From assembly GCF_006345805.1 (NCBI RefSeq), contig NC_043000.1:8680001-8744000 (forward strand): a stretch of DNA of 64,000 bases, given 5' to 3'. Below, in pieces: positions 1-64,000 of the stretch (its first letter is position 1; each line of letters begins with the position of its first letter). The stretch comes from Octopus sinensis. Lineage: Eukaryota. The notes below the pieces were generated by a model, which saw nothing but the letters and a program-made list of their open reading frames with translations, was not told the origin of the DNA and did no database searches. The position numbers and the translations under genes are program-made.

Positions 1-155
1 AGATACCCTAAATAATAATTATTACCTTTGAAGGTTCTTATTTCCATGCTGGCCACTTGATAAGATCGATATTATTTCAATTAGCGAGCTTATCCTTATT
101 TATATATATATATATATATAATATATATATTATATATATATAATATATATATATA

Positions 156-1314
156 TAATACAAAATAAGAAGATGGAGAAATACATCGAAATCAAATATC
201 AATTACCAGATAATACTCAATCACATACTTTATTAAACCACCACATGAGAAACTATAAGGTTAAACATAATAATATAGGGCAAAACAGTGTACATAAAGG
301 AGTGTACATAAAAGAGTAATGTTATACAATAAGTAGAATATGTATAAGAGAAAATAAATATAAGTACACTTAGATATAAACATAGACTACATCTTACAGC
401 TGTTTCGGCCATGTAGATAAGTATGTCTCATTTTACTTATATTAGCCATTTATGGTAGGTCAATATGTAGTTATAAATGAGACATTTACAAAAATATCCT
501 AAGGCCTCTTTGGAGATTATGTGACACAAATCAGATTACATACATACTTATACAGGTGTGGGTACATACCCATAATAAAACATATACATATACATATGAG
601 TGCATATACTCATACTCCCATGACAATGATAATGATGCTAACATTAATGACATTTTGGAAATTAATAAGAATTAATATAATGTACTCTTGACTCTGTATA
701 TCTGCATTTAGGCATTAATATGTGTATGTTTTACTACATTGTAATTATCACAATATTAGGTTGAAAACTGTAACATTGAATGTGGAGCATATGTATGTTT
801 ATTAATTTATATTATTTATATCATTATGTATATGTATATTTATATGTATAGGAGTATGAGTATATGCACTCATATGTATATGTATATGTTTTATTATGGG
901 TATGTACCCACACCTATATAAGTATGTATGTAATCTGATTTGTATCACATAATTTCCGAAGAGGCCTTAGGATATTTTTGTAAATGTCTCATTTATAACT
1001 ACATATTGACCTACCATAAATGGCTAATATAAGTAAAATGAGACATACTTATCTACATGGCCGAAACAGCTGTAAGATGTAGTCTATGTTTATATCTAAG
1101 TGTACTTATATTTATTTTCTCTTATACATATTCTACTTATTGTATAACATTACTCTTTTATGTACACTCCTTTATGTACACTGTTTTGCCCTACATTATT
1201 ATGTTTAACCTTATAGTTTCTCATGTGGTGGTTTAATAAAGTATGTGATCGAGTATTATCTGGTAATTGATATTTGATTTCGATGTATTTCTCCATTTTC
1301 TTATTTTGTATTAT
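156..1314. repeat. Long inverted repeat (arms about 156-618 and 851-1314), Penelope-like pLTR derivative
   Basis: Arms of about 463 bp are near-exact reverse complements with a spacer of about 230 bp; each arm carries a hammerhead-like motif. Confidence 0.9.
952..1078 (+). ncRNA. Type-I hammerhead-ribozyme-like fold, degenerate core (mirror copy 391-517 on -)
   Basis: attt-CCGAAGA-ggcc...(about 90 nt)...ggcc-GAAA-cagctg-TA-agat; stem III is the palindrome ACAGCTGT. Core position 4 is C here; the mirror copy reads CCAAAGA. Confidence 0.55.
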
Positions 1315-2173
1315 GAATTTGTGGTAAATCATTTTGCCTTTGCCCATATAATACAGTAAATGAATTAATTGCATCGCAATTCTTAACATTTATATATTAA
1401 CTTTGTTGGGTACTTCACTAGCAGTATATTGGATATATGTTATCCCATGGAGGGTTGCATTTACAACCCCTATCTCAATTTGTGTGTATATATATATATT
1501 ATCTATATATAAAACTGAATTGCGTTTTTACCGCTTGGATCGCTTTCAATGCCACTACATCCCGTCCGATTCGCTCCAAAATTTACAGGGACATGTAGAA
1601 TGAGGTGACGATGCGCGTGGGCTATCTTAAAAGGTGTGGTTGCTAGGGGCCATCTTCCTCACTCACCCTACTTCCTCCAGTACTCTCTCACTCCTCTTCA
1701 TTTGACAATGCCACTACGGTTATTTAATGTAAAGTCTTCCTCAAATCACTCTCTGTCTGTTTCCTCTCTTCCAAGAACATTTTCACTCACTCTTATCTCT
1801 TAGCTTCCCACACATTTTACTCATGTATCTATCAGTTTCATAGACAGAAACAAATATTACATCGCCATCGCCATCGCATTCTATTGTCTACCTGTCAACA
1901 CACACACACACACACATATACATATATCTAATATTATATTTTTATTTTTATGTTTTATGTTTTATGTTTTATTTTTCACTCCAAAATTTACACCTTCTCT
2001 TTCTACCTCTAACTCCCATTCAATTTTTCTTTATCTCCATTCTTAAAGATAATTATCATCGCCGCCACCACCACCACCACCAACACACAATCTGGACAAT
2101 CTTTCTCTTATAACAAATCATGTTTACATTGCAACGACGTCTGCCACCTCCGCCGTCTCTATTTATTCTGCAA

Positions 2174-2370
2174 ATGACCAGAACTCGGGAAACTTGGTTT
2201 AGTGTTCTATGGTCTATGGCCAGAACTCGGGAAACTTGGTTGAGTGTTCTATGGTCTATGACCAGAACTCGGGAAACTTGCTTGACTGTTCTATGGTCTA
2301 TGACCAGAAATCGGGAAACTTGGTTGAGTGTTCTATGGTCTATGACCAGAACTTGGGAAACTTGGTTGAG
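2174..2370 (+). repeat. 42-bp tandem minisatellite, about 4.7 copies
   Basis: Unit tatgaccagaactcgggaaacttggttgagtgttctatggtc; explains the 14-aa repeat ORFs 2120-2410 and 2209-2400. Confidence 0.95.
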
Positions 2371-3061
2371 TCCTCATCTTATAAAATGTGGCCCCAGTAG
2401 ACCCAAATGAGATCGGGTTATATTAACCAAAAGGTGAAAAGGGGTATAAATGGGGCTGGAAGGGGATTAAAATTTAAAGGAGCGGGTGTTTAGCAATTCT
2501 CTGTTACATCAAGCTAAAAAATTTGCTCCAGCCTTTTAATCGTCAATGTGTTGCCGTCCATGATGAAGAAGTTTTGAATGCTCGCCATCGTGAGTCTACT
2601 GTCGTGAGAAAGAATCAAGTCAAAACTTGGTTTTTAGGGATTTTCTTTTACATCAAGTTCAAAATTTTACGCCAGCCGTTGAACTGTCAATACGTTGCTG
2701 TCCGTCGTTAAGAAATGCCAGCCATGGTGACTCTACTATCCTCAAATTTTATCCCTTCAAACTTTGGTTTCCAATATTTTATTATTTTTATTCAGCTCGC
2801 AAGTTCGTCTGTCCCTTTTAAATGTTAGTGTTTTGCTGTCTGTCTTGAAGCAGACTTTTCCTTTGTAACTGCCTGATATTTATGATTGATCTTTCTAAAT
2901 ATTTTATTTCTCAACTTACTCAAGATCTTTTGTTGTTTATAAATGGGAGAGAGATACATAAAGATAGAGAGTAAGAGAAAGCGAGGGAGAGTCCGAGAGA
3001 AAGGAAGAGTAAGAGAGTGGGAAAGTGAGAGAGAAAGGAGAAAGAAACAAAGAGGGAGAAT

Positions 3062-3360
3062 CATCATCATCATCATAATCGTTTAATGTCCGTTTTCCGT
3101 GCTAGCACGGGTTGGACAGTCTGACAGGGGTCTGGGAAGCCAGGAGGCTGCACCAGGCTCCAGTCTGATCTGGCAGTGTTTCGACAGGTGGATGCCCTTC
3201 CTAACGCCAACCACTCTGTGAGCGTAGTGGGTGCTTTTTTCGTGCCGCCTGCACAGGTGCCAGGGGGGCTGGCAGCGGCCACGATCGGTTGGTGCTTTTT
3301 ACGTGCCACCAGTCAAGGCGGCGCTGCAATCTGCTACGTTCGGATAGTGCTTTTTACGTG
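3062..3360 (-). mobile_element. SINE/RTE-tail element nested in the Helitron
   Basis: ggcgttaggaagggcatcc...gtccaacccgtgctagcacggaaaacggacattaaacg plus (ATG)n tail on the minus strand; a related tail lies at 5250-5420 on +. Confidence 0.7.
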
Positions 3361-3428
3361 CTGAAAGGAAGCAACAGAAAGTAACAACCACACTCATACC
3401 CGCGCGTAGAGCGGGTCACCTTCAGCTA

Positions 3429-3478
<50 letters not shown>

Positions 3479-3982
3479 TTGTGACTAAGGGTGCATATTA
3501 GCACTAGCATTGCTAGAAATACGATTCAAGACGGACAAGCACTTATCTAATAACTGAAAAGTGACTGTAGGGCGCTTGTCTCCCTTGTCAGTCATTAGAT
3601 AAGCGCCTACTCGTGGCTGCTTCTTATTTCTGATGCTAATATGGACCCTTCTTGACGTTTGTACTTGTGCCTCTTGGTTGTAAATTGCGAATAGAAACAT
3701 TAATAATAGGAGAAAGAAAGGCTGTGTTAAATAGCTTGCTTACTAACGACATTGTTCCACGTGGAACTTTGGGCAAGTGTCTTCTATAGCCTCTGGCGGT
3801 CCAAAGCCTTCAGAGTGGATTTGGTAGGCAGAAACTGAAAGAAACCCGTCGTGTATATATACATATATACATTATATATATATATATTTCATGTAGGATA
3901 AAATTTTTTCGAAAAAAAATGATATCAATGGCCAGCATATTAAAAAATATCATTAAAGGTTAAAATTATAAACAACTTATAA

Positions 3983-4234
<252 letters not shown>

Positions 4235-4610
4235 CATGTATGTATGTATGCATGCGTGTTTGTGTGTCTGTATTTGTCCCGATACCATCGCTTGATATCC
4301 AATGTTGGTGTGTTTACGTCGCTGTAACTTAGCGGTTCGGCAAAAGCGACCGATAGAATAAGTACTTGGCTTGCAAAGAATAAGAGCTGGAGTCGATTTG
4401 TTCGACTAAAGGCGGTGCTCCAGCATGGCCACTGTCAAATGACTGAAACAAATAAAAGAATATATATATATATATATATATTTAGAAGCAGAAATATCCG
4501 GCGTTGCTCGGGTTAAAGAGAATAATGAAATTTAAAAACGCCGTCTAGATTATGCAGGTCTCAACTGCTAGTAGCCGAGATACCAACTTTCTACGTTAAT
4601 AACTCTTCAA

Positions 4611-4739
4611 GACACCTTGGGTAAGTGTCTTCTACTATAGCCTCGGGCTCACCAAAGCCTTGTGAGTGGATTTGGTAGACGGAAACTGAAAGAAGCCCAT
4701 CGTATATGTGTATATATATATATATATTATATATATATA

Positions 4740-4799
<60 letters not shown>

Positions 4800-4800
4800 G

Positions 4801-4865
<65 letters not shown>

Positions 4866-5074
4866 TGTGTCTGTGTTTGTCCCCCTAACATCGCTTGACA
4901 ACCGATGCTGGTGTGTTTACGTTCCTGTAACTTAGTGGTTCAGCAAAAGAGAGACCGATAGAATAAGTACAAGGTTTACAAAGTATAAGTCCTGGGGTCG
5001 ATTTTCTCGACTAAAAGCGGTGCTCCAGCATGGCCACAGTCACATGACTGAAACAAGTAAAAGAGTAAAAGAGT
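4611..5074 (+). mobile_element. Composite SINE: tRNA-head module, (TA)n(TG)n linker, second module ending (aaagagt)n
   Basis: accttgg(g)taagtgtcttctactatagcc...gaaactgaaagaagccc, microsatellite, then tgtttgtcccc...ctggggtcgat...ccagcatggcc...gactgaaacaagtaaaagagt. The same architecture recurs at 15485-15812, 50222-50603 and 52436-52866 (all -); single modules at 3720-3850, 4255-4460, 17880-18080, 32340-32530 and 56385-56600. Confidence 0.85.
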
Positions 5075-5781
5075 ATATGTGATATCTCATTAGCCGGCAC
5101 ATGGCCACATTCAAATGACTGAAACCAGTAAAAGAGTAAAAGAGTAAAGAGTTAATTCAATTTAATAAAGAATACTCTTCGAGGTGGTGCCCCAGCATGG
5201 CCACAGTGTAATGACTGAAACAAGTAAAAGACAAAATATATTGTCATAGCCTGTTATATTCTGTGAAGTGTTTGGCATTAGGAAGGACACCCAACTGTAG
5301 AAACTATGTCGAAGCCGACAGAAGAGCTTAATGCAGCCTTCTGGTTTACAGGTCGTCAATCCATCCAACCCATGAAAAAATGGTCGTTAAATGATGATGA
5401 TGATGACGATGATGATGATTTTTATGTTATGAATAGAATCCCCAATGGGGTGGGTATGGGGTGTTTTGGCACAGTTCTTTTGGTGCCACTTATTTGGCAT
5501 CACTGATTCAACACTGATTTATTTGACATCAGATATTTTAATGCTTCGTTTTTTTTTTGCGGCGGGGGGCGTTTCTCTAATTCTCTCGCTCCCTCTCTCC
5601 CCTTCTATTTGTTTGTTTGTCTATCTGTCTGTCTTTGCCTGTCACTGTCTGTCTGTCTGTCTGCTTGTCTCTCTATTTTATGTGTGTGAACACATTCCTT
5701 ATTTTGTGTATAAAGAAAGGGCAACTGCTTATGCCAACTGTGTCCAGTTAATACATTGCAATCTCTCTCTCTTTCTCTTTG

Positions 5782-5783
<2 letters not shown>

Positions 5784-5860
<77 letters not shown>
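5784..5860. repeat. (ATCT)n tetranucleotide microsatellite (also about 17240-17316, 34230-34300, 46955-47045)
   Basis: Direct reading; accounts for the SIYL/IYLS ORFs. Confidence 0.95.
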
Positions 5861-6095
5861 TTCTATCACTCTCCCATTAACTTTGTGTGTGTGTTTGACT
5901 CTTGTTCACAAAAAGTACTGTGGTTCTATGCCCAGTTAATCGTGCTAAATGACCAGCGTCCAAACAGCTGTGCCTAATCATTTCATTCCACAATAGGGTT
6001 CATTTAATTTTCATACTTTCTGAGTTTATAAAATAAGTAGCAGAGGAGTAGTGGACCAACCTAATAGATTATATTCATCTAACCTGGTGGTGCTT

Positions 6096-6740
6096 AAAAG
6101 GCACCCGTGCCAATGACTCACAAAAGGCACCTGTGCCAGAGACATGTAACAAGTACCTGTGCCAGTTATACATAAAATACACTAATGCCAGTGACACATA
6201 AAAGGCCTCCTTACCAATTATGTGCAACAAGCACCTGTGCAGTGATACATAAAAGACACCCATAACGTTAACAAATAGCAAGCACCTGTACTAATGACAT
6301 GTAACAGGCACCTGTGCTAGTGACTCATAAAAGAAACCCAAGCCTGTGACAAACAAAGACATGTAACAGACACCTGTGCCAGTGATACATATAAGACACC
6401 CATGCCAGTGACAAATAAAAGGTACCCGTGCCAATGACATGTAATAGGCACTTGTGCTGGTGACACATAAAAGGCAGCCATGCTAGTGACATGTAACATG
6501 CACCTGTGCCAGTGACACATAAAAGACACCCATGCCAGTGACATGTAACATGCACCCATGCCAGGGACACATAAAAGGCATGTGTCCCAAGGACATGTAA
6601 CAGGCACCTGTACTGCTGACACATAAAAGACACCCCTGCCAGTGACAAATAAATGGCACCCGTGCCAGTGACATGTAACAAGCATCTGTGCCAGCGATGC
6701 ATAAAAGACCTCAATGCCAGTGATAAGTAAAAGGCACACT
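6096..6740 (+). repeat. Diverged 26-bp minisatellite, about 25 copies
   Basis: Units such as gcacctgtgccagtgacaca-taaaag and gcacctgtgccagtgacatg-taacag; explains Cys/His/Trp-rich ORFs 6317-6739. Confidence 0.9.
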
Positions 6741-7142
6741 AATGTGCTGCAAATCCCTTATTTTGGTTCGGAAAAAATTAGGTGGGGTTCACCCTCCCAA
6801 TCCCGGAATCGATGGGAATGGTTTTTTCGTTGAATGAGTTCCTGTGACCTCCTAATATTGCAAAATTAGGTTACTTAAGGTGAGCCTGGTAACTGATCGT
6901 TTTGGGATTTTGTTTGTAATTTTTGGTGATCCATGGTGCAACGAACAACATGGTAAAAATCCCTGCCATAAATTTGGTGTAGATGGGTAATATCAAATAA
7001 TTCAATCACGACATATATTTAAATTCAACATGGATAAATTGAAATATTATTTTTCAGTATTTTATAAGGTAAAATCTTAAATTATTAATTGACACATTAT
7101 TACTTATCTTATAACAGCAATGTCTGGAAAAATCATGGATTA

Positions 7143-7639
7143 CATGGAAAAATGCAAGCATCAAAAATAAGATTCTTAAGATTATAAACCCGGAAAAGTA
7201 CAGGACAAGTTATTACACCTGTAAGAGTATAGGCCAAGCTATTACTTCTAATATAAGAAACTCTTTACTTAAAATATTGCAGCTAAAATTAAAATTTGAA
7301 TATTAAAAATTATTTTATTATAGTTTTCAAATAACACTATACATATTTAAGTACAATTTGGCTACTTTACTACTTTAAATACAGAAAATAGTGACTAATT
7401 AGAAAAACTTGCAAATTAGCCGAACAGTTTTGCGCAATAAAAGATGAGAACTCTAAAGAGTGATAAATTAGAAGAACTGGCATTCTTTGCTGCAATATTT
7501 TTAGTAAAAAGTATCTTATTCTTTATTTTACTTGAAGTAGTAGTTCGTCCTATACGTTTACAGGTGTCATAACTTGTCCCGTACTTTTCCAGGTTTATAA
7601 TCTTAAGAATATTACTTTTCATGCTTGCATTTTTCCATG
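7143..7639. mobile_element. MITE with about 145-bp TIRs and TA target duplication
   Basis: TA|CATGGAAAAATGCAAGCAT... and ...ATGCTTGCATTTTTCCATG|TA; arms about 7143-7283 and 7490-7639 are diverged reverse complements. Confidence 0.8.
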
Positions 7640-7717
7640 TATATATATAAATACATGACAGTACATGAAGTTTGTTTAAAAAAAGGGGATCATGTATATA
7701 GCTCCTGGCTGTTGAAA

Positions 7718-10700
7718 TTATAACACCTCGTTGTAAACAATGTTCCTTGTTTTTCCTTGTAGAGCATATACAAAAAGGTTTCTTTTGGTTCCTACTCTTG
7801 AGCAGCCAACATACAGTTGCCCATGCGAGAAGCAGGGCTCTTCCAAGAGAAGACCAGCTACAGAGAGGGTTTGACCCTGAGATTTGTTAATGGACATGGC
7901 AGAGCTGACACGAAGGGGGAATTGCAGTCTTCTGAATGTAAATGGAATTTCTGCTCCTGATGGAGTAAGATGAATTCTTGGAATAAAGACGTCATCACCT
8001 TTTCCACATCCAGAAAGAATGATCGCCTCGATAACGTGTGACATCATTTTCTTTATCACCAGTCGTATTCCATTGCAAAGTCTTGGTGGTTCCAGATTGC
8101 GGAGTAGCATTACAGGAGTTCCAACTTTAAGTGCTAATATGTGTGGAGGTAGTCCAAGAGGCTCCAGTGAATTGAGAAATTCAGGAGGATAGTTCACAAC
8201 TCCATTTATATCTGGAATTGTATCAACAGACTTGTAAGTGTGTATAATGCCGGGAAGAGAATGCATTAGCTGTTGATTAATTTTGTTAACAGCGACGTTT
8301 TTTGGAGCTAATATTGCTCTTTCACACAGCCAATTGTGATTTTGGTAGTTTTGTGTGAAGTTGGGAAAGACTTCGTTTTTGAGGTCATCTACAGAATTAA
8401 CAACAGAGGAAAATGACCACACTTCCATTTGTCCTGCAGCATCGAGAGGCATCGCCTTCACCAAGTGTCAAAATGTCCTGTGCAAACTTTGTGGACATTT
8501 CGTCGCCGTGTAGCTGAGCTCTCATGTTAGTGGTGAGACAGGATTGTAACATGATACCACAGGGTAGAGGACTTTAGGCATGCTTGGACTTCATCTGCTC
8601 TAGTGCCTTTCGGAATGACAGGAAGAGCTTGCCTGAAATCACCTGACAACAGAAGCGTTACACTTCCCATTGGAGCCTGACAGTCTCGGATATCTTTCAG
8701 GGCTCTATCTAATGCTTCCAAAGCTCCCTTGTGAGTCATAGTGCACTCATCCCAGACAATTAGATGACACATTTTAAGTACTTGTCCCTGATCTGAGCTT
8801 TTGTTGATGTTGCATGAAGGCATTTCGGATGCTCCTAAATTGAGAGGGAGTTTAAAAGTTGAGTGTGCTGTCCTGCCATCAGGTAACAAAGTAGCTGCAA
8901 TGCCAGAGGAGGCTACAGCTACTGCAATGTCCTGATGCTACCTAACTTCTGCAAGGAGAAGCTTTGTAATAAATGTTTTTCCTGTCTCCCCAGGAACATC
9001 GAGGAGGAAGATTCGTCCCTCACGTTGGCGTACACTGTTAAGAATAGTTCTGTAGGCCTGCAGCTGGTCTGGAAGTAATTTAGGCTCATTTTCAACAATG
9101 TACCTTGAAAGCGCTTGAGTGTCGTAGGTTGTTTCACGAATGACAGCAGTGGGAAGGCTATTTGACTCTGACCTGAATGCTTGTGGCAGGCCATACGTCG
9201 ACAATTCATTTCCACCCAGTTTAGCAATTCTGTCTTCAATGTCAATGAGTGTTTTGTTATATATTTCATTGTTGATACCCTCCATGTCAGGATAGAGCAG
9301 TTGAGCTTGGCACGGAAAGTCTTCAGCCAGGTTGTCTCTATATTTGAGCCATAGAGTGCCGGATCACACAGTTCGCATGCCTGTAGTAATACTGCAAATA
9401 GTGCCCTGAGACTTTTAGGTGATTGTGATAAAGCAGCCTCTCCTAAAGTTGCATCCCATTGTGCACCATCTTCTAACAGACCTTGTTGATAGCAGGCTTC
9501 TCTGTATGTTGTGCAGACATGTCCATGAACGGTTTTTAGGGCCTGGAAAGACGTTGGCCCTCTGACCTCATGCAGTAGTAGACGAAGGTAGAAGCACTGT
9601 TGTTGAGTGGGATGCACTATGTATATTCGCCCAAAGCAAGTGTGAAACTTAATGCCAGGGTATCCATGAACATTTTGATCTGCTTTCCGTGGGGCCCATT
9701 TTTTTCCAAGTGTAGTACGATGAAATCTGTGGATACAGCAAGGTTTGAGCGAATGGATCCACATGACAAAGATTGAAGAATGCAGTGAGTGTGCTATCCC
9801 TTGGTTCCTCTGGCAACAGAGAAGCATTAGTATTGGTGAAGTACACTCTTTGACCATTTTCCAGGTGCACTGCAAGCTGTTGAATGGCGGGGTGTCGTTG
9901 GTGAATTGGAAAGCCAAAGATGCGCCAGAAAGCCTCGTTGCTACTTATGTACCGTCCCACCTGATAATGCGTCACCTCATCCTGGCAGTATTCTTGTTGA
10001 AGTCCAAACATTGCAGCGTCAGAACCCTTGTTTACATATTTGCAAACGTACTTGATGGATTTAACGGAGTTGCAAAACTCAACGTTGATGTGGGCATTGA
10101 AAGTCTTTGACAGGAATGGGCAGTATGGAACAATCCATCTATTATCAATGTCGTGCTGCCCGATCTTGTCCTCCCTCTTGTATAGAAGTGTACGGCTGCA
10201 GCGAAATTCATTTTTGGACTTTCTTCTATCGAAGGCATTTTAACAAAAATGCTTCCGTAAAGACGGACACAATTCAATTTTTAAACAATAACCAAAGACC
10301 CTTCTCTGAAAGGGGGAAGGTTACGGTTTACAATTATTTAACAAATGCAACACAACAACGTTTCCCTGACGAGGAACCAACATACGTGATTACAATAGTC
10401 AAACAGTAATAATAATAACAAACCTTTTTAATTTATCCCCATTTATGTGAAACCACTTATTCAAGTTCAAGTCATTGATGCAATTTTATACGAATTGCTA
10501 ATACACACACACACACATAATAAGGATGAAAAATTGAATATTAATTTGATTAATATGAATTGAAAACCAGTGGTGTAGCATATAAGACCACAACGGATCT
10601 TCTTCTAGCAAAAAGGATGACCATTGTTAATGGTTCATCCCTGTTATATAATACTTTCACTTTAATAGTGAAAGTGTCTGCATTACAAAAGAGAGATGTT

Positions 10701-10888
10701 TTTGTTTCACTTTTAACACATAATACTGAAATAGTGGAGAAAATATATTGCTGTGGGGTCGCCCTAGGGAAAAAGTTAAGTAAGGCATGTGTAAAATTTG
10801 AATGAAATTGGTTGTGTACTTCTCAAGTTTTAGGGAAACACACAGACAGAAAGACAGACACACATTCTCAGTTTTATATATATAGAGA
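7718..10888 (-). mobile_element. Internally deleted Helitron (RepHel remnant: Rep motif 3 plus PIF1-family helicase), frameshifted
   Basis: Minus-strand fragments give IDNRWIVPYCPFLSKTFNAHINVEFCNSVKSIKYVCKYVNKGSD (Rep tyrosines), GRYISSNEAFWRIFGF, CFYLRLLLHEVRGPTSF, PGETGKT (Walker A), GRTAHSTFKLP, LIVWDEC (Walker B), GDFRQALPV, LTTNMR, INKSQGQTL and FSHGQLYVGCSRV. The 5' terminus A|TCTCTATATATATAAAACTGAG is at 10888. The 3' hairpin/CTAG was not located. Confidence 0.92.
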
Positions 10889-10892
10889 TTAT

Positions 10893-11445
10893 TATTGAGT
10901 TAATGAGAGAGCAGTGCATGTCATCAAAATGATACTGGGTAAAATATGCGAAACCCAGTATACCCACCATGACTACCCGTCTGACAAGGGTACACCAGGA
11001 ACATGCATCATAACCATATGTGCGCGACATGGTGATCTCATATCAAGATAAACAGGGCATGACCTTGCAGGTGGGCCCAATTAGAATTTTCTTCAGGTCG
11101 AGCTGCCTATCCCACTCAAAAGGTCCCTGAAAAAGGGTTGTTTAAGGATGTTAAACGAAACACTCATGTTTCCAGAGGTGAATTATCCAAACCCCCAAAG
11201 AATTTCTCTCAACACATGGCTATGATGCTTCCCCACTATTTCTGTTCCTTATTAGAGATACGCATATCTTCAGCCACTAAAGGACATGCTCAACTGGGTA
11301 AGGTCAAGCAACTGACAAGTAAATCTGTGGTATTGAGCAGAATATTTGCTGTAGCCCATCTTTTATACCAAGACAAAACAATGTACGTGATAACACTTCC
11401 AGTCAGCTAAGATCAGAAGCCATGAGAGCCACTGCTTAGTACTGC
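10893..11445 (+). repeat. Dispersed repeat (second, truncated copy at 55828-56075)
   Basis: gcagtgcatg..atcaaa.tga.actg.g.taaaatat.cgaa.cccagtatacc...ctgcaggtggg.ccca.ttagaattttcttc.ggtcgag shared by both loci. Confidence 0.8.
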
Positions 11446-11923
11446 TATTATTGTTGTCATCATCATCATCATCATCATCATCATTATGTAATATTGGTTT
11501 TCTTCGTACTGTTGTTCAGTTTCTCTTTGCATTCCCGTATATGCACACACTTACACACATACACGTACACACGCAAATACTCATACTGATATATACATAC
11601 ATATATACATACATGCATACACACATGAATATATACATGCACTCATGCGTAGATACATGCATGCATATATACATACCTGCGTACGTATATGCATTCATTC
11701 AAGAGTACGTACAACATACAAACATGCATAATGCACACGCATGTATATATATATATATATATATATACTGTTGTACAGTTTCTCTTTGCATTCCCGTATA
11801 TGCAAACACTCACACACACATACACACATATATATTCATACACATGTATACATACATATATACATACATGCATACACACATGAATATATACATGCACTCA
11901 TGCGTACACACACACACACACAC

Positions 11924-11955
<32 letters not shown>

Positions 11956-13149
11956 CATACACATATACACGCATATGTATGCATGTATATATGTGTGTGT
12001 ATGCATGTGCGTCATATGTACATATACACACACGCACCCACATATGCTGGTGATTCCTTAGTTTTTTCCTACTGTTCTCTTGTGTATATCTGTATACGAA
12101 GGCTGTGAATATATTATCTCAGCAAAATGCTGTCGTGATTGTTTAATGTACGTATACACCCATACAGGTGTGTTTAATGTACGTATACACCCATACAGGT
12201 GGTTCTAATTTATGCAAATAAATTCGATTAATGTTTCATAGGGAAAATAAAAAAGGAAATAAATATCAAGTATTTTTACCAAAGAATGAAAAAGATGAAA
12301 GAATTGAAGATGGTTTGGAACCTAATGGTTGTGTATAAAGAGACTGTATTGAAACATAGAAAAGATTCTTTGAGTTTCACTCGATATATCAAAGGCGAAC
12401 ACTGCGTAGGAGGAGAAAAAGAAATACCTGATGGAAAAATATATAGTTGTTAGCAAAATTGAATAAAATTTCAAATTTTATTGTTGTTGTGGTCTGTGGT
12501 AATAAAGACATTTTTTGCTGAGAATAATTTATTCTAATATTGGCAATTAACGTCATTGCTAAATATTGGAAGACATTTCAGAATAAAATACCGTTATGTA
12601 TAACATTTATAACGCATATGTATACCATATATAAGTGGAACGGCATCAGGTATAATATTTTATCGTAGAGAAACATCTTAGAGACACGTCTGTGTCTCTT
12701 AAGAAAGCAGGGCTTCGCCCCGCTAGTGCCGTCCCTCGCTTTACACGTTTACTCTTTTACTTGTTCCAGTCAATTGACTATGGCCACGCTGGAGCGCCAC
12801 CTTATAGGGTTTTAGTCGAACAAATTAACTATTTCCCAGCAGCTTCTCGTCGCTGACGCCACCAAAGGGGAACAATATTATTGTTAAAGGTGTGAAATTG
12901 ATACGATCCTTTGGACAATAACTGTTGAGGATTTAGCGACTTTTTAAGTATTTTTCTTTTTATTCTTTTTGTTTGTACTCTATACAATTTTTAAACATAT
13001 TATTTAGTGTAACGTCACGCACCTTCTTATTTTGTAAACATCCTGTTTACATACTTTTTTGTGCGACGTCTGTTTCTTCCCTCTTTTCTTCTTTTCTCTT
13101 CCTTTTGCCTCCTCTCTCTCTCTCTCGCTCTCTCGATACCTACATACAT

Positions 13150-13227
<78 letters not shown>

Positions 13228-13559
13228 GCATATGTATAGTGAGAATTTACAAAAAAAATGTTTTAGTCATTGTACTGCGGCCATGCAGGGACACCACCTT
13301 GAAGGGTTTTTAGTCGAACATATCGATCTCAGTATTAATTTTTAAGTCTGGTATTTATTCTATCGTACCCATTTGTCGAATCGCTAAGTTATGGGAACGT
13401 GAACAAATCATTACAGGTTATGAAGTGGTGGAGGGAAACAAACTCAGTTACAAAGACACACATATCGTTTGGTAAGAAGCATTCGTAATGTGTAAGCGCT
13501 TTTAACCGTTTCCATCTTGTTAAGCACACGTGTTATAAAGCAATCCGTGTAGAAGTAAT

Positions 13560-13800
13560 TATTTCAGTTGCGCTGTTGACTAATTTGGCTTCGTTTAGGA
13601 TTAAGAATTCCATAAAGTATTCTTTTGCTTTTAGAAATCGATAATTTTCTTTCCTTATTTTTCATTTGCACAAATTCTAGATGCTCACTACATGAAACAT
13701 TTCTAAAAGACAAATGCTTGATTTGTTGCTTATGTATCCTAATCCGATGAGTTAATTTTAGTCCTGTTTGGCTGATATAATTCTCATTGCAAGCTTCAGG
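13560..13800 (-). mobile_element. Penelope-like element GIY-YIG endonuclease C-terminal remnant
   Basis: CNENYISQTGLKLTHRIRIHKQQIKHLSFRNVSCSEHL matches the YIGQT..R..EH-type GIY-YIG pattern; frameshifted tail. Confidence 0.7.
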
Positions 13801-16524
13801 TCGACTAAAGCCCTGTAAATAAAAGGGTTGATGGAGGTGTTGCAGACCACTTGGTGTATTGCACCAGTAATGCAAAGGCACGACCATGTCACACTGTGTG
13901 CCATGCCGATTCTGATAGAGAATTACATTAATGGCACACATGTCTATGGAATACTCAGTCACTTAGGTGCTAATTCAATGAACAGGTAGTTCAGGTGTCT
14001 AGGTGAATATTCATCGTCGAAACTGACGGAGATTCATTTTTTTATTTACTAATACTTAAGAGAAAATGGATGACAAGTTTCAAATACATTATATGGTTTC
14101 CAATTTAAGCATAAGCTAAAAAATTTTAAAAGAAATGGTTGGCCCCATTACTTTTATCGACCCTAAAAGGATGAAAGGCAAAGCTGGCTTTGACGGTATT
14201 TGAACTCAGAACATAAATACCGCCTGGGATTTTCCTGTGGTACTAATGATTTTGCAAGCTCACCGCCTTTCAAAATACATTATATAAAAAGTGAATGATA
14301 AAAAAGAAACGACATAAAAGGGATGAAGGAAACTAGGATTTCTACAGAAATGTTGATGTAAGCAGCCTCACAGATGTAATAAGTAGCTGTCCACGAAGCA
14401 CGAAGATGAAACAAGCGTTGCCTTCCTTACATCCTAACATGAAAGATAAAGCTTATTGATTTCCTAGAAGGACGGAAGACAGTTTTATTCTGATGGAACC
14501 GTAGTTTCATTTTGAAATCTTATCTATTCACCTACTTTTTCAAATATCTCTTATTTTAAAATTTTATTTCTTTTCAGATTTTATCAGTTTTTGCATTATA
14601 TTTAGTTTTCTAATAATAAAAATTTTAAGTATTTTTCATAATTATTGTTTTAGAATTTTATTTAGTTTCTTTATTTCATTTCATTGATTTTAAGGTGCAA
14701 TGACAAAAAAAAAAAAGAAATGAAGAAAACTTGAGTGGCATTTGAACCCAGGGCGAAGACTTTTGAAATATTAGAAGGTTACAGTGTTCTAACGAAGACA
14801 ATCAATGCAACTTTAGCAGCGTTAGGTAACGTTCTGATTTGTCTACGCATACAGCGGCGGAGCTAAAAAGGGAACAGGGGGACTGACCGCTCCTCACGAG
14901 CACATTTTTCAAAATTGACGCCTTTTCAACAATTCCTTTTAACTCTTTTCTTCACTTTTGCAATGAAAGCCGAATTTTCTTTTTTTTCTTTGTAAATCAC
15001 ATGACTTTGGAAGAACTTTCTGGAGTTATTACTGTATTTGACCAATCTCCTGTGTTTTTGAACTGTCTGTTCAATCTCCTGCGATGTGTTGGTGGCCGCT
15101 AACATCCGAAGAAGCAGGACAAACCCTGACGTCATAACCTCTCGACGCTGGACGATCCAGTGGAGTTTCATCTTTTTCACGTCACAAAATATATCAGTAG
15201 TTGTAAGTTTCATACACAATGACATTGTTACTGAAACAAGAAATGAATGAATGTAGAACTACATTTATGTATATATTAGCTAATGAAATATTTCGCGTAA
15301 TATGAGACGAATGAATTAAAAATTATTTTGTATGTGTCACAGCGCCTTTTTTATGCGCTCATTCCCATTAATTTTAGAACCTGACTACGCCTCTGTGTGC
15401 ATATTATATATATATATATATATATTAATTTGTCTTAATGTACTTATATATATATATATATATATATATATACTTTTACACTTCTACTTGTTTCAGTCAT
15501 TTGACACCGCCTTTAGTCGAACAAATCGACCCCAGGACTTATTATTTGTAAACCTAGTACTTATTCTATCGGTCTCTTTTGCCGAACAGCTAAGTGACGG
15601 GGACATGAACACACCACCATCGGTTGTCAAGCGATGTTGGGGGAACAAACACAGACACACAAACACACATACATATATACGACGGGCTTCTTTCAATTTC
15701 CGTCTGCCAAATCCACTCACAAGGCTTTGGTCGGCCCGAGGCTATAGTAGAAGGTGCCACGCAGTGAGACTTAACCCGGAACCATGTGGCTGGTAAGCAA
15801 GCTACTTGCCACACACACACACACATGCATGTTATGTAGTTAATTTCGCCGAATTGTAGCAAGTGAGCAATGAAAAAAATTGTTAGTAAAAGAAATGAGG
15901 GTGATAATTTAAAATGTTTGAGAAGCAGAGGTAAAGAGTAAGCATTATACACCAATAAACCCTAGAATTGATTGGTACTTTATTTTATGAATCTCAGAAG
16001 GATGAAAGACAAATTTGACCTCGTCACTATTGTGAACTCAGAACGCAAACGTAGGCAACTAATTATCATAGAGTGTTTCGTCGATCGCTCCACCGATTTT
16101 TATTCTTTATCACTTGATCACTTTATAAAGAACTAAGATGTACACAAATACTGAAGGCAAAAAATTATTTCTTGTCAGTAAATGCAAATATTTGCGTTAT
16201 ATTCGTATAGAAGTGTGAAAAACTTATGGTCTAGTGCTTAGCGTGTTCGTCCTTATTGCAGGAGAGATTTTTTTAATCTCTCAAACGGTAACGCCAGAGA
16301 AATAAAAAACACAAACTTTTCATTACCTGAAGCAGTACTTTGTCTGAAACGTCGGTAACTCTCCTTATAATGGCATACCAGTTTAATTTTTCTCTTATAC
16401 CAATAAACACAATTTTTGGCAAGGTAGGCCTCTACAAGTTTCCTGAATTCTGGTTTTCACACACGTACACACACACACATACACACACATATATCTTTGC
16501 TACTCGACACACACACATATATAC

Positions 16525-16630
<106 letters not shown>

Positions 16631-17239
16631 AAGTCTGTTACAAAACGAGAAAAGCAAAATATTCTTATTAAATTCAGTCAACTGATAGATGCGAATATCG
16701 CTTCCAAATTCAACGGAAAGGAAAACTTTATTAGATTTGCTTTCAGAATCTACAGGATTATAACGTGATTATGGGTTCACATTTCTATCAATAATCACTG
16801 GCTCACGTCTTTGGCATCATAAATGTAACCCTTGAAAAGTTAAATTTCCTGTTAAAGGTAAAGAATATATCAACGAAACATTTCTGAGTTATATGTATCC
16901 TGTCGATTTAATTTGACACGGAACTGGAGAAATATGCACAATATTTTACGAAGTCCATCCAAAAATGATATTAGTTTAATCTTGCTAGAGTTATTGTATA
17001 AGAAAGATATATTATCGAATTTTATCGAAGACCTAGGCCTATATTTATTTACTGTTCCATGAAAATTGATTTTTAATATAGCCACAAGGTAACGAATTTA
17101 TATGAGAAATAAGGTTTGGCGATTTAATGAATCTAGAAAATAAAATTCAAAGAGAAAAAGTGTTGCAGTACACAAATCATACATATATGCCCGTATGTAC
17201 GAATGCTTGTACGTCTGTACGTACATATGAATCTATCCG

Positions 17240-17322
<83 letters not shown>

Positions 17323-18533
17323 TAATCAATTACTTTATCTTTCTATCTGTCTGTCTGATGTCTGTGTACACATTAGTGTGTTGGGTTCATAAAAATAAGA
17401 CAGCTGGTTCGATTACCGGAATGGGCGGGACATTATCTCCGTAAGTTACGCATTCCATTTCACATTACTCCAGTCTACTCAGCTGAACGCAAGTCCCGAC
17501 CCAGCGACTGTGCTGCTCATCTCTCTGTCTCTCAAGACATCTTGGTTCTTCCACTGGGCTAAGCGTTAGAGGGCCAAGAAAATGTCTTTGCCAGCTCGGA
17601 ATTATATTGGCACCTAAAACAATTAGTGAAAACATAGTACATATATGGTAGCGAGTCCTAATTGCGAGGGACAGCAGCTATACTTCGGTTACCTGTCTGC
17701 TGCCAGCACACACGAGCGCGCGTGCATACATTCAGCAATAAAACACATATGTACTCCTGAAGGTACACCACGATCAGTCTTAGCAAGGATTCGTTCTCTA
17801 AACGTGCTAATCAAATATTGAACGAATACACAGAAAGAGAGCCAACCACAGATGTGCAGACACATACACACAAACATATACACGTACATACATATATATA
17901 TATATACATACATACGACGGACTTCTTTCAGTTTCCGTCTACTAAGTCCACTCACAAGGCTTTGGTCGGCTCGAAGCTATAGTAGAAGACACTTGCCCAA
18001 GGTGCCAGGCAGTGGGACTGAACCCAGAACCATGTGGTTGGTAAGCAAGCTACTTACCACATAGCCACTCCTACGCCTATATATTAAAAAAATCCTATTG
18101 TATTTTTATAATTAACTATTATTAGGAATTGTATGAAAAATTGAAATATTTTCTATATTGAAGAAATATAAGCAATTTATTGCAGATTTATTTTAATAGC
18201 AAAATTTTATATGGACCGCCAAGGACCAAAAGGACCCCAGTTGAGAATCGCTGTACTAAAAGGCACAAGGCTTGAAATTTGTGGGGAGGAGTTAGTCGAT
18301 CGCAGAGACCCCACTGCTCAACTGATACTTATATCATCAACTTCGAAAGGATGGAAGGCAAAGTCAGCCTTAGTGAAATTTCGCTTTGTCATTCACGACT
18401 GACATTGATATCATGGCACCAAACCCTGCAATATTACTTAAATCAACAGTTATCGAAATATTCCGTCAATTTAATTTTCTATTATATTGAATTCAAAATC
18501 TCTTTAGGTGCTTTCGAATAGTATGAAAAATGA

Positions 18534-18760
18534 ATGTAAAAAACAAATATAACACCATCAGTCGCCATGATAGATCAGTAGCCACTACACACATTTTTTT
18601 TCTCTCCTTGTTTTTTTTTCTTTGTGTCCCTTTCTGTAGAAGTACGTAGGCTCGAAAGGTAAAAGACTTTTTTCTATTCCTGAGCGTTATACTAACACAT
18701 GTGTTTGTTTTGTACACCACCTGTCTTCGTCTTTTGTTTTTTGTCGTGAACATCTGTCTG
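18534..18760 (+). repeat. Solo pLTR-like repeat (family also at 33159-33585 and 40970-41090)
   Basis: gccatgatagatc...tttctgtagaagtacgtaggctcgaaaggtaaaagactt...acctgtcttcgtcttttg. Confidence 0.75.
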
Positions 18761-20004
18761 GGTAGAAATCCATCAGAACTTAATTTATTTCGAGAGGGAT
18801 TCCCGTGGGCAAAAACGTGCGAACAAACTTTCAAATGGATGTGTGCTAGGTAAGAGACCTTTTTTGCAGGATTGCAGGGAGAATGGATGGTAGTCATGGT
18901 TATTGCTAGTCAAGGATGGCTGTAGGAAATGTCCTGCCCAGTAGGTAGGGGGGGGGGGGCGGGGGCTTACAGCTATTGGAATAAGCAGGCGCCTTTCGTT
19001 ATTACAAAAATGGCTGCTATTTCATTACTTTTAGTCGGTTGATAGAGTTGACCTGGGTTAAACAACAATAGCGACAACAGCAGAAGCAGCAACGATAACA
19101 ACAACAACAACAACAACAGTAACAGATTTTATTAAAAATGCGTTACTCGAAGACGATGTCCAATAATGTATTTGCAATACCAGAACTGTTACCAAGATTC
19201 TAAGTGTATAGAGAAAACTCACACTATTGATATTAAAATCAGCCAGTTCTAGCATAAATTGGAAACCCCATAAATAGATAAATAGTCACAGCAACATATT
19301 CTGTTTCAGAATAAAATTCAAGGAAAGCGACATACGATTAGTGAGGACAGCTCTTCAATATCATATCGTATCATTCTAACGGCATTCACTGAGAAAATTG
19401 ATATCGATCTTGGGCCTAAATTATCTTAAGAAAACAAAGTACTATGTGTCATTCAAATACTATGTATTATTATCAGTACCACTAAGATTAAATAACCAAC
19501 AACAAAACATAATAATGAATCGACATGCTCTAATTAAAAAAAAGTCGTTGAAAGAGGTATACGACTGGTTTCGACAGTCTTTCAATGTCAGATATCAATC
19601 AGACGAAACTGAGAAAATAATAACGGTGTTTGGGCCTATATAATACACTTTAAAATACAGTGTATTATATGAATACCATACCACGTATTATGAGTACCCG
19701 TCATTTTATTATTGAATTTAGTGAAAAAAGTGTGTATTATACATGTAGATTTACGGTACATAGAAACATATAGATCAACTAAACGCTCAAAGTGATGAGA
19801 GTAACATTCTGCGAGTCATAAGTAAAAAAAAAAAAGAACCCAATAAATACACTTTGGAGCGGTTTCATGCCATTTCAGAACTGCTGGAGGGATCTACTTA
19901 TTGGAACCTCTAAATGGTCGCCCAACAAGCTAGATAGAGCAGCCAAATCTCACCTCATAATATTCTATATCTTCATAATTTTTTATATGGTGAACCCATT
20001 AAAC

Positions 20005-21250
20005 TAAGCAAAGAGAATATCTGTCATGTTATTCTTTATGAGTTTGATTGAGATTCTAATGCAAACGAAGCAGCCAAAAATATTGAAAGGTCTTCTCGTC
20101 AAGATGTACCGAGTGAAAAAAACTTGTAGAAGTTGTTTTGAAGAATTCAGATGTGGCAGTTTCAATTTGCTTCATAACCCCAGATCGAGACGTCTTTCCG
20201 AATGGGGTGACGAAATTCTAAAGGTAGAACTTGCAAGAAATTCCGCCGTGGCGGTGAGAGAGCTTTCCAATGAATTTAATCATAGCTTTATGACTATTCA
20301 TCGTGGCACTCCGTCGTTTACGACGACGAGGGTTCCAGTTAATCTGATCAACGGAACAGCGTGCTCATGAAATTAACGTGCAAGTGGCTCAGCACTCAAC
20401 AGACACGTGTGCCCTTAACGTAGTTCTCGGGGATAATCAGCGTGACACAGATTGTGACAAGGCTGGCCCTTTGAAATACAGGTACACAGAAACAGTAAGA
20501 AAGAGAGAAAGTTGTGGTGAAAGAATACAGCTGGGTTCGCCACCATTCCCTGTCGGAGCCTCGTGGAGCTTTAGGTGTTTTCGCTCAATATACACTCACA
20601 ACGCCCGGTCTTGGAAATCCCGATCCTACGACCGCGAGTCCGCTGCCCTAACCACTGGGCCATTGCGCCTCCACTTACAATTCATAATCATTTCAAGAAG
20701 CAAGGAAAATTGGTTTCTCACTCTTTCATTGACAAATTGTCTACAATGCATTGACTGCTGGGAATTGCTCCATACACGTCACTGCCAAGCACGTTTTAAA
20801 ATCGCGTCTCGACTGGAAATGAGAACTGGATTCTTTACCGCAATATTAAGTATTTCAGACAGTGACTAAACCCGAATCTAAAACATACATACATCCATAA
20901 GGGAAACTTCACCCAGAGAAAATTTTACTGGGTATTTGGTGGGATATGAGAGAAAGGGACTATTCATTATGAGCTCCTAGGATGGAATCAAACTATCTCT
21001 TCTGAAATCTATCAGCAATTTCACATTTTGAAGACTGCTTTGGATTGAAAACACACCGCTCTAATAAACCGCAGGAACGGTGTTCTCTTTCATAAGGATA
21101 ATGCTCAACATCACAGCAAATAAATCACCGAAAATGTTCTTGAATTTTTCGGATGGGAAAACATGTTACATCCTCCATATTCCCCTGATCTTGGTCCATA
21201 AGGTTTCTTCTAATTTAGATCTTTGAAAAACCATTTAGAAAGGAAAATAT
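20005..21250 (+). pseudogene. Decayed mariner transposase interrupted by a retro-insertion (about 20290-20656)
   Basis: N-terminal KENICHVILYEF..SNANEAAKNI..FRCGSFNL..PRS..VRELS; later TGNENWILY, EKILLGIWWD, HYELL, LFHKDNA, LHPPYSPDL; many stops and frameshifts. Confidence 0.85.
20455..20656 (-). mobile_element. tRNA(Arg)-like-head SINE
   Basis: ggaggcgcaatggcccagtggttagggcagcggactcgcggtcgtaggatc...; other copies at 28460-28773 (-), 51795-51960 (-), 56829-57115 (+) and a variant at 57399-57645 (+). A/B boxes present, no 3' acceptor arm. Confidence 0.8.
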
Positions 21251-21488
21251 AGCCGGCAGGGAATACAAAGAATTTTAATTACGTATATTGCAATTAAAAA
21301 TCCAACAAAAAGTTTTAAACCAGGCTTTAAAAAACTTTGAAAAACCCTTGAGTGACGTGATAAAAAAAGAAGGAAGCCAAATTGATTATTGATGCTTAAA
21401 TTTCCAGTATTAGGTATCATGTTTGTTAATTGAATACTAAAAACTGGACAGAACTTTACACACACACACACATACACGCACACAAAGG

Positions 21489-21525
<37 letters not shown>

Positions 21526-22009
21526 ACATTTGCATATATGCAAATAATTTTTGCTGATGTAGATTACCTCTAGTTTCCTCGATCTCTGATTTTCTTTACA
21601 AACAGAAATAGACAGACGATTGTAAGCTCCAATATTTCTTAGACATGACCTGACATTTAAATTAATTTCAAACACTACTAATTACAATTTGCCTTCTAAC
21701 CACTTTAAGATTCTAGAAATCCATATTTCCCAATAAATATCAAAGCTGATTTGGTTTTATCATCATTTAAAAAAAAAAAAAAATTGATATATACATACAT
21801 TCATGCATGAATACATGCATACACACAGACACAGACACTCGCACGCGCGTACACACACACATGGCAATGTGAGCATTATGTTTGATCTTTAGAATTCTAA
21901 TTTTTAAAAAATTACGGTTATAAATGCCACAAATGATATAACTTTTGTGTAGATTTATTTAATTATCTAATCATATAACTAACTAATTAACTAACTAGTT
22001 ATGCATATA

Positions 22010-22075
<66 letters not shown>

Positions 22076-22200
22076 ATATACATATATATATACATGTGTA
22101 TATACATATGTATATACATGTATATATATATATATATGTATGTTTATATGTATGTATGTATGTACGTATGTAGGTATGTATGTATGTATGTGTGCGCATG

Positions 22201-22234
<34 letters not shown>

Positions 22235-22784
22235 TGTATGTATCATAAAGGTGTGAATGTCTGCAGCTATCTAGATTTCTATGCCACATGAGCAGTGTCA
22301 CAGATTGGTTTCCTCTATGCTTTGATGTAGTTTGACAGTCATTGAAGCCAGTGGAGATCCAACTAAGAACAAATTGATATGGTAATGACACAAATTTAGA
22401 TGTTCAGATATTACGTTAGAATATTTGGGATGTTAGATTTTTAATGATTCCTACATAGAAACCATAGATTTCGGCGTTGTAGTCAAGCTAACGATAGTGT
22501 CACTGTACGGCCACACGATCTGCTAGAACCAGCAACCAAATACCTTCAAATAATACCCAAACCTTCTTGAAAATATGGACTGGCACATTTGATAATTGAA
22601 GTCTAAAATATGCAAAAAATGGTATGGTCCCACTGGAACGCGTTTGATCATATCATAAATAGTCTGATAAGGACAGTTCTTGAACGAAACCACAAAAATA
22701 ACAAGTGTCACTGGGACATTAGTTGCTCCTGTAGAAAGAAAGTGACAGTCATGAAAAAAATATAGATCTTATTTCGAAAAACAG

Positions 22785-22868
<84 letters not shown>

Positions 22869-23912
22869 GGGCGGCGAGCTGGTAGAATCGTTAGCACGCC
22901 GGACGAAATGCTTAGCGGTATTTCATCTGCCGCTACGTTCTGAGTTCAAATTCCGCCGAGGTCGACTTTGCCTTTCATCCTTCGGGGTTGATTAAATAAG
23001 TACCAGTTACGCACTGGGGTCGATGTAATCGACTTAATCCGTTTGTCTGTCTTTGTTCGTCCCCTTTGTGTTTAGTCCCTTGTGGATAGTAAAGAAATAG
23101 GTATTTCGTCTGCCGTTACGTTCTGAGTTCAAATTCCGCCGAGGTCGACTTTGTCTTTCATCCTTTCGCGGTCGATAAATTAAGTACCAGTCGCCGGGCC
23201 CCCTTCCTCCAAATTTCAGGCCTTGTGCCTATAGTAGAAAGGATTATTATTACTATTATTAAAGTGAAGGCGGTGAGTTGGCAGCATCGCCGGGCAAAAT
23301 GCTTGGCGGCATTTCGTCAGTCTTTACATTCTCAGTTCAAATTCCACCGAGGTCGACTTTGTCTTTCATTCTTTCGGGATCAATAAGTACTAGTCGAGCA
23401 CTGGGGTCGATGTGATCGACTTGTCCACTCCCCGAAATTCCACGCCTTGCGCCTATAATAGAAAGGATTATTATTATTATTATTATTAGAACGGTTGATA
23501 AGCAAAATCATTGAAGTATCGGAGAAAATGATTGACAGTATGGCAGTATTTGTTTCAGCTCTTTATGATTTAAATTCAAACCCTGCTGAGGTCAGTTTTG
23601 CCTTTCATTCTTTCGGGGTCGATAACATAGAGTACCAGTCAAGAATAATGATCAATGGTATCGAGTTACTCTCTTCTTAAGGCGGCGAGCTGGCAGAGTG
23701 GTTAGCACGCCGGGCGAAATGCTTAGCGGTTTTTCGTCTGCCGTTACGTTCTGAGTTCAAACTCCGCCGAGGTCGACTTTGCCTTTCATCCTTTCGGGGT
23801 CGATTAAATAAGTACCAGTTACGCACTGTGGTCGATATAATCGACTTAATCCGTTTGTCTGTCCTTGTTTGTCCTCTCTGTGTTTAGCCCCTTCGTGGGC
23901 AGTAAAGAAATA
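22869..23912 (+). mobile_element. Cluster of tandem tRNA-derived (CORE-like) SINE copies
   Basis: Repeated ggcggcgagctggcaga.tcgttagcacgccgg.cgaaatgctt...gagttcaaattccgccgaggtcgactttgcctttcatcctttcggggtcgat...; other copies at 24627-24810, 30915-31310, 40490-40640 (-), 44445-44895, 55590-55750 (-) and 62766-62990. Confidence 0.9.
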
Positions 23913-24814
23913 GGTATCGAGTTACTCTCTTCCTTCGAAGCTGTTAACTTTGTTTCTCAATCTGAAACAATTATTCTTGGGTGGTGGACTGGCAGGATCG
24001 TTAAAGCACCGAAGAAAATATCTGGCTGTATTTGCTGATACAGACATACATACACATACAACGGAATCAACAGAAAATATAATATAAAATGAATTCATGG
24101 TAAGCTGTTGAACAGTTTGAAAAGAAAAAAAAAAGACCATTGAGTTGTAACAGCAAATATGGCAGCTGCGGATTGTGACAACATGACTACACAGCAAAAA
24201 AAAAAGCAAAAAAAAAAACTGACGTTTTTCTTTTGTTAAAATCACTACATAGGCATAGAATTGATGTTACGGACAATATAGTGATTTCATAGATCGATAT
24301 ACACACAACAATCAATACTTCCCTAAATGCTCTGAATTCATGTCCTAGTTTTATGCAAAAATATTTTATCTCTGCTTCCAGTATCCCCAATTTTTTTGTA
24401 TCTTCCCTAAGCTCTTGATATCGTGAATTTCTTAAGCTAACTCCATTTATTGATACAACTTATCTTCCATCATTCATTATCCACCTGTTTTCCTATTATT
24501 TATTTGTTTATTTATTATATTGCTTCCTAATGTTGACATCCCCTCCCTTTACAGCTTGTGCATGTTTTGTCGAAATTACATGTTTCCTTTGATCTTTCTT
24601 TTGGTATAAGTATTATGCTTGCTTTTAAAGGCGACGGGCTGGCAGAATCGTTAGAACGTCGGACAACATGCTCAGCGGAATTTCATCTGGCTTTACGTTC
24701 TAAGTTCAATTGCCGCTGGTATCAGCCTTGCCTTTCTTCCATTCGGGGTCAATAAAATAAGTACCAGTTGAGCACGGGGATGAATGAAATCAGCCATCCT
24801 CCTCTCCTGAAACC

Positions 24815-25088
24815 GCGACCCAACTTTTCGTCCGATGTCACTTTGTCAACATCTTTTGGTCCGACATCTTTTTGTCCGATAATTTTTTTTTTGTCTAACA
24901 ACTTTTTGCCCAATTTTAATTAAACTATTTAGAAAACAAGGTGAACATCAAAATTAAATAATCATTGAGAATTTTATCAATAGGATTTGTTGTTGGACAA
25001 AAATTATCGGACAAAAAGACATCGGACCAAAAGAAGTGAACAAAAAGACGTATGACGAAGTGACGTCGGACAAAAAGACTCGGCACCC
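24815..25088. mobile_element. MITE-like element with arrays of inverted subterminal repeats
   Basis: Left (tccgacatctttt)-like repeats mirrored by right (aaaagacatcgga)-like repeats; imperfect terminal inverted repeats. Confidence 0.6.
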
Positions 25089-27187
25089 TTGGAACTGCTA
25101 GTCTTTTGCCAAAATTTGAAATTGATGTTGTGTTGTCTTTTTTTATTTTTACAAAATTGTGGGAATATGTCTAAAATCTTGGAAATTCTTCCATGAATTT
25201 CACTTGTCGTTTTATCAAACATGTTACTATTTAGTTTTACCTTTATGTTCTATATTAAAATCTTAATGTTTCTTTGACTTGTGTGAGTCCATCATAAGGT
25301 ATATCAAAGGTATACCAGTGTTATTTTATTAACATCCGGTTAGATCTCACATGCTCAGGACATCGCAAGTGCCGTAATGAATTTTGATCCTCGAGGTTTT
25401 ATTGTGAAGATGGACGTGTTAAGCAGCATCTGCATAAACGAAAGCCTTCACTGTTATAGGATCAGATACATCGCATATCGGGAAATACGAGATAGTAATA
25501 AAAGAAATATGCAGTGATAACCTTTTTTTAAAGTATTTTAAAAATGCTTTATTTTTACTGTCGACTAAACAACAAATCACATCTTAAATTATAAGAAACA
25601 GGAGGAAAAGAAAGATAAAATAGGAAAAGAAAGAAAAAAAGCTGTGGGTAAAGCAGCAGAAGATGGAGATGGAGGGGGTGATGGGCTACACACACTGGAG
25701 CAAATGCGGTGCTCTTTCATGCCCTGTAGTTATGATCGCGATGCCATTGCCGCAGGGAGTAGCCACCGATACTCATTATATCAGACACTCCACCTCGCGG
25801 AATTCATTTCTCAGACGGGCCGCCGTTATCTCGATTTTTGCGGAGGAAATCGGTTGTACGGGGTCCAAGAATATCTGACCCCTCGATTAACGTAAACGAG
25901 TTGATGAATTTCCAGCTCGATACATGAAAATGCATAGCAATACGGGTGAGTGTTTGTCACTGGCTTGAGAGGTTGGTTAAAGTCCTCAGAGTCAGACTTG
26001 GTTAGGCTTTTTCGCACGCACGCACGCACACACACACACACACATACACGCACACATACAAACACACACACACACACACAGAAATGTCTCAAGAGAAGGC
26101 TATGAGTATGGGGTTGAGATAGACTGGTGGTTACCTCCCTTGAGTCAGAGTTCATTAATGTATGACCGCCATTTGTTGACGCAAATAACAGACCAGAATT
26201 GGGAAAAAGGACATGTTCCCTTGATCAGAGAATCAGCTTAAATGAAGTGGGGTGTGGGCGCTGATTATGTGCCGGCAGGTATTGATATTTGGCAGCTTTG
26301 GTGAAAAGGTGAGTTTTGTGTATGAGATTCAAAGAGTCAGAGCAGAGTGTGTTTTTTTTCTCCAAAATTTCCACAACTTCTTTAAATGTAAACTTGATTT
26401 TAGATTGCTAAAACTGCTTTCCCACGATGAATTGGCAGATGATCGTGAAAAAGTATTGCGGAATTAACTCTGATTCCTCGCATTCTGAGTTCAATTTACT
26501 TCTTTTCATATTTTTTCGGGATCGATAAAAAACAAAATATCAGCCAAGTATTAATATTTATTTGTAGATGGTATCGACTCTACAACTCCTAAAAATTGTT
26601 GGTCTTGCGTCTAAGTTAGAAACCAAAACGTTGCATCTATTCTAAAAAAATTTAACCTTAAAAAATAGAGGAATATTCTGCAGACCTTTGCGAATTCAAT
26701 TTCTAAATCTCCAAATTAATGAAAAGGAAATTGAAATATTGTAATTTAAAAGAAACCACTGCCCCCCACACCTCACAAGAAAAAAATATGCTGGTAAAAG
26801 TTTAATGCTATTCTATAATTGTGTTGTAGATACATAATGAGATTAAGTAATTTTTAACATATTGATACTAGCAGACGAACGTATATGTATGCATCACAGA
26901 TATGCAATCGTTATCTATCGTTAGGAAAGAAAAAATATTAAAAGAAAATATATATCTATAGAAATCAAACTTGTATCTAATAGATAATTCACGTAACTGG
27001 GATGTATTCAATAATCTATAATTAATATAGTCATATGCATTATTTTCCTTTTAAATGAGATTTGGAGATGAGAGTAAAATATATGTTGTACTCGATACTT
27101 CTAGATCACAAAGCGTATCTAATCCAGGAATTATCATGCAAAACGTATTGCATACACCACTGATGTATACATTTCTCTCTCTCCCTC

Positions 27188-27229
<42 letters not shown>

Positions 27230-27484
27230 TATATATATATATATTATATATATATATATAAATATATATATGTGTATACATACACACACACATATATTGA
27301 AATATATATACATATACATAATATATAATATATAGCTATATGTGAACCTGTATATATATATATGTATGTATGTATGTAACATTTGGTATAGTTATAAACA
27401 GGGCAAATTTTAGCTATTTCTCCGCAGACTTGAAACATACATACATACATACATACATACATACATACATACATACATACATAG

Positions 27485-27528
<44 letters not shown>

Positions 27529-27561
27529 TATACATACATATGTATTTCAATATGCATATGT

Positions 27562-27592
<31 letters not shown>

Positions 27593-27649
27593 CCTCTTTT
27601 TATCTATTTATCTGTATATACCTGATTCATATAACGTCAATATATATGC

Positions 27650-27696
<47 letters not shown>

Positions 27697-29404
27697 GCTC
27701 TATGCATTAAGCAAAAATCGAAATGATACACAAAGGCATAATTTTCCTTGAAATCTATCTAAAATTAGAGATGTTGCTGCCTCGTCTGCCTTTGATCAAT
27801 TACAACCTATTATCATGATTGGATTGCCTATTCATATTTCCAGTGGATTTGGGATAGAAGCTCCCAAATGTTTATACCTGGATATCCTTTGGCCTCGTTA
27901 ATTTTCAAGAGTTGTACAACAATTTTTTTTTTACTCTTAGTTCTGATTTTAAATATCTACTCTATTCGCCATAAGAGGCATTATTTAGTTTTTTTCCCCT
28001 TAAAATGTATTGTTTGTTTTTTCCCTTGCTTAAAAAAACGAACAGGAATTTTAATCGATTGAAATTACGTGTATAATTGGAAGAGAGTGAATTTGGTTTC
28101 ATATGCTCCGACCTATTAAACCTCCTTAGCAAAGCACATCTAAGATACCGGTGCCAGATAACAAAATGACTTAAAAAGTATTTGAAATGATTTCATTTGC
28201 ACTAATGACCTTTCTTCTCATTGCGGATATGATTTTACTCAAATTATATTTTTAGCTCGTTTCATAAAGTTTGCTATTCTACACTTTAGTATATGCTCTT
28301 AGAACAGAATATTTTAAGTTGCTTTATCAACGATTTATCTTGACTCATAGCTATCGATGATCGGCGTCATTCCACTCTGCATTTCTCCATTGAATACAGT
28401 CGCCTCCCTTGCCAACTTTGAAAACTTCTATTAATGCTGACACTTGTCATTACATATTTGTTTTTGTTGTTTTGTTTGTTCCTTCTCGAGCTACGCCTGG
28501 CTCATAAGGGCCGGTTTCCCAGTTTCCCTGGCGTATAGGTCCCCCACCTGGACAGGACACCGGTCCGTCGCAGGTGAGCTGCAAGCTACAGGAGGAAAGA
28601 GTGAGAGAAAGTTGTGGCGAAAGAATCAACGGAAGTTTGCCATTACCTTCTGCCGGAACCGCGTGGAACTTAGGTGTTTCGCTCATAAACACACACATTG
28701 CTCGGTCTGAGATTCGAACCCACAGTCCCTCGACCGCGAGTCCGCTGCTCTAACCACTAGGCCATGTGCCTTCATCTCATTACATGTTGGGCACGTTTTA
28801 TCAGTATTTCTTAGGGATTTATCATTTCTATACACTAACATAATCGGGCTTGCATCTCCAACGTCTTTGTTATAGTCACACCATTTCGGCCGTTGCATCA
28901 TCCGAGTGTCTTCAAACGTTTGTCGTATTCAGTAAGGCTCTCGGAATCTATTGTTGAATCGTTTATTAGATCCATGGGGATAAATTGATCTTATTCCGTT
29001 GTCCATATCAGTGATATTCCCCTAATTAGTTGTCCTCCTATTTGTGATGTCACTGGTTTGCTTCGCTTTGAACCAAACATGTGTAGTTTATATGACACAT
29101 CATTTGAACTCAAGCCTACTTGCTAAACTACTACAATTAACAGTTACATTCATTTTCTAAATATCCTGTAGAGCAACTGCATAGTGAAAATCATGAACTT
29201 TAATCCTAACGTATTTTTATGGTTGCAAGTTTAAAGTTGTTCCCTTAAAGGCCTCTCTTTCAGCCTGCTTAAAAAGCTAGCATATTCCATCCAGCGTATA
29301 CGCTAATTGTTTCAGTTGGTATAATTTCAACTGATTAGAAAATCTTTTAGGTTCACTACATCAAATGCACATTTTCCTTGTCTGTTCATGACTTTTCTTG
29401 ACCT

Positions 29405-30692
29405 ACGAATTATCATTAAAACGCATCCCACAGAAGACCATGCCCATACACAGAAACATTTCGTCATTTATATCTTAGATTTTGATCTGAACTTTAACGA
29501 TTTCATATTTATTAGCCCTTACTAGACCTTCCTTCGTTGTTGTTGTTGTTGTTGTTGTTAAGCAACAAGACGGGTAAGGGTGATTAGGTGATGGTCTAGG
29601 GCTTAGGGGCAGGAGACCCCAGACCTTGGAAAAAAAAACTTTGGTTGTCTTGTTGTAGTCGAGGGCTCTTCGTTGATGCCTGACACCACTGGGAGGTGGC
29701 CCTCGAAGTCGCTGGAAATGGAGATCACCAGATCCAAATTCTTGAACGGCAGACATTCCTTCACGCTCAAACGGCGGGAAAGGATTGCATAAATGTGTGT
29801 GCCAAACGACCAAAAAAAAAACAAAAGATATTTCTTTTTCTTAATCCATATATGCCCATAAAAAATTCACTGTATTTAGATTAAACTTTATGGTAAGCTT
29901 TCATAATGTGGAAGAGAAGGACAGTATGCAACTGTTAGCTACGGGTGTCGACTACCTACCAAGCATTTCGTATGTTCAGTCAGATCCTTTCCGGTGAGTT
30001 CATCTCCAAACAAGTAGGAGCAGGTTTTGCGTTGCGAAAACGCAACCAGGGGTTTTAAAGGTAATTTTAAAACCTATTTTCTCTTTAAATAAATACAAAA
30101 GTATAATAATTGTTAACCTCAAGCAAAAAAAAAATACTATACCAAAATAGAAAAGTGCCACAAAATTTTTACTTTCCTTTGATGATGGCGGTATCCATTT
30201 AAAATCTTTGAAACATCAAATGATGATGTCCGCTGTTGACTACATTGAAATTATTGAAAATGTTTTTAACAAAATGATTTTGATATGTCCAACTTTATCG
30301 CCCACATATTCTATAAGATAGAAAGCAAAGATTTCAGAGTAGTTTAAAAGAAAACAGGCATAGCTGTGTGGTAAGATGCTTGCTTTCCAACCACATGATC
30401 CAGGGTTCAGTCCCACAGCGTGGCACTTTGGGCAACTAGATTGTGAAAGCTTACCACAATGTTTAATCTAAATACAGCGAATTTTTTTATGGGTATATAT
30501 GGATTAAGAAAAAATATCTTTTGGTCATTTAGCACACACATTCATGCAATCCTTTTCCGCCGTTTGAGGGTGTAGCAAGGGCTAGTAAATATGAAATCGT
30601 TAAAGTTCAGGTCAAAGTGTAAGATATAAATGATGAAATGTCTCTGTGTATAGGTATGGTCTTCTGTAGGATGCATTGTAGTGATAATTCGT
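29405..30692. repeat. Inverted repeat pair (29405-29907 and 30440-30692); left arm carries a retro-insertion
   Basis: Reverse complement of 30440-30692 aligns to 29405-29907 apart from an insert of about 230 bp bounded by agaccttccttc (29524-29535) and agacattccttc (29751-29762), with an (AAC)n tail on -. Confidence 0.8.
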
Positions 30693-31546
30693 TGCTAGAA
30701 GAGACAGTTTCTCAAGGTGCCAGTTGAATCATTTTGCCATGCATAGGCGAGTCTATGAATAAGTTAAAAATATGTTCCTCAGTTGAGTAATGTCCCCAAA
30801 TCTGTTATGGATTCGACCATTGATTTCATATAAATGCTAGATTTATATGGAAAGGAGCAGAAAAAATTGTACATCTGCAGAAGATTGATCGAAGTTCGTA
30901 GCTGATAGAAAAAATGTTAGCTCGCCGGGCCAAATGCTTAGCGGTATTTCGTCTGCCGTTACGTTCTGAGTTCAAATTCCGCCGAGGTCGACTTTGCCTT
31001 TCATCCTTTCGGGGTCGATTAAGTAAGTACCAGTTACGCACTGGGGTCGATACAATCGAATTAATCCGTTTGTCTGTCCTTGTTTGTCCCCTCTATGTTT
31101 AGCCCCTTGTGGGTAGTAAAGAAATAGGTATTTCGTCTGCCGCTACGTTCTGAGTTCAAATTCCGCCGAGGTCGACTTTGCCTTTCATCCTTTCGGGGTC
31201 GATTAAATAAGTATCAGTTACGCACTGGGATCGTTGTAATCGAATTAGCCCCTTTGTCTGTCCTTGTTTGTCCCCTCTGTGTGTAGCCCCTTCGTGGGCA
31301 GTAAAGAAATAAGAATTGAGAGCAATGGTAACTGAGCGAGCATTATCCAACAGGTATCCAGAAGCAAACCAGTGACTGGAAGCCAACTCAACCTGAAAGC
31401 TTACAGCTGCAAATGTGGTTCACTGTGCAGAAGCGAAATCTTAAAAAGAAAACCGAAAGAACTCTCCCTACATATACGTGTCTCTTTCTTTTCTTCCATA
31501 TCCCTCTCATTACTCGCCTTCCACCACTATCGCTGGCACCACCACC

Positions 31547-31580
<34 letters not shown>

Positions 31581-31761
31581 TTACTACTGCTGCTGCTGCT
31601 GCCGCCGAAACCAGTCCTAGTGAGAGGCACCTTGGGCAAGTGTCTTTTGATATAGCCCCAGATCGATCAATGCTTTGTTACTGAATTTAGTAGACGGAAA
31701 GAGTGTAGAAGACCGTCGTGTATGTACGTATGTATGTATATATATATAATATATATATATA

Positions 31762-31840
31762 GGCCACAGAAGAAGGCCACAGACATACATATGATTTGTT
31801 ATGAATCTGTCTAATAAAGGCCCGAAACATATGTACCGCT
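31762..31840 (+). ncRNA. Hammerhead-like fold, degenerate
   Basis: CAGAAGA-a-ggcc...ggccc-GAAA-catatg-TA; palindromic stem III ACATATGT; core position 4 is A and stem I is poor. Confidence 0.4.
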
Positions 31841-31882
31841 GAATCCTTCGCCTCATGTTTTTATTTTTATTTTTATTTTGAT

Positions 31883-31919
<37 letters not shown>

Positions 31920-31983
31920 GAATGGCCGCGGTCTTGGGCTAGAAACTTTTAAGGATTTAAGGATATATATATTATATATATAG

Positions 31984-32016
<33 letters not shown>

Positions 32017-32199
32017 ATATATAACATATATATATATATATATATACATATAATATTACATACATATATATTATATATATTAATATATATATATATACAC
32101 ACAAACTTTTTATATAATATATATATATACATATATATATATACATATGTATATATATATACATATATATATATATACATACACACACACACACATACA

Positions 32200-32230
<31 letters not shown>

Positions 32231-33158
32231 CACAAACATATGCATTTATATATACATATATACACGCACAAACAAGCACATAAACACAGAACACACACAA
32301 ACACACATATATATATCAGCATGAATGTATACATGTATGTGCCTATGTGTTTGGTTTGTATTTGTGTTTGTCCCCAATAGCTTAGCGGCTCGGCCAAGAG
32401 AGCGATAGAATAAATACCTGATTAGACAAAAAACCAAAAAAAACATAGAATTGGGTTTGATTTGTTCGACCACAATCTTCAAAGCGCTATCCCAGCATTG
32501 TTGCAGTCCAATTACTGAAATCAGTAAAAGATATAAGATTTACAGCGTTTAAAATGTTTAATTTTCTTCCTTGTTTCAATTTGACTAAATTATTGTCAAT
32601 TTCTCGTTCGCCAAAATGTCTTACTTTGATACTTTGATAGGTTTCGGCCATTATTGGCCCAGGCCATGTTTAACTTAATAGCACCACCTGGCATGCATTT
32701 TTGTATATCCTTTCCTATAAGTTACATAATTGCAATATCGAAAATTAAAATCAATTAATCAAACAAGCAAAAAATAACTGAGATATATTTAATGGCTTAT
32801 TAATTTTTTGTGCTCATTTATAAAAATAAAATTCTCGCTGGTCACTTAAGGGTGAAGCTTGCGTATTATTTGCATTAATTTTTTACTTCTTATTTGCATA
32901 AGAAATTAAAAATAAAAAAATGAAGCATTTCACATACACACGCACATAGACACACAGACACACAGACACACACATACACACATACACACGTAAGTACGCA
33001 CACACATACACACAGCCACACATGCACACATACACACATACATGAGCAATTATACATAGAAACACGCGCGCAAACACACACATATCTGTGTCTCTGTGTG
33101 TATGTATATATTTGCACACGAATATATACAAACATACCCACATATATCTGTATAAATA

Positions 33159-33345
33159 CGCCATGATAGATCGCTATCCACTAAACCCATTTCTATTTTC
33201 TCTCCCTGTTTATTTCTGTGTTCCTTTCTGTGGAAGAGCGTAGGCTCAAAACGCAAAAGACTTTCTCACTCCCCGAGCCTTAAACTAATACACCTGTTTG
33301 TTGTTTACACACCCGTCTTCGTCTTTTGTAAATTCTCACTATCTT

Positions 33346-33403
<58 letters not shown>

Positions 33404-33585
33404 GGAGAATTCATAAAAAAAAAAAAGACAGGTGGTGTAGACAACAAATAGATATATTAGTATAACGCTCAGAAATTGATAAAAGTCTCTTACGTTTCGA
33501 GCCTACGCTCTTCCAGAGAAAGGAACACAGAAAAAACAAGGAGAGAAAATAAAGAATGTGTAGTGGCTTGTGATCTATCATGGCG
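33159..33585. repeat. Inverted pair of pLTR-like repeats around a (TA)n tract
   Basis: 33159-33345 and 33400-33585 are diverged reverse complements; both contain the gaagagcgtaggctc(g)aaacg motif. Confidence 0.8.
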
Positions 33586-33746
33586 AAGGCCGGACAGAAG
33601 GGTCACACAGGAGAGCTAGGGAGAAGGGGAGATAACAAAGTGGTGGTGATATATATATATATATATTATGCCAGTGCCGGAGCATGGGCAAAGCTCATGA
33701 GCTGAAACTAGATAAAAAAAGATATATATGATAGAGCGAGTGAGAA

Positions 33747-33795
<49 letters not shown>

Positions 33796-34229
33796 GACAG
33801 ACAGACCAAATGAAAGAGAGAAGATTATAGTTTATAGGATGCGTTTTGAAATAAGTTAAAACTGTTTCAGAAAGTGAAGCAAATGCAAGGTAGAGATAAC
33901 AGCCTGAAAACTGGAGCAAACAACCTAATTAGTAGTTTGGACGTTAACCTTATATTTTGATAACTCTAGTTTTTTTAACCCCGGAATATTGGAATATAAG
34001 AGAAAAAGAGAGAGGTACACACAGACACACATATATATATACAAGCATTCATAGATGTGTCTGTATATGTACACATACATATGTACATCCGTATTAAAAC
34101 GTGTATGCATACATTTATGTATTTCTGTCTATGTGCACCACTCTCTCTCTCTCTCACTCTTTCTCTCCCAGTACGAATACTTATATATATACGCATATAT
34201 ATGTATTCACACACACACATATCTATTTT

Positions 34230-34290
<61 letters not shown>

Positions 34291-34376
34291 ATATCTATCT
34301 ATGTTTCTATGTCTGTTTGTCTATCCAGATCTCTCTCTCTCTCTCTCTCTTTATATATATATATTTACATATATAC

Positions 34377-34484
<108 letters not shown>

Positions 34485-35129
34485 CTGGATAGACAGATAT
34501 ATTTATATACATACATGCATACATTCACACAGAAGACACACTCACATATACACACGTTTATGAATGTGAACGTAAACTCAATAACGATTTACAGAATTAG
34601 CCATCGTTTTAGATCATTTATATTTCCACGCACCAAAGGCAATAAATATTCGTTTCGCGTACCAACGACAAGCAATGCAACAACCTTTCAGGTCACACAA
34701 CAACCGATACACACACTACGTATTGTATCATACACAAGAACATGTAGTGTTGCAGTAGATTTCATTATCCATCGAATCAAAGAGATCGATCGTTAATGCT
34801 GTAGTGGACAAAATTTCTTTTTGACACCTACTAACAAAACTAATAGTTAGTGACAACCGAAGCTGTCAGAAAATCGTTTAGGCTGTCTGCATTATCGGTT
34901 CTTGCAATATGTTTATTAGTGATAATAGTCTTGTTTCGTATTATTAAACCCTTTCATTGAATTAAGCTGCTCGGATCAATAATTGTTCTAGCGTGCCACA
35001 AGAATCCTTGCTCTCCTATCGCTATCCTTTAATTTGACTGGCGAAAGAGATGTATCGAAATCTGTTTCATGTTAAAAACCTAATATCTAATGATATTATA
35101 TATATATAAAGTGCATTTTTTAATACATT

Positions 35130-35525
35130 TAATGCGTAAACTTGTAGCTGTTGTTGTTGTAGGTGATTGTGATGGTAGTGATGAATACAATGATGATGAT
35201 GATGATGGCGATGGTGATGGTGGTGGGGAGGTCGATGGTGATGATGGTGATGATGTTGGTAGCTGCTGTTGACGACGACTACGATGATGATGATACTAAT
35301 ATTAATGATGATTCTGATGATGATAATGATATTGACGATGATAAGGATATTGACGATGATGATGATGATGACGACGACGACGACGACGACGACGACGATG
35401 ATGATGATGATGATGATGATGATATCGATGATGATGATGATATTGATGATGATATCGATGATGATGATAATGATATCGATGATGATGATGATGGTGATGA
35501 TGATGATGATGATGACGACGACGAC

Positions 35526-35558
<33 letters not shown>

Positions 35559-35615
35559 ATCGATGATAATGATGATGTTGACAATAATGATGACGGCGAC
35601 GATGACGACAACGAC
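35130..35615. repeat. Compound (GAT/GAC)n trinucleotide low-complexity tract
   Basis: Poly-D/poly-M/poly-S ORFs in several frames with no unique flanking coding sequence. Confidence 0.9.
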
Positions 35616-36789
35616 TTTTTAATGTCTTTTTTTTCTTCTATATTCTGAAATATTTTGGAAGTGTTGATAGTTCAAGTGATGGAGTATTTCATAAGAGACT
35701 TAAAAAACAACAACAACGCCCCCCCCCCAAAGCAAAGCAAAGATTAGCTTATTAATGCTCGTATAATTCTGAAAAAAAAACAACAGAAAACAAAAAGGAA
35801 ACATCCGAAATAGGATGAGAAATTTGTAAATGAATAGCAATGTTTGAAAGAAACCATTTTATCACATTCATGGTCAAAAGGAATCAGTTGGTAATTATTT
35901 TTCAATGGAATCACCATTAAATTGAAACTCTGAAGAAAACCTTTTTTCACATTTGTTAGCCAAAATGTTTGCTTTATTCCACGTTGGAGCGAAGAAAAAA
36001 CGAGAAACTAAACGAGCAAAGTATTTGTTTCTTTACAACAGCATTATTAATATGTTGGGAAAATACGATTTGTCACGTCCACGCTTTTTTCAAGTGCATT
36101 GGAAATATAATTGAGACGGAATGGATTTAGCCAGAAATATATAACAGAATGAAAATTGTCTTTTTTATGCATACATATACACACACATGCAGACACATAC
36201 GCGCACAGACGCACGGTGGCATTCACGTACATACGTACGCAAGGACTCACGAACGCACGGATGCATGGAGTTGCGGATGCACACACTGAAGGACGGACGC
36301 ACAGACACAAGCGCGGAAAGCCGGACGGTTCTATGGACGTGCACATACGCGTGCAGATGCACGGAGGCGTGCATATCCACTCGCACGCACGTACGTACGA
36401 ACGCACGAACGCACGCACGCACGCATGGACGCCGGCATGCACACATGCCCATTCCACGTATTCTCGAAGATAAAAAGAAAACAATTGTTGAATCGTTTAT
36501 TAAATCCACGGGGAAAACTTGATCTTATTCCGTTATCCATATCAGTGATATCCTCCTTATTAGTTGTCCTCCTATTTGTGATGCAACTGGTTTGCTTCGC
36601 TTGAAAGCACATTCAATTCGAATACGGCACCTCCTTAGCTACACAGTTCATGTATTACTCTTATCTATTATTTGATTGTTTACTGGTGAAAAAAAAACCC
36701 GTTTCGATCTTATTGATGTCATCAGGAGCGGCCGTCGTTTTCGATGAAACCAACATGAGCGAAATGGGACTCCAATCCACAGAACCAAA

Positions 36790-37160
<371 letters not shown>

Positions 37161-37203
37161 AAATAATAATAACAATAATAATAATAATAATAATAATAAT
37201 AAT

Positions 37204-38963
37204 TTTCTGCTTTTCTGCTTGGCACTGTCACCTCTATCTGATATGCTAAATAGAACTGGATGCGGATATAAATGTTACGGCAAAACGATCAGCCACCTTT
37301 TATATATGGATGACCGAAAACTATACGCTGCAAATGACAAACAGCTGGAAACACTATTAAAGACAGTTCATGGATTTACCAAAGAAATAGATATGAAATT
37401 TGGATTAGAAAAATGCGCCAAAGTAACCATGAAAAGAGGAAAACTAGTTAAGAGTAACAACATCACACTAGATAAAACCAATGAAATAAAAGAATTAGAC
37501 CAAAGCCAAACTTACAAATACTTAGGAATCCATGAACTAGATAAGACACAACACACACAAATGAAAGAGAAAATAAAAAAAGAATATTATAGACGAGTTA
37601 GATCAATACTGAAAACAGAGCTCAATGCTAAAAACAAGATAATAGGTATCAACACTTTAGCCGTCCCAGTTATAAGTTACAGCTACAATATCCTTAACTG
37701 GACACGAAATGAACTGACCAAAATAGATAGGAAAACAAGAAAAATAATGACAGGATCTAGGATGCATCACCCAAAATCTGACATAGAAAGACTATATACA
37801 CAACGTATAGAAGGTGGTAGAGGGCTTATACAGCTGGAAAACTACTGTAAAATAACCACCATAGGACTGCAAAAATATCTACTTCAGAAGGAAGGAAAAC
37901 TGATACAAATAGCGGCAAAACACGAGCAAAACAAAAAACTGTTCTCAGTATTTAATGAAGCTGACAAATACAAACAAGAAATCATACCACCTAATAAACA
38001 TGAAGAAGAAGAAGAAGAAGATGAAGAAGCAACAAAAGCCATAAAACAAATGAAGTCCAAACTAAAAGTAGAACAGCAACGAACCATGATAAAACGATGG
38101 CAAGAAAAGCCCCTTCATGGTAAATACTGGACTAAACTAAACGCAAAAGAAATAGACAAAGAAAAATCCCAGCAATGGTTGAGAAGCTCAGGACTCAAAG
38201 CAGACACAGAGGGATTTTTAATTGCAGCACAAGACCAAAGCCTCCCCACCAGAAATTACCAAAAACATGTAATGAAAAGAAATATTACAAGTAACTGCAG
38301 AATATTCGGAGATGGACAAGAAACAATAAATCATATTATCTCTAGCTGCCCAGTCCTGGCTAAGAAGGAATATATTCACAGACATGACAGAGTTGGAACC
38401 TACATACACTGGAAGCTATGCCAACATTATGGAATAACAACAGAAAAAAGATGGTATAGGCACACACCAGAAAAGGTCACAGAAAACGAGAAAGCAACCA
38501 TACTCTGGGATATGCCGATACACACAGATAGAGAAATTAAGGCCAACAGACCAGATATAGTTGTCAGAGATCATGAAGAAAAAAATGCTTTCTAATTGAT
38601 GTATCAATACCAGCGGATGACAACGTGTCTCTAAAATAAATGGAGAAACTCTCAAAATACAAAGACCTGGAAATAGAGGTAACTAGAATGTGAAATCTGA
38701 AAACAGAAACAATTCCTATCATAGTAGGTGCATTAGGCATGATAAAAAAAATATTCAGACAAATACATAACAAAAACACCAGGACTTACAAACACATATA
38801 ACATACAGAAAATTGCACTACTAGGCACTACACACATCCTACGCAGAACACTTTCCATATAATAACCATCAGAGCATCACAACAAATCACAGCACATACC
38901 CAAGGCACACAGAGCTGCGCTCGGTAGTGAAGTGAAAGCACGCTATAAAAATAAAACTACTGA
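37204..38963 (+). mobile_element. 5'-truncated R4/Dong-type non-LTR retrotransposon (RT, zinc knuckle, restriction-like endonuclease)
   Basis: LLFCLALSPLS, HLLYMDDRKLYA, FGLEKC, YKYLG, GGRGL, CRIFG..ETINHIISSC, HRHDRV, LWDMPIHTDREIKANRPDIVV, then frameshifted LIDVSIP..KLSKYKDLEIE..IVGALG with two premature stops; flanked by (AAT)n on both sides. Confidence 0.92.
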
Positions 38964-40969
38964 ATAATAATAATAATAAAAGCAAAGTCAACCTCGGAAG
39001 AATTTGAACTCAGAAGATAAACAATCGAAAGAAATACCGCGAATCATTTTGTCCAACCCTTGTCCATAGAAAAGCAATACATTTCGCGCGCGCACACACG
39101 CGCACACACGCGCACACACACACACATTCATTGCTAAAGTGACGTAATGAGAGCCAGGAATTTTGAGGGACGGCTGGGTAAAGGCCGATGTTATCAACAT
39201 CAGTTCATGACAGGAACTTATTTTATTGGATTTAGGAGGACTGAAAAACAAAATGGACACCAGTAAGGTTTCTATTCGAAATGAAAAGAGACTGTGTTAA
39301 TTATTAATTAACGTTTAATACGGCATTCTACCGATTCTGTCGCATTACTACTCCCTTAATGTCGCTTTCATAGCTAACACCTTTAGGGAAGGCATGCGGA
39401 TGTCAAGTTTTGTTTCCAATCTCCTTAATTAATTACAGATAATAACCTACTTTTGGATACGGCTAATTATGAACTGCGCAGCATCTGCTGTTTGGTGATC
39501 TTGTATTTCAGTGGTCCCTAACTTTTTGAGTAGCAAAGACCCCTTTTAATTAAATGAAATTTCCTATAAATTCCGCTCCCAGGTCATATGAAAGATCTAT
39601 TGATTTCGTTAACTAACAACGAATTCGCTTTCTCATTTCTGCCTCTCAAATGTGTCATTATATGTAACTGAGCAATTACGCCTTCTAACTGACAGCCTTT
39701 TAAAATTCTAAGTACGATTCACAACACAAAATAGCAATGTGGAAACCGCTGTTTTGTTTTATGTATCAGTTAGAAGTGGACAGTAATTTAAATATATCTT
39801 CATAAAACTGTGTTGTCTATAAAAATATCATGACTGTTTGGAACATGATGTTTCAAAAAATAAAGAATAAACAAACGAATGCATGCACAAAACAATTTCT
39901 TTTTTTTTTTTGTACAGGTAGCACCGATCATATTTTCTCACAAGTTCTGCTCCTACAAAAAATGTTTTTCGCTTCGGTTATCAACATATATTCTCGAGAT
40001 TATACTCATCATAAACAGCCTTTTAGATTAAATTCTTCCGTCCAAGTTATCAGTCATTGGGAAAGCAAAAAAGAAATCAAAGTAAAAAAAAAAAGAGATT
40101 ATCGACGTGTGTAAACGTGAAACGAAATTCATACTGCAGTCATGTTTACAATTAGACGAAGTGATTGTTGAAACTATTTTGAGCCAATAAACATGTCGGT
40201 ACGCATCATATAGTGTTCATTGCATCATGACAAGTCAATGTTTGTACTTTGCATTATGTTATAAATTAAAAACGATTCACTAAGACAAACGAATAATATT
40301 TTGAAGTTCGCAGGAATCTAACAGACCGTAAACGCAATCAGTCAATGAATGCGCTATGCATCACACACACACACACACCACACACACACAAAACACACGC
40401 GCGTATATATACAGATGTAATGTATATACAAAGTTGTTTACTCTACTAGAGGCATTAGACTGAATTTTTTTTAGTTGATTTACATGGACGCCATGTGCTC
40501 AACTGGTACTTATTTTATCAACTCTGAAATGATGAATAGCGCAGTCAACTTCGGCGGAATTTGAACTCAGACCGTAAGGACGAAATGCTGCTAAGCATTT
40601 TGTCCGACGTGCCAACGATTCTACATGCTTGTCGCCTTCTGGATGTGTATTAACGAGAGATAACCATCAATGGGTGAGTACTTTTATCTGTCTGAAAGTC
40701 AAGAGTGACACTCGAAATCAGAGAGAGGGAATGGATTCATTGGGTTAGCTTCTATACTTGGGTGCTGTCCAACCGGATAAAATAAATGACAACAAGCCAA
40801 CGAGGGATGACTACAAGCCAGCCTATCTAGTGGCTGAGTCTACAAAATATAGCAGTTAAGCCTCCCTTATAACATTATCGACAACCTTAACAAGGGCATA
40901 TTAGATAAAGCACAACGAAAAAAACTGCTGAGATGATGTAGTAAAAACAAAGTGTGCGTTGAGTTGACA

Positions 40970-42790
40970 CTCAGGATAAATGTAAGAAGTATTTAACGTT
41001 TCGAACCAACGCTCTTTTACGGAAAGGATTGATGAAAAGAGAGAAAATTACTGAGAAAAGAAGAAGCCACAGCATGCATATATAACCGGAAGAGGAAGAA
41101 ATAGTATTGAAGCGTGGATAGCAAGGGGAACAACAATGACCTGACATATGTGTGTATGTGTGACCAAGCACGTGTGTATGTGTGTATTTGAGTTTAAGCG
41201 CGTGCATGCGTATGTAGGTGATCAAGTACATGTGTGTGTATAAAGTTAGTGTGTACGTGTGTATATGTGTGGATGGGCGTGTATGTGTGTGTACGAACAA
41301 ATACGTGTATATTTAAGAAGTAATGCACGTGTGTATTCGGTGCTTATGTGTGTGTACGAGCATGTGTATATGTGTGTGACGTTATCTGACATATGTGTAT
41401 ACGTGTATGAAGCTATCATGCGTCTGTGTGTGTGCAAGCGCACGCGAGTATGTGAAGCTACTATGTGTGTGTATTGAGTGTGCCTTTAGCGTTTGTGTGC
41501 GTGTATGTGTGTATGATCTTATTTCTGTTTGTGTGCGTTCAAGACTTTTAGACATATGTGTGTATACACGTGTGTGTATGACGCTATTTAGTACATGTAT
41601 ATTGTGCGTGTGTTTATGCGTTTGTGAATATATGTGTTTGAGTGTATGTATGTCCCAGTTTCAGTTGTTATGTGTACGTATGAGGCTGTCACATAAAGTA
41701 TGGTGCATGTACATTCCGTGTTTGCGCGTGTGTATACATCTAAATGGGTGCGTGTATATGTGTGCATGAGGCTATCTGACGTATGTGTGTGTGCCAGGTG
41801 GATGAAGTGTCACACTTGATCAAAGTGTTAATGGAATAAAGGTGACAAAAGTGGTAGGTCTCGGGAAGTGTTGGTAGTAGTGTGTGCATGTAATAGGAAG
41901 GAGTTTGTGTATATGTGTGTGTGTGTTTGTATATGGAGCAAGAACGAGTGTGTGTGTGTGTACATATGAATAGTTGTGTCTTTGTGCTGTTTGAGCGTAA
42001 ATGTGTGCGTGGTGTTGGGTAATAAGTTGAACCGTGTAGAGTAGATATGTATGGAGAGAAGTTGAGGGGTTAGTAGGAAGGTAAGAGATGTATAGCGTAT
42101 GTAAATGTGCATGGAGTAGGTGTTTTAATGAAGAGGGTAGAGAATTTAGACCGTGTGGGGCAAAAATATGCAGAGAAAAATTAATTCCAGCTTCAGACGG
42201 AGGCGGGACTCCGGATGGTCACTGTGCAAGACTAGTTCGAACGTAGATGTTCTAGGCAATGACCAGTCGAGTAGAAATGGCGCGAGACCGGATTGTGGTT
42301 GCTGAGTTTGTTGTCCAGTAGGTGTTCGGCAAAACGGTCAGCTAGGAGCTGACCAGTTTGTTCAATGAACAGGGATCGGCAAAGAGATGCAGTAAATCAA
42401 ATTAGTACAGATACAAGTGAATGAATCGGTGATGTGATAGTGTCGACAGTGGGTATCGATGAGAACGGTGATGTTGGAGAGGAAGAGACGAGTGTGGCAG
42501 ATTGGGCGAGAGCATGGGAAGGAGCCAGGCTGAGTGCCAAGAAGGGTCAAAAGCTACGAACCAGTAGGTCACGTAGGTTGCAGGCGCGCTTGAAGAAGTT
42601 GAGGGGTGGGGAAAAGAGGTGGGAGTTGAAGGGGTCGGATAGGAGTTGGCGAAAAGCGCGTAAAGGGTAGGGTGGAGGATTAGCAAATAAGTGGGGAATG
42701 CATTCTGAAAGTAAGACAGAGTAATACTTACTTCTATACCTTTGTCGCAGGTCTGGCCGTTCAGAATCACCCCGTGGGTTAAATGACAAC
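40970..42790 (-). mobile_element. Penelope-like element 3' remnant: GIY-YIG endonuclease, microsatellite-rich UTR, pLTR
   Basis: PPLNFFKRACNLRDLLVRS, PGSFPCSRPIC, FTCICTNLIYCI, LFIEQTGQLLADRFAEHL, VSRHF (about 42120-42790, frameshifted); pLTR-like sequence at about 40970-41090 in the same orientation. Confidence 0.8.
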
Positions 42791-45700
42791 AACAACAACA
42801 ACAACAACAGCAGCAACAACAGCAACAGCAACAACATCATCATCTACAATAATAGTAAGCTATATGTCTCCTTTAACTAAATAGATTTTTTAATGAACCG
42901 ATGGTTAGCTGAAAACTTCTTGGCTGGAAACAGATGAGAGATAAATCTCCACCTTAATAAATGTCAGTTAAATTCAGGTAAATTCGAATTATATTTTATA
43001 CCTATTTTCGCCATCCATACTCATGAGCAGATAGTTCATTCCCAAATTAATACCTTTAGCTACATCACCACCTCTAGATCCCTTAAAATATATTCTTGAA
43101 ATTAATTCTCCACAATTTAAAAAATTTATTATCATTATTTTACTTTTGTTTGTTTTGAAGTAATACTTTATTTGATCCAAACCTTTGACGTGTAAAATGA
43201 TGCGAAAATAACTAAAAAAAAAACAAAACAAAACAAAAGCTAAAGAGCAAATATTGAAATTTCTAATATAGAAGTAAAATAAAAAATTAAAAATATAAAA
43301 AAGTAACTTAGATAATCTACAGAGGTGATAGGGAAAATGAAAATAATAACCTGCAATCTTGACATAAGTTGATATTAAAATATTAATAAGTGAATGGTTT
43401 TTAGTCATATAAATTTATCAGGTTCATTAATACTATAACAAACATGGGCAATTTATTAAATTCTTTTCCTTTGTGTGTTAATAGTTAATATATGCTCCAA
43501 TTAAGTATTTGAAGTAGCAGCAAATATTATGTTCAAACTATGATTACAGTTAATAAATCATGTAGGTTATGAATTTCCTGATTTGTATTCTATTTGTTTA
43601 GTACCACACACACACACAGACACACACACACACACACACACACACACAACACACACACACACACACACACACCACACACACACTCTCACACACATACATA
43701 CAAAGACACACAAACACGCACACAGACACACACAACACACATACACACATACACACATACACACGCACGCACACATATATATGCACACTCATACACGCAT
43801 ACACACACGTTTGTTTGTGTCTATGTATTTTTACATGTATGTATATGCATATATATATACATATACATATGTATATAAATGTGTACATATACATATATGT
43901 ACATATATATATCGTTGCTACTATGTTAAACTGTCGTATGTCCAAATTTGGCCAAATACGCTTTTTCAATATTTATTTTTGCTTGCAAAAGTAAATATTG
44001 GTCAACTATTTTGGTCAAACTATCGTATCTCCAACTGTTTCAGATAACAAAATATCAAAAATTGCTATGGAACGGGGAAACTATTCTTTCGTTTTCTGAA
44101 AAAGCAACATTTGGGACTTACGACACTTTCGCATTTATAACAACGACATACATACACATACATACATACATACATACATACATACATACATACATACATA
44201 CTACATACATACATACATACATACATACTACATACATACATACATACATACATGCATATACATATCTACATATATGTATGAATATATATTCACCCACACA
44301 CAACACACATATATTTCTTAAACCCTTATATTAATTAAAAACAACTAGTACTAATTACTTTCTAATTAATATAGAGTTTCTGATAAGCGAATACATGTCT
44401 GCCTTCTTTATACCCGTATTTTTGAATTGCATTCAAGAGCTAAGCAGGTAGCTAGCAGAATCGTTAGCACGCCGAACAAACTGCTTGGTGGCATTTCATC
44501 CATGTCTACGTTCTGATTTCAAATTCCACCGAGGTTGATTTTGGCTTTCATTCATTCGAGGTTAATGAAATAAGTACCAGTTGAGTACTGGGGTCGATGT
44601 TATCTATTATTCCTCCCACCATAAATTTCTGGCCTTGTGCCTATAGAAGAAAGGATTATTTACACGCCTAAGCAGGCGGTGAGCTGCCAGAATCATTAGT
44701 GGTTTAAAGAAAAAGTGCTTTGCAGTATTTCTTCCAACTCCTATGTTTCGAGTTCAAATCTCGCTAAGGTCAAAATTGCCTTTCACCTTTCGCTGTTGAT
44801 AAAATAAAGTACCAATCAAATAGTGTGGTTGATGATAACACTTTAAATCCTCTCCTCAAATTTACTGGACTTGTGCCGAAATCAGGAATAATTATTTATA
44901 CACCTATCAACGAAATCCTTTTCGCATAAATTCCAACTTATACATTGCCCATCTTTAAAGATCCTCTTACTGTTAAACAAGTCAAAGGCAAACATGTTCG
45001 GCTAACTATTCTTTTATTGATTTTCATACATTTTTATATATTTGTGTATTTACGTGCGTTCATAATAATGGTATTTTCATAAGAATTTTTGTAGAAATAG
45101 TTTTCGTATCCGCAAGTGCGAGCGCCGTGAATCAGAGTGATTGTTCCAGCGCATCTCCTTCGCCATCCTATGGGGCAACGTCTTTTCCGTTTTGTCTGCT
45201 GGGACCATGAAGTGATTTGAATTGCAAGAAATTGTACGTTCCACTCCTTAATGTAAAGTTACCCCATATAAATTGCTCTAGTTGAAAACAACTGATATTA
45301 GAGAAGTATCTACGATTACATTCAGGAGAATGTATATTTAGTGTTGTGACTTATCGCCAACAGTGACATTTTTATATAGAACCTTTTATAATCTTTATAA
45401 TCAAAGAATGAATTGGAAACAGCAGTCTGGCCGATTGCATTCACGCGACGCAACACAGGAGGAACTGAAAACTCTTGGAACGCCAGCCTCCTAACACATG
45501 GCGGGTAACTGGTTCCATACGTTTAAGTTTAAATCCCACTGATGGTTAGTTTTGTCTTTCATCCTTGCAGGATCGATAAAATAAAATACCAGTCTCACAC
45601 TGGTGTCAATTTAATCGACGAACCTCTTCTTGCGCCTTTCTGAAGAACGAAGGGAGATGGACAGGTGAATCGGTAGGGGTCCAGACAATTGCCTTAGTCA

Positions 45701-46955
45701 TTCCTCTTTATGCTCATAGCTCAAACCCCTCAGAGGTCGTCATTGCTAATTATTCTTTTGGGGTTGATCAATTAACTATCAATCAAGTACTGAGGTTGAT
45801 CTAATCGATTATGTTCTCTCCTCTACTATGTGACATTGTACTCAGATTATGATTCTTTATTAATAGAGAAGAAACATTTTACAAACCGAGTTCAAATCTC
45901 ATCGAAGTCATCCTTGCCCTCATCACTGTGGGATCGACAAAAATAAAACACCAGTCGAATATGGAGGTCGATGGTATCCACTAATCCCTCAAAACTGCTG
46001 GCCTTATGCCTAAATCAGAAACCATTATTGAAGAAGAGAAATAAGATGCTATAGTGTTTCCAATGATATCTACAGCAGAAGTCACATCAATCGGAATTCG
46101 AAATTATTTTGTTAACCTGAACATGCTAGAAACGTCTTTACTTCTCTTTGTTGTTCACCGTTGATATTGTACGTTACTTTGACGCGCCTTTCAAATAGTT
46201 TTATCGCCCTCAATTTTAAAAAGATATGGCACGCAATTACATGTTTCCTTTAATAAATTTCAATGAGAATCTTTTTGACATGTAAGTGAAAAGCAATTCT
46301 TCCGAAAAATAATAGCATTTTGAATTTCAGGCGACTATCATTGAAATATAAAATTAATCCTCAGCAAGTTAAGACCGGGATACAATTTGAATCTTGGTTG
46401 ATTCTATTCCTCTCCTTTTACACACACCCATAATATCACTGAGTATATCATAAACATAAAATTATAATTGTCTTAAGTTATAAAAAAAGCCTATAATTTG
46501 AATTTAGCAAGAAATTAGCTTCAAGGAAAATAGAATTCGTGAACCAATTGCGACTCTAATTTCTATTGACTGTTCTCTTTACGAAATTTAGATCGCGCAT
46601 CTTGTCGAAAGAAGCCAATATTTTAAATTTACTGCGTGGAGAAATCCCCAAACCAATCAGTGAAGTCTTATATAAGCTTAGGTAAAAATAGATGACACTT
46701 TTCTTTCACTAAATTGCAACTTCTCTTTAAGTTAATTTTTTTTTAACTACAAGATTCAATGAAATAGTATGTTAGTTATTAGCTTGAGGCGATAGCTATC
46801 AAAGTTAGGTGAACTTTTTACCTTATAGTCATGTGGTTATATGTTAAATTCACATCGCAAACATAGAGTTCTGTACGACACCTAGTGTTATCTCCGTTTG
46901 TCCAATCCATGTAAGTGAAATTTGGTAGATATAAATAGAAAGAGATAGACATGCA

Positions 46956-47047
<92 letters not shown>

Positions 47048-48542
47048 AAGATTTAGCTGAACAGACACTGTCACTGCCACGTACGCATAGATGCATCATA
47101 TACACGTGTATGCGTATAGCAAAGGCGAAGGGTGACTAGAAAACTAAGGCATGCAGTCCACCCCACCCCTGAGGTGTGCATGTGTATGCGTGTGGGGTGT
47201 CCGAGTGTTCTACCCTCCGCCGTTTTCCGTGAAAAGGGTAGTATTATATACGCTTTGAGATATGGAGTGTTTGAAAATGAAAATAGTTTCCACCCTACGA
47301 TGAACCGTTTTGGAGTAGTTAGTAAGGCACGACAAACGTACATATAACTGTGGAAATCACCTTCCAACGATTTCATCTAGTAGAGGCTATTCAAGCCGTC
47401 GACTTTGAGGAAAAAATCGAAATTCTTTTTAAAGTTTGGAAGAAAATTCGACATTCACGAACTCTTGAGGCTGATTGAAAGAGCACCAAATTAAATGAAT
47501 GTGTATAGCAATGTACAACTTCTGCCAGTGATGCAATTTTTCTGTTTACAGACATCGACTTATCTCCTAAAGCTTTCTTGAAGCCTTTCCTTCTCGTCAA
47601 CAAATCGCAAAACGTGTGACAGTTAGGATTTCATTCAAAGGTCTGTAGTCTCACCAAACATAACAGCAACAAATACTGTTTTTTTTTCCGATCATTGGCT
47701 TAATTACACCTTCACTTGTAACAGCTATGTAATTAAATGATTTTGTTTTGAATATCACTTGAAAGGGATATTCGTTTTCAACATCACTTCAAAACTGACA
47801 AAATGTGTTCTTATACTGACAAACTAACGTACATGGGAAACAGAAACATTTCTTCACAATGGCTCATCTCGTCATTCACTCAGACTATTCATAATACCTC
47901 CAATCAATATAACGATGACATTCCTTGCTGCTGACCTCGGTTTTGATTTTCAGTTTAAGCTTTGGTTTCTCTTTTCTGAGAATAATAATATTCTTCTTAT
48001 CTGTTTTAAAGTTGGGAAAATAGAGAGAAAACTGAACTAATTGACCCTTTTGTCATCCTAAGGGTGACTGAAAGCATGAGAAATTCTATTGGGTTATATA
48101 ATCTTTTTAAATGAATCAAAGCTTTATGCTAAAAAATAATTTAGGTGCTGGTTTACCTTTTTTACGTAACCTTTCTTAAATAACTTTAACTATTCAAAAT
48201 TAAATTTTAAAGCATTGACATGAACGAATGGATGAAAACTTTACGTTTTAATTACAGACACACAAAAATTTCCGGTTTCTTCTTTTCGCTCTATGTGTGT
48301 AATAGTCGAGAAAACTCTGGGTTCACATGACTGAATTCAAGTCTTAAGAAGGAATCAAACATACTTTCTCCTTTTGTTAAATCTTTTAAAAGCAAGCGTG
48401 GGTATGTGGTAACAAATTTGCTTCTCAACCACATAGTTCCAGTTCCAGTTTTCGGCTAGTGTCTTCTACTATAGCGTTGAGCCAACTAAAGCCTTTTATT
48501 TGGACTTGATAAAGGGAAACTGAAAAAAACGTTGTATATATA

Positions 48543-49108
48543 TTGGGCTGTCCGGAAACTTCATGCCAATTTATAGTAGCTTACATTTCGACTTATTTTA
48601 GAACATGGTTGAGTTCATAAAATAGGATTTGACTACACCTCCATTTAGAGCACAGTTTAAGCTATCTTTTCGTTGAAGAAGGTTTATGTTCCTATAACCT
48701 GTGTTAATTTTATAACCCTTTAAAATGGAATATAAGAAAGTTCATTTTCGGCACTTGATGATTTGGGAACCAGACAAAAATTGCTACAGCTCGACCGGGA
48801 TGTGTTACCCCACCCTCCATATTCACTAGATAGTGCTCCTTCGGATTTCCACTTATTCAGGTCTCTGCACAATAGTGTTAATGGTAAAAATTTTAATTCC
48901 TTGGATGACGTAAAAAGATATCTTGATGAATTCTTTGCCATGAAACCCCCTCAATTCTGGGAAAAGGGTATTTTCAAGTTAAAGGAAAGATAGAGACGCA
49001 CTGTGCAACAAAGTGGTTCATATTTGGTTGATTAAAAATGTAATGGCAAGTATTTATTGACCTTTTTCTTTCCTTTAAAAATCGGCACGAACTTTCCAGA
49101 CAGCCCAA
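48543..49108 (+). mobile_element. Mariner deletion derivative with intact TIRs
   Basis: TA|TTGGGCTGTCCGGAAACTTCATGCC... and ...GGCACGAACTTTCCAGACAGCCCAA|TG; N-terminal MEYKKVHFRHLM fused to C-terminal LPHPPYSLDSAPSDFHLFRSL. Confidence 0.92.
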
Positions 49109-49442
49109 TGTTATTATTATTATTATTATTATTATTGTTTTTACGTATTATTTTTGTATTCATATTCGTGCAACATCGTCCGTTTTTCTGTCCTTGTTTT
49201 GTATACATTCGAAGCTTTCTTCCAAGGAATCTAATGCGCTTAGCTTAGTTTTTGCTTGGGGTTGGCCAGATTGGAGCAATCTCAAGATTAATTAGCCGAA
49301 ATTGCGAGGATTATCCGGTTCTTGACTGAAGATTGAAGGCTTCGAATGTCCCGTCCGTGTTTTTTGTGTCGTCATCAAAATGTTTTGCGCTCTTGTCCCA
49401 GTTTGTATTTTTTATACTTATATATATAGCGGCGTACGTACC

Positions 49443-49473
<31 letters not shown>

Positions 49474-49536
49474 TTGATTTTGATTTTGATTTTTCCAGTT
49501 TCAGCTAATGAGCTGTGGCCATGCTGGGGCACCGCC

Positions 49537-49579
<43 letters not shown>

Positions 49580-49770
49580 TAGGGAATAAATCCAAACTTA
49601 CAGGGAAAAATCAGATTTAGGATTGAATCCAATTTTATAGTAAAATATTATATTATATTAAATTAGGGATAAAACCACTATTAGGCAAATCATACAGTGA
49701 AAAACTTAAGCCAATTAATTTATATTATTTAAATATATATCAAAATTATTAAAAAAGATAATTAATATAA

Positions 49771-49836
49771 CACTACGATCGTTTCATGGTTGTTCAATTC
49801 TTAAAATTTTCGAGTTGCAGTCATTCTTCAGGTGGT
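49771..49836 (-). ncRNA. Type-I hammerhead-like fold within an AT-rich pLTR-like repeat (about 49570-50090)
   Basis: cac-CTGAAGA-atg...cat-GAAA-cgatcg-TA-gtg: canonical core, palindromic stem III ACGATCGT, GUA cleavage triplet, 3-bp stem I. Confidence 0.6.
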
Positions 49837-50644
49837 TTAAATATCTAAAATGTAATCAATATTTTTAAGATATAAATAATATATATAATATAATAATTTT
49901 ACTTATAATAAACTCTAGTATCAAATATGATTATATCCAAATCGACTATAATGTTAAATATTAATTTTAATTTATAAGGTAGGAAACCCATAATCTAATA
50001 TCAATATTAGTCTATATCTAATTACATAAATATTTAAAATGATAATATATATAAATTATCAATGAAAATATATATATAAATATTATAATATTTATTATAC
50101 ACAAACATACACACACGCACACACACACACACATATGTATATATATATATATGTGTGTATATATATATATGTACGTATATATATATTTATGTAAATATAG
50201 ATGTAAATATATATATATATTACTCTTATTTTTTTACTCTTTTACTTGTTTCAGTCATTTGACTGCGGCCATGCTGGAGCACCGCCTTTAGTCGATCAAA
50301 TCGACCCCGGGATTTATTCTTTCAGTAAGCCCAGTACTTATTCTATCGGTCTCTTTTTGCCGAACCGCTAAGTTACGGGTACGTAAACACACCAGCCTCG
50401 GTTGTCAAGCAATGCTAGGTAGACAAACACACACACACACATATATACATATACATATATACGACAGGCTTCTTTCAGTTTCCGTCTACCAAATCCACTC
50501 ACAAGGCAGAAGACACTTGCCCAAGATGCCACGCAGTGGGACTGAACTCGGAACCATGTGGTTGGTTAGCAAGCTACATACCACACAGCCACTCCTGCGC
50601 CTATATAATGTATATATGACTGAAACAAGTAAAAGAGTAAAAGA

Positions 50645-50690
<46 letters not shown>

Positions 50691-50695
<5 letters not shown>

Positions 50696-51211
50696 ATTGA
50701 AGAAATGGAGTTGAACGAAGATTGAACAGAAATCGTTTTATTGCATTCTACACGTGTTTCGAAAGGCACAATTTACCAAATTCCGATTGAATAATGAGAC
50801 CATATTGTGTCTTTCTCTTCAGGAAGAAATAGGAAATCCGTTAGAATAAAGAAAAACAGAACAGAGGCGGAGCAAAACAAATCGAACTAGGCTCCTAAGA
50901 GCCCATGGCCAAACTGTCAGACCGCTGCCTGACCCGTTAAAATCCTCAACGCACCCACCACCCGTTTTTCAACATACACTGATAAACAGTTTGGCATGGG
51001 CTCTTAGGAGCCTAGTTCGATTTGTTTTGCTCCGCCTCTGTTCTGTTTTTCTTTATTCTAACGGATTTCCTATTTCTTCCTGAAGAGAAAGACACAATAT
51101 GGTCTCATTATTCAATCGGAATTTGGTAAATTGTGCCTTTCGAAACACGTGTAGAATGCAATAAAACGATTTCTGTTCAATCTTCGTTCAACTCCATTTC
51201 TTCAATTCACT
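50691..51211. repeat. Near-perfect inverted repeat (arms 50691-50917 and 50987-51211), Penelope-like pLTR derivative
   Basis: Arms of about 225 bp appear identical except a 1-nt indel near the inner end; 69-bp spacer; a diverged direct copy of the right arm plus flank lies at 52130-52416. Confidence 0.95.
51071..51163 (+). ncRNA. Type-I hammerhead ribozyme with intact core (mirror copy 50739-50831 on -)
   Basis: tatt-tc-ttc-CTGAAGA-gaaag-acacaat...attgtgc-ctttc-GAAA-cacgtg-TA-gaa-tgc-aata: all core residues canonical, G10.1-C11.1 pair, palindromic stem III ACACGTGT, predicted cleavage after 51153. Confidence 0.75.
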
Positions 51212-51364
51212 AATATATTAAAATTCAATTATCCGCACCAACGCACGGTTGCAACACCATATGGTTGTACCTCCAACCGTGGCTGTCTTCTGCTGTGTTT
51301 TTGCTACCAGGTATCGGTTTAAACTTTTGATTAATCTGCAACAAGATTTTCATCTTTCTATTTC

Positions 51365-51401
<37 letters not shown>

Positions 51402-51608
51402 ATATATATATACATATATATATATTATATATATATATATAATACACATACGTATACATATACATATATATGTATATATACATATATATGTATATATATA
51501 TATATAGGTATATATAGTTCAAGCAATTGAAAAACTGCATTATTTATGGCAAGACCCAATATATACATGTACGTATATGTATGTGTGTATATACACACAC
51601 ACACACAC

Positions 51609-51684
<76 letters not shown>

Positions 51685-51949
51685 TTATATATATATGTAT
51701 ATATAAATGTAAATATATATTTGTTTTTGTTTTTGTTTTTGTTTTTGTTTTTCCAGTTTCAGCTCTTGAGCTGTGGCCATGCTGGGGCACCGCCATTGTG
51801 GTGAAAGAGTACAGCAGGGACCCCCCCCCCCTGCCGGAGCCTCGTAGAGCTTTTAGGTGTTTTCGCTCAATAAACACACACAACGCCCGGTCTGAGAATC
51901 GAAACCGCGATCCTGCGACCGCGACTCCGCTGCCCTAACCACTAGGCCA

Positions 51950-52079
51950 TTGCGCCTCTATATATATATATATAATGTATATATATGTATATATATACAT
52001 CAATATATGTATATATACATATAATGTATATATATATACAAATTATATATGTATATATAATATATAGTATATATATATG

Positions 52080-52113
<34 letters not shown>

Positions 52114-52878
52114 ATATAAAACATTATTGGTGAATTGAAGACACAATATGGTCCCATTATTCAATCGGATTTGGTAATTTGTGCCTTTCGAAACACGTGT
52201 AGAATGAAATAAAACGATTTGTTCAATCTGCGTTCAGCTCCATTTCTTCAATTCACCAATAATGTTTTAATTTCAATTATCCGCACCAACGCACGGTTGC
52301 AACGCCAGATGGTTGTACCTCCAACCGTGCTGTTTACTGCTGTGATTTTTGCTACTAAGGTATCGGTTAACTTTTGATTAATCTACACAAGATTATTCAT
52401 CTTTCTATTTCACATAATATATATATATATATATACTCTTTTACTCTTTTATTCTTTACTTGTTTCAGTCATTTGACTGCGGCCTGCTGGAACACCGCCT
52501 TAGTCGATCAAATCGACCCCGGGACTTATTCTTTGTAAGCCCAGCACTTATTCTATCGGTCTCTTTTGCCGAACCGCTAAGTTACGGGGAGTAAACACAC
52601 CAGCATCGGTTGTCAAGCAATGCTAGGGGGACAAACACACACACATAAATATATATATATATAGATATATATATATATATATTATATATATATATTATAT
52701 ATATATATTCTTTCAGTTTCAGTCTACCAAATCCACTCACAGGCATTGTTGTCGGCCCGGGGCTATAGCAGAAGACACTTGCCCAAGATGACACGCAGTG
52801 GGACTGAACCTGGAACCATGTGGTTGATTAGCAAGCTACTTACCGCACAGCCACTCCTGCGCCTATATAATGTTTATG

Positions 52879-52912
<34 letters not shown>

Positions 52913-52916
52913 ATCG

Positions 52917-53013
<97 letters not shown>

Positions 53014-53653
53014 ATATATATATCGTTCCCTCTGACGTTTAGTTCAAGCAATTGAAAAACTGCATTATTTATGGCACGACCAAATATACATGTACGTATA
53101 TGTATGTGTGTATGTATACACACACAGACACACACACACACAACATATATATGTATGTTATATATGTATTATATATATATATATATATATATGTGTGGTG
53201 GTGTGGGTGTTATATATATATTATATATATATAGTATATATATAAATGTAAATATATATATAATGTATATATATGTATATATATATACACATATATATGT
53301 ATATATACATATATATGTATATATATATGTATTATATATGATATATATGTATATATGTATATATATATATATATAATATATATATATATGTATAATATGC
53401 ATATATATATATACGTGGGTGTGAGTGTGTGGGTGCGTGTGTGAGTGGTGTGCGTATGTATATATATACCTATACATAATTATACATATATATATATACA
53501 CACAAATATAATTATACTAAATATATATGTGTGTGTGTGTGTATATGTATATATATTCATATATAATATATCTATATATATATATCTATATATATAATAT
53601 ATATATTTATTATATATATATCTATATATATATTTGTACAATATATATAATCT

Positions 53654-53691
<38 letters not shown>

Positions 53692-54024
53692 CTCTGAACG
53701 AGTATAAAACAGTAGCTGCACGACATCATGAAGCATATTTGCACCTAAATGTGGTTAACCCTTGAGGGTCGATGCTACTGTGCCCTATCAGTATTTGCAA
53801 AGGAATGTCATGTTTCCTATCTCCAGCCTGACGTGATACACTAAAGTGGCAAATATACTTCACGATGTCGTGCAGCTACTGCTTATACTTTGCTCACAGA
53901 TTTATTTTTGCTTGCTCCCACTTTTTCGAGATCAGTGACTTTTCGTCACTGGAAAAACTATATTTAACCACATTTAGGTAGAAAATATACTCCATGATAT
54001 ATATACTTATACACATATATATAT

Positions 54025-54060
<36 letters not shown>

Positions 54061-54106
54061 ATATATATATATATATAATATTATATATAATATATATATA
54101 TATATA

Positions 54107-54145
<39 letters not shown>

Positions 54146-54170
54146 ATATATATTGTATGTATGTATATGT
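51950..54170. repeat. Region dominated by (TA)n/(TG)n microsatellites (similar tracts at 4118-4255, 11520-12050, 13150-13230, 16500-16630, 22010-22240, 27200-27690, 31930-32320, 34330-34540, 43600-43910)
   Basis: Direct reading; accounts for YIYI/CVCV/THTH ORFs. Confidence 0.95.
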
Positions 54171-54241
54171 ATAATATTGTAGCTGAGGTTTATGAGCGGT
54201 TGTATTTTACAATCATTCTATTATTCTATAAGTTGCTTCCT

Positions 54242-54674
54242 GGATCTTTTCGGTTTGAACGGCAGTTTTTAACATAATTTCTAGGTAACTAAACACTTTT
54301 AAACTTCGTATACTGGTAGAATGTGTTTATAAAACATCTTTTTTTCTTGGCTTTATTGAGAAAATTCTATAGTTTGTAAGATATTTGTTGTTTTTTTCTT
54401 CAATTTCTGCAATTTCAACCAATCAATGACGTCCATTGAGGTAAAAAAACATTCTGTGCCGTATGAATGTGTCCCTCGTTTAAGAAACTGATTGAGTTTA
54501 TTTACATTTGTGAAGAAAAAAAGATACCCTTCCCCCACCCCTAACCCTAACCCTAACTAACACTCACCCTAAAACAGATTGAAATGCAATAGATCGATAC
54601 TAGGGTCATAATTATGGGTGACAATATCATATGACACCGCTAGAAAAAAACTGCCGTTCAAACCGAAAAGATCC
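54242..54674. mobile_element. MITE with about 29-bp TIRs and probable 8-bp TSD
   Basis: GGATCTTTTCGGTTTGAACGGCAGTTTTT...AAAAACTGCCGTTCAAACCGAAAAGATCC; flanks tgcttcct and tgcttcca; internal (CCCTAA)3. Confidence 0.85.
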
Positions 54675-56338
54675 TGCTTCCAATCTAAGTCTGCACGGAT
54701 TCTTGTTCTTTGTATATGTGCGACTATGTTTTCAGATATATACTTTCTTAATTCAAGTCGGAAGGCACTGTGGTTACTATGCCTAGTAAATTTTGTATTT
54801 ATGTACAGGCTTTCCTTCGTTGGCTGCAAATAAATTTTGTCTTTTGGAGTCTCAGCTCGATTATAATAATCATGAAAGGCGTTCCAGTCGTGGCAATTCC
54901 GTCGTTTGTATATCGGAAACAACATTGCTTAATATGTAGTCTTTATTTAAGGGTAGGGATCTGCATGAGTTTTGGCCGCAATTTTTCAGCTGGTGGAACA
55001 ACCATTTGTCCCTCATGCCTGATTTTTCCTCTCTTATTTTCAGAGTAGATGGTTGAACAGGTAATCAATTACTTCAGCGATCGCTTGCAGAGTCGGTGGT
55101 ATGAACTCTACGTTGAGTGGACATCCGATTAATTTTTCGGTTACGAAATACTATATCCGCCACATTGTGTAGCTCTCTCCTCTAATGTTTTTTGTTGTTG
55201 TGTATGATTGTAACAGTGTGTCTTTAGCAAACTAAATAATTGCATGTGTTTACCACATCCCGACATGTCTGATAGTAACAGTGTTTGATGTTAAGAAGCG
55301 TGTTCCACATAGTTGCAATATGCTGGTTTTCTTATTTTTTTAAAAACTTAATTTTCAGACAAATCTGAGACATGTAGAAATTAGACGTAGAAATAAATAA
55401 AAATTATTACATCTTGAATTGATTTTTAAAAAATTTCGAATGATTTTTACTCTGCCAATTATTTAACTTATTTCGTTTGATGATAATTTTACAAAATATT
55501 CTCATTTCAAATACAGTAAATATATTGGTTTCAAATTTTGGCAGAAAGCCAGTTTTGTTTTTTGGTGGTGGTGGTGGTGGTGGTGGTGTGTGTGTATGTG
55601 GGGGAAGTCGATTATATCGACCCCCGTGCTCAACTAGTACTTATTTTATCAAACCTGAAATGGATGAAAAGCAAAGTCGACCTCTGCGGAATTTGAACTC
55701 AGAACGTAAAGACGGACAAAATTCCGCCAAACGCTTTGTGCAGCTAGCTCATTGCCTCAATCACAGTAAATACAGGTTGTGGTTGTGTTTATTATTTTAT
55801 ATTATTATTATTATTATTATTATTATTGAGTGAGATAGCAGTGCATGCCATCAAAGTGACACTGAGGTAAAATATACGAAGCCCAGTATACCCATCATGA
55901 CTACCCGTCTGATAAGGGTACACCAGGCACATGCATCACAACCATGTGTGCGCGACATGGCGATCTCACATCAAAATAAACAGTGTATGACCTTGCAGGT
56001 GGGGCCCAGTTAGAATTTTCTTCTGGTCGAGTAGACAATCCCGCTCAAAAGGCCCCTGAATAAGGATTGTTGAAGGATTGCTCCGTAAATGTGTGTTTTG
56101 TTTATCTCTAAAAATATTGCTATTGCTACATTTTATTGTTATAACTTGTGACTAAGTTAATCTAGGCCGTATTGGTCAGATTAACAGCTTTATTTTTATC
56201 CTGCGGGAGAAAAATCACCCGAAAAGAAAATTGATTTTCCTTTCAAAATTTGCAAAATTTTATATGGCGTCGTCTTTGTTAGCAAGGGAGGGAAGTGGGA
56301 GGAGATGCAGAACACGAAATTGTGTTTCGCCGTCACTC

Positions 56339-56370
<32 letters not shown>

Positions 56371-59076
56371 GCGCGCGCGCGTGTGTATATGTTTGTGTCT
56401 GTGTTTGTCCCCCCAACATCGCCTGACAACCGATACTGGTATGTTTACGTCCCCGTAACTTAGCGGTTCGGCAAAAGAGACCGATAGAACAAGTACGAGG
56501 CTTACAAAGAATAAGTCCTTGGGTCGATTTGTTCGACTAAAGGCGGTGCTCCAGCATGGCCACAGTCAAATGACTGAAACAAGTAAAAGAGTAAAAGAGT
56601 TACTCATTAATTTAACCACGTCATAATGAAGAACTTTTGTTATACTTCTGCTTGAAATTTGGTTGCGGGTGCCCTGAAATAACACTGCACACTTCACAGA
56701 GCATCATGTTATAATATAGTACCGGGCGTTGGGAGAATGGCAAAAGATTAATGGCAAAGGGTCACATGTTCGAATTCGTGGAGCGAAGTTGTACATTTAA
56801 ATTAATCAAAAATTCCTAAATTCAAACTGTGGAGGCACATGACCTAGTGGTTAGAGCAGCGGACTCGTGGTCGAGGGATGTTGGGTTCGAATCTTAGACC
56901 GGGCGATGTATGCGTTTATGAACGAAACACCTAAGCTCCTCGCGGCTCCAGCAGAAGGAAATGGCGAATTTCTGCTGACTCAACTTTCTCTCACTCTTTC
57001 CTCTTGCAGCTCACCTGCGACGGACCGGCATCCCGTTCAGGTGGGAACCTATACGCCAGGGAAGCCGGTAAATCGGCCCCTGTGAACCAGGCGTGGCTCG
57101 AGAAGAAACAAACAAATTAAAACTAATTTTTTTACAATAATTTTTTCTTACAATATCATCATATAACTTTAATCTTAATTTGTTTTCAAAACTAATAATA
57201 CACCAAGAAATCAGAAACTTAAATCGGGTCGAATTCTGGAGCTGTTAGTGCACCAAACACTGTAAGTTCGGGCAGTATCAGTTGTTTTGTTGTTAGTCAC
57301 TAAAAACGATTCGATGTGGAAGGTTGTGCGTTGATATTTTGCTCAGTGGATCTTGTGTGTGCTTAAGCATTATATTTAAAATTTAATTTTAAAGTATCGT
57401 GGAGGCCCGTGGTTTAGTGGTTAGGGTGTCAGTATCATGATCGTAAGATTGTGGTTTCGATTCCTGGACCGGGCGACGTGTTGTGTTCTTGAGCAAAACA
57501 CTTCATTTCACGTTGCTCCTGTCCAGTCAGCTGGCAAAAATGAGTAACGCTGCGATGGACTGGCGTCCCGTCCAGCTGGGGAACACATACGCAATAGAAA
57601 TCGGCAAACCGGGCCCATGAGCCTGGCTAGGCTTTAGAAAGGCGCAAAAAATATTATAAAGTATTATAAATTCAGTTTACTTTAGTGTCATATATCTGTA
57701 TCCCAATTGAATTTTATTTACATTTTGGACCCACATTTTGAATAGAAATACAGTTTGTATGCCTAATTTGAATAATACTAATGTTAGTCATAGTATGGTC
57801 AGTGTGGCAGCACACCCAATGACAACAGCCACCACACGTTATTGCCTCCCAGGGTTTACATGGACCCTGGTTGAGAACCACTGGTCTAACGAAATGAAAC
57901 AATGAATAAAATCACTTCATGGAGCTTTTGACAGTCACGACTTGATTACCTTTGATAAAAGGTTTACACGAACAGGAATTGCCTAAAATTAGGTTTGAAA
58001 AATAACAAGAACGCCCCTACATACAAAATTTTATAGCTAAATATACCGAATGGTATATTTAGCTATGAAACTTATTTCTGATAATAATTACTTCCTTCAG
58101 AGATCCCCCCCCCACTTCTTTTTACCAAATGAATTCAACAAGGTTATTTGATATTGCTGTTTCTCTTTCTTTAACTTGATAGCTAGGATCTCATCCTTTG
58201 CACCATCTAAGACAAAGGAAATATATAGCATAATGACTTTAAAGAAAGACAACGGAACTTTCATTTCATTTCGTCAAAAAACCCGGATGTCAAGCCCAAC
58301 GATATTGAAATTTGTACACAATAGGTAATTTTTTACAACAATCAATTAATCTTTACACAGCACCGCAAATATTAGAAGAGTGTTGTTATTAACTATAATC
58401 ATTGAACAATGAAATTTATTTTAAATGGACGCAGCTTTTGTCAACAACTCAGATCATATTAATTTTTTTCCCATTTAGGGATTTTGTAAAATAGTAATTT
58501 CTTTGCAATCAAATATTTGAGCTTTTTGAACTAAAAGGAAATATTTGAACTTATTTCCTTTGACATTGAGTTTTAAGAATAGGCTATTGTAGAGTGAGAA
58601 ATTATAGAATTATTAATAATTTGAATTATTACCAAGTAGAGATAACGGTATTATACCTTGACAAAAAGAAAAACCAAAAACAAACCAAGCAATAAAGATA
58701 TATAACAAAACTCCTTATTGAGAGCTTCCGTACGCTCAGTTCCTGAAATTTACACCATCTCAAATCTATTATATTAAAGTGCTAAGGACAGATTCCTGTG
58801 GTGTAAACAATCTGTCACGCTACTCTGTCATTCTGTGGAACGGAGGTGGTAAATGTGTGAGCGGGGGGAGAGAAAGAGAGAGAGAGAGAGAGAGAGATAG
58901 ATAGATAGAGAGATTAAAACGAATTCTACTGGCACATACACACATTTACACATCTCTCTCTCTTTTACCTTCTATATTAAAATGCCAAGTGAATGATGGA
59001 AATGTATGTACAAGAGAGAAACAAATGCCATTGCTTCATACACACACTAATACGCATACGAAAGCTATTGGCGAGT

Positions 59077-59112
<36 letters not shown>

Positions 59113-59269
59113 GCGCGCGCATGCACACACATACACACACACAGAAGCAACATCTTAAACCGTATAATGTCCACAGATTCATCTAGTAACATTGATATTT
59201 TAATGAAATCTTTTAAAGTTACCTGCCGGTAAAAACAACACATATATTAAGATAATGGCACTACTTAAT

Positions 59270-59275
59270 TTTATT
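59270..59275 (-). promoter_or_regulatory. Candidate polyadenylation signal (AATAAA) for the kinin-like gene
   Basis: tttatt on + strand about 170 nt downstream of the stop codon; another candidate at 58415-58420. Weak in AT-rich DNA. Confidence 0.25.
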
Positions 59276-59447
59276 TTCATAATTTTTCCAAAGAAATCCA
59301 GGACAATATTTTCATCAGTAATTTTCTTTTCTATATGTGAACCCTGAACTTTTACATGGTTATTTTATAAAGAACACAAGTTTACTCGATAAGTTTTATG
59401 CTTGGTCAAAAATTTTCGACGCCTTATTCCATATTTTTTTTAAACCT

Positions 59448-59842
59448 TTATTTCCCACCCCAAGGGGAAAAGTTGCGCTTTCTGTAATATTCCCGGATTT
59501 TATTTCTCAGCTCTGGGTTACTCTTCATTTGCTCCTTTAGAATGTCTATAGGTATACTGTTTGAGTTAGAAACGTCTCTTTTACCACCCCATGGGTTGAA
59601 ACCCTTTTTTCTTTCGTAGAGTATCTCGGCTGGCTGGATTTTGTTATCAGGAAAATCAATGCTGTACAGACGATTAGTACGTCTGACTCGTTTTTCGACC
59701 CATGGGCGCAAACCCGATCTTTCTTTATCTAGACTCATATCAGAAAACACCATTGAATGCCCTTCTTCATTGATCATATTGTTGCAAGGGAATTCGTCTG
59801 AGCATCGGGCTTGTACTTGTACCGTTTTAATGAGAAGCACAA
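59448..59842 (-). CDS. Kinin/leucokinin-like neuropeptide precursor, main (last) coding exon
   Basis: ORF 59448-59933 encodes ...RKK-GFNPWG-G-KR... and ...RKR-NFSPWG-G-K-stop (FxPWG plus amide-donor Gly, basic cleavage sites) and a degenerate ER-SGLRPWVE-KR copy; the signal-peptide-like end VVLLIKTVQVQA precedes RCSDEFPC. Minus strand shows a polypyrimidine tract and AG (tttcctctttttttatttctag|TT GTG) at 59844-59843, so the exon probably starts at 59842 in phase 1. Confidence 0.85.
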
Positions 59843-60129
59843 CTAGAAATAAAAAAAGAGGAAATATATATTGATTGTGATGAAAAATATGTAAATATAA
59901 ATATGTGAATACAATGTTCAACAAAAATATCAAACATCAAAGCCAACGTTTTGATCCAATAAAAACTAATTAAGTTAAAATTAAAGAATTCAGCTTTAGC
60001 CAAATTCAGAAAGTCTTGAAACGGAATTACTTTTAATAAATATCATAAATATCTCCAATATTAACCTTAATAACTCCAACAAAGGAAGAAAAAAATCAAG
60101 TATTCTTGTGTGTGTGAGAGAGAGAGAGA

Positions 60130-60180
<51 letters not shown>

Positions 60181-60589
60181 TATTGTTGATTATAAAAATG
60201 CTTAGTATATGACTGATACTTATTTTACCGACCACTGCAAGACATGGCAGACAAAGTCGATTTCGGCAGAATTTGAACTTCTAACTTAACGGAACGCAGC
60301 GAAATTTTTTTTCCACGAGAGTTCCGGACCTCAGTTATGAACTCATTTGCACACAGCCAATCAAAGTTTAACTATCAAACCAACTTATGAGCGCATAATA
60401 AGTGATGGATGATAAGATAAGGTCACTTGGGTAAGGAATGACCATGCTTCTTTTCACTTTTAAGTTTTGGGAACGCGAACAGCCGATTAAATTAATCAGT
60501 TTTATCCAGCCATAGCTCTATGATCTGTAAAATAATACCAACTCAACTTACCTTCAATGAAACATAGGAACATGCAATAGTTTCGTTTA

Positions 60590-60626
<37 letters not shown>

Positions 60627-60659
60627 CTTTATTTAAAGCAGCAGAAAATTCCACAAAAC

Positions 60660-60697
60660 CTGTTACTCTGAGTTTCGCGTTGCCGTTCGTCGGACAA
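60660..60697 (-). ncRNA. Minimal hammerhead-like fold, variant core
   Basis: ttgt-CCGACGA-a-cg-gcaa-cg-c-GAAA-ctc-a-gag-TA-acag; near-palindromic stem III, 4-bp stem I, core position 4 is C. Confidence 0.45.
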
Positions 60698-61175
60698 TTT
60701 TTGCATACATACATAATAGGCTTAACCCCGTCATCCAAAATGGTGGCCTTGTGCCAAAATTTGAAATATATATATATTATCTATATATATATGTGTATAT
60801 ATAAAGGAGAGAGAAAGAATGTGTTATTATATTGTGCATTCCCTCTTTCGTCAATAGAATGCCGAACCCTTCAATTCACTGTTACTTAGTTTTCCTCAGT
60901 TTTCAAGAAATAAATAAAGAAAGGTGGCTGTCAGGATTTCCGATTTTGGTGTATGATTTCGCATTAATGTGTACCATTAACTGATTAAAAAGCTAATGAA
61001 TTTTGTGTGATAACACGATTGAAATAGAACAAGTTAGCTCAAAAGAAAAGTTAAAAAGAAACCACTGGTGACAAAATAGAAGAGCAACAAAAATTCTGCT
61101 TCAAGAATTGAGAAAGAAATGAAAAAAAAAAGAAGAGCGAGCAGTCGGAGTAATCAACTATTGGGTAGTATCATA

Positions 61176-61555
61176 CACTACCGTCAGAAATTAATTAGCA
61201 CCCTTGATTTGCTCTTCACTCAAGGTATGTGCTGTCACCTAGTGGCCATATCTCGAACTATTGTTTTGTTGCGAGTTCACTGTTGCGCAGAACGATGACG
61301 TAACTTTGTTTGCAGAGCAGTTTGAGAGTCTACAGCCTTATGATGTTGACATAGCAGTGCAACAACAACTTGGAGTGCGGATGCAGACAAATCTTCCTTT
61401 GTTTAATAGATATAGGTAGCGCCTCGCTAGGACCAAAATCACACCGTACTAAGTTTTCTCATCGCGTAAGACGTTTTGAACAGCTCATAGGTTAATTGAT
61501 TTAACCTATTTAATGTAGAAATTTGAGAAGTGCTAATTAATTTCTGACGCAAGTG
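61176..61555. mobile_element. Tc1-like MITE with TA target duplication
   Basis: TA|CACTACCGTCAGAAATTAATTAGCAC...GTGCTAATTAATTTCTGACGCAAGTG|TA; 20-bp perfect inverted core (61182-61201 and 61530-61549). Confidence 0.8.
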
Positions 61556-62099
61556 TATATGGTTTCCGCTCTTCCATTCCGGTATGTTTGACAATATTTT
61601 GGCTTCAGAGAAGAACTTCATGAAATTGCTGAGGGACTGTCAGAGGCATTTATATACTTAGTGGGCATGTGACAAAGAGTCTGTTGTAAAATAAAGCATT
61701 GAAACATTTTATTTCCCTTGGGAAATAAAATTTCCTAAGAATCTTGTTTTTTCTGATATTGATTATGTTGACATTTGAATGGCACACCAATTTAACGCCT
61801 AGCTAGCAAGAATTCGAGATTAAAAAAAAAAACACGTTATTAATGTTCATAGATAATACAAAATTCTCTTTAGAAAAATAAATGGAATATTAACAAATAG
61901 AATCGGAGAAATGTAATACTGTAAAAAAACAATTAGCTGAAAAATGTAAACCTTAAAATAGAAAAGCCTTAGAATAAGGTTTTAATGCAATACATCTTAA
62001 AGAATAAACGAACAATTCAATCTATAGATGATAATGGTCCTTAAATTGCCCGTTAGTTGACAGACGCGGCGATCAAAAACGTTGTAGTATATCCAGTCA

Positions 62100-62605
62100 C
62101 ACTAATCGCGTCCCCAAAGTCCATCCCCTCCTCACCGTGGTATGGACGCTTGCAACGGGTAGTGTCAGAGCTATGCCATCGGTAACTTCGGTTCCTGGTA
62201 GGGCCACCCAAGGCGGATTGGGCTGACACCGAGTGGTATTAGGGCCACAACCCGGCAGACGGTGAAAATCCTCAGAGTGTCTGTTTCGGCAACCAGCGGC
62301 TCCTCGGTCGTTCTCTCCCTGCGTCTGCGAACAATCTGCGGCAAACAGGATGTCTCTACCTGCCGGACTGTTGGGGACCGCTTGTGAAATTAATATTCCC
62401 ACGAAACTTCTTCTATAAACTCTCAACGGCGAATACAATGGCAACATCGGCCTGTGCGGATGGAACCGTGACTGGCTCGCTATATCCATCGAACTGGTGC
62501 AGGACCGTCGTGTGTGGGATGCCATGGTTCGAGTTGCCTCGAGGGTGGTAGAAGAAGCCAATTCAACCGGCCCAGGGTGAATGTCGCCACAAGTACAAGT
62601 AAGTA
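62100..62605 (+). mobile_element. 3' end of an RTE-clade LINE
   Basis: Plus frame GLCGWNRDWLAISIELVQDRRVWDAMVRVASRVVEEANSTGPG-stop followed by atgtcgcca(caagta)-type tail; an LRFL(GH)-like remnant lies upstream. Confidence 0.75.
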
Positions 62606-63005
62606 ATAGAGTTATCAGAAGAGGTAAAACTAAATGGAAAATACAAAGTACTAATATAAGATGACCAACGTAAATCATATACTTAGTGATAAATGCATAT
62701 TAAAAACTAGATCCCCAAAATTTAGTTTTAAGGTATAAATAATTTATATAATATGTAAATAATTTAGGGCGTGGTGAGCTGGCAGGATCGTTACAGCGCC
62801 GGAAAAAATACTTAGTAGCATTTCTTCCGACTTTACGTTCTAAGTTCAAATGCCGCCGGGTTTGACTTTACCTTTCATTCTTTCGGGGTCGGTAAAGTAT
62901 CAGTTGAATACTGGAGTCGATGTAATTGGCTTACCTCTTCCCACGAGATCCCTGGCCTAATACAAAAACTTGAAACCAAAATATGTGAATAATTTACACG
63001 AAATA

Positions 63006-63567
63006 TTGGGTTGTCCGAAAAGTTCGTGCCGATTTTTAAAGGAAAGAAAAACGTCAATACTTGCCATTACATTTTTAATCAACCAAATATGAACCATTTT
63101 GTTGCACAGTGCATCTCTATCTTTCCTTTAACTTGAAAATACCCTCTTCCCAGAATTAAGGTGGTTTCATGACAAAGAATTCATCAAGATATCTTTTTAC
63201 GTCATCCAAGGAATTAAAATTTTTACCATTAAGACTATTGTGCAGAGACCTGAATGAGTGGAAATCCGAAGGAGCAATATCTGGTGAATATGGAGGGTGG
63301 GGTAACACATCCCGGTCGAGCTGCAGCAATTTTTGTCTGGTTCCCAAATCATCAAGTGCCGAAAATGAACTTTCTTATCTTCTATTTTAAAGGGTTACAA
63401 AATTAACACAGGTTATAGGAACATAAACCTTCTTCCACGAAAAGATAGCTTAAACTGTGCTCTAAATGGAGGTGTAGTCAAATCCTATTTTATGAACTCA
63501 ACCATGTTCTAAAATAAGTCGAAAGGTAAGCTACTATAAATCGGCACGAACTTTCCAGACAACCCAA
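63006..63567 (-). mobile_element. Second copy of the same mariner deletion derivative
   Basis: TA|TTGGGTTGTCCGAAAAGTTCGTGCC...GGCACGAACTTTCCAGACAACCCAA|TA; LPHPPYSPDIAPSDFHSFRSL; same junction as the 48543 copy. Confidence 0.92.
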
Positions 63568-64000
63568 TATATACGAAAGGGAATTGGACGAATGAAAAAA
63601 AAAATGATAAGATCCAATATATTGGAAATGTTCAACAATAGAGATTTCCAAACTTCAATTGAAAGAAAAGTGCATTATATAACAGCTCTCAGTGTATACG
63701 TTTCACAACAAGGTCTTCTCTTCAAATTTCCCTATTTATTATCAATAACGTTGTTATCGATTTTAATGATCGGGTTAAGATCCCACCATTTCCTGCTTCG
63801 AAGCATTTCATCAACGATAGGATAGGTTAAATCATTTTTTTTCTTGTATTTTATTTCTACAATTCTCTTATTCATTAATAACATTTTCTATGAAACAAAT
63901 CCGGGTAGAATTACGAGTATACTGATTCCTGTGTCGTAGAAAAATGAAAGCATCCTTTTTGCTACGGTAAAATTTACTCTTTTACATGTTTCAGTCATTT

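What the first reader, a model, noticed from the sequence alone, without database searches (positions are those of the whole stretch)
59448..59933. Compact kinin-like precursor with two FxPWG-amides, one degenerate copy and a Cys pair
Seen: predicted GFNPWGa and NFSPWGa (the latter ending G-K-stop), a non-amidated SGLRPWVE relic, and an N-terminal RCSDEFPC segment with two Cys. Known: FxxWG-amide is the kinin (leucokinin) signature. Inference: a low-copy cephalopod kinin-type gene with insect-like FxPWG peptides, easily missed by annotation since it is short and isolated among repeats; spacer peptides may be additional products.
Basis: partly seen in the sequence, partly recalled or inferred. 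Interest (0 to 1): 0.78.

Follow-up and report, generated by a model that had tools for sequence, protein, structure and literature searches.

The report
Octopus kinin (leucokinin) neuropeptide gene exon
This stretch is the main coding exon of a real, transcribed octopus gene for a small kinin-type (leucokinin) neuropeptide precursor; databases list it only as "uncharacterized", but it is the octopus counterpart of a gene family already reported in cuttlefish, so it is a sound but ordinary find.

Summary
On the minus strand, 59448-59933 is an open frame containing GFNPWG-GKR, NFSPWG-GK-stop, a degenerate LRPWVE-KR site and an RCSDEFPC Cys pair. Only 59448-59842 is coding. 59843-59933 is intron read through from a spurious TTG, and the exon starts at a phase-1 acceptor (tttctag|TT). 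Exon 1, encoding the first 17 residues, is outside the window; in O. bimaculoides the intron is about 39.4 kb.

The exon matches 100% an annotated 148-aa protein of Octopus vulgaris/O. sinensis, named "hypothetical/uncharacterized". Orthologs exist in O. bimaculoides (90% identity, with a spliced transcript), Argonauta hians (52%) and the cuttlefish Sepia esculenta (expressed, four intact copies). An exhaustive HMMER search returned ten inspected hits that are all multi-copy F-x-(P/S)-W-G-G-K-R precursors, plus one 2153-aa hit not inspected; a second search also hit "leucokinin [Urechis unicinctus]".

The "relic" reading is right: LRPWVEKR aligns with intact KFNPWGGKR (Sepia) and RFHPWGGKR (chiton). 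A rival label, UniRef's "CRF domain-containing protein" for the O. bimaculoides ortholog, failed three tests.

Verdict: a new, unnamed member of a known family, since two prepro-leucokinins are already published for Sepia officinalis. Peptide production and receptor activity remain inferred. Interest is low to moderate.

The parts
59258..59842 (-). Exon 2 (the last exon) of the kinin precursor gene: coding part plus at least 190 nt of 3'UTR
   Evidence: O. bimaculoides transcript contig L004 bases 316-907 align to window 59845..59258 at 94.4% identity. The same transcript maps to its own genome as two blocks about 39.4 kb apart. The contig ends at 59258, so the true 3' end may lie further downstream.
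59843..59933 (-). 3' end of the intron (polypyrimidine tract and AG acceptor), wrongly included in the mechanical ORF
   Evidence: The sequence reads tcctctttttttatttctag|TTGTGC. The first exon base is 59842, in phase 1. The annotated protein P0001 has MMIRSKELCLVMLQLCI in place of this stretch.
59448..59842 (-). Coding part of exon 2: residues 18-148 of the 148-aa precursor, plus the TAA stop
   Evidence: 100% identical to P0001 (CAI9722286.1 O. vulgaris; XP_029634720.1 O. sinensis).
59808..59842 (-). C-terminal half of the predicted signal peptide (…VVLLIKTVQVQA), with predicted cleavage after A29
   Evidence: Mean Kyte-Doolittle hydropathy of residues 8-22 is 3.19, against a maximum of 0.97 in the rest of the protein. 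There are basic residues at R4 and K6, and a V-Q-A motif at -3/-1. This is by inspection only; no SignalP was run.
59784..59807 (-). RCSDEFPC: C-x5-C pair at the N-terminus of the propeptide
   Evidence: The pair is conserved in O. bimaculoides (identical), Argonauta (RCTGDFPC) and Sepia esculenta/P0019 (GCQGNTDC), and is absent from the chiton precursor. A disulfide bond and any function are inferred.
59688..59717 (-). SGLRPWVEKR: degenerate (relic) kinin copy, with F changed to L, the C-terminal G to V and the amide-donor G to E
   Evidence: It aligns column for column with KFNPWGGKR of Sepia and RFHPWGGKR of the chiton. It has decayed further in Argonauta (LHPWEERE, with the following KR lost).
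59604..59687 (-). Spacer VRR-TNRLYSIDFPDNKIQPAEILYE-RKK
   Evidence: It is bounded by dibasic sites. The LY(S/T)ID core is conserved in Argonauta. Whether it is released as a peptide is inferred.
59577..59603 (-). GFNPWG-G-KR: kinin copy giving predicted GFNPWG-amide
   Evidence: The FNPWGGKR core is invariant in O. bimaculoides and Argonauta. The only nucleotide difference from O. bimaculoides is synonymous.
59484..59576 (-). 31-aa spacer DVSNSNSIPIDILKEQMKSNPELRNKIREYY, the stretch behind UniRef's 'CRF domain' label on the ortholog
   Evidence: The I-P-x3-L motif is conserved across coleoids. CRF homology was not supported.
59475..59483 (-). R-K-R processing site ahead of the last copy
   Evidence: K-R is invariant in all five cephalopod sequences. 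Y-R-K-R fits the R-x-K-R convertase consensus (established knowledge).
59451..59474 (-). NFSPWG-G-K: terminal kinin copy giving predicted NFSPWG-amide
   Evidence: FSPWGGK-stop is identical in O. bimaculoides and Argonauta. Sepia has GFSPWAGK-stop. There are no nucleotide differences from O. bimaculoides in the core.
59448..59450 (-). TAA stop codon

Best explanation
Window 59448-59842 (minus strand) is the coding part of the second and last exon of the Octopus vulgaris/sinensis gene LOC115210327. The gene is a two-exon, 148-residue secretory prepropeptide of the kinin (leucokinin) family.

Shown here: the gene model, the splice junction, transcription in a sister species, conservation of both F-x-P-W-G-G-K(R) sites across octopodiforms, orthology with a four-copy cuttlefish precursor, and sequence relatedness to kinin-type precursors of other protostomes.

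Inferred from standard prohormone processing rules: the signal peptide is removed after A29. Convertases cut at EKR, VRR, RKK, GKR and RKR, carboxypeptidase trims the basic residues, and the exposed glycines are converted to C-terminal amides. This gives GFNPWG-amide and NFSPWG-amide. By analogy with other kinins, these would act on a leucokinin-receptor-type GPCR.

The first site (LRPWVE) is a dead copy. It lacks the Phe, the terminal Gly and the amide donor. The Octopus lineage has therefore gone from the four kinin sites seen in Sepia to two functional ones. The Cys-loop N-terminal piece and two spacer peptides are co-products of unknown role; the Cys loop may be a sorting or folding element.
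For: - Exact 148-aa match to annotated proteins of O. vulgaris and O. sinensis.
- O. bimaculoides ortholog at 90% identity, with all motif residues invariant.
- A 907-nt Logan contig (L004, run SRR32601320) carries the complete O. bimaculoides CDS uninterrupted and maps to that genome as two exons about 39.4 kb apart. Its exon 2 aligns to window 59845..59258.
- Argonauta ortholog: 52% identity, E = 2e-53. All 19 core positions (FNPWGGKR + RKRNFSPWGGK) are identical, P about 1e-6 under random placement of identities.
- Sepia esculenta larval RNA-seq ortholog: collinear end to end, E = 1e-11, with the same C-x5-C pair and the same G-K-stop ending.
- The acceptor is in the same phase (1) inside the signal peptide on a decapodiform genomic contig.
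- An exhaustive HMMER search of 1.84 billion proteins returned 12 proteins including the query. The ten inspected are all repeated F-x-(P/S)-W-G-G-K-R precursors from a nemertean, a scorpion, a spider and unnamed sources; one 2153-aa hit (P0008) was not inspected.
- A second search hit 'leucokinin [Urechis unicinctus]' at E = 9.6e-8.
- The motif does not occur by chance in the window: 2 observed against 0 in 200 shuffles.
- The family definition FX1X2WX3-amide, with FXPWG-amide typical of insects, is given in PMC7913504.
- All 14 replacements between O. vulgaris and O. bimaculoides in the exon fall outside the Cys pair, the relic core LRPWVEKR, the kinin pentapeptide cores and the dibasic sites; one of them (N141T) changes the first residue of the terminal hexapeptide.
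Against: - No mature peptide, tissue of expression or receptor was examined. All processing and signalling steps are inferred.
- Exon 1 and the promoter are outside the window.
- Matches to kinin precursors of other phyla rest largely on the short repeated motif plus its flanking dibasic sites. They show family resemblance rather than deep full-length homology.
- Overall dN/dS between the two Octopus species is high (0.77, on about 22 substitutions), so most of the precursor is only weakly constrained.
- No transcript from O. vulgaris itself was recovered. The expression evidence comes from O. bimaculoides and Sepia.
Confidence: 0.9

Rival explanations
1. The gene is, or contains, the 'missing' cephalopod CRF/DH44/ELH-type hormone. 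On this reading, the last 40 residues (DVSNSNSIPIDILKEQMKSNPELRNKIREYYRKRNFSPWG-amide) are released intact as a long amidated class-B-GPCR ligand, and the kinin-like tail is only its C-terminus.
For: - UniRef names the O. bimaculoides ortholog 'Corticotropin-releasing factor domain-containing protein'.
- The Pfam CRF model aligns to residues 5-18 of the Argonauta segment at 11.2 bits.
No shuffle in 2000 reached either score.
- The segment length (40 aa plus amide) fits the family.
- DH44/ELH has been reported as not found in cephalopods (PMC6425005).
Against: - The Pfam CRF hit is far below the gathering score (11.2 against 22.1 bits, E = 0.41). There is no hit at all for the window's own sequence, for O. 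bimaculoides, or for Sepia esculenta/P0019.
- A profile of molluscan DH44/ELH domains taken from the literature scores every cephalopod segment no better than shuffles (192-691 of 2000 shuffles score as high).
- Profile-profile hhalign gives 1.2% probability, covering 17 columns of the N-terminal motif only.
- No PDB CRF or urocortin chain is matched.
- An invariant K-R (R-K-R in octopods) sits six residues before the C-terminus, so cleavage into a spacer plus a hexapeptide is expected.
- The same terminal peptide type recurs elsewhere in the precursor, as in multi-copy kinin genes.
Confidence: 0.03
2. The ORF is a chance open frame or a decayed pseudogene fragment in repeat-rich, AT-rich DNA, and the WGGK(R) motifs are coincidental.
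For: - ORF length is within the range of shuffled sequence.
- The surroundings are microsatellites and transposon fragments.
- There is no ATG start in the window.
- One of the three sites is degenerate.
- dN/dS is 0.77.
Against: - A spliced transcript exists in the sister species.
- The reading frame is intact in four octopodiform species and in a cuttlefish.
- The motif cores are perfectly conserved at 52% overall identity, P about 1e-6.
- The motif never appears in shuffles.
- The missing ATG is explained by an upstream exon.
Confidence: 0.01
3. The gene is a secreted kinin-like peptide used outside the nervous system, for example as a salivary-gland (venom) peptide mimicking arthropod prey kinins. 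Octopus salivary tachykinins are a precedent for this.
For: - Both peptides match arthropod-type FxPWG-amide cores exactly.
- Cephalopods are known, from established knowledge, to deploy neuropeptide-like peptides in the posterior salivary gland.
- The tissue of expression was not determined here.
Against: - The same core occurs in the endogenous kinin precursors of non-predatory lophotrochozoans: Urechis, a nemertean and a chiton. No prey mimicry is needed to explain it.
- The ortholog is expressed in whole cuttlefish larvae.
- No paper in the library links kinins to cephalopod venom.
- The copy number is low, which is unusual for a secreted toxin precursor.
Confidence: 0.04

Closest known systems
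Cuttlefish prepro-leucokinins: two in Sepia officinalis (Zatylny-Gaudin et al. 2016, cited in PMC7913504), and the Sepia esculenta transcript P0012 found here
   Same: Same gene architecture: an intron in phase 1 inside the signal peptide, a C-x5-C pair just after the signal peptide, kinin copies flanked by dibasic sites, an I-P-x3-L-L spacer, and a last copy ending G-K-stop. The two are collinear end to end.
   Different: Sepia esculenta has four intact copies (KFNPWG-, SFSPWA-, TRFHPWH- and GFSPWA-amide). Octopus has two, both ending WG-amide, plus one relic; the stretch carrying Sepia's second and third copies is shortened. Identity is only 25-32%. I could not read the S. officinalis sequences, so which of its two precursors is the ortholog is untested.
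Chiton (Acanthochitona crinita) compact two-copy FHPWG precursor, from the De Oliveira et al. 2019 supplement
   Same: A short precursor (122 aa) with only two copies. The first follows an N-terminal propeptide and the second lies at the extreme C-terminus (…RRKFHPWGGR-end).
   Different: It has no Cys pair and a different spacer. Its first copy is intact where the Octopus copy is a relic.
Multi-copy kinin precursors of other protostomes: Urechis unicinctus leucokinin, Platynereis leucokinin, Tubulanus, and arachnid and insect kinins
   Same: The same F-x-(P/S)-W-(G/S/A)-G-K-R processing unit, and the identical pentapeptide cores FNPWG and FSPWG.
   Different: Those precursors carry about 4 to 30 tandem copies with short acidic spacers. 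The octopus gene has two functional copies, long spacers and a Cys loop.
Gastropod leucokinins: lymnokinin PSFHSWS-amide and the Aplysia ALK precursor
   Same: Same family, defined by FX1X2WX3-amide (PMC7913504).
   Different: Lymnokinin ends W-S-amide, and the Aplysia precursor may give rise to about 60 peptides, more than 30 of them amidated LKs. Octopus keeps the W-G-amide ending and a minimal precursor.
CRF/DH44/ELH hormone family (Pfam PF00473)
   Same: A short S-x-S-I-x-x-P-x-x-x-L-(K/R)-(E/Q) stretch in the last spacer resembles the N-terminal motif of the family, and the segment length is similar.
   Different: It is below every significance threshold for the window's sequence. It shows no similarity to molluscan DH44/ELH, and an internal R-K-R site interrupts the segment.

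Membership tests
Kinin / leucokinin neuropeptide precursors | One or more peptides with the C-terminal core F-X1-X2-W-(G/S/A), followed by an amide-donor Gly and a basic cleavage site or the stop codon | tested here: met
   GFNPWG-G-KR and NFSPWG-G-K-stop. The definition is taken from PMC7913504. There are 2 occurrences in the window against 0 in 200 shuffles.
Kinin / leucokinin neuropeptide precursors | Secretory precursor with an N-terminal signal peptide | tested here: met
   In the full protein P0001, residues 8-22 have mean hydropathy 3.19, basic residues lie at positions 4 and 6, and V-Q-A precedes R30. This is by inspection only, as no signal-peptide predictor was available, and half of the signal peptide lies on exon 1 outside the window.
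Kinin / leucokinin neuropeptide precursors | Sequence searches recover kinin precursors rather than another peptide family | tested here: met
   The ten HMMER hits inspected are all F-x-(P/S)-W-G-G-K-R repeat precursors; one further hit (P0008, 2153 aa) was not inspected. 'leucokinin [Urechis unicinctus]' is hit at E = 9.6e-8 and in pairwise BLASTP at 4e-8. Pfam has no model that hits the protein.
Kinin / leucokinin neuropeptide precursors | Conservation of the peptide cores and processing sites in related species | tested here: met
   The cores are invariant in O. bimaculoides and Argonauta, P about 1e-6 at 52% overall identity. The Sepia ortholog retains all sites.
Kinin / leucokinin neuropeptide precursors | Gene is transcribed | tested here: met
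   A spliced O. bimaculoides contig (L004) spans a 39.4-kb intron. The Sepia esculenta ortholog comes from larval RNA-seq. No O. vulgaris transcript was recovered, and the tissue is unknown.
Kinin / leucokinin neuropeptide precursors | Mature amidated peptides detectable in tissue | not testable with these tools
   This needs mass spectrometry. The expected [M+H]+ values are 676.320 and 706.331.
Kinin / leucokinin neuropeptide precursors | Peptides activate a leucokinin-receptor-type GPCR of the same species | not tested
   The octopus LKR ortholog was not looked for. LKR-type GPCRs are reported in molluscs generally (PMC8557429).
CRF / DH44 / ELH hormones | Match to the family profile (Pfam PF00473) at or above the gathering score | tested here: not met
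   No hit at E <= 10 for P0001, P0002, P0012, P0019 or the Octopus segments. The Argonauta segment scores 11.2 bits against a cutoff of 22.1.
CRF / DH44 / ELH hormones | Similarity to the molluscan or other lophotrochozoan DH44/ELH domain over its length | tested here: not met
   An HMM of 17 molluscan domains scores all five cephalopod segments within the shuffle distribution. hhalign gives a probability of 1.2%.
CRF / DH44 / ELH hormones | A single uninterrupted amidated peptide of about 38-47 aa | tested here: not met
   An invariant K-R (R-K-R in octopods) lies six residues before the C-terminus. Whether it is cleaved in vivo is not testable here.

The most novel reading that the evidence does not exclude
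The last spacer plus the terminal kinin is a remnant, or an alternative processing product, of a CRF/DH44-type hormone. On this reading, coleoid cephalopods, which are reported to lack DH44/ELH, retain a DH44-like N-terminal motif fused into their kinin precursor. Two diuretic-hormone systems that are separate in insects would then share one gene. A weaker version is that the conserved Cys-loop N-terminal peptide or the I-P-x3-L-L spacer is a distinct, coleoid-specific bioactive peptide.
Probability: 0.04. Interest if true: 0.75.

Novelty: new member of a known kind. Interest (0 to 1): 0.25.

Why it matters
It gives a functional name to a gene that is labelled only "uncharacterized" or "hypothetical" in Octopus vulgaris, O. 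sinensis, O. bimaculoides and Argonauta. It also corrects a misleading automatic "CRF domain" label.

It supplies two concrete predicted ligands, GFNPWG-amide and NFSPWG-amide, for deorphanising an octopus leucokinin-type receptor.

It documents decay of copy number within coleoids, from four kinin sites in cuttlefish to two plus a relic in octopods. It also shows that the W-G-amide "insect-type" core is widespread in lophotrochozoans.

None of this changes the general picture of kinin signalling. The value lies in annotation and in giving octopus neurobiology a usable reagent list.

Tried and rejected
1. ORF length as evidence: rejected, because 162 codons lies within the shuffle range.
2. 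Pfam scans of the precursor and its orthologs: no family.
3. Looking for exon 1 in the window: absent. The 39.4-kb intron in O. bimaculoides explains this.
4. The CRF/DH44 hypothesis, prompted by the UniRef name and by eye: tested with Pfam, PDB sequences, two custom HMMs with 2000 shuffles each, and hhalign. Only Argonauta and one decapodiform sequence give a weak signal at the N-terminal motif, and only against arthropod/vertebrate members. Nothing is seen for the window's sequence or against molluscan DH44/ELH. Rejected as homology.
5. Reading the original Sepia officinalis neuropeptidome paper and the Aplysia leucokinin paper: neither is held.
6. Tracing runs SRR32601320, SRR25158138, SRR28400122 and assembly ERZ21867824 to organisms or tissues: no paper found.
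7. Looking for a second octopus kinin gene: none appeared among the hits. A paralog without PWGGK-type words would have been missed.
8. Structure prediction was not run, because a processed neuropeptide precursor is not expected to have an informative fold.

Full report
**1. The observation**

It contains these features (coordinates):
- RCSDEFPC at 59784-59807.
- SGLRPWVEKR at 59688-59717.
- GFNPWGGKR at 59577-59603.
- NFSPWGGK followed by TAA at 59448-59474.

Length alone does not distinguish the ORF. It is 162 codons stop-to-stop, while mononucleotide shuffles of this 35.7% GC window give maxima averaging 135 and reaching 176, and the window has 15 stop-to-stop ORFs at least as long. The motif does distinguish it. 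F-x-[PS]-W-G-G-[KR] occurs twice in the whole six-frame translation, both times here, against none in 200 shuffles.

**2. Gene structure**

The first 91 nt of the ORF are not coding. The sequence tcctctttttttatttctag|TTGTGC is a polypyrimidine tract and AG acceptor, and the first exon base is 59842, in phase 1.

The exon matches 100% a 148-aa annotated protein. It is CAI9722286.1 "hypothetical predicted protein" in Octopus vulgaris, and the identical XP_029634720.1 "uncharacterized protein LOC115210327" in O. sinensis. That protein begins MMIRSKELCLVMLQLCI, which is not encoded anywhere in the window.

The O. bimaculoides ortholog (XP_014788998.1, 90% identical) is carried complete on a 907-nt Logan contig. 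That contig maps to the O. bimaculoides genome as two blocks about 39.4 kb apart. Its second block aligns to window 59845..59258 at 94.4% identity. This confirms the acceptor, shows that the gene is transcribed and spliced, and explains the missing first exon: the window extends only about 4.2 kb upstream. The 3'UTR runs at least to 59258.

**3. Conservation**

- An Argonauta hians ortholog (152 aa, 52% identity, E = 2e-53) keeps the C-x5-C pair (RCTGDFPC), SFNPWGGKR and RKRNFSPWGGK-stop. Its first site has decayed further, to LHPWEERE. All 19 core positions are identical at 52% overall identity, which has P of about 1e-6 if identities were placed at random.
- A 168-aa protein assembled from run SRR19578101 is collinear with the octopus protein from signal peptide to stop (E = 1e-11). 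That run is listed among the Sepia esculenta transcriptome accessions in PMC10141105. The protein has the same C-x5-C pair (GCQGNTDC) and the same G-K-stop ending. It carries four intact sites: KFNPWG-, SFSPWA-, TRFHPWH- and GFSPWA-amide.
- A related ORF on a decapodiform genomic contig has a phase-1 acceptor inside the signal peptide, within about two codons of the Octopus position.
- Between O. vulgaris and O. bimaculoides, exon-wide dN/dS is 0.77 on small counts, so most of the precursor is only weakly constrained. All 14 replacements lie outside the Cys pair, the relic core LRPWVEKR, the kinin pentapeptide cores and the dibasic sites; one (N141T) changes the first residue of the terminal hexapeptide. 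The only nucleotide changes within the four motif stretches examined are two synonymous ones. This pattern is usual for neuropeptide precursors.

**4. Family**

An exhaustive HMMER search of 1.84 billion representative proteins returned twelve proteins, including the query. The ten I inspected are all precursors with repeated F-x-(P/S)-W-G-G-K-R units. Their sources include the nemertean Tubulanus polymorphus, a scorpion and a spider. One further hit, a 2153-aa protein (P0008), was not inspected.

A word-seeded search with the alignment of compact precursors also recovered "leucokinin [Urechis unicinctus]" at E = 9.6e-8 (pairwise 4e-8).

The Nässel and Wu review defines the family by FX1X2WX3-amide, with FXSWG- or FXPWG-amide typical of insects. 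FNPWG and FSPWG appear in the literature as arthropod kinin cores.

The same W-G-amide core is present in Tubulanus, in Urechis and in a chiton precursor from the De Oliveira et al. supplement. The chiton precursor is also compact, with two copies, the last at the C-terminus. The octopus peptides are therefore not peculiarly insect-like. W-G-amide is probably the ancestral form, and the W-S-amide ending of gastropod lymnokinin would then be derived.

**5. The relic**

In the multiple alignment, the octopus LRPWVEKR occupies the same columns as KFNPWGGKR in Sepia and RFHPWGGKR in the chiton. It has lost the Phe, the terminal Gly and the amide-donor Gly. In Argonauta it has also lost the following dibasic site.

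**6. How it most likely works (inferred)**

The signal peptide would be removed after A29: the hydrophobic core at residues 8-22 has mean hydropathy 3.19, and V-Q-A lies at -3/-1. Convertases would cut at EKR, VRR, RKK, GKR and RKR. Carboxypeptidase trimming and amidation would then give GFNPWG-amide and NFSPWG-amide.

The predicted co-products are a 38-aa N-terminal piece with a probable seven-residue disulfide loop, a 22-aa spacer and a 31-aa spacer.

By analogy with kinins elsewhere, the amides would act on a leucokinin-receptor-type GPCR. Such receptors are reported in molluscs. I did not look for the octopus receptor.

**7. Rival: CRF/DH44**

UniRef names the O. bimaculoides ortholog "Corticotropin-releasing factor domain-containing protein". 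De Oliveira et al. report that ELH/DH44 could not be found in cephalopods. The last spacer, especially Argonauta's SNSISLPLSVLREHM, resembles the N-terminal motif of the family. I therefore tested this reading in four ways:
- Pfam's CRF model hits only the Argonauta segment, at 11.2 bits and E = 0.41 against a gathering score of 22.1. It gives nothing for either Octopus protein or for the two decapodiform proteins.
- A profile of 17 molluscan DH44/ELH domains copied from the paper's supplement scores all five cephalopod segments within their shuffle distributions.
Both Octopus segments score about 0.
- hhalign of the cephalopod segments against the combined CRF/DH44/ELH alignment gives 1.2% probability over 17 columns. 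No PDB CRF-family chain is matched.

An invariant K-R (R-K-R in octopods) lies six residues before the C-terminus. I conclude that the label reflects a short local resemblance and not membership. I keep it only as the low-probability novel reading.

**8. Context**

The exon lies between dinucleotide microsatellites. The rest of the window contains transposon-derived ORFs: reverse transcriptase at 37054-38592 and a Pif1-type helicase fragment at 7721-8467.

**9. Novelty and verdict**

Cephalopod kinin precursors are already published: two prepro-LKs in Sepia officinalis (Zatylny-Gaudin et al. 2016, cited in PMC7913504). I could not read that paper. No paper in the library describes an octopus kinin gene, and all octopodiform database entries are unnamed.

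The finding is therefore a correct identification of a new, unnamed member of a known family. Its modest extras are copy-number decay with a traceable relic, a coleoid-specific Cys loop, and a mislabelled ortholog. Peptide production, site of expression and receptor pairing remain to be shown.

Noticed in passing
window 37054-38592 (+): The longest open frame in the window (513 codons stop-to-stop) carries reverse-transcriptase (RVT_1, E = 1e-7) and zf-RVT domains. It is probably a non-LTR retrotransposon fragment.
   Followed up: partly
window 7721-8467 (-), with neighbouring ORFs 8922-9944 and 9652-10239 (-): A Pif1-helicase 2B domain (E = 1.6e-16) lies in a 249-codon frame. The adjacent long frames have no Pfam hit. 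Together they may be a Helitron-type or Pif1-like element fragment.
   Followed up: partly
window 58868-58913, 59078-59143, 60116-60180, 60592-60626: Dinucleotide microsatellites, (GA)n, (CA)n, (GA)n and (AT)n, flank the kinin exon on both sides.
   Followed up: yes
O. bimaculoides ortholog P0002 (XP_014788998.1), database annotation: UniRef names it 'Corticotropin-releasing factor domain-containing protein'. Pfam, custom HMMs and hhalign do not support a CRF domain, so the name looks like an over-call from a marginal signature match to the last spacer.
   Followed up: yes
L005 10001-10513 (ENA assembly ERZ21867824, contig ctg60661l): An unannotated decapodiform genomic contig carries exon 2 of the four-copy kinin gene, read through from the intron just as in this window. 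It has a phase-1 acceptor (ttgattttacag|GT). The organism was not identified.
   Followed up: partly
L001 641-1579 (-), Sepia esculenta Logan contig: The 1580-nt contig carrying the cuttlefish kinin transcript also has a 312-residue open frame on the opposite strand, running to the contig end. It could be a chimeric assembly or an overlapping or neighbouring transcript. It was not examined.
   Followed up: no
L006 204-833 (Logan SRR28400122) = P0009: A 209-aa multi-copy precursor (EFSPWG, GFNPWG x5, AFQPWG, and others) of unknown organism was among the better hits. It could be a second cephalopod-type or other lophotrochozoan kinin gene. Its source could not be traced.
   Followed up: partly
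P0008 (2153 aa), hit: A very long protein matched profile positions 23-72 (the N-terminal propeptide and relic region) at E = 6.7e-6. It was not fetched or inspected, so it is unclear whether it is a giant kinin precursor of the Aplysia type or an unrelated match.
   Followed up: no
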